Source: a virus
Lineage: Duplodnaviria; Heunggongvirae; Uroviricota; Caudoviricetes
Length of the DNA: 4,476 nt
Direction: 5' to 3' (one strand)
IMG/VR virus record: IMGVR_UViG_2627853967_000001
Shown here: positions 1 to 4,476 of the stretch, piece after piece
How the letters are laid out: every line of letters starts with the position of its first letter
Position numbering within the stretch: position 1 is the stretch's first letter
Position numbers and translations under genes: made by a program
The notes under the pieces: generated by a model
The model's input: only the letters and a program-made list of their open reading frames with translations
The model's database searches: none
What the model was told of the DNA's origin: nothing

Positions 1-471
1 GCTGACGTATGTTGCCACACAGGAGGGATGGTTGTACCTCGCTGGCATCAAGATGTTTATACGTGTGAAATTGTCGGCTACGCCATGGGAGAGCGCATGA
101 CAAAAGAGCTGACAGGTAAAGCCCTGTTTATGGCGCTCAGGAGCCAGCGCCCACCTGCCGGGCTAATCCACCACTCTGATCGAGGTTCACAGTACTGCGC
201 ATACGATTACCGGGTCATACAGGAGCAGTCTGGTCTGAAAACATCAATGTCGCGTAAAGGTAACTGTTACGACAACGCTCCGATGGAAAGCTTCTGGGGA
301 ACGCTGAAAAATGAGAGCCTGAGCCACTATCGTTTTAATAACCGGGATGAAGCCATCTCAGTAATACGGGAATACATTGAGATTTTCTACAATCGTCAGC
401 GTCGTCACTCTCGTCTGGGGAATATCTCCCCGGCAGCCTTCAGGGAAAAATATCATCAGATGGCTGCTTAA
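1..471 (+). pseudogene. IS3-family transposase OrfB (DDE/rve integrase core), C-terminal part; 5' end outside window; frame break near nt 50-55
   Basis: Frame 1 (28..471) encodes HHSDRGSQY...SMSRKGNCYDNAPMESFWGTLKNE...YNRQRRHSRLGNISPAAF, the second Asp and Glu regions of an IS3-family DDE core. Frame 2 (nt 2..52) encodes LTYVATQEGWLYLAGIK, the conserved first-Asp region (IS3 itself has [23 protein letters not shown]). The two halves of one catalytic core therefore sit in different frames, consistent with a 1-nt loss around nt 52 (aag|atg where aag gat is expected). Stop TAA at 469..471. Confidence 0.7.
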
Positions 472-509
472 AAAAAGAACAAATGGTAGTGTCCGCTATT
501 GCCAGTACA
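1..509 (+). mobile_element. IS3-family insertion sequence, right-hand portion (left end outside window)
   Basis: Transposase fragment followed by about 38 bp ending ...GCCAGTACA at 501..509, resembling the TGTACTG-type terminal inverted repeat of IS150-group elements. The exact right boundary (509 to about 516) is uncertain. Confidence 0.55.
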
Positions 510-518
510 CCTCACAGG

Positions 519-1943
519 CTACCTCAAGGCAGCCAGTAATTTGTCTGCATCGACAGGATTTTTGGGCGGAATGTTTTTCCGGGCTTCATGGAGTTCTGCC
601 CGTAGTTCCTGATATTTCTCATCAACAGAATTTACCTGTGACTGAGCATCCAGCGGCTGCGTGTTCTGATGATGTTCAGTTGCATCCGGTTCCATTGTTT
701 CAGCCGTTGCCTGTTCATCTGCCATTGCGCCAGATGGCTGCGTTTTTTCTTCATCATCCTGTTTTCCTTCTTCTGTTACACGTTGCGGCATCGGGGCAGA
801 GGAGCGACCGCAGGCAATATCCACGATTTCCGGATCAGGGTTGGCATGATCGGTTTCAGTCAGTACCTTGTTCAGATATTCAGTGACGTGAGCGGGGATG
901 ACCTCGATACCAATCGGTGCTTCTTTCACTGACGCAACCACGATGGCGCGGGAATAATCCATCCCGCCAGGCATGGTGATGAATTTGTCGCGGAAAACAG
1001 AAAAGGGCGGTTTATTTTCAGCGATAATTTCCTCGACACGTTTAGCGTGTGCCGGATGAAGGTTATAAATGTCCACGTCCATTGAACGAGCCAGTACGCC
1101 AGTGGCTACGTCGCGCGCCAGTGACGTCAGATCGTGAACGAAACCTTCGCCGCGATCGGTGAGGTTCCCGCCGCCAGCATTAGCGCCGGAAGCCGTGCGC
1201 GTGATGCGTGAAACACGATTTCCTTTCATCCACTCTTTTGTCAGCAGACCGCGATCGGTGTAGTCTGCGTCCATGTATGCTTCGAAAAAAGCAGTCATCA
1301 GCCCCAGGCTTGAATTGCCTGGATTAGGGAAAACTCTGTCAGTATCACGCACCAGTTTGTGGAGATCGCGAATTTCCAGCGGATCGAGCAGGCTGGTTTT
1401 GTGGGAAACAGCCAGGGCAGTAACAGCTGGTAGTTCTTCATCCCGAGCAATGTGTAATGCCTGGAGTTCGTCGCGTGAAACGTGCGTTACTGGTTTTTCG
1501 CTGCCGTGTTGCGCAAGCCAGCGAATGGGCAGTTCCTGACCGGAAACTGGCAGGAGCATGTTCTCCTCAATTTCTGTCATGTCTTCGCCGTTGACGTTGG
1601 TATTGTCAGTGCTGGCCGGTTTGTCCTGAACAGAGGGAGAAGATGCGATAAATACCATTGTGATGCCATCTTCCCCGCCTTTTTCGTAACGGTTGCAGAA
1701 TTCCGTATCAAATACGCCTTCTGGCGGGAGGTCATCAACAACGGGCAAATTGACGCGAACAGGTTTTTTAAAGTCATCTTCATCGTAGCCTGCATCGTCA
1801 ATCGCAACAGCACCACGGGAGATGGCAATGGATAATTTTTTCGCTTCAGCCCAGTAAAAACCGCCTTTAATACCGAGACGTTTTCTTACTTTGTCATTTT
1901 TTGCTTCGTAATACAGTGGGTAAACTTGTTTATCGGTGTTCAT
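519..1943 (-). CDS. recE: RecE-like exodeoxyribonuclease VIII, N-terminal region only (474 aa); probably truncated or inactive
   Basis: Long minus-strand ORF with ATG at 1943..1941 and a GAGG motif about 10 nt upstream. The translation contains stretches I recognise from Rac prophage RecE ([80 protein letters not shown]). It lies immediately downstream of racC/ydaE/kilR homologues. It ends at TAG 519..521, whereas K-12 RecE is 866 aa with a C-terminal nuclease domain. Confidence 0.65.
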
Positions 1944-2013
1944 TGTTTTTTAACCTCAACTCAGATTAAAATTACTGCGAGTGATGAATAAATGTCCCAG
2001 GTTCTTCATTCAG

Positions 2014-2043
2014 GCCTGCACAGTGTGCAGGCTTTCTTTTTTT
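2014..2043 (+). terminator. Intrinsic-terminator-like hairpin plus T-tract, oriented for the + strand (antisense to the operon)
   Basis: GCCTGCACA-G-TGTGCAGGC (2014..2032, perfect 9-nt arms, GC-rich) is followed directly by TTTCTTTTTTT (2033..2043). On the minus strand the same hairpin is followed by CUGAAUGAAG, so it is not a terminator for the operon sense. Confidence 0.4.
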
Positions 2044-2318
2044 CAGATTTCACCTTTTAATTTCATTGCAATCAGAGTTGCCAGAAATTCGGCTTTTTTT
2101 TCTGCGGGCAGATTCTTTCCTATGTGCACCAGACACATTTTTTTTACACCATCGTTAAGTGTTTTAACGTTGCCTGATGGACCGTCGATATCAACCACAG
2201 TGAATGGGGTTTCTTTATTTTCTGTCTTAATCACGTAGCCAATACGCTTTCCTTCCAGATTAACCTCGTGAACAATGTCATCAGTAGTTACAACAGTGGC
2301 TTCATAACTGGTAATCAT
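2043..2318 (-). CDS. racC: RacC-like Rac prophage protein (91 aa)
   Basis: ORF-track entry 2043..2366, trimmed to the internal ATG at 2318..2316, which has a strong Shine-Dalgarno (AAGGAG then AAAAAC then ATG). The product MITSYEATVVTTDDIVHEVNLEGKRIGYVIK... is 91 aa, the length of K-12 RacC. Stop TGA at 2043..2045. Confidence 0.7.
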   Translation of the reverse strand: MITSYEATVVTTDDIVHEVNLEGKRIGYVIKTENKETPFTVVDIDGPSGNVKTLNDGVKKMCLVHIGKNLPAEKKAEFLATLIAMKLKGEI

Positions 2319-2392
2319 GTTTTTCTCCTTAATTAAGGTTGAGCGAATCCCTGCCATTGCTGGCATAAATTCAGTTTCGGATAGTCAGTTAA

Positions 2393-2563
2393 TTAAAGTT
2401 CGTGTGCCATCTGGTCTTTTTCGGCACAGATTTCACTACAATATTTTTTCATTTCCGTCGTTGGTATAACTCCACGCATGAAATGAAGTGGTCTTGTAAT
2501 GATTTTGCTTTCTTCAATTTCTTTATTGCAAAGGTGATAAGCACATTTTATTTTCTTAGTCAT
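2393..2563 (-). CDS. ydaE: YdaE-like small zinc-ribbon protein (56 aa)
   Basis: Hand translation of the minus strand gives [56 protein letters not shown], with stop TAA at 2393..2395. It has two Cys pairs (C-x4-C and C-x3-C). Its ATG at 2563..2561 overlaps the kilR stop (TAATG) and is preceded by AAGGCGGAG. It is too short to appear in the ORF track. Confidence 0.6.
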   Translation of the reverse strand: MTKKIKCAYHLCNKEIEESKIITRPLHFMRGVIPTTEMKKYCSEICAEKDQMAHEL

Positions 2564-2784
2564 TACCATGACTCCGCCTTTACAGGTAAACCATCACGAC
2601 CGAGGAAGACTTTAATCATGCAGTCAGAAATGCATGTTTTTGTAGTCAGGCTACGAATATAAAGTTTTCGCTTTTTAATATTGTTTGCCGAGGCGATATA
2701 TGTCCGACCTTCATGAAGAATATAATCGCCAGGAGTCACACACTGACGTGGTATTTCATCAGTTCCGAAGTGATGAGCAATCAT
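2563..2784 (-). CDS. kilR: KilR-like Rac prophage cell-division inhibitor (73 aa)
   Basis: The 73-aa [76 protein letters not shown] matches the length and sequence I recall for K-12 KilR. A strong Shine-Dalgarno (AAGGAGG) lies 5 nt upstream of the ATG at 2784. Gene order kilR, ydaE, racC, recE matches Rac. Confidence 0.8.
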
Positions 2785-2844
2785 GGAAGCCTCCTTAATA
2801 AACAGTCTTACAAAGGAAATCTCAGGAAAGTTATTTAATACTTA

Positions 2845-2849
2845 GCAGC
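2845..2849. repeat. IS2 target-site duplication, GCAGC (copy at IRR side)
   Basis: The 5 bp immediately outside the IS2 terminus at 2850 are gcagc, identical to the 5 bp at 4181..4185 outside the other terminus. IS2 makes 5-bp duplications. Confidence 0.8.
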
Positions 2850-2890
2850 TGGATTTGCCCCTATATTTCCAGACATCTGTTATCACTTAA
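2850..2890 (-). repeat. IS2 right inverted repeat (IRR), terminus ...CA
   Basis: The 41 bp at the element end share GCCCC, TCCAGACA and TATCACTTA blocks with the left repeat. Confidence 0.7.
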
Positions 2891-3766
2891 CCCATTACAA
2901 GCCCGCTGCCGCAGATATTCCCGTGGCGAGCGATAACCCAGCGCACTATGCGGATGCCATTCGTTATAATGCTCGAACGCCTCTGCAAGGTTCTTTGCTG
3001 CCGTTAACCCGTCTGGTTTGGGCATGATACTGATGTAGTCACGCTTTATCGTTTTCACGAAGCTCTCTGCTATTCCGTTACTCTCCGGACTCCGCACCGC
3101 CGTGTTCTTCGGTTCAAGTCCCAACATCCGGGCGAACTGGCGTGTTTCATTAGCCCGGTAGCATGAACCATTATCCGTCAGCCACTCCACTGGAGACGAC
3201 GGAAGATCGTTGCCGAAGCGGCGTTCCACCGCTCCCAGCATGACGTCCTGTACTGTTTCACTGTTGAAGCCGCCGGTAGTCACCGCCCAGTGCAGTGCCT
3301 CACGATCACAGCAGTCCAGCGCGAACGTGACACGCAGTCTCTCTCCGTTATCACAGCAGAACTCGAACCCGTCAGAGCACCATCGCTGATTGCTTTCTTT
3401 CACGGCCACTCTGCCTGTATGTGCCCGTTTCGATGGCGGTACAGCAGGTTTTCGCTCAAGCAACAGCGCATTCTGGCGCATGAGCCGGTAAACACGTTTG
3501 GCATTGATCGCAGGCATACCATCAAGTTCTGCCTGTCTGCGAAGCAGCGCCCATACCCGACGATAACCATACGTGGGCAGCTCTCCGATAACATGGTGTA
3601 TACGGAGAAGCACATCCGTATCATCAGTGTGACGACTGCGGCGGCCATCCATCCAGTCATCGGTTCGTCTGAGAATGACGTGCAACTGCGCACGCGACAC
3701 CCGGAGACAACGGCTGACTAAGCTTACTCCCCATCCCCGGGCAATAAGGGCGCGTGCGCTATCCAC
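2861..3766 (-). CDS. insD: IS2 transposase OrfB (InsD), 301-aa frame; normally expressed as an InsCD fusion by -1 frameshifting
   Basis: The translation [23 protein letters not shown]...[29 protein letters not shown] matches IS2 InsD along its full length. It overlaps the insC 3' end in the -1 frame. Confidence 0.9.
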
Positions 3767-4134
3767 TTTTTTGCCCGTCCATATTCAACGGCTTCTTTGA
3801 GGAGTTCATTTTCCATCGTTTTCTTGCCGAGCAGGCGCTGGAGTTCTTTAATCTGCTTCATGGCGGCAGCAAGTTCAGAGGCAGGAACAACCTGTTCTCC
3901 GGCGGCCACAGCAGTAAGACTTCCTTCCTGGTATTGCTTACGCCAGAGAAATAACTGGCTGGCTGCTACACCATGTTGCCGGGCAACGAGGGAGACCGTC
4001 ATCCCCGGTTCAAAGCTCTGCTGAACAATTGCGATCTTTTCCTGTGTGGTACGCCGTCTGCGTTTCTCCGGCCCTAAGACATCAATAATCTGTTCTCCAA
4101 TGACAAGTCTAAAAACTGGTATTAAGACTATCAC
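3724..4134 (-). CDS. insC: IS2 OrfA (InsC) regulatory/DNA-binding protein; conserved 121-aa region is 3724..4089; the canonical start codon position reads ATT
   Basis: The translation ...[53 protein letters not shown]...LLPGDGE matches IS2 InsC. The codon where InsC normally begins (4089..4087) is ATT, not ATG, though it is still preceded by GGAGAACAG. The only in-frame NTG upstream is GTG at 4134, inside the left inverted repeat and with no Shine-Dalgarno. Confidence 0.8.
3766..3772 (-). other. Programmed -1 ribosomal frameshift heptamer A-AAA-AAG (insC to insD)
   Basis: Minus-strand sequence GCA AAA AAG TGG in the insC frame; a shift to -1 reads AAA AAA GTG GAT AGC, the start of the InsD frame. 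It sits exactly at the insC/insD overlap. Confidence 0.6.
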
Positions 4135-4138
4135 TTAA

Positions 4139-4180
4139 ATAAGTGATACTGGTTGTCTGGAGATTCAGGGGGCCAGTCTA
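4139..4180 (-). repeat. IS2 left inverted repeat (IRL), terminus TA; contains the palindrome TATCACTTA-TT-TAAGTGATA
   Basis: Revcomp of 4139..4180 is TAGACTGGCCCCCTGAATCTCCAGACAACCAGTATCACTTAT. Confidence 0.7.
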
Positions 4181-4185
4181 GCAGC
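4181..4185. repeat. IS2 target-site duplication, GCAGC (copy at IRL side)
   Basis: Identical to 2845..2849. Confidence 0.8.
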
Positions 4186-4364
4186 TGCTCTACGGTCATA
4201 TTTTTAATTGCGCTCCGGTTTACAAGAGCCCACCCCTGTTTTTCCAGATAAAACTGGAAAGTATCCAGGGTACAGACCAGTGCACCGTCAGGAACAGTTT
4301 CGGTGAATCTGATATTGCCGTGTTCGTCGAAGTGCACAACCAGAGTGCGACCGTTACCCGGAAT
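4181..4364 (-). pseudogene. Internal fragment (61 codons) of an unidentified prophage gene, cut by IS2 on both sides; its last 4 codons and stop lie at 2831..2849
   Basis: Open minus-strand frame across the whole 184-bp segment: IPGNGRTLVVHFDEHGNIRFTETVPDGALVCTLDTFQFYLEKQGWALVNRSAIKNMTVEQL. Removing IS2 and one copy of the duplication joins it in frame to ...LSIK-TAA (stop at 2831..2833), 47 bp upstream of kilR. The ORF-track entry 4131..4337 is this fragment read through into the IS2 left repeat. Confidence 0.45.
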
Positions 4365-4476
4365 TAGACTGGCCCCCTGAATCTCCAGACAACCAGTATC
4401 ACTTATTTAAGTGATAGTCTTAATACCAGTTTTTAGACTTGTCATTGGAGAACAGATTATTGATGTCTTAGGGCCG
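4365..4476 (+). mobile_element. IS2, second copy, left end only (continues beyond window), + orientation
   Basis: 4365..4476 is identical to the reverse complement of 4069..4180 (IS2 left repeat and insC leader), starting TAGACTGGCCCCC. Confidence 0.9.
4411..4476 (+). CDS. insC: IS2 OrfA (InsC) of the second copy, 5' part only; canonical start position 4456..4458 reads ATT
   Basis: GGAGAACAG ATT ATT GAT GTC TTA GGG CCG encodes (I)IDVLGP. The in-frame GTG at 4411 is the only upstream NTG. Confidence 0.45.
   Translation, partial: MIVLIPVFRLVIGEQIIDVLGP

Follow-up and report, generated by a model that had tools for sequence, protein, structure and literature searches.

The 3' end of a RecE-family gene in a Shigella flexneri prophage remnant has very probably been lost to two IS600 events and a deletion of about 0.5 kb. 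In the window (the whole 4,476 nt stretch of DNA analysed here) the truncated open reading frame (ORF) occupies 519..1943 on the minus strand, encodes 474 aa and ends in a TAG codon at 519..521, as the preliminary description of this DNA had reported from the ORF call. The stop codon falls within a 12 nt fragment of the left end of one IS600 copy, and this fragment is joined directly to the right end of another, complete copy. Across the complete copy lies a lambda-type gam gene, rather than the remainder of recE.

The prophage remnant and its insertion sequences

Over positions 2..4364 the window is 99.8-99.9% identical to ten complete S. flexneri chromosomes, the match stopping at 4364, and the exact 474 aa protein is carried by 692 public contigs, where it is named 'exonuclease VIII' or 'RecE family exodeoxyribonuclease [Shigella flexneri]'. 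On the strength of these matches, the source is read as a S. flexneri prophage remnant, evidently a decayed lambdoid, Rac-like one. It has as neighbours an ipaH-type gene, the product of which has LRR_TTSS and NEL domains, and a four-gene cluster for a ZnuA/ABC-type metal transporter, which we take to be sitABCD. The features of the window are as follows:

1..514, plus strand: 3' part of a complete IS600; orfB is represented by its C-terminal part, with the rve integrase core and a stop at 469..471, and 485..514 form the right terminal inverted repeat
515..526, minus strand: orphan 12 nt tip of the IS600 left inverted repeat; the minus strand reads TGAGGTAGCCTG, a 12/12 match
519..521, minus strand: TAG stop of the cut-off ORF, formed by bases 6-8 of the orphan left-end tip
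527..1943, minus strand: RecE-family 5' remnant of 472 codons plus 1 nt, containing the Pfam Exonuc_VIII region
2043..2366 (2043..2318 as annotated in relatives), minus strand: racC-like gene, from the annotation of matching E. coli prophages
2393..2569, minus strand: ydaE, from E. coli prophage annotations and PF27493 (YdaE) on the source contigs
2563..2784, minus strand: kilR, from E. coli prophage annotations and PF27398 (KilR) on the source contigs
2850..4180, minus strand: complete IS2 of 1331 bp, with ORFs matching Pfam HTH_Tnp_1 and rve, terminal inverted repeats and the annotation 'IS3-like element IS2 family transposase'
4365..4476, plus strand: a second IS2, of which the left-end 112 bp are present; it faces the first head-to-head, in opposite orientation

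The racC-like gene, ydaE and kilR (2043..2784) precede the RecE-family ORF in a single leftward prophage operon. This operon is cut off from the upstream prophage DNA by the complete IS2, which lies upstream of kilR and is flanked by a 5 bp target duplication, GCAGC (2845..2849 and 4181..4185). Only 184 bp of phage DNA separate the two head-to-head IS2 copies, such that 4069..4180 can pair with 4365..4476 as a 112 nt inverted repeat with 100% complementarity. A simple scan of the window for promoters and terminators returned counts at or below those expected from shuffled sequence.

IS600 and the orphan left-end tip

The IS3-family element that had been noticed beside the ORF was identified as IS600. 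The window ORF at 28..471 matches the Pfam families rve, rve_3 and rve_2, the matching E. coli copies are annotated as 'IS3-like element IS600 family transposase', and a 385 aa OrfAB is called within the element on the source contigs. This copy is 1264 bp long in all 12 S. flexneri-type genomes, with its last 514 bp falling within the window. The ends of the element were defined on four ordinary copies with clean 3 bp duplications (TAT, AAC, AAC and CTG), the left ends of which start TGAGGTAGCCTGAGTTTAACGG; the full left end reads TGAGGTAGCCTGAGTTTAAC... The terminal inverted repeats are TGAGGTAGCCTGAGTTTAACGGACACTCC at the left end and TGAGGTGTACTGGCAATAGCGGACACTACC at the right, with 5'-TG...CA-3' termini. 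Positions 485..514 are identical to the right end of annotated IS600 copies, and the left end is found at the far end of the element in the source genomes. By comparison with the copies having clean duplications, the complete copy finishes ...GTACACCTCA with its last base at position 514, instead of at about 509 as first estimated. The 3 bp flanking it on either side in S. flexneri are CTG and GAG, and hence do not constitute a target duplication. Therefore, although the element is clearly IS600, this copy is evidently not a simple insertion.

Immediately beyond this end, the sequence at 515..526 (CAGGCTACCTCA) is the exact reverse complement of positions 1-12 of the IS600 left end; the chance of a 12/12 match at one fixed position is about 6e-8. 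On the strand of the gene, the junction reads ...CTG GCT GCC T / TG AGG TAG CCTG / TGAGGTGTACTGGC..., in which 472 RecE-family codons and one further base are followed by the 12 nt tip and then by the complete IS600, of which the right end comes first. Codon 473 (TTG, Leu) consequently begins with a recE base and is completed by the tip, and codon 474 (AGG, Arg) and the TAG are entirely tip sequence. Uninterrupted relatives, which lack the tip, read ...GCC TCT CGC GGA... at this site, indicating that the 12 nt are foreign. The stop codon is thus, to judge from its sequence, derived from IS600, despite lying outside the complete copy. Its earlier assignment to flanking DNA, rather than to the inside of the IS, is accurate as regards the complete copy alone, and fails in that the stop is itself IS600 sequence contributed by the orphan tip. 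The left end of IS600 contains stop codons in all three frames within 13 nt (TGA at 1-3, TAG at 6-8 and TGA at 11-13), and an ORF that runs into it is therefore closed at once.

There are two IS600 left-end tips at the locus, the orphan and that of the complete copy, and they are in opposite orientations. The junction between the tip and the right end was present in 12 of the 12 S. flexneri-type genomes examined; the exact junction was absent from 5,426 complete E. coli genomes, among which a 50 nt query gave only chance matches of 94%. An IS circle junction was considered as the origin of the tip and rejected, as the tip is inverted relative to the arrangement of a right-end/left-end circle junction. 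Inversion in place of a single IS600 was likewise rejected, because the complete copy retains the 12 nt of its own left end.

The truncated RecE-family product

The 474 aa product matches PF06630 (Exonuc_VIII) alone, at residues 52-189 (E = 9e-37). The PF12684 PD-(D/E)XK nuclease domain was not found in it by Pfam, which bears out the expectation that this copy has no nuclease domain. [quoted passage not shown] Alignment to intact recE-family genes, a check proposed in the preliminary description, begins at position 527, and the remnant (527..1943) is 96-97% identical at the DNA level to E. coli recE-family genes. The remnant also lacks the C-terminal tail that is conserved among short members of the family, as described below.

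An AlphaFold2 model of the product, built from 79 divergent homologues, had a mean pLDDT of 87; with 20 close homologues as input the value was 31. The former model comprises folded blocks at residues 1-101 and 113-395, an acidic disordered stretch at around 400-437, and two helices extending up to residue 473. Going by this model, the truncation lies past the predicted folded domains, with the loss of the linker region, which bears a CxxC...CPDC motif in some homologues, and of the conserved tail. Even with both predicted folded domains kept, it seems quite improbable that the S. flexneri fragment would have any residual activity. The best reading of the 474 aa ORF is as a pseudogene fragment; the operon to which it belongs has also been severed upstream by IS2.

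The DNA across IS600 and the likely ancestor

Beyond the complete IS600 in S. flexneri, the sequence GAGCGCTTATCC... belongs to a lambda-type gam (PF06064), of which 97 of the 98 codons are present and just the 'AT' of the ATG is lacking. With this ATG destroyed, gene callers place the start of gam at a GTG within the left end of IS600. This is followed by a gene for a 365 aa AAA_24 ATPase, a family that includes the Sak4-type phage recombination proteins. The layout of tip, 1264 bp IS600, gam and ATPase is identical in all 12 genomes, the ten complete S. flexneri ones and two more found by an exact-pattern scan, and gam is the next gene not belonging to an IS in all S. flexneri loci, parted from the RecE-family ORF by the tip and IS600. 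Neither the 3' half of recE nor recT was found directly across IS600 in the S. flexneri loci examined. The preliminary description was hence correct that a simple insertion does not explain the junction, given the unequal flanks and the different DNA on the far side; the arrangement that it thought could rescue such an explanation, the recE 3' half directly across the IS with a target duplication, is lacking in both respects. An IS-adjacent deletion or rearrangement, one of the alternatives it offered, is the right class of event, there being no target duplication and gam and the ATPase gene being found where the rest of the gene should lie.

Using this gam-ATPase flank as a query against E. 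coli genomes, a search revealed prophages with these genes and no IS between them, including those of E. coli O121 201805972 (L014) and CFSAN029787 (L016). Both have the gene order Rha, YdaE, hypothetical, RecE-family ORF, gam, AAA ATPase, DUF1187, xis and int. The recE side of the S. flexneri locus matches L014 up to base 8496, at 96% identity, and the gam side resumes at base 9000, which is the G of the gam ATG, with gam and the ATPase gene being 99.5-99.7% identical. In effect, IS600 material (12 + 1264 bp) stands in S. flexneri in place of 503 bp of L014. The missing stretch comprises codons 473-646 of the RecE-family gene, among them those for the conserved C-terminal tail, as well as the A and T of the gam start codon.

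The RecE-family ORF in L014 and L016 is open over 646 aa, overlaps the start of gam and contains PF06630 only. The NCBI annotation pipeline flags this 646 aa form as 'incomplete', as it is shorter than the RecE model, but accepts a 672 aa form as intact. The latter is exemplified by E. coli M8, which has an annotated intact protein of this length (WP_129541925.1), again with PF06630 only, in the gene order kil, ydaE, hypothetical gene, RecE-family, gam, bet and exo. From these three prophages we infer that gam would already have adjoined the RecE-family gene of the S. flexneri prophage before the IS events.

A sliding comparison showed the remnant to be a mosaic, with 96-97% identity to the gam-linked short forms versus 97% to the full-length recE encoding the 877 aa protein (L001). 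As it is equally close to the short and the full-length types, it is synteny alone that points to the former. Judged by gene order, the ancestor was probably already a nuclease-less form of 646-672 aa upstream of gam, from which IS600 would have removed around 174 codons, including those of the tail. If that is correct, the nuclease domain was not lost in this lineage of events and recT never lay downstream. The ancestor implied by the preliminary description, a K-12-type recE of 866 codons followed by recT, finds no support in a locus that has gam and the ATPase gene across the IS, and of which the uninterrupted counterparts are nuclease-less.

Reconstruction of events at the locus

The anatomy of the locus is observed directly, as are the lack of a target duplication, the genes on the far side of the IS and the occurrence of nuclease-less forms in nature. 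From these we infer an order of events acting on a collinear ancestor. An IS600 copy, A, would first have entered the gene behind codon 472, oriented so that its left end faced the 5' part and its terminal sequence, TGAGGTAGCC, put the TAG in frame. The right end of a second copy, B, would then have become joined to position 12/13 of the left end of A, either through insertion of B into A or through end-directed strand transfer from a copy already situated at the gam start. Finally, a deletion adjoining B, or recombination with a further (third) IS600 copy, would have removed the rest of A together with the DNA up to the G of the gam ATG. IS911, also of the IS3 family, can target sequences resembling its own ends. 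The loss of target duplications through adjacent deletion, or through recombination between IS copies, has been documented for IS3-family elements (PMC11708052).

Intermediates with a full IS600 at codon 472, or with an IS600 at the gam ATG beside an intact ORF, were not found among the 5,426 E. coli genomes or in the scan of species-representative genomes. The exact-pattern search in the latter identified two genomes, both having the same derived structure. Strain RMDEC465, in which the match ends near the gam start, was assessed as a possible intermediate and rejected, as it proved to have an unrelated ISSso6 insertion.

Alternatively, two prophages may have been fused. The ancestor would then have been a K-12-type prophage with full-length recE and recT, and recombination between an IS600 in recE and another at the gam of a different lambdoid prophage would have deleted or inverted a long interval. 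The absence of a target duplication around the complete IS600 is to be expected of such a recombinant copy, the remnant is as similar to full-length recE (97%) as it is to the short forms, the upstream kilR, ydaE and racC resemble those of Rac-type prophages carrying recET, and IS-driven change is abundant in S. flexneri genomes (PMC7373316). However, the order of RecE-family gene, gam and AAA_24 ATPase gene exists without an IS in L014 and L016, and M8 has kil, ydaE, a hypothetical gene, the 672 aa RecE-family form and gam in succession, showing that a gam-linked short form can likewise be preceded by Rac-type genes. Furthermore, the local sequence of two IS600 events and a deletion requires the loss of just 503 bp, and the 12 nt tip is explained no better by a fusion. 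We consequently regard the joining of two prophages as unlikely, and favour the local events.

Two further readings concern the stop codon and the fate of the protein. A simple insertion of IS600 beside a pre-existing nonsense mutation, suggested in the preliminary description, would place the stop in native flanking DNA, and the stop does indeed lie 4 nt outside the end of the complete copy. Nevertheless, this appears next to impossible: the 12 nt bearing the stop match the IS600 left-end tip exactly and take the place of the native ...GCC TCT CGC GGA... of all relatives, there is no target duplication, and gam is found across the IS in place of the remainder of the gene. Were the 474 aa protein instead an intact and selected product of a naturally short gene, its exact conservation on 692 contigs, its annotation as a normal protein and its retention of both predicted folded domains would be accounted for. 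Yet all the carriers examined belong to one clonal group, S. flexneri, and share the same IS600 junction; that hundreds of contigs bear the protein is a result of clonal descent within S. flexneri and not of selection. The search for intact homologues ending at residue 474, by which a naturally short gene might have been recognised, found none; natural nuclease-less forms end at 646-672 aa and have the conserved tail, which is missing here, and the last two codons and the stop of the S. flexneri ORF are IS sequence. The chance that this is a naturally short gene is accordingly very slight.

Nuclease-less RecE-family proteins

The short forms diverge from full-length RecE just past an ...ETGE motif, at around residue 595-615 depending on the protein, and bear a tail of approximately 50 residues in place of the nuclease domain. 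A search of 5.8 billion proteins found many clusters of 657-671 aa, containing PF06630 only, that covered the full query and were 88-94% identical to it. More distant relatives were represented by 78 divergent homologues of more than 450 aa, one per 50%-identity cluster. Twenty of these have no nuclease and end in a conserved GLCANP tail of about 40 aa; a DEDD-type exonuclease (as in P0073, PF16473) is found in 12, and a long PD-(D/E)XK nuclease (as in P0095) in another 20; the other 26 have neither the tail nor either of these types of nuclease. The tail motif, QQL..AA..GLCANP....P..A, is kept in all 22 of the 22 sequences aligned, the overall identity of which to the query is 22-35%, and it is found at the end of proteins of around 490-730 aa. 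A search of the 5,426 complete E. coli genomes detected DNA encoding the tail in 106, and the annotation covering it in the listed records is RecE-family or gam. The tail-type form is situated directly upstream of gam and beside Red (bet/exo) or AAA_24 modules.

These sequences show the nuclease-less short form to be a natural architecture, not a product of decay, and the most economical reading for S. flexneri is that its gene lacked the nuclease domain before the IS600 events. Whether the N-terminal region of RecE is an autonomous phage module that has been shuffled between contexts, K-12 RecE being one fusion of several, and has a nuclease-independent role in phage recombination or end handling, seems to us evenly balanced. 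If it were so, the improvement of linear-linear recombination by full-length RecE might be due to such a role. On the RecE N-terminal region, or PF06630, the literature found says only that the function is not known, the term applied to the region in K-12 RecE being 'domain of unknown function'. A conserved stand-alone version of this protein beside gam offers a route to testing this long-unexplained region.

In itself, the truncated gene is an instance of ordinary genome decay, adding to the pseudogenes that IS elements have produced in Shigella prophage remnants. Databases call both the 474 aa fragment and the intact 646-672 aa forms 'exonuclease VIII', and none of them has a nuclease domain. 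The locus also demonstrates that an IS end can sit one short remnant beyond an apparently complete copy, meaning that a stop codon 'outside the IS' may still be IS-derived.

Comparison with known systems

RecE (exodeoxyribonuclease VIII) of the Rac prophage in E. coli K-12, a protein of 866 aa, shares with the window copy a homologous N-terminal region (PF06630; approximately 90-97% DNA identity to E. coli recE-family genes), and likewise has kilR, ydaE and racC upstream on a leftward early operon. It differs in having the PD-(D/E)XK domain (PF12684; PDB 3H4R) that the window copy is without, and in being followed by recT, whereas gam and the AAA_24 ATPase gene are downstream of the S. flexneri copy; also unlike K-12 recE, the window ORF ends in IS600 sequence at codon 474. 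The gam-linked short forms (646 aa in CFSAN029787 and O121 201805972; 672 aa in M8) are 93-96% identical at the protein level over the N-terminal 472 residues and have gam downstream, followed in the 646 aa type by the AAA_24 ATPase gene. From these the window copy is distinguished by the lack of everything from residue 473 onward, including the GLCANP tail, and by the tip and complete IS600 lying between the ORF and gam.

The recE gene of E. coli 95_0274 (NZ_CP074785.1) also contains an IS600, in the same orientation relative to the gene and with its right end abutting the 5' part of recE. That is a simple insertion at around codon 398, with an AAC duplication and with the 3' half of recE and recT across it; none of these applies to the window, which has no duplication, an extra 12 nt of left-end tip and foreign DNA across the IS. 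A complete IS without a duplication, and a deletion beginning exactly at the end of an IS, are paralleled by IS150 in the long-term evolution experiment (PMC11708052). IS-driven gene loss is well documented in Shigella genomes, and the pseudogene formation described there involves a similar host, with expanded IS600 and IS2 (PMC7373316). The window departs from the cases in both of these studies in that one boundary falls within a further copy of the same IS, 12 nt from the end of that copy, which points to an IS-into-IS step that is absent from them.

Insertion sequences in the prophage and its relatives

The features considered are as follows.

2012..2034, + strand: strong terminator-like hairpin, 10 pairs, then TCTTTTTTT
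2850..4180: complete IS2, 1331 bp, upstream of kilR
4131..4337, - strand: 68-aa ORF, starting in the 184-bp phage fragment and reading into the IS2 left end
12668..12988 in L004 (S. flexneri-type genome): gam, outside the window, across IS600
1513..2776 in L018 (E. coli O121 RM8352): IS600 copy, between paoA and ykgJ
6973..8100 in L017 (E. coli RMDEC465): ISSso6 (IS110 family), close to where the RecE-family ORF ends
7080..9020 in L014 (E. coli O121 201805972), 4781..6721 in L016 (CFSAN029787) and 4781..6799 in L015: RecE-family ORFs with inconsistent annotation

The complete IS2 of the window is flanked by a clean 5-bp target duplication, GCAGC, at 2845..2849 and 4181..4185, and is a simple insertion, in contrast to the IS600 junction. 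The left ends of this element (4069..4180) and of a second IS2 (4365..4476) lie head-to-head with 184 bp between them, forming a 112-nt inverted repeat that is 100% complementary. The second copy, starting at 4365, is missing from all ten reference S. flexneri genomes, in which matches to the window stop at 4364, and seems to be a recent insertion specific to this strain. The 68-aa ORF is a fusion made by IS2 entering a small phage gene, which is located downstream of a Rha-family regulator gene.

The IS600 copy in L018, the flanks of which do not match (CTG versus TAG), is a second example of this element lacking a target duplication. The ISSso6 of L017, positioned just beyond the gam start codon, is an independent insertion; it occupies the same short interval as the S. 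flexneri IS600. Across the latter element, gam has kept 97 of its 98 codons, with the 'AT' of the ATG replaced by the IS600 left end. Gene callers assign this region a 106-aa product with a GTG start within the IS600 terminal repeat, therefore producing, on paper, an IS-gam fusion ORF.

Diversity of RecE-family C termini

The hairpin at 2012..2034 lies between the RecE-family start and the racC-like gene, on the strand opposite to both genes. The RecE N-terminal region itself is found joined to at least four alternative C termini (proteins P0073, P0095 and P0137, amongst others), the joining point being just past a conserved ...ETGE motif.

Alternative C termini of RecE-family proteins
Type 1: K-12-type nuclease
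Type 2: longer PD-(D/E)XK nuclease, 1042 aa
Type 3: DEDD-type exonuclease (PF16473), 818 aa
Type 4: conserved GLCANP tail of around 40 aa, without a nuclease

The annotation of the 646-aa and 672-aa forms is inconsistent: the former, an open reading frame, is labelled 'incomplete; missing C-terminus' in three genomes, whereas the 672-aa counterpart in E. coli M8 is recorded as an intact 'RecE family exodeoxyribonuclease', a nuclease domain being absent from the 646-aa ORFs and the E. coli M8 protein alike.

Follow-up and report, generated by a model that had tools for sequence, protein, structure and literature searches.

Closest in kind to the small RNA predicted here are OOP and sar, two cis-antisense RNAs from early operons of lambdoid phages. 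Lambda OOP RNA is a 77 nt transcript that runs from the promoter pO to the terminator tO and is antisense to the end of cII, and the sar RNA of phage P22 is an antisense RNA of the arc-ant intercistronic region. Prophages also encode AgvB and AsxR, the anti-sRNAs of EHEC (Tree et al., 2014, PMC4104026), and the Pas sRNAs of EPEC, the genes for which are absent from K-12 (Zhu, Shabalina and Storz, 2026, preprint). Here we describe a hairpin in the spacer between racC and recE of Rac-type prophages. Taken as a whole, it is best explained as a Rho-independent terminator that forms the 3' end of a short, constitutive and unannotated antisense RNA, an explanation that we consider probable.

The DNA analysed, which we refer to as the window, is a stretch of 4,476 nt that represents a decayed, Shigella flexneri-like segment of a Rac-type prophage. 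It is 99.9% identical to Shigella flexneri SFBU1023 loci and related records, which have the same IS arrangement. Its prophage genes, recE, racC, ydaE and kilR, all lie on the minus strand; the first-pass annotation of the window had placed every gene there, which is incorrect for the transposase ORF of an IS3-family element at 28–471, as this is on the plus strand. From the list of open reading frames, racC (annotated as such in K-12) occupies 2043–2318 on the minus strand, with 91 codons and a stop, and its 91 aa product is 96–100% identical at nearly all of the 90 loci compared. The annotated recE gene occupies 519–1943 on the same strand; the IS3-family element cuts it short after 474 codons, near position 526, with homology to intact recE loci starting at 527–529. 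The operon has been dismantled by IS elements, which account for positions 1–526, 2785–4134 and 4365–4476. Of these, an IS2 located 77 nt upstream of kilR parts the genes from their promoter and from the region of K-12 KilS, and an inverted second IS2 end (4365–4476) is absent from the closest relatives (L004 and L015). The predicted RNA module of the spacer has stayed intact despite the truncation of recE and the separation of the operon from its promoter by the IS elements.

The stem-loop spans 2012–2034 on the plus strand, and was identified from folds, scans, shuffles and conserved pairing. Its core, GCCTGCAC-AGT-GTGCAGGC at 2014–2032, is a perfect stem of 8 bp with six G-C pairs and a 3-nt loop, and it is lengthened to ten pairs by G2013·U2033 and A2012-U2034. 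A tract read directly from the sequence, TTTCTTTTTTT, follows at 2033–2043; its first two T can also take part in pairing at the base of the stem, and its last T is shared with the racC stop codon, as the first letter of tca (2043–2045 on the plus strand, which is TGA on the minus strand). The U tract is present on the plus strand only, and the minus strand reads CUGAAUGAAG after the stem. The GC-rich stem of 8–9 bp and the 11-nt T-rich tract on one strand that were described in the first-pass annotation are therefore both confirmed. The 30-nt segment folds with −14.4 kcal/mol on the plus strand (z = −4.4, with none of 200 shuffles as good) and with −13.4 kcal/mol on the minus strand (z = −4.0). 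Since both folds are stable, the stem forms on both strands, and the folding check that had been suggested for this hairpin came out positive.

That the stem is nearly as stable on the minus strand fits the view that it acts within the operon mRNA, either as a stem-loop that shields kilR-ydaE-racC from 3' exonucleases or as a processing or translation-coupling signal for recE. The hairpin also forms independently in the fold of the 117-nt spacer region, and it is found directly after racC in every variant. Against a role in the mRNA, the conserved U tract is on the opposite strand, and a distance of approximately 57 nt separates the hairpin from the recE Shine-Dalgarno sequence, which has a local hairpin of its own. 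The stem had been thought to lie just upstream of the recE ribosome-binding site in the operon mRNA; it does form on that strand, but its position is right after the racC stop codon, approximately 57 nt upstream of the Shine-Dalgarno, and so it cannot be described as just upstream.

A scan with a terminator consensus ranked the hairpin as the strongest terminator-like site of the window. The total number of weak terminator-like sites in the window, six, is not above the shuffle expectation of 4.5 ± 2.3. When a stricter test was applied, calling for an uninterrupted stem of 8 bp or more that contains 5 or more G-C pairs, a loop of 3–8 nt and, within the 11 bases that follow, 8 or more T, the hairpin was the one site found in the window, and none was found in 300 dinucleotide-preserving shuffles. 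Intrinsic terminators are characterised by a G+C-rich stem of approximately 5–14 bp with a short loop, by a U-rich tract right after the stem, and by an in vivo 3' end inside that tract; the window hairpin has the stem and the tract (UUUCUUUUUUU on the plus strand), and the in vivo 3' end is that of the K-12 orthologue. A Rfam search of the whole window returned nothing above the gathering threshold. The best matches, to OmrA-B (20.1 bits against a threshold of 40, E = 1.9) and to a betaproteobacterial toxic sRNA (17.8 bits), have scores that are driven by the terminator shape.

In 1.76 Mb of prophage DNA the hairpin is present as a single copy per locus and always in the racC-recE spacer, and it is therefore not a dispersed repeat. 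Assignment to a REP- or BIME-like repeat hairpin, or to an mRNA 3' stabiliser, was rejected on the grounds that there is one copy per locus and that the asymmetry of pairing between the strands favours the non-coding strand.

The orthologous hairpin of E. coli K-12 MG1655 occupies the same place in a diverged allele, AGCCTGCG-CCATA-CGCAGGCT followed by ATTTCTTTCA. The Term-seq data of Adams et al. (2021, PMC7815308) list, in Supplementary file 1, a 3' end at MG1655 position 1417486 on the plus strand, classed there as 'antisense' to racC. In the entries of that file the site occurs three times, once per condition sheet, with average read counts of 185,664 on the first sheet (LB OD 0.4) and 146,140 on another of the three (PMC7815308). 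To place the end, the printed string was calibrated on the sgrS row and then compared with the MG1655 genome. The K-12 RNA ends in ...AGGCUAUUUCU, which is 6 nt past the stem, 2 nt before the racC stop codon, and inside the tract that matches the T tract of the window.

Term-seq counts are not absolute abundances, and they were compared within the plus strand only because the minus strand values, as listed, appear to be on a higher scale. Among approximately 100 plus strand entries of the table taken for comparison, the count at 1417486 exceeds that of every non-tRNA entry and is surpassed only by the tRNAs aspV and valV; for reference, sokC is listed at 66,697 and sgrS at 6,222 (PMC7815308). 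That it stands above all of these non-tRNA entries suggests a dedicated promoter and a stable product, as opposed to a background of antisense transcription. The same table lists two further strong 3' ends in Rac, at MG1655 1419679 (minus) and 1420148 (minus) (locus L218), of which one is classed as an 'orphan' between ydaG and racR and the other lies inside racR. The first sheet (LB OD 0.4) lists no 3' end for RalA, and none on the plus strand between 1411575 and 1417486.

The text of Adams et al. (2021, PMC7815308) does not discuss the site at 1417486, and their Supplementary file 2 lists no Rho-termination region near 14173xx–14174xx, an absence that is weak evidence. In our literature searches no antisense RNA or terminator at racC-recE was found. 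In the RefSeq record of MG1655, annotation within Rac includes ralA and kilS, and no RNA between recE and racC. To our knowledge, an RNA at this position has remained unannotated in spite of two decades of small RNA screens in K-12.

A plus strand 3' end is thus present at the K-12 orthologue in all three Term-seq conditions, and the end at 1417486 contradicts, for this orthologue, the absence of plus strand 3' ends that would have spoken against the first-pass reading. The direct evidence for the 3' end belongs to the K-12 allele and not to the Shigella-like allele of the window, and we infer by analogy that the window allele terminates like that of K-12. Taking the structure and the mapped end together, we are confident that the hairpin and T tract would work as a terminator on the plus strand. 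The mapped end also argues against a role in the operon mRNA, as it is on the plus strand and comes from a strain in which the operon is repressed.

Of the three readings put forward for the hairpin in the first-pass annotation, the best fit is that of an unannotated antisense RNA ending here. The K-12 3' end supports this reading, but the RNA is predicted to lie opposite the recE leader and spacer, and not the recE ORF as had been supposed. A second reading, that the hairpin stops read-out from the IS3-family element, survives as a side effect and not as the reason for the existence of the hairpin, because the racC-recE junction is shared by 2340 of 5426 complete E. coli genomes. K-12 is among them and lacks an IS at this position.

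To examine conservation of the hairpin, 216 loci that have the conserved recE leader block (matched as an exact 32-nt pattern) were collected. Their spacers comprise 29 distinct variants that fall into two alleles, type A, which is that of the window, and type B, which is that of K-12, and both alleles were found with both recE N-terminal types. In an alignment of 23 distinct rows, 96.5% of the cells of the 10-pair helix are paired. Changes on both sides affect three pairs, with A-U becoming U-A at the stem base, A-U becoming G-C, and a change of the loop-closing pair; neither the observed pairing score nor the observed covariation score was equalled by any of 500 shuffles, although the number of independent covariation events is small because there are essentially two deep lineages. 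The two alleles, AGCCUGCG-CCAUA-CGCAGGCU in K-12 and GCCUGCAC-AGU-GUGCAGGC in the window, accordingly differ by compensatory changes.

More informative than this covariation is that the pairing differs between the strands, with 222 of 230 cells paired on the plus strand and 211 of 230 on the minus strand. Four of the five single-sided stem changes, at sites 57/65, 58/64 and 51/71, give G·U on the plus strand and C·A mismatches on the minus strand, and the C to U change at pair 57/65 arose in both alleles. The one counter-example to this asymmetry is at the loop-closing pair. The stem base of type A is likewise G·U on the plus strand but C·A on the minus strand, and a T-rich tail is present on the plus side of every variant (TTTCTTTTTT(T), ATTTCTTT or CTTTTTCCCATT), whereas the minus side is never U-rich. 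The mismatches on the minus strand argue further against a function in the operon mRNA, a possibility that we regard as improbable. This is the weakest of the three first-pass readings, because the Shine-Dalgarno is approximately 57 nt away and because four of the five single-sided changes pair on the plus strand only.

The loop of the terminator (window 2022–2024) is found in both orientations within each allele. On the plus strand, type B loci have CCATA (125 loci) or TATGG (9 loci), and type A loci have AGT (40 loci) or ACT (7 loci); the members of each pair are exact reverse complements, which is the signature of loop inversion by template switching at a quasi-palindrome.

Such a signature speaks for a purely DNA-level element without a role as RNA, either a palindrome bound by a protein or a junction between phage modules that arose by recombination or mosaicism. 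The spacer does lie between two blocks that reassort, since both of its alleles occur with both recE N-terminal types. A protein-binding site, however, would have no need of a T tract on one side, nor would it tolerate changes to the stem that preserve nothing but the pairing; an RNA 3' end is found exactly where an intrinsic terminator predicts it, and the point of reassortment is an invariant 32-nt block and not the hairpin. We therefore consider a role at the level of DNA alone to be very remote.

This 32-nt block (1941–1972), which is the junction at which the spacer alleles and the recE N-terminal types reassort, shows almost no variation in any of the racC-linked loci that were recovered without use of that pattern. 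It contains the recE Shine-Dalgarno sequence, GAGG at 1957–1954, and overlaps a hairpin of the recE leader mRNA, UUUUAAUCU-GAGUUG-AGGUUAAAA at 1950–1974 on the minus strand, which was seen in the fold of 1944–2060 and buries part of the Shine-Dalgarno. The recE leader has in addition a weak Rfam match to the HtrA thermometer (E = 4.6).

Upstream of the terminator, the plus strand carries a promoter-like site, TTGTTT-N18-TAAAAT at 1943–1972, with a predicted start near 1979. Its −35 hexamer, TTGTTT, overlaps the recE start codon on the opposite strand and its −10 hexamer, TAAAAT, is at 1967–1972, in DNA that also encodes part of the recE leader hairpin. Scored with an approximate sigma-70 matrix of our own making, it is the top plus strand match of the whole window, with 11.3 bits against a 99.9th percentile of 6.6. 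With the same approximate matrix, the corresponding site of K-12 is the top match within the 800 nt upstream of the hairpin, and a syntenic site of the Shigella Stx phage POCJ13, TTGTAT-N18-TAGAAT, is also the top match. The candidate promoter has a weak −35 (TTGTTT) and an 18-nt spacer, and it was not called by a stricter consensus scan because the −35 hexamer matches at 3 of 6 bases only. Conservation of the promoter block is by itself no argument for a promoter, because the recE ribosome-binding site and leader hairpin share this DNA. The SMRT-Cappable-seq tables have no racC or recE entry.

A transcript from this site would comprise approximately 62–63 nt (1979–2041, plus strand), its 5' end being given by the promoter-like site and its 3' end by analogy with K-12. 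With a start approximately 7 nt past the −10 hexamer, the predicted lengths are approximately 65 nt for K-12 and 75 nt for POCJ13. The first part of the RNA is predicted to form a 5' stem-loop at 1979–2011 (GAGUGA.GAAU...GUUC.UCAUUC) that stacks directly on the terminator, and the predicted fold of the whole (1979–2041) has −24.5 kcal/mol (z = −3.9). The same layout of two hairpins is predicted for the RNAs of K-12 (z = −4.8) and POCJ13 (z = −3.1). An Hfq-dependent trans-acting sRNA would be expected to have a 3' tail of six or more U and, ahead of the terminator, a single-stranded A/U-rich site. In the predicted RNAs of the window and K-12 there is no linker between the 5' hairpin and the terminator, and the tails differ, with the window allele having a long U tail and the K-12 RNA ending in AUUUCU. 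By position, the predicted RNA lies inside the 99-nt racC-recE spacer and is fully complementary to the operon transcript; it starts approximately 22 nt upstream of the recE Shine-Dalgarno and so leaves it uncovered. For the 5' hairpin we make no claim of covariation between alleles, because the MAFFT alignment of the alleles is out of register there; within type A, two changes in this hairpin give G·U on the plus strand and two break the stem.

We judge it probable that a dedicated short antisense RNA is made from a candidate promoter of its own. A small protein encoded on the plus strand was considered and rejected: in K-12 an ORF of nine codons (MILPDTHCS) ends just before the hairpin, but it is not conserved, the window having no equivalent and its own ORFs crossing the terminator. 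Recovery with Hfq or in chimeras, as is expected of an Hfq-dependent trans-acting sRNA, was not seen in the tables examined. Neither the RIL-seq-derived tables of Bar et al. (2021) nor the Hfq CLASH tables contain an RNA named for racC or the spacer, and the only related entry in them is one cyaR-recE chimera.

Antisense terminators are also found with recE in other contexts. In POCJ13 and in 76 E. coli genomes, including that of the O104:H4 strain 2011C-3493, a recE homologue is preceded by an unrelated spacer with a plus strand terminator of its own, AGTCCGGTAGC-CTGC-GCTGCCGGATT followed by TTTTATTTCA, with 11 pairs according to the scan. This terminator adjoins the stop codon of the upstream gene, which is a different one here, and no terminator-like site of the locus ranks higher. 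In POCJ13 and the O104:H4 2011C-3493 prophage (L093 1594–1702; L216; L217), promoter and terminator together form a predicted unit of approximately 75 nt. Its loop region, AGCCTGCGCT, and the 5' arm of the Rac hairpin of K-12 have 8 nt in common, a match that may be a trace of common ancestry. No such hairpin was found in recE contexts without racC (type C) or in the Qin-like context of ydfD and an exonuclease gene, and these contexts have no good −10 hexamer either. A further context without racC (type D, L288 1075–1175) has CGGCTGG-N8-CCAGCCG followed by GTATTTCGTTATT on the antisense strand; it was not counted as support, as the hairpin overlaps the last codons of an ORF of 62 codons and its tail is weak.

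A different reading of the same element is that it is only an insulator, with the plus strand terminator blocking pervasive or accidental antisense transcription into racC, ydaE and kilR, and the RNA being a functionless by-product. Such transcription could come from spurious promoters in the AT-rich prophage DNA, from the promoter-like region of the recE ribosome-binding site, or, in the window, from IS3-family read-out, and the Term-seq 3' end is also compatible with this reading. The promoter-like site overlaps the AT-rich region of recE initiation, and so could itself be an unavoidable by-product; the IS3-family element of the window is aimed at the hairpin from a distance of 1.5 kb; and the Hfq interaction tables provide no partners in trans. 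The operon has, moreover, other terminator-like hairpins on the antisense plus strand. One of these lies inside kilR at 2617–2636 (CATGCAGTCAGAAATGCATG followed by TTTTTGTAGT), and POCJ13 has the same kilR stem and tail with a different loop (L093 2229–2248, plus strand), although conservation here may reflect the coding sequence.

Set against this, the 3' end count is above that of every non-tRNA plus strand entry compared in the Term-seq table, a compact two-hairpin transcript is predicted in three unrelated spacer sequences, and the hairpin element is long older than the IS insertion. The height of the Term-seq peak and the compactness of the predicted fold argue against an element that only insulates, and we regard that explanation as rather unlikely, although it is the main alternative.

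Under the antisense RNA explanation, transcription would start approximately 7 nt past TAAAAT (1967–1972), from a promoter with its −35 over the recE start codon, and would proceed against the early-left operon through the 5' stem-loop and then the terminator, to end 2–5 nt before the racC stop codon. The RNA would be encoded wholly within the racC-recE spacer of Rac-type prophages. It would pair with the spacer of the kilR-ydaE-racC-recE transcript in the manner of lambda OOP, and the duplex would be cut or destabilised by an activity of the RNase III type. As a result, expression of recE-recT would be uncoupled from that of racC and its output lowered relative to racC; head-on promoter activity may contribute transcriptional interference. 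Direct occlusion of translation is unlikely, because the predicted RNA leaves the recE Shine-Dalgarno uncovered. An OOP-like regulatory role, which is suggested by analogy, is put forward tentatively.

The racC and recE genes were reported as a linked pair with respect to retron toxin-antitoxin systems, the toxin being blocked by RacC and the defence being triggered by RecE (Bobonis et al., preprint). It is possible, though doubtful at present, that a regulatory antisense RNA abundant in lysogens sets the ratio of RacC to RecE, or that alleles A and B represent specificity types directed at the early-left transcripts of superinfecting Rac-like phages; the tie between the antisense RNA and the retron-linked racC/recE pair is speculation. 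A constitutive antisense RNA could explain unequal expression of the linked racC and recE genes, or could account for a dampening by resident prophages of early genes that belong to incoming relatives. RecE is the exonuclease used in recombineering, and if the RNA is real, the well-studied cryptic prophage of K-12 would harbour an abundant, unnamed small RNA between recE and racC. If the regulatory role is also true, there would be an OOP-like control point, missed in K-12, in the recombination module of approximately 40% of E. coli genomes. Should the element do no more than insulate, it would be an ordinary feature, yet a clean case of a phage operon that has retained a terminator on its non-coding strand.

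Comparison with described RNAs places the prediction among the small RNAs of lambdoid prophages. AgvB, AsxR and the Pas sRNAs resemble the predicted RNA in being very short (51–60 nt) prophage RNAs with an intrinsic terminator, conserved lambdoid positions and allelic bodies. However, their genes belong to the late region, where they lie downstream of Q/PR' or close to the lysis genes, and the RNAs are Hfq-binding and trans-acting, whereas the predicted RNA belongs to the early-left recombination region and has no Hfq-linked interactions in the tables examined. Identity with a Pas sRNA or an anti-sRNA of the AgvB/AsxR type was accordingly rejected, as those RNAs are of the late region and Pas is absent from K-12. 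RalA and KilS are, like the predicted RNA, small RNAs of the same cryptic prophage, and RalA is also on the plus strand opposite early-left genes; in contrast to the predicted RNA, RalA (179 nt, over ralR/rcbA) and KilS (98 nt, upstream of kilR) are annotated, lie elsewhere and have no sequence relationship to it.

The sar RNA of P22 shares with the predicted RNA its antisense orientation, a length of approximately 68 nt or less, a location in an intercistronic spacer, a promoter at the start of the downstream gene and a terminator beside the end of the upstream gene. It differs in that translation is blocked by sar, which covers the ribosome-binding site of ant, whereas the predicted RNA leaves the recE Shine-Dalgarno free. 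Like OOP, the predicted RNA (approximately 62–65 nt) is short, has its own (here predicted) promoter within a lambdoid early operon and is transcribed counter to that operon; each finishes at an intrinsic terminator, overlaps the 3' end of one cistron or the spacer that follows it, and is made in the lysogen. The two have no sequence similarity, and while OOP overlaps the coding region of its target, the predicted RNA ends 2–5 nt short of the racC coding region. OOP acts in the rightward operon, at cII-O, and the predicted RNA would lie in the leftward (pL-type) operon, at racC-recE; if real, it would thus represent something new, an RNA of the OOP/sar type in the early-left recombination module.

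Follow-up and report, generated by a model that had tools for sequence, protein, structure and literature searches.

Within the 4,476-nt stretch of DNA that we analysed (hereafter the window), an intact kilR is followed by ydaE, racC and codons 1 to 474 of recE, all on one strand, i.e., in the order of a Rac-type module. The kilR gene (2563..2784, minus strand) comprises 73 codons and encodes an inhibitor of FtsZ and MreB; its product matched the entire NF008465 profile, "FtsZ inhibitor protein" (positions 1-73/73; 159.4 bits, cutoff 92), carries the PF27398 assignment, and is identical at 72/73 positions to each of the two E. coli KilR proteins with which it was compared (L001 and L002). Next to it lies ydaE (2393..2563, minus strand; NF041288, YdaE_coli, 87.5 bits, cutoff 35), which in related loci is a 56-aa gene overlapping the kilR stop codon. 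The racC-type gene (2043..2318, minus strand) occupies 91 codons inside a 107-codon open reading frame (2043..2366), where the NF007306/PRK09790 profile was matched throughout (1-91/91, at residues 17-107; 203.4 bits, cutoff 171), and it is likewise called as a 91-aa gene in related loci. Searches against a local copy of Pfam returned nothing on KilR, the RacC-type protein or the Rha fragment described below, and all three were resolved with NCBIfam.

The module ends in a truncated gene, recE' (519..1943, minus strand), which retains the N-terminal 474 codons of exodeoxyribonuclease VIII (PF06630) and lacks the nuclease C-terminal half; because of this truncation, its match to NF007259 (profile positions 1-474 of 877) fell below the cutoff. 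More specifically, recE is cut after codon 474 of 877 by IS600, with loss of the nuclease domain, and the lesion is common to all related genomes. The 3' part of this IS3-family element (1..514, plus strand) consists of a transposase C-terminal open reading frame (28..471) and the right end; it was recognized from the annotation "IS3-like element IS600 family transposase," from rve domains and from transpos_IS3, and other IS600 copies in related loci match the window over 2..514/517. Gene order in the window is the same as in the Rac prophage of E. coli K-12 (kilR-ydaE-racC-recET), and KilR, YdaE, the RacC-type protein and the RecE N terminus are near-identical. In contrast to Rac, the window has an upstream module of the rha/ydfC type, unlike most E. 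coli, its recE is truncated, and its repressor region is lost. No structured RNA in the window gave an Rfam match at E<=0.1.

Upstream of kilR lies a 65-bp leader (2785..2849, minus strand) that contains the former stop codon of rha, the Shine-Dalgarno sequence of kilR (AAGGAGG) and one copy of a 5-bp duplication (2845-2849). It is followed by a complete IS2 (2850..4180, minus strand), by the second copy of the duplication (4181..4185), and by an island (4186..4364, minus strand; 184 bp with the duplication copy counted) that retains 59 codons for the C-terminal region of a phage regulator of the Rha family and has IS2 on either side. The left end of the second IS2 (its first 112 nt; 4365..4476, plus strand) is identical at 112/112 positions to the left end of the first copy and runs off the window. 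This second element is inverted relative to the first, from which it is separated by 184 bp, and lies in rha.

Structure of the IS2 element and its junction with rha

The element upstream of kilR measures exactly 1331 bp, and consists of the right terminal repeat (IRR, 2850..2890), orfB (2861..3766), the slippery site (3766..3772), orfA (3724..4089) and the left terminal repeat (IRL, 4139..4180). Its terminal repeats are imperfect, with a 41-bp IRR ending in CA-3' and a 42-bp IRL ending in TA; the IRR is identical at 41/41 positions to the IRR oligonucleotide printed in PMC3219604, and the IRL opens TAGACTGGCCCCC. Both proteins matched their NCBIfam profiles above cutoff and over the full length, namely, NF006928 for IS2 TnpA (1-121/121, 274.8 bits) and NF006918 for IS2 TnpB (1-301/301, 726.7 bits). 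The two frames, orfA (the repressor) and orfB, overlap as expected for -1 frameshifting at an A6G site (AAAAAAG), which is located at IS2 positions 409-415, i.e., window positions 3766-3772. Relative to an E. coli IS2 copy, the element is 99.4% identical. Directly outside its two ends stands the same pentamer, GCAGC, a perfect direct repeat of the length typical of IS2 target duplications, for which the chance expectation is about 1 in 1024; in seven related genomes the flanks at 4181..4185 are identical. By all structural features tested the element is IS2, and its sole departure is an ATT at the start of orfA. Compared with other IS2 insertions in Shigella, it is alike in its 1331 bp, its 41- and 42-bp imperfect ends, its orfA/orfB arrangement with A6G site, and its 5-bp duplication, as well as in its host lineage, in its association with pseudogenization and break-up of genes and prophages, and in occupying a site common to related strains; nothing in it differs in kind, what is particular being the site and the ATT.

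The site was defined by comparison with loci devoid of the insertion. Removal of IS2 together with one repeat copy yielded a sequence that aligned colinearly with the intact rha-kilR junction of E. coli F1 E4, where a 282-aa Rha-family regulator ends in ...MTVEQLLSIK*, 46 bp before kilR. The Rha identity derives from the intact 282-aa protein in L002 (TIGR02681), and an uninterrupted rha-kilR site with colinear flanks was found in 87 complete E. coli genomes at ~89% identity. Its description of a full-length IS2, flanked by a GCAGC duplication, 65 bp upstream of kilR and in the same orientation, was likewise borne out by exact coordinates and full-length NCBIfam matches: the IS2 tip stands exactly 65 bp from the kilR ATG, and the IS2 genes and kilR share the minus strand. 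The intact target duplication and the colinearity of the healed sequence also uphold its reading of the event as a simple insertion. In the case of the upstream gene, the claim that the last four codons were removed stands insofar as the 3' end of rha is clipped. However, the cut falls within the fourth codon from the end, and the first two bases of IS2 (TA) complete it again as Leu, so that the loss amounts to three residues (S-I-K) rather than four, against a gain of 15 IS2-encoded residues; the fragment thus reads ...MTVEQLL before running into IS2. The resulting 68-aa Rha'-IS2 fusion reading frame is not on record. The sequence of the two junctions shows how the insertion arose: a 5-bp staggered cleavage of the target GCAGC in the last codons of rha, integration with IRR adjoining kilR, and repair that converted the staggered ends into the direct repeat, an ordinary case of copy-and-paste transposition.

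The start of orfA sets this copy apart from the E. coli IS2 copy. The codon at window positions 4087..4089 (IS2 positions 92-94) is ATT, so that orfA has no ATG behind its Shine-Dalgarno sequence as an autonomous copy would have; the TnpA profile match begins exactly at this ATT, and ATG occupies the position in the E. coli copy and, at the same insertion site, in L003, L006, L008, L009 and L010. Judging from the codon change, the window IS2 may be non-autonomous, and its identity as IS2 is unaffected. Two further changes, at window positions 4105 and 4118 (IS2 positions 76 and 63), are linked with the ATT inside a 32-bp stretch of the 5' leader, such that one orthologous insertion exists as two alleles: T63/A76/G94 in the five genomes just named, and C63/T76/T94 in the window, L004, L005, L007 and L012. 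The second IS2 in the window carries the C/T/T allele as well. A partial IS2 on pWR100 also has ATT, with the canonical bases at positions 63 and 76. Such clustering of allelic changes suggests gene conversion between IS2 copies.

Distribution of the insertion and decay of the surrounding prophage

Related genomes were retrieved by means of the exact 474-aa truncated RecE product, which has index entries in 865 blocks of the public collection, and eight complete genomes (L003 to L010) were compared. All eight match window positions 2..4364 at 99.8-99.9%. Both IS2 ends and the same duplication were present at the same nucleotide in seven of them; in the other (L003), the IRR end is in the same place and the match extends across the whole IS2, a variant in the IRL having escaped the exact-match check. 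Two further genomes, namely, an S. flexneri genome (L013) and L012 (labelled Escherichia coli), contain the exact 41-nt kilR-side junction, which brings the related complete genomes with IS2 at this site to ten and those with the exact junction to 9/10. The kilR-IS2 junction was found in 0/5,426 complete E. coli genomes in RefSeq. We note that L012 (CP178302.1, Escherichia coli ECMA0423, 4.44 Mb) combines the S. flexneri-type kilR-IS2 junction with the C/T/T allele; it is likely to be a Shigella or EIEC-like genome deposited under the name E. coli. Assignment of the related genomes to S. flexneri draws on one record title (L013), on a nearby ipaH gene and on accession context, and is a matter of labels and gene content rather than of phylogeny.

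This distribution runs counter to the earlier suggestion that the insertion is probably recent: IS2 is at the site in ten related genomes, the exact junction is in nine, and the orthologous insertion has since split into two alleles. Instead, we regard it as almost certain that the element is a simple IS2 insertion and that the lineage has inherited it. The event most probably took place once, in an ancestor of the S. flexneri genomes that carry IS2 at the site, and has been passed on since as part of an IS-driven decay of the prophage. The related genomes also differ among themselves by other IS insertions and by rearrangements around the locus. In keeping with inheritance, S. flexneri lineages have about a third of their IS sites in common, owing to an expansion that goes back to their shared ancestor, and the five elements that expanded in Shigella (IS1, IS2, IS4, IS600 and IS911) include both IS2 and IS600 (Hawkey et al. 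2020, PMC7373316).

Misplacement or collapse of a multicopy IS2 during assembly could in principle mimic an insertion at this position. IS2 is multicopy in Shigella, repeats of this kind are a classic source of misassembly, and the inverted second copy 184 bp away was seen only in this window. In opposition to such an artefact, however, nine independently assembled complete genomes have an identical kilR-side junction, seven of them with both ends and the duplication, and misassembly does not generate a 5-bp target duplication at a site that is colinear once healed. We therefore consider an artefact at the first copy scarcely credible, and the doubt is confined to the second copy at 4365. None of the 10 related complete genomes has that copy, and its junction was not found in genome_contigs or metagenome_contigs; in view of these absences, the copy reflects either an insertion peculiar to this strain or an error of assembly. 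The arrangement of the whole window was present in none of the complete E. coli genomes searched. If the second IS2 is full length, the pair would form a 1.3-kb inverted repeat around the 184-bp rha fragment.

The insertion is one of several lesions in the region. In the intact relatives L002 and L011, the ancestral early-left order is repressor-DUF1391-ydfC-rha-(kilR)-ydaE-racC-recE. Related S. flexneri loci resemble this intact operon only from the 3' tip of ydfC onward; the region with the repressor, DUF1391, the operator and the promoter is missing, its place being taken by IS debris or, in a single genome, by IS1 together with chromosomal genes. The earlier note had IS2 placing 1.3 kb between kilR-ydaE-racC-recE and the promoter that drove them; the 1.3 kb is indeed inserted, but the native promoter region is already absent in related loci. 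Moreover, rha is split in related S. flexneri loci into two open reading frames (210 aa and 97 aa; L004 6925..7813), which is why we regard it as frameshifted. In L004, this rha interval and the segment 5701..5846 mark the upstream decay. Given that native control has been lost upstream, rha is frameshifted, recE is cut and a second IS2 lies in rha, the IS2 next to kilR represents only one of these lesions. The locus is a decaying lambdoid prophage remnant with a Rac-like recombination module.

The module is also mosaic. The best E. coli matches (~97% over 527..2784) extend precisely to the kilR start codon and no farther, i.e., to the 2784/2785 boundary, and past it only the 87 genomes mentioned above continue, into the rha-type module at ~89%. 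Because matches end at this codon, at least two alternative modules exist upstream of kilR in nature. In the 21-kb loci taken from L003 to L010, a gene for an ipaH-type effector (LRR_TTSS and NEL) is located a few kb upstream of the kilR module, and the genes downstream of the module encode Gam, an AAA_24 ATPase, a partial phage integrase and a ZnuA/ABC-type metal transporter cluster, the last of which is presumably sitABCD. One of these genomes, L008, has a different left-hand context (the manXYZ side), indicative of rearrangement at an IS-rich spot. According to PMC4632033, a rac-like prophage is absent from ttcA in the S. flexneri strains covered there, and thus the kilR module belongs to another island.

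As an event, an IS insertion in a Shigella prophage remnant is of a textbook type, ordinary and one among hundreds of its kind, and the insertion at this site is present and annotated in many public genomes. Our literature search found no paper that names the rha-kilR site of IS2 (in the last rha codons, 65 bp before kilR). It adds one more fixed IS2 site to the S. flexneri lineage, which in itself carries little weight beyond bookkeeping.

Transcription toward kilR

The kilR gene is normally silent, being kept off by RacR and by Rho/NusG, and its product is toxic when expressed (PMC12482147). We examined the junction for signals that could alter this state. A scan for sigma-70 consensus sites in 2400..4476 found 0, with 2.4 expected by chance, a scan of this kind being liable to miss weak or non-sigma-70 promoters. 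Likewise, the consensus scan revealed no promoter-like or terminator-like site in the 65-bp leader, and the 76 nt that run from the orfB stop (2861) to the kilR ATG contain no terminator-like hairpin. A promoter within the leader was accordingly rejected by consensus criteria.

IS2 can itself supply part of a promoter. Its outward-facing IRR -35 feeds fusion promoters of ampC, acrEF and neoR (PMC9330008), and the end of IS2 that abuts kilR is this right end, which raises the possibility that the IRR -35 and a flanking -10 form a new, strong kilR promoter. The IS2 junction promoter, whose -10 is at the IRL tip, needs a spacer of exactly 17 bp (PMC3219604, PMC3299598), and from this geometry the IRR -35 can be placed at TGGAAA, 17-22 nt from the IRR tip. 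The flanking hexamers at 16, 17 and 18 bp from TGGAAA (GCTGCT, CTGCTA and TGCTAA, respectively) share 2, 0 and 2 of 6 positions with TATAAT, and in none of them do positions 2 and 6 read A and T. Hence, no -10-like hexamer lies at 17 +/-1 bp from the IRR -35, and the general scan across the junction did not reveal a promoter-like site either. In the ampC::IS2 case (Jaurin and Normark 1983), as summarised in PMC9330008, the outward -35 of the IS2 right end similarly faces the downstream gene, but ampC had a -10 at the right distance, whereas the kilR flank has none. Since the IRR -35 has no partner at the right spacing, the sequence excludes such a hybrid promoter, and we rate it as very improbable. 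With neither a -10 for the IRR -35 nor a promoter in the leader, kilR is left without a dedicated promoter; IS2 would supply no usable outward promoter.

Any remaining transcription would have to enter from within or beyond IS2. The promoter PIRL, whose extended -10 lies inside the element (4125..4133, minus strand), is weak, belongs to the extended -10 class and is under OrfA repression (PMC3219604, PMC3299598). We searched the transcription start site tables of S. flexneri M90T (PMC7132871; chromosome rows up to 654 kb) by gene name and with 14-mers tiling the junction. The sole match was an IS2 end on pWR100, which represents an ordinary PIRL start, the transcription start site falling immediately after ...TGATAGTCTTAATACTA; PIRL therefore fires in S. 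flexneri at this left end. With its own promoter absent and the ancestral one gone, we infer that the only plausible source of kilR transcription is read-through from PIRL.

How much of that transcription reaches kilR determines the reading of the locus, and two outcomes have to be weighed; the suggestion in the earlier note that IS2 may silence kilR by polarity or change its regulation is a reasonable speculation. Transcription from PIRL, or from farther upstream, might leave IS2 at its right end and constitute the main source of kilR-ydaE-racC mRNA, much as with rusA. The shared orientation, the lack of a terminator-like structure from the orfB stop to the kilR ATG, the absence of the native promoter region from related loci and the activity of PIRL on pWR100 would all favour such activation. 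The sense strand of IS2 is also G-rich rather than C-rich (C/G 0.62-1.0); such a composition makes a poor substrate for Rho and is unlike that expected of strong Rho loading sites, so that IS2 in this orientation may be incompletely polar, although as evidence the base composition carries little weight in either direction. There is also a precedent: according to PMC1636454, an IS2 insertion upstream switches on quiescent rusA. In that allele, rus-1, the gene that IS2 likewise immediately precedes belongs to a defective lambdoid prophage (DLP12) and is normally silent. As portrayed there, however, rus-1 is a laboratory-selected gain of expression with demonstrated activation, whereas the insertion in the window is known from sequence, has no such selection behind it and precedes a toxic gene. 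Further points argue against activation, namely, that PIRL is weak and OrfA-repressed, with many other IS2 copies supplying OrfA in trans; that ~900 nt of orfB would go largely untranslated, favouring Rho termination; and that KilR is toxic and yet the arrangement has been stably inherited with kilR intact. On balance, we see activation as a serious but unlikely outcome.

We favour the other outcome, in which kilR is insulated or silenced by its IS2 context, and consider it probable, if by no wide measure, from the arrangement of the locus. IS2 adds 1.3 kb between kilR and anything upstream, of which ~900 nt (orfB) is mostly untranslated, and this untranslated RNA would favour Rho termination. 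Consequently kilR would most likely be silent, or would yield only very little transcript through read-through from PIRL, which is weak and repressed by OrfA; the stable inheritance of a toxic, intact kilR points to low or no expression. A toxic gene insulated in such a way could persist intact, as observed, and the locus shows a toxic prophage gene surviving intact once IS insertions and deletions sever its promoter. Should kilR be expressed by read-through from IS2, the locus would instead be a small natural counterpart of the laboratory activation in rus-1.

A more elaborate proposal is that kilR in S. flexneri, devoid of native control, depends solely on read-through of the IS2 transposase mRNA, its dosage being tied to OrfA and Rho; the ATG and ATT alleles, the latter with its two 5'-leader changes, might then set lineage-specific KilR levels, and the second copy with ATT would imply that mobilisation of IS2 does not require an AUG start. 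We regard this combination as improbable.

Finally, at window positions 4138..4139 (IS2 positions 42-43), the 14-bp palindrome that reads CACTTA-AA-TAAGTG in the E. coli IS2 copy is CACTTA-TT-TAAGTG in the window, i.e., its exact reverse complement, and this change falls within IS2 residues 39-48, the binding sequence of the OrfA repressor (PMC3299598).

Follow-up and report, generated by a model that had tools for sequence, protein, structure and literature searches.

The 4,476-nt stretch of viral DNA analysed here (the window) ends in two left ends (IRL) of the insertion sequence IS2 that face each other across 184 bp. The first copy (copy 1) lies wholly within the window and the second (copy 2) is entered from its IRL end and cut off by the window end, which raises the question of whether copy 2 is a genuine second insertion, a breakpoint left by rearrangement between IS2 copies, or a product of assembly. 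The coordinates of the features discussed are collected in Table 1.

Table 1. Features of the window bearing on the origin of the two IS2 copies.
Feature	Position	Strand	Remarks
IS600 3' end	1 to ~515		truncates recE
recE C-terminal fragment	519-1943	-	474 aa, Exonuc_VIII domain
Last four codons and stop of rha pseudogene	2831..2849	-	..L SIK and stop; severed by IS2 copy 1
GCAGC, left target duplication of IS2 copy 1	2845..2849		5 bp
IS2 copy 1, complete	2850..4180	-	1331 bp; from length, ends and target duplication
IS2 copy 1 orfB	2861-3766	-	
IS2 copy 1 orfA	3724-4089/4134	-	
IS2 copy 1 A6G -1 frameshift motif	3766-3772	-	AAAAAAG
Inner arm	4069..4180	-	first 112 nt of IS2 copy 1 from IRL tip
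GCAGC, right target duplication of IS2 copy 1	4181..4185		5 bp
Spacer, 184 bp	4181..4364	-	3' part of Rha-family regulator pseudogene, codons ~217-278 of ~282
GGAAT, target pentamer abutting IRL tip of IS2 copy 2	4360..4364		predicted to recur at far end
Outer arm, start of IS2 copy 2 (IRL end)	4365..4476	+	inverted relative to copy 1; exits window

Megablast against complete E. coli genomes identified the window as a Rac-like prophage remnant with IS600, a recE fragment, a racC-like gene, ydaE and kilR, and none of these genomes covers 80% or more of it. In exact-protein look-ups the locus was placed in Shigella flexneri chromosomes, with which the window shares 99.8–99.9% identity and in which ipaH-type and sit-type genes adjoin; the matching accessions belong to S. 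flexneri serotypes 2a, 2b, 3b and others (PMC9455713). The truncation by IS600 is widespread in Shigella, as 865 blocks of the public collection have the exact product of the truncated recE. The IS600 fragment of the window has a private 1-nt homopolymer deletion (AAA to AA) at ~47–49, which frameshifts orfB, and is mismatched at position 1, where all other examined IS600 copies and the S. flexneri references have a C; these also have the extra A. The deletion and the mismatch may be contig-end sequencing error or private mutation.

The spacer between the two IS2 ends belongs to a gene whose E. coli homologues are annotated as Rha family phage regulatory protein, and it is 100% identical to the S. 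flexneri loci and in the ancestral orientation. Intact Rha homologues have 282–283 codons, and codon mapping placed copy 1 four codons before the rha stop (..VEQLL/SIK and stop) and copy 2 at about codon 217. Reconstruction and translation of the S. flexneri gene revealed a frameshift near codons 190–197 that is independent of both IS2 insertions. The target is thus not the small gene that had been supposed from the sequence alone, being a Rha-family regulator of ~282 codons that was already frameshifted in S. flexneri. The insertion of copy 2 has no coding consequence, and since rha was dead before the second hit it costs nothing and is neutral. Annotators call the S. flexneri gene as a 210-aa ORF and a 97-aa ORF (seen in L003, 6850–7763). 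A second, intact Rha paralogue of 282 aa was observed in another prophage of S. flexneri WACK01000005.1 (L034, 782–3500), with an IS2 ~450 bp upstream; IS2 may land repeatedly in the neighbourhood of Rha genes. Scanning 3950–4476 for promoters and terminators gave nothing over background.

On the basis of its length, ends, 5-bp duplication, two overlapping ORFs, DDE (rve) transposase and sequence identity, copy 1 is an IS2 element (IS3 family). Its tips are an IRR at 2850 (TGGATTTGCCCC...) and an IRL at 4180 (...GGGGGCCAGTCTA), which form imperfect terminal inverted repeats (IRL TAGACTGGCCCCC... against the IRR) and recur in the 14 other IS2 copies compared. Over its 1331 bp it shares 99.4% identity with an E. 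coli element annotated as "IS3-like element IS2 family transposase", and the Pfam domains HTH_Tnp_1, HTH_21, rve and rve_3 are recorded for products identical to its own. In four draft contigs (UDXB01000125, UDUY01000049, UDSL01000155 and UEKU01000153; L027–L030), IS2 seems to end after orfA or to join unrelated prophage or fimbrial genes, and these joins may reflect either mis-assembly through IS2 or true rearrangement mediated by it.

The two arms were found, by repeat search and by a direct string test, to be 112 nt each and 100% complementary, with 184 nt between them. The perfect inverted repeat of at least 112 bp and the two left ends facing across the spacer, as described in the sequence-only reading, are therefore exact in their coordinates. 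At the inner edges the pairing ends at 4181 (G) against 4364 (T), that is, at the IS2 terminal nucleotide on either side, while on the outer side the pairing runs up to the window end, which makes 112 nt a lower bound. As single-stranded DNA the 408-nt stretch would fold into a 112-bp stem at −160 kcal/mol compared with −41 ± 4 kcal/mol for shuffled sequences (z = −27). A perfect inverted repeat of 112 nt cannot have arisen by chance.

In its visible 112 nt copy 2 matches the IRL end of copy 1 without a difference, and its tip abuts non-IS DNA. The filled junction reads ACCCGGAAT/TAGACTGGCC (a slash marks the join), or GGAAT/TAGACTGG around the pentamer. In S. flexneri references the same site is empty and reads ...CCCGGAAT/CATCTTGTCAGCGG, i.e., ...GGAAT/CATCTTG (the unoccupied sequence being given also as CCCGGAATCATCTTG and as CCCGGAAT/CATCTTGTC). 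The tip of copy 2 and the continuation of the empty site have no common sequence and no shared k-mer. The junction targets of the two copies differ (GCAGC and GGAAT), which makes them separate insertion events and upholds the earlier description of the hits as independent.

The second junction was sought elsewhere. An exact match to GACCGTTACCCGGAAT/TAGACTGGCCCCCTGAATC is absent from GTDB representative genomes, JGI metagenome contigs and IMG/VR, and among 5,426 complete E. coli genomes, searched by BLAST with the junction region and with all 408 nt, none joins the 184-bp segment to an IS2 in inverted orientation. The unit of IS2, spacer and IS2 likewise had no second occurrence in GTDB representatives, JGI metagenomes, IMG/VR or complete E. 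coli genomes. None of 27 S. flexneri records has the second junction, and the evidence for it is the window itself; from this one sequence, we consider the junction of copy 2 to be real.

The same 27 records date the two insertions relative to each other. They are distinct and comprise 24 complete chromosomes and three draft assemblies of several serotypes, sampled through the exact RecE-fragment, RacC-like, IS2 OrfA-variant and KilR products from the collection blocks with the longest contigs. Copy 1, identical junctions and an identical 184-bp segment are present in 27/27, and the second site is empty in 27/27. The closest relatives differ from the window at 4–5 positions over 4364 nt and are collinear with it without copy 2. 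Judged from these sequences, copy 1 is ancestral and fixed across S. flexneri, and the source sequence has copy 2 as a private insertion.

A private junction at the end of a sequence may also be suspected of being an artefact, in which copy 1 alone is dominant and the end of copy 2 comes from a mis-scaffolded or gap-filled contig, a minority subpopulation or a chimeric molecule. Several observations fit such an origin: the repeat arm stops exactly at the window end, as a draft contig end would, there are private errors near the left end of the window, the junction is in no other assembly searched, the window-specific ORFs (a 68-aa truncated rha/IS2 ORF and a 147-aa IS600 ORF that results from the private deletion) are without record in exact-protein look-ups, and the draft S. 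flexneri contigs L027–L030 mentioned above show odd partial IS2 joins. It may be speculated, too, that 112 equals k−1 for k = 113 in a de Bruijn assembler. However, neither collapse nor mis-threading of a repeat can make a new junction, since reads containing the join must exist, and a join at the IS2 terminal nucleotide against unique rha DNA is the signature of a transposase. The variant positions 63–94 nt from the tip, moreover, are of the minority type and not of the majority type expected of a collapsed consensus. A chimera formed by fold-back should be palindromic with no unique centre and require microhomology, of which GGAAT and GCAGC share none. A palindromic contig end of this kind was rejected, as the 184 bp at the centre do not form a palindrome and the turn coincides exactly with the tip of IS2. 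An artefact is considered quite unlikely on these grounds. The earlier warning of assembly error is a reasonable concern for the DNA beyond the window, but neither collapse nor fold-back explains the junction that lies within it. An inverted structure of 2.85 kb, if copy 2 is complete, is hard for short-read assembly.

The locus is probably best explained by a recent, private and simple IS2 insertion beside an ancestral IS2, in a decaying Rac-like prophage of Shigella flexneri. Copy 1 would have entered rha four codons before its stop and then become fixed species-wide. The later insertion, that of copy 2, would have taken place at GGAAT with the orientation reversed, leaving 184 bp between the two (179 bp without the duplicated GCAGC of copy 1). 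IS2 transposition begins with cleavage of the IRR, which is joined beside the donor-inactive IRL; replication then yields a minicircle whose two abutted ends both attack the target, and the target is directly duplicated as a result (Lewis et al., 2012; PMC3299598). By this copy-out/paste-in route, a minicircle cleaved at both abutted ends would have integrated at the rha site with a 5-bp duplication. The expected outcome would be a full 1331-bp copy 2, then GGAAT and then the remaining rha, so that the far end under simple insertion would read ...GGGGCAAATCCA/GGAAT/CATCTTGTCAGCGG, or in a longer form ...TAGGGGCAAATCCA/GGAAT/CATCTTGTCAGCGGACGG. The same pentamer had been expected at the far end in the sequence-only reading, and we predict that this is right because copy 1 and the 14 other examined IS2 copies show 5-bp duplications. 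A complete copy 2 would make the locus a quasi-palindrome of 2.85 kb with a 184-bp centre. The pair, whose function is not evident, would be a neutral by-product of continuing IS expansion.

A head-to-head IS2 pair is a plausible substrate for inversion of its centre by recombination, as had been pointed out for this locus; such inversion would be RecA-mediated. The window was not found to be the product of such an inversion: the 184-bp segment is oriented as in the 27 records and GCAGC is still in direct repeat around copy 1. The ancestral orientation of the spacer and the retained direct repeats indicate a simple second insertion and not an inversion. The same observations bear on the proposal that copy 1 gave rise to copy 2 by replicative intramolecular transposition (adjacent inversion-duplication) instead of reinsertion of a free circle. 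The copies are inverted, close together and of the same terminal variant, as that event would have it, but it would also have inverted the spacer and split the duplication, while the spacer is ancestral and GCAGC is direct on both sides. In addition, transposition of IS2 proceeds through a circle, in whose first step the IRL is inactive as a donor (PMC3299598). Intramolecular transposition is thus considered extremely improbable.

The junction could, on the other hand, be real and still be a rearrangement breakpoint, at which copy 2, after inserting at GGAAT, has recombined with another of the ~29 IS2 copies with inversion or deletion, or copy 2 could be truncated; GGAAT and the remaining rha would then not follow it. 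IS copies are sites of heavy rearrangement in S. flexneri genomes, the DNA past rha varies by strain (L007 has manXYZ-side genes where others have ipaH), the IS2 copies of L035 and L038 are without matching flank duplications, which is the signature of inter-copy recombination, and the visible part of copy 2 is 112 nt only. Nevertheless, full length and matching 5-bp duplications are the rule among the examined IS2 copies, the closest relatives show collinearity at the locus, and both head-to-head pairs in finished genomes (see below) are simple double insertions. A breakpoint or a truncated copy is accordingly regarded as unlikely. Under the simple insertion that we favour, it is by inference that copy 2 is taken to be complete, to carry a duplication at its far end and to have the donor discussed next.

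As regards the donor, the bases at 4087, 4105 and 4118 of the window (A, A and G) separate two IS2 types. Position 4087 (mirrored at 4458 in copy 2) is the third base of the canonical orfA start, which is ATT here and ATG in the other type. This start position lies in the inner arm (4087–4089, minus strand), and both arms are of the ATT type. Gene callers pick an upstream GTG in ATT-type IS2, resulting in a 136-aa OrfA and a 424-aa fusion. The ATT type was found at 2 of the 12 sampled S. flexneri IS2 sites, namely rha/kilR and a DUF1376 gene ~32 kb away. As the terminal variant is known at only those two sampled sites, the donor of copy 2 was probably either copy 1 or the copy in the DUF1376 gene. 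The common variant could instead have come from gene conversion between neighbours, or from an assembler re-using reads, and not by descent from copy 1. At the rha/kilR site itself, with the same GCAGC duplication, the ATG type is present in L005, L007, L008 and L009 and the ATT type in L003 and similar records, which suggests that IS2 copies do undergo gene conversion.

That copy 2 is a donor-proximal "local hop" of copy 1 is a possibility that we hold to be somewhat doubtful. Without the canonical orfA ATG, copy 1 should need transposase in trans or inefficient initiation. Were a local hop the true origin, the locus would be a natural case of a crippled IS2 copy that is still mobilised, an example of short-range reinsertion by a copy-out/paste-in element, and a case of a 2.85-kb quasi-palindrome with a 184-bp centre tolerated in the Shigella chromosome.

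Two independent insertions in one small gene had been called unusual. IS2 pairs of this kind within ~700 bp were found in 4 of 6,778 IS2-bearing E. coli records, so the description is correct per genome, but the pair is unsurprising in Shigella, with 29 IS2 per genome and sites clustered ~10-fold. S. flexneri 301 has 229 IS, 29 of them IS2, with IS2 still active (PMC7373316), and IS2 belongs to the five IS expanded in S. flexneri, many insertions being private to single strains (Hawkey et al., 2020; PMC7373316). The ~10-fold clustering was obtained from 158 IS2 sites in the part of the ISMapper table used from that study of 343 S. flexneri genomes, with 47 of the 343 strain columns, in which sites are given as coordinates of an IS-free S. 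flexneri 301 reference. On a uniform model 1.6 adjacent gaps of 200 bp or less would be expected among these sites; 16 were observed, a count that no simulation out of 5000 attained. Within the sites tabulated this excess points to hot spots of a regional kind or to tolerant zones. Tight clusters of up to six sites within 3 kb were seen in the same table, e.g., at 2474445–2477156, 1460958–1461610 and 2132414–2134226.

We regard the pair as everyday IS traffic of a Shigella genome, of a kind known before. It carries little biological weight, copy 2 being one more private IS2 among ~230 IS copies, in a dead gene. The junction sequence is usable as a strain-specific typing marker, and the locus flags an inverted structure of 2.85 kb that is beyond short reads and a possible site of recombination or instability. 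The ATT-start variant and the clustering of IS2 sites are small leads on IS2 donor choice and target preference.

Compared with known systems, copy 1 is the same as IS2 of Escherichia coli and Shigella in size, terminal repeats, 5-bp duplication, orfA/orfB arrangement, A6G motif and rve products. Copies 1 and 2 both differ from the majority of IS2 in the ATT, not ATG, at the canonical orfA start, a minority variant. The nearest precedents for the pair are in E. coli. Strain EC261 (NZ_AP027423.1) has two full 1331-bp IS2 copies with facing IRLs, 130 bp apart in one fimbrial adhesin gene (target duplications GTTTG and CACCA), and O111:H2 strain 12A (NZ_CP077479.1) has a head-to-head pair with a 502-bp spacer in a tail-fibre region (TTAGA and GAAAC). 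These pairs are unlike the window in host, gene and sites, and both copies are fully sequenced in them compared with one here.

With a composite transposon the window is alike in geometry only, having inverted IS2 copies that flank a segment. The passenger here, unlike that of a composite transposon, is 184 bp of a dead gene, and the outer ends would be IRR–IRR. IS2 derivatives with two right ends do circularise, though at a junction spacing that is wrong for the junction promoter, and no circles come from those with two left ends (PMC3299598); this predicts that an IRR–IRR composite would have poor activity. It is the IS expansion of Shigella, as reported by Hawkey et al. (2020; PMC7373316), that copy 2 resembles as a strain-private IS2 insertion.

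Follow-up and report, generated by a model that had tools for sequence, protein, structure and literature searches.

The window (the whole stretch of DNA analysed here, 4,476 bases) is a decayed Rac-type prophage region from a Shigella flexneri-like genome; the Rac prophage, IS600 and IS2 were recognised as its context in whole-window searches of plasmid and Escherichia coli collections. It holds one complete IS2 (copy 1) and, facing it across a 184-bp spacer (4181 to 4364, GCAGC at 4181 to 4185 included), the left end of a second (copy 2), which runs into the window edge (Table 1). [quoted passage not shown]

Table 1. Features of the window (nt, nucleotide of IS2)
Feature	Position	Strand	Remark
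IS600, 3' part	1 to about 514		
RecE (Exonuc_VIII) fragment, 474 codons	519-1943	minus	
racC, ydaE and kilR homologues	beyond RecE fragment		
Target-site duplication GCAGC, 5 bp, right-end side of copy 1	2845-2849		read from sequence; flanks match
IS2 copy 1, complete, 1331 bp	2850-4180	minus	end-to-end alignment with K-12 IS2A
Right inverted repeat (IRR), 41 bp	2850-2890	minus	same as K-12
orfB (insD), 301 codons, intact	2861-3766	minus	I95L versus K-12 (conservative); Pfam HTH_21, rve, rve_3
orfA (insC), 121 codons plus stop	3724-4089	minus	as K-12 InsC save codon 1; Pfam HTH_Tnp_1
A6G (AAAAAAG), programmed -1 frameshift window, intact	3766-3772	minus	
ATT replacing reference ATG, insC/orfA start (nt 92-94)	4087-4089	minus	
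Shine-Dalgarno GGAG (nt 83-86), 5 nt 5' of start	4095-4098	minus	
nt 76 A>T, derived leader change	4105	minus	
nt 63 T>C, derived leader change	4118	minus	
P_IRL extended -10, TGATAGTCT (nt 48-56), same as reference	4125-4133	minus	position from PMC3299598
Upstream GTG, in frame (nt 47-49), immediately 3' of stop codon	4132-4134	minus	
Left inverted repeat (IRL; nt 1-42)	4139-4180	minus	differs from K-12 at nt 32, 42
Target-site duplication GCAGC, 5 bp, left-end side of copy 1	4181-4185		read from sequence; flanks match
pRha-family gene remainder between facing IS2 left ends	4186-4364	minus	colinear sequence in L005/L006
IS2 copy 2, first 112 nt, then window edge	4365-4476	plus	identical to copy 1
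Copy 2 markers: nt 63; nt 76; Shine-Dalgarno; ATT	4427; 4440; 4447-4450; 4456-4458	plus	

Copy 1 differs from IS2A of E. coli K-12 at 10 of 1,331 nt (99.25% identity), namely nt 32, 42, 43, 63, 76, 94, 274, 606, 697 and 900, six of which fall within the first 94 nt. The structural hallmarks of IS2 are all present except the canonical AUG of orfA/orfAB, and judged by nucleotide identity the element can be assigned unambiguously to IS2 despite the missing AUG. Pfam assignments were taken from identical products, and IRL length is as given in PMC3299598. The difference at nt 43 falls just inside the IRL border; nt 42 and 43 together invert, relative to K-12 IS2A, the 4-nt loop (nt 41-44) of the palindrome TCACTT-ATTT-AAGTGA, which has the ATTT orientation here and likewise in many E. 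coli IS2 copies. This loop lies within the OrfA docking region: OrfA represses the left-end promoter P_IRL, and its docking site 5'TAAATAA3' lies within bp 39-48 (PMC3299598). P_IRL, a weak extended -10 promoter, was placed by Lewis and colleagues just inside the left end, beginning with TGAT at bp 48-51 (PMC3299598), and with the -10 hexamer at nt 51-56 transcription would start near nt 62-64. No canonical -35/-10 promoter was detected in the left end by a simple sigma-70 scan, as would be expected if P_IRL is of the weak extended -10 type. A stronger IS2 promoter arises only at the minicircle junction (PMC3299598, PMC3219604), and the frameshift role of the A6G window in IS2 is described in PMC3219604.

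The insC start codon

Both copies read ATT at the insC start, as the preliminary description of this DNA had claimed. The codon was read directly at 4089..4087 on the minus strand (copy 1) and at 4456..4458 on the plus strand (copy 2), in the common context GGAGAACAG-ATT-ATT-GAT-GTC, continuing TTA GGG, and the copies are identical across their shared 112 nt. In K-12 IS2A (NC_000913.3, insC1 at 381351) the annotated start reads GGAGAACAG ATG ATT GAT GTC and InsC begins MIDVLGPEK..., so that the window differs from the K-12 start by one G>T substitution, at IS2 nt 94. The description had named ATG as the canonical start and a reference that also reads ATT as its own refutation; ATG is found both in K-12 IS2A and in 101 of the 105 left ends in fetched viral and prophage loci, the other four reading ATT. 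Chance is not at issue, for the start was changed by one derived substitution in an element that is otherwise 99.25% identical to IS2A.

The surroundings of the codon also bear out that description. An intact Shine-Dalgarno had been claimed, and GGAG is kept with its 5-nt spacer in both copies. From the nearest in-frame stop, the codons 5' of the start and ending in it are TAA GTG ATA GTC TTA ATA CCA GTT TTT AGA CTT GTC ATT GGA GAA CAG ATT, and the sole upstream in-frame NTG is indeed a GTG (4134..4132) without a Shine-Dalgarno, there being no purine-rich tract ahead of it. The role ascribed to InsC (OrfA), as repressor of the left-end promoter whose frame feeds the transposase, agrees with PMC3299598.

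Distribution and haplotypes of the ATT allele

The allele was traced with a 64-nt query (IS2 nt 77-140) that avoids other variable sites. No full-length exact match with ATT was found among 12,934 IS2 places in 5,426 complete E. coli genomes, the best full-length matches there reaching 98.4% (one mismatch), whereas in a plasmid collection the 64-mer was matched exactly in 27 plasmids, all 27 of them from S. flexneri. Species-representative genomes were scanned with the ATT pattern only; an exact 29-mer with ATT was present solely in S. flexneri SFBU1023 (3 loci) and 'E. coli' ECMA0423 (2 loci), the latter an S. flexneri-like genome with insertion sites in common with S. flexneri. ATT-bearing hosts and replicons include S. 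flexneri 301, 2457T and 8401, plasmid pCP301 and S. dysenteriae Sd197, with many others, and are represented by Sanger-era as well as long-read assemblies. ATT copies occupy at least 14 distinct insertion sites, two of them in S. dysenteriae Sd197, and nearly all complete ATT copies examined (at least eight besides copy 1) are flanked by a perfect 5-bp duplication. Within the collections searched, the ATT allele is genuine, derived and confined to Shigella. With this spread the allele is no dead end. The best explanation is that both window copies belong to a Shigella-restricted IS2 sub-lineage. IS2 has expanded in all Shigella species, which share a distinct IS2 sub-population that was probably spread by pINV (Hawkey et al. 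2020, PMC7373316); searches of the open-access literature turned up no report of such a start codon in Shigella IS2 copies. In the one 50-kb piece of pINV that was fetched (pCP301), IS2 is present mostly as fragments, with few left ends.

Three ATT haplotypes are distinguished by nt 63, 76 and 94: T-A-ATT (pCP301), T-T-ATT (several chromosomal sites and many pINV plasmids) and C-T-ATT (the window copies and other Rac-internal copies). The nearest ATG copies are T-A-ATG, found on pWR501 and on Shigella chromosome CP026765.1. T76 occurs solely on ATT copies, and C63 solely together with T76 and ATT and solely in Rac prophage copies; among the copies typed, neither was ever seen with ATG. The window copy differs from that of pWR501 at four positions, three of which cluster in 32 nt of leader (P ~0.006 by simulation, in a post hoc test). 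About a dozen substitutions in all are carried by ATT copies, too few for a purifying-selection test of the dN/dS type.

At several insertions the allele differs by strain. One pINV site has three states (ATG, T-A-ATT and T-T-ATT) at a single insertion; the PATR-autotransporter site carries ATG, T-A-ATT or T-T-ATT; the Rac pRha site T-T-ATT or C-T-ATT; and the Rac ydaU site T-A-ATG or C-T-ATT. These insertions share flank and duplication across strains, and IS2 position 899 also varies between strains at one shared site. The same insertion with different alleles by strain points to gene conversion between resident copies, and the number of ATT sites therefore does not equal the number of ATT transpositions; with differing alleles at orthologous sites, we dropped the treatment of ATT sites as independent transpositions. 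Both alleles can reside side by side: on one prophage contig the IS2 at the pRha site is C-T-ATT and the one at ydaU, close by, is T-A-ATG, and a second genome likewise holds ATT and ATG copies. Published counts give 29 chromosomal IS2 copies for S. flexneri 301 and a population median of 28 (Hawkey 2020 S1 Table, PMC7373316). Set against these roughly 28-29 IS2 per S. flexneri chromosome, the three ATT left ends of SFBU1023 and the two of ECMA0423 are few, and ATT is a minority allele among the IS2 copies of S. flexneri genomes.

A shared source for the two window copies, proposed from their identical starts, is borne out by the haplotypes. Copy 2 is a strain-specific insertion, no IS2 being present at its site in any of eight related loci, and it carries the same rare C63/T76/T94 haplotype as copy 1, 184 bp away. 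An empty site in relatives and the rare haplotype of the neighbour together argue that an ATT copy was recently copied. Of all the observations, copy 2 speaks most strongly for an ATT element having moved recently, with a transposase that either copy 1 or an ATG copy may have donated.

Proposed initiation at AUU and alternative explanations

The preliminary description had offered an attenuated or silenced variant or AUU initiation as possible readings. Judging from the sequence, we give about even odds (roughly 0.5) to the reading that the ATT copies are hypomorphs that start at AUU, attenuated and not dead. Their own output of IS2 protein would probably be down to a trickle rather than off. 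Ribosomes would still bind the unchanged GGAG with its 5-nt spacer, the initiator tRNA would read AUU at low efficiency, and synthesis of the same OrfA (InsC) and OrfAB (InsCD), beginning fMet-Ile-Asp, would fall to a few per cent of normal. With its repressor OrfA scarcer, the weak promoter P_IRL would be partly de-repressed. The ends of the element would stay good transposition substrates, and ATT would persist as a minority among ATG copies, spread by transposition, with its own or a borrowed transposase, and by gene conversion. In both the reading frame and the ribosome-binding site the sequence is consistent with such a start, GGAG, 5 nt and ATT standing in frame with 120 downstream codons identical to InsC. 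Reporter signal from AUU in E. coli amounts to 1-2% of that from AUG, and two genes of this species, infC and pcnB, start at AUU naturally (bioRxiv 10.1101/063800). IS2 OrfA was not reported in an S. flexneri proteogenomic paper.

RNA folding suggests that the substitution might act on more than the codon. In a fold of nt 65-110, the Shine-Dalgarno lies in the loop of a predicted hairpin and the AUG is paired with CAU at nt 79-81; the canonical leader has a predicted -11.1 kcal/mol (z -2.3) and the leader with G94U -6.3 kcal/mol (z -0.1). G94U would remove the C79-G94 pair of this start-burying hairpin and may offset part of the initiation loss; as the predicted effect changes with how much RNA is folded and covariation lends it no support, we say only tentatively that the nt 94 mutation may open the start region. 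Two other candidates were set aside. Nt 63 and 76 face each other in a possible 5-bp ACTAG/CTAGT stem, which straddles the transcription start placed above and whose pairing neither change restores. A downstream start at Met30 has GGGG abutting the ATG, a poor spacing, and would lose part of the N-terminal DNA-binding region (PMC3219604).

Attenuation is most directly challenged by a reading in which ATT copies are null for their own proteins, full-length passengers that are mobilised and repressed by ATG copies and spread or erased by gene conversion. The spread of ATT is no proof of autonomy, since it is a minority allele, coexists with ATG copies and is exchanged between insertions: a borrowed transposase can explain mobility where ATG and ATT copies share one genome, even one contig, and all four insertions with differing alleles by strain (pINV, PATR autotransporter, Rac pRha and Rac ydaU) are as this reading would have them. 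An AUU worth merely 1-2% of AUG (bioRxiv 10.1101/063800) points the same way, but behind a good Shine-Dalgarno it is never strictly zero. The ATT allele has, moreover, reached at least 14 sites in two Shigella species and gained two further leader changes that are found on ATT copies only, and the newest insertion, copy 2, repeats the rare haplotype of the adjoining ATT element. IS3-family transposases act preferentially in cis, which should put a null copy at a disadvantage. We regard wholly null copies as possible, if on the unlikely side.

A more elaborate account, which we think improbable, would have a Shigella IS2 lineage switched to AUU with a melted hairpin, giving low synthesis that depends on IF3 and physiology; T76 and C63 would have followed in the leader, and the allele would be spreading through resident IS2 copies by conversion and transposition, in concerted evolution.

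Selection might also have favoured ATT outright, either because lower IS2 output benefits an IS-laden Shigella or because AUU ties the transposase to IF3 and physiology, with T76 and C63 fine-tuning the leader. AUU starts such as that of infC are subject to IF3 discrimination; the allele occurs in two Shigella species; and the derived changes are nested and clustered in the leader (ATT, then T76, then C63; P ~0.006). That clustering test is post hoc, however, T76 adds nothing beyond G94U in the predicted fold, and ATT is still a minority within genomes. With purifying selection weak in Shigella, drift suffices as an explanation, and a selected allele is, if anything, the more doubtful of these two extensions.

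Translation could instead begin at the upstream GTG (4134..4132), adding a 15-residue N-terminal extension to OrfA and OrfAB and yielding a 136-aa OrfA. As the sole upstream in-frame NTG, this codon was chosen by the annotators of pCP301 and by PGAP (GenBank/RefSeq), and the 136-aa product (...GEQIIDVLG...) stands in public databases as two sequences, an L6 version on 57 contigs and a P6 version, that of the window haplotype, on 33, with accessions belonging to S. flexneri 301, 2457T and 8401 and to pCP301. Transcripts that begin outside IS2, or at the promoter of the minicircle junction, would include the GTG. At nt 47-49, however, it takes in the TG of the extended -10 (nt 48-51), upstream of the native transcription start (PMC3299598), and would therefore be off the native mRNA. 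It lacks a Shine-Dalgarno, sits in the stem of the TCACTT/AAGTGA palindrome, and would extend the protein by what is ordinary leader in ATG copies and differs (L6 versus P6) between ATT haplotypes. We consider it very improbable that this start accounts for expression of the ATT copies, and the annotated 136-aa ORF is an unlikely real product.

A sequencing error or misassembly at the start codon can be dismissed, since the same base is present in both window copies and recurs across dozens of independent assemblies made with various technologies.

Comparison with known systems

The feature is a start-codon variant of a known IS2 and not a new kind of system. The expansion of five insertion sequences, IS2 among them, has shaped the genomes of Shigella; a weak promoter, repression by OrfA and infrequent frameshifting are believed to control IS2. 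With K-12 IS2A (insC1/insD1) the window element shares a length of 1331 bp, inverted repeats of 42 and 41 bp, the weak left-end extended -10 promoter, GGAG, the orfA/orfB overlap with its A6G -1 frameshift and the 5-bp target duplication; it is unlike K-12 IS2A in having AUU for AUG and also at nt 63, nt 76 and the palindrome loop.

An AUU start is known from the transposase region of another enterobacterial (Shigella) element of the IS3 family, IS911, whose OrfB starts at AUU (Polard et al. 1991, J Mol Biol 222:465, as cited in PMC3299598), so that such starts would be usable in the family. To judge from that citation, the IS911 codon is the wild-type internal start of a minor protein, OrfB, whereas the AUU of the window is a derived minority allele that replaces the primary AUG of OrfA/OrfAB. 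The two E. coli genes confirmed to start at AUU, infC (IF3) and pcnB, resemble the window IS2 in an AUU behind a functional Shine-Dalgarno, with an expected 1-2% of AUG activity and an expected sensitivity to IF3 discrimination, and we infer by analogy that the window IS2 may work like these AUU-initiated genes. For these two genes the AUU is conserved and its regulatory role has been demonstrated, whereas the AUU of the window is a recent mobile-element polymorphism read from sequence. Defective, MITE-like IS copies offer a third comparison, with intact ends, a possible need for transposase in trans and coexisting autonomous copies; unlike them, the window IS2 is full length and has both frames and the frameshift site intact, its sole lesion being a presumably leaky start.

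The alleles ATG, ATT, ATT+T76 and ATT+T76+C63 form a natural series in which to ask how far initiation limits transposition. ATT copies likewise allow a test of how strongly IS3-family elements depend on their own, cis-made transposase, and they show how variants move between resident IS copies. Annotation pipelines silently extend ATT copies to the implausible GTG, which is the source of the 136-aa 'OrfA' entries in databases.

Leader RNA and start-codon annotation

The leader of canonical IS2 was predicted to fold into a hairpin of −11.1 kcal/mol (z −2.3), which is gone in the prediction with G94U, the RNA form of the ATT change at the orfA (insC) start (features collected in the table below). 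In folds predicted for a longer transcript, nucleotides 18 to 23 of the left inverted repeat (TCTCCA) pair with the Shine-Dalgarno region TGGAGA (IS2 nt 82 to 87). Two ACTAGT (SpeI) palindromes are lost, one to each of the two further changes in the leader. If an ACTAG/CTAGT stem formed, the altered positions would face one another in it; nt 63 also lies approximately at the inferred transcription start of P_IRL, the left-end promoter.

Features of the window and their coordinates
Feature	Window position	IS2 nt	Remarks
IS600 end	1-514		
recE fragment	519-1943		
IS2 pair with spacer	2850-4180 and 4181-4476		Inverted, left ends head to head; spacer 184 bp
Annotated GTG-started reading frame	3724-4134, minus strand		
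Predicted leader hairpin	4077-4116	65-104	Shine-Dalgarno in loop; start codon paired to CAU, nt 79-81
Extra leader changes	4105 and 4118	76 and 63	
Palindrome loop, 4 nt	4137-4140 and 4405-4408	41-44	Perfect palindrome TCACTT-loop-AAGTGA

Both GenBank and RefSeq start the ATT copies at the upstream GTG (annotations of loci L008 and L009), which yields two versions (L6 and P6) of a 136-aa "OrfA" entry; fused transposases carry the same GTG-derived extension. The GTG-extended entries of ATT copies are probably an annotation artefact.

Loop orientation and probable allele exchange among IS2 copies

The palindrome overlaps the published docking site of the repressor OrfA (TAAATAA), and its loop reads ATTT in the IS2 copies of the window versus AAAT in K-12. 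Among 105 left ends, each loop was found on both nt-32 backgrounds, a failure of the four-gamete test across 10 nt that suggests recurrent inversion of the loop in IS2.

At orthologous IS2 insertions, recognized by identical flanks and target duplication, the left-end haplotype (bases at IS2 nt 63, 76, and 94) differed by strain. This was the case for L008/L009/L010 (on the virulence plasmid pINV), for L021/L023/L039, for L041 versus L006/L012/L044, and for L105 versus L011/L013, the last two of which were also unlike each other at IS2 position 899. Such unlike haplotypes at shared sites point to frequent gene conversion (concerted evolution) between Shigella IS2 copies.

ATT copies in other genomes

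CP178302.1 (L006 and L007; 4.44 Mb), labelled Escherichia coli ECMA0423, has IS2 insertion sites and ATT haplotypes in common with those of S. flexneri SFBU1023, and is probably of the Shigella flexneri type. S. dysenteriae Sd197 (CP000034.1) carries two ATT copies at separate sites (L027 and L028), both interrupted by IS1 at IS2 nt 1191. Nucleotide 76 is A in one copy and T in the other, and the loop has the AAAT orientation in both. This pattern suggests that an IS2-IS1 composite was duplicated or that a rearrangement took place.

Insertion sites and junctions

The IS600 insertion shortened recE to 474 codons, and the reading frame terminates 5 bases away from the end of IS600. This end of IS600 also occurs on pINV, where it is itself an IS2 insertion target (duplication TGTCC). 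Both IS2 copies of the window lie in a pRha-family Rac gene, and the site of copy 2 is unoccupied in eight related loci. Kilobase-long inverted repeats this close together are expected to recombine readily. Copy 2 reaches its far end outside the window, and may owe its position to a rearrangement.

Irregular left-end tips were seen at the IS2 junctions of L003 (3650 region), L004, and L007. The left junction of L003 reads ATCCC-TA-TAGACTGG..., with ATCCC at the opposite side, leaving 2 extra bases; for L004 and L007, a GTATA duplication fits only with an element beginning GACTGG. These tips may reflect the imprecise IS2 left-end joining known from the literature.

What the first reader, a model, noticed from the sequence alone, without database searches (positions are those of the whole stretch)
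4181..4364. Orphaned gene fragment between the IS2 copies; its identity is unknown
The 184-bp segment is one open frame that, once IS2 is removed, ends ...NMTVEQLLSIK-stop, 47 bp upstream of kilR. I do not recognise the protein; it is not obviously SieB-like or membrane-like. It would be the gene immediately upstream of kilR in the ancestral operon and its N-terminal part lies beyond the second IS2.
Basis: seen in the sequence. Interest (0 to 1): 0.45.

Follow-up and report, generated by a model that had tools for sequence, protein, structure and literature searches.

The report
Dead tail of a prophage regulator gene
The 184-bp segment is the leftover C-terminal end of a known prophage regulator gene (a Rha-family, anti-repressor-like gene that normally sits just upstream of the cell-division inhibitor kilR), cut off on both sides by IS2 insertions in a Shigella-type genome; it is an ordinary pseudogene remnant.

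Summary
IS2 #1 is exactly 1331 bp (2850-4180) with a 5-bp target duplication, GCAGC. Removing it rejoins an open minus-strand frame that ends ...NMTVEQLLSIK-stop, 46 nt upstream of kilR.

The identity is now resolved. The 65 rejoined residues match residues 218-282 of a 282-aa "Rha family phage regulatory protein" (86% identity to WP_000887681.1). That gene lies immediately upstream of kilR-ydaE-recE in Rac-like prophages of 63 complete E. coli genomes, including O157:H7. Close relatives lie upstream of dicB, and head-sharing relatives in functional phages lie upstream of kil.

The fragment is the tail that follows the Rha domain. This tail is a small enterobacterial module of about 60 aa with no Pfam model and no structural neighbour. 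It is also found fused to AntA and ORF6N heads.

In 18 sibling Shigella-type genomes the gene has the same IS2 #1 and a +1 frameshift, but no IS2 #2. The window's strain therefore carries one extra, strain-specific lesion. What lies beyond IS2 #2 could not be read.

In intact copies the annotated "Ash" N-terminus overlaps the isrK and C4 RNA genes. This matches the isrK-orf45-anrP module of Gifsy-1.

Verdict: a non-functional remnant of a known gene, of low interest.

The parts
4181..4364 (-). Retained piece of the regulator gene: codons for IPGNG...VEQLL, equivalent to residues 218-279 of the 282-aa O157 protein. This is essentially the whole C-terminal tail module. Bases 4181-4185 (GCAGC) are one copy of the IS2 #1 target duplication.
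   Evidence: It is 86% identical at protein level to WP_000887681.1, matches phrog_25059 at 9e-33, and shows coding-type divergence.
2831..2849 (-). Displaced 3' end of the same gene. 2845-2849 is the second GCAGC copy; 2831-2844 completes the Leu codon begun at 4181 (C + TA) and encodes S-I-K plus the TAA stop (2831-2833).
   Evidence: reconstruction. The ending ...LLSIK* is the same as in L003.
2850..4180 (-). IS2 copy #1, 1331 bp, with transposase ORFs on the minus strand (co-directional with kilR). It is inserted 4 codons before the stop of the regulator gene.
   Evidence: The same insertion site occurs in all 18 sibling genomes.
4365..4476 (+). IRL end of IS2 copy #2 (first 112 nt; the rest is outside the window), inverted relative to copy #1. 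It is inserted in front of ATTCC at the start of the tail module and is strain-specific.
   Evidence: identical to the reverse complement of copy #1. It is absent from 18 sibling genomes, all of which have the uninterrupted site GCTGACAAGATGATTCCGGGTAACGG.
2563..2784 (-). kilR (73 aa, intact ORF), the gene that followed the regulator gene in the ancestral operon. IS2 #1 now separates it from everything upstream.
   Evidence: annotation of homologous loci; Pfam KilR assignment.

Best explanation
The segment is a non-functional remnant of a Rac-like prophage early-left-operon gene. It encodes the C-terminal tail of a Rha-family, anti-repressor-like regulator.

In intact prophages the order is: repressor gene - DUF1391 gene - DicF - isrK - C4 RNA - Rha-type regulator - 46 nt - kilR - ydaE - (racC) - recE - recT. 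The protein has a conserved Rha head and a separate tail of about 60 aa.

In the Shigella-type lineage the gene suffered two lesions, in unknown order: a +1 frameshift near the head/tail boundary, and an IS2 insertion 4 codons before the stop (target duplication GCAGC). In the window's strain a second, inverted IS2 then landed at the first residue of the tail module. That leaves 184 bp with no promoter, no start codon and no head domain.

- Shown here: identity, position, the three lesions, and the modular nature of the tail.
- Inferred: the piece is not expressed and has no function today; IS2 #2 is a simple insertion, so the 5' part of the gene lies on its far side; the ancestral protein acted as an anti-repressor-type regulator gated by the isrK/C4 leader, as described for Gifsy-1 AnrP.
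For: - **Identity and position.** Megablast of the fragment hits 269 E. coli genomes, always under a gene annotated as Rha family. The rejoined sequence with kilR-ydaE is collinear over 100% of its length in 63 genomes. The annotated loci L003 and L004 show Rha family (282 aa) - kilR - ydaE - recE - recT - ralR - xisR - intR next to ttcA.
- **Domains of the parent protein.** Pfam gives Phage_pRha at residues 119-203 (5e-31) and Phage_ASH at 14-108. NCBIfam gives TIGR02681 (6e-33). The fragment equals residues 218-282 and matches phrog_25059 (9e-33) and the C-terminus of phrog_995.
- **Coding signature.** 18 synonymous against 9 non-synonymous codon changes.
- **Lesions.** IS2 boundaries and target duplication. 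The frameshift is GCTGA[T]GTTCGACC and occurs in all 18 siblings, which also share IS2 #1 and lack IS2 #2.
- **Modularity.** tblastn of the 184-aa form hits 655 phage records, but in the listed matches only residues 1-108 align, and just 5 records cover 80% or more of the query. The tail alone hits no phage record. An exhaustive phmmer search finds only 22 representatives, about 10 of them credible, with pRha, AntA or ORF6N heads.
- **Leader and analogy.** Rfam places isrK and C4 inside the annotated 5' part of the ORF in L001, L003 and L006, with DicF just upstream in L001 and L003, and in front of the CDS in functional phages. The Gifsy-1 isrK-orf45-anrP work is in PMC4825925.
- **No promoter.** No sigma-70-like promoter match anywhere in 2500-4476.
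Against: - Non-expression is inferred, not measured. A 68-aa GTG-initiated ORF (4134-4337, minus strand) runs from the fragment into the end of IS2 #1, and read-through from IS2 #2 cannot be excluded.
- The source strain was not found, so the far side of IS2 #2 is unknown.
- Orthology to Gifsy-1 AnrP was not tested directly, because no AnrP sequence was at hand.
- The anti-repressor role is an annotation and an analogy, not a tested function for this protein.
- Identical Rha proteins sit next to repressors that are only 26% identical. This does not fit a simple model in which the tail recognises the prophage's own repressor.
Confidence: 0.9

Rival explanations
1. IS2 #2 marks a rearrangement (an IS2-mediated inversion or deletion, or recombination with a distant IS2) rather than a simple insertion. 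In that case the 5' part of the gene is not adjacent to the far end of IS2 #2, or has been lost.
For: The two IS2 copies are inverted and only 184 bp apart, in an IS-rich genome. Sibling loci differ from one another in IS content. The junction was found in no other genome, so the far side is unseen.
Against: The fragment keeps its ancestral orientation and the intact GCAGC duplication around IS2 #1. All 18 siblings have the gene contiguous at this site. A single paste-in event is the most economical explanation.
Confidence: 0.15
2. The fragment is still expressed as a small protein: the 68-aa ORF 4134-4337, made of the tail module plus 9 residues encoded by the IS2 end. It could act, for example, as a free tail module that interferes with full-length regulators of other prophages.
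For: The ORF exists. Tail-only or tail-first proteins occur elsewhere, for example P0022, which has the module at its N-terminus, and short P0013/P0015-type products.
Against: There is no promoter-like site in 2500-4476. The start is GTG, and reading the sequence I saw no obvious Shine-Dalgarno motif upstream of it. No gene with this product is on record in the assembly collection. Most short database hits are labelled 'partial', meaning contig-end truncations.
Confidence: 0.04
3. The open frame is open by chance, or belongs to some other gene such as sieB or a membrane protein.
For: A 61-codon open frame has roughly a 5% chance per frame. The fragment has no Pfam hit.
Against: End-to-end homology with the same stop codon and the same spacer to kilR in 63 genomes. 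A third-position substitution bias. A PHROG match at 9e-33.
Confidence: 0.01

Closest known systems
Rha family phage regulatory protein WP_000887681.1 of the Rac-like prophage at ttcA in E. coli O157:H7 and other strains (L003, L004)
   Same: Residues 218-282 align with the rejoined fragment without gaps at 86% identity. The ending ...LLSIK-stop is the same, the 46-nt spacer is the same, and the downstream genes kilR-ydaE-recE are the same.
   Different: The O157 gene is intact. The window keeps only the tail, and the Shigella-type copy also has a +1 frameshift and one or two IS2 insertions.
isrK-orf45-anrP module of Salmonella prophage Gifsy-1 (PMC4825925)
   Same: Intact relatives carry an isrK match directly followed by a C4-type RNA match and then an anti-repressor-like gene. 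The paper notes an orf45-anrP fusion of 287 aa in S. dysenteriae, which resembles the 282-aa 'Ash+Rha' annotation here.
   Different: None of the leader lies in the window. Similarity of AnrP's sequence, and of its tail in particular, to this protein was not tested. The neighbouring genes described in that paper (antQ upstream, isrJ downstream) are not those found here, where kilR follows the regulator gene.
Phage P1/P7 immI operon c4-icd-ant (own knowledge: Citron & Schuster 1990; Riedel et al. 1993)
   Same: A C4-family antisense RNA sits in the leader of an operon that couples an anti-repressor-type gene with a cell-division inhibitor. Rfam C4 is matched at 71-79 bits against a gathering score of 45.
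   Different: The gene order differs: the division inhibitor (kilR, dicB or kil) is downstream here, not upstream. The head is Rha rather than P1 Ant, and the element is lambdoid rather than P1-like.
Domain-shuffled phage regulators of the Bro-N / KilA-N / ORF6N / AntA / Rha type (own knowledge: Iyer, Koonin & Aravind 2002)
   Same: The same tail of about 60 aa is fused to pRha, AntA or ORF6N heads. The same Rha head carries an unrelated tail in Stx-type and other phages.
   Different: This particular tail has no Pfam model, no relative among solved structures by sequence, and no structural neighbour.

Membership tests
Rha family phage regulatory protein (Pfam PF09669 Phage_pRha; NCBIfam TIGR02681) | The parent gene contains the Phage_pRha domain above the curated cut-off | tested here: met
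   L003 protein: PF09669 at 107.5 bits (cut-off 29.9), residues 119-203; TIGR02681 at 113.2 bits (cut-off 45.95). The Shigella sibling products of 210 aa carry PF10554 and PF09669.
Rha family phage regulatory protein (Pfam PF09669 Phage_pRha; NCBIfam TIGR02681) | The fragment in the window itself retains the Phage_pRha domain | tested here: not met
   No Pfam family matches the 65-aa product at E <= 10. The fragment starts 14 residues after the end of the domain. It is a piece of a family member, not a functional member.
Rha family phage regulatory protein (Pfam PF09669 Phage_pRha; NCBIfam TIGR02681) | The fragment is collinear with the C-terminus of full-length members, with the same stop and downstream gene | tested here: met
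   100% query coverage in 63 genomes, with ...LLSIK* and 46 nt to kilR.
isrK-orf45-anrP type module (Gifsy-1) | isrK RNA immediately upstream of the regulator coding sequence | tested here: met
   Rfam isrK scores 59.6-68.6 bits (gathering score 50) in L001, L003 and L006 and L023 and L024. This holds for relatives only; that part of the gene is not in the window.
isrK-orf45-anrP type module (Gifsy-1) | Protein orthologous to AnrP, and IsrK-dependent translational activation | not tested
   No AnrP sequence was at hand, and the regulation needs an experiment. The paper's note on the S. dysenteriae 287-aa fusion is suggestive only.
IS2 (IS3 family) | A 1331-bp element with the IS2 sequence and a 5-bp target duplication | tested here: met
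   Copy #1: 1331 bp, 99.5% identical to an annotated 'IS3-like element IS2 family transposase' locus, with a GCAGC duplication. Copy #2: only 112 nt are visible, identical to copy #1. Its duplication cannot be tested.
   No Pfam hit of any kind for the fragment. The parent protein hits only Ash and pRha above cut-off.
LytTR-type DNA-binding domain (my own recollection, prompted by the '...LVNRSAIKNM' motif) | A match to the LytTR profile or fold | tested here: not met

The most novel reading that the evidence does not exclude
The retained 184 bp encodes essentially a complete copy of an undescribed tail domain of about 60 aa that shuffles independently. It is confined to enterobacterial prophage regulators and is attached to Rha, AntA or ORF6N heads. 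It has no Pfam model and no detectable structural relative, and it does not co-vary with the neighbouring immunity repressor. It could be an oligomerisation or partner-binding module that sets the target of a class of isrK/C4-gated anti-repressor-type proteins. These proteins are always encoded directly upstream of a cell-division inhibitor (kilR, dicB or kil), which would be a lambdoid counterpart of the P1 c4-icd-ant circuit.
Probability: 0.4. Interest if true: 0.35.

Novelty: already known. Interest (0 to 1): 0.1.

Why it matters
For the window itself it matters little. The result closes an "unknown identity" note by showing an IS-shredded pseudogene of an annotated prophage gene, typical of genome decay in Shigella-type genomes.

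Three side results may help annotation:
- The tail is a distinct, unmodelled domain.
- The "Ash" N-terminus annotated on these genes coincides with the isrK and C4 RNA genes, so the annotated start codon is doubtful.
- An isrK/C4-gated Rha-type regulator is syntenic with three different cell-division inhibitor genes across lambdoid prophages.

Tried and rejected
- **Source strain.** I looked for it four ways. The 474-aa truncated RecE look-up gave 8 genomes and the window's KilR allele gave 10 more; none has IS2 #2. The exact look-up of the 68-aa junction ORF found nothing on record. The exact 33-mer across the fragment/IS2 #2 junction gave zero matches in genome contigs, viral contigs and metagenome contigs.
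- **LytTR-like idea.** Rejected.
- **Tail as determinant for the cis-encoded repressor.** Disfavoured. L003 and L004 have identical Rha proteins, but their neighbouring repressors are 26% identical. L001 and L002 share the tail, with different repressors again.
- **Promoter and terminator scan of 2500-4476.** No promoter-like site. The two terminator-like hairpins are at chance level.
- **Literature search on Rha, kilR and antirepressor.** Nothing specific to this gene.

Full report
**Anatomy of the window**

On the minus strand the window carries part of the early-left operon of a Rac-like prophage.
- recE is truncated to its first 474 codons (519-1943) by an IS600 copy at 1-518. That stretch is 99.4% identical to annotated IS600.
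- racC (2043-2366), ydaE (2393-2569) and kilR (2563-2784) follow.
- A complete IS2 lies at 2850-4180. It is 1331 bp, 99.5% identical to annotated IS2, and flanked by the direct repeat GCAGC at 2845-2849 and 4181-4185.
- The 184-bp segment of the finding (4181-4364) comes next.
- A second IS2 starts at 4365 in the opposite orientation. Only 112 nt are visible, and they are identical to the reverse complement of the IRL end of the first copy.

**The observation**

The segment is open in one minus-strand frame. Removing IS2 #1 and one GCAGC copy gives IPGNGRTLVVHFDEHGNIRFTETVPDGALVCTLDTFQFYLEKQGWALVNRSAIKNMTVEQLLSIK-stop. Openness of 61 codons is not significant on its own, at roughly 0.05 per frame. 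The evidence below shows that this is real coding sequence.

**Identity**

- The fragment matches 269 of 5426 complete E. coli genomes at 80-99% DNA identity, always under a gene annotated as Rha family (phage regulatory protein or transcriptional regulator).
- The rejoined fragment with kilR and ydaE is collinear over its full length in 63 genomes.
- In the O157:H7-type Rac-like prophage next to ttcA the order is: HTH repressor, DUF1391 gene, Rha family gene (282 aa, WP_000887681.1), 46 nt, kilR, ydaE, recE, recT, ralR, xisR, intR.
- That protein ends ...NMTVEQLLSIK-stop. Over the 65 rejoined residues it is 86% identical.
- The 27 differing codons split into 18 synonymous and 9 non-synonymous. 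Nucleotide differences number 8, 4 and 19 at codon positions 1, 2 and 3. This is the signature of a sequence that evolved as a coding region.
- Close relatives with the same tail lie upstream of dicB instead of kilR.

**Domain structure of the parent protein**

Pfam finds Phage_ASH at residues 14-108 and Phage_pRha at 119-203. NCBIfam finds TIGR02681. The fragment corresponds to residues 218-282, beyond both domains, and has no Pfam match at all. It does match phrog_25059 (9e-33), the C-terminus of phrog_995 ("transcriptional regulator"), and more weakly the C-termini of phrog_2379 ("anti-repressor") and phrog_340.

**The tail is a separate, shuffled module**

- tblastn of the 184-aa form of the protein hits 655 phage records. 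In the listed matches only residues 1-108, the Rha head, align; just 5 records cover 80% or more of the query.
- The tail alone hits no phage record.
- In phages PhiR12_3 and Lys12581Vzw the head is shared up to "...AYIAEFDRME" and an unrelated tail follows.
- An exhaustive phmmer search of 1.84 billion representatives finds only 22 hits. About ten are credible; the rest are very long proteins with multiple matched stretches.
- Among the credible hits the tail is fused to a pRha head (P0018, 193 aa), an AntA head (P0009) or an ORF6N head (P0014). In P0022 it sits at the N-terminus.
- A profile search recovers only E. coli, Shigella and Salmonella proteins.
- With the 14-sequence alignment AlphaFold gives a locally confident model: pLDDT 83.9, pTM 0.47, a beta-hairpin followed by helices.
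- The tail does not track the neighbouring immunity repressor. L003 and L004 encode identical Rha proteins next to repressors that are only 26% identical. L001 and L002 share the tail with different repressors again.

The role of the tail therefore remains inferred. Oligomerisation or binding of a conserved partner fits better than recognition of the prophage's own repressor.

**The lineage of the window**

Exact look-ups of the truncated RecE and of the window's KilR allele return 18 complete NCBI genomes. They carry ipaH-type (LRR_TTSS/NEL) and sit-type (ZnuA/ABC-3) genes and many IS elements. One of them also contains the Shigella sRNA CssrB. From my own knowledge, CP001383.1 is Shigella flexneri 2002017.

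All 18 share four features:
- IS2 #1 at the same site. The IRR-side junction is exact in all 18 and the IRL-side junction in 17; L005 differs near the IRL end.
- The uninterrupted sequence GCTGACAAGATG|ATTCCGGGTAACGG at the place where the window has IS2 #2. Seventeen of them also carry the identical 184 bp; L020 has no exact copy.
- No IS2 #2.
- A +1 frameshift, GCTGA[T]GTTCGACC, about 20 codons upstream of the fragment.

The gene was therefore already dead in this lineage, and the window's strain adds a third lesion. The window differs from its closest sibling, L006, at only two substitutions and a 1-nt deletion inside IS600.

The strain itself could not be found. The claim that the 5' part lies just beyond IS2 #2 is the most economical reading but was not verified.

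**How the ancestral gene probably worked**

Rfam places isrK (59.6-68.6 bits; gathering score 50) and C4 antisense RNA (71-79 bits; gathering score 45) inside the annotated 5' part of the ORF in L001, L003 and L006. DicF lies just upstream in L001 and L003. This is exactly the stretch Pfam calls "Ash".

In the functional phages PhiR12_3 and Lys12581Vzw the same two RNAs precede a CDS annotated from the methionine equivalent to M99 (MATIP...). P0018 also starts at the Rha domain. The leader is present in 211 phage records, where the gene is variously called Rha protein, antirepressor or transcriptional regulator.

This matches the Gifsy-1 isrK-orf45-anrP module. There the IsrK sRNA acts in trans to unlock translation of orf45 and, by coupling, of the anti-repressor-like AnrP. 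The paper also notes an orf45-anrP fusion of 287 aa in S. dysenteriae (PMC4825925). The arrangement also parallels the P1 c4-icd-ant operon (own knowledge).

The conserved position is directly upstream of a cell-division inhibitor: kilR, dicB or kil. The regulatory function of this particular protein is inferred from annotation and analogy, not tested.

**Present state**

The 184 bp has no promoter-like site nearby, no native start codon and no head domain. Its last four codons and stop are displaced by IS2 #1. A 68-aa GTG ORF (4134-4337) that runs into the IS2 end exists, but no gene with that product is on record in the assembly collection. I conclude that the segment is a non-functional remnant (confidence about 0.9).

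**Novelty and score**

The gene family, its position and its RNA leader are all annotated or published, and the fragment is a pseudogene piece. It is already known, with interest about 0.1. The one mildly new point is that the tail is a small, unmodelled, shuffled domain with no structural neighbour.

Noticed in passing
L003 5401-5477 and 5502-5589; L006 6976-7052 and 7077-7164; L001 4404-4483 and 4502-4589; L023 2259-2334 and 2359-2446; L024 2500-2575 and 2600-2687: The 'Phage_ASH' N-terminal third of the annotated 282-aa Rha family ORFs coincides with Rfam isrK and C4 antisense RNA matches above gathering score. In functional phages the CDS is annotated only from the MATIP... methionine. The Ash portion, and perhaps part of Pfam PF10554, may be translated RNA genes or an orf45-like leader, and the annotated start is doubtful.
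   Followed up: partly
L003 5124-5174; L001 4092-4143: A DicF sRNA match lies just upstream of isrK, C4 and the Rha gene. The early-left operon therefore carries three consecutive small-RNA genes ahead of the regulator and the division inhibitor.
   Followed up: no
L001 5212-5400, L002 5212-5400, L003 6245-6466, L023 3219-3431, L024 3460-3672: The Rha-type regulator is always followed directly by a cell-division inhibitor gene, but of three differently named kinds (dicB, kilR, kil) in different lambdoid prophages and phages. This recalls icd-ant in the P1 immI operon.
   Followed up: partly
window 1-518 and 519-1943: recE is truncated to its N-terminal 474 codons by an IS600 copy, so the C-terminal part of the protein is missing. 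The same truncated product is indexed in 865 blocks of the assembly collection.
   Followed up: partly
window about 45-52: The IS600 copy has CATCAAGATG where the sibling genome L006 has CATCAAAGATG. The other six siblings compared show the same downstream mismatch pattern (40 mismatches at window positions 49 and below), consistent with the same indel. This 1-nt deletion would shift the transposase frame; it could be a real mutation or a homopolymer sequencing error.
   Followed up: no
window 2721 (kilR codon 22): At this position the window matches L006, while L007-L012 differ. The window's exact 73-aa KilR, which has Ile at residue 22, is also encoded by L013-L022. kilR, ydaE and racC remain intact ORFs although IS2 #1 cuts them off from the operon's promoter. 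IS2 #1 is oriented so that its transposase genes read toward kilR.
   Followed up: no
L006 7520-7813 and equivalent positions in the siblings: Gene callers split the frameshifted Shigella-type gene into a 210-aa Ash+pRha product and a 97-aa product that reads from the tail into the IS2 end. Such artefactual 'proteins' populate the databases as 'partial' or 'hypothetical' entries.
   Followed up: partly
P0051 (105 aa): A database protein with a DicB Pfam domain (PF05358) matches 40% of the tail at 88% identity. It may be a fused or mis-called ORF spanning the end of a Rha tail and dicB.
   Followed up: no
window 4254-4268 (minus strand): A terminator-like hairpin, CTGGATACTTTCCAG followed by TTTTAT, lies inside the fragment. 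The count of such sites in the region is at chance level (2 found, 1.8 expected).
   Followed up: yes
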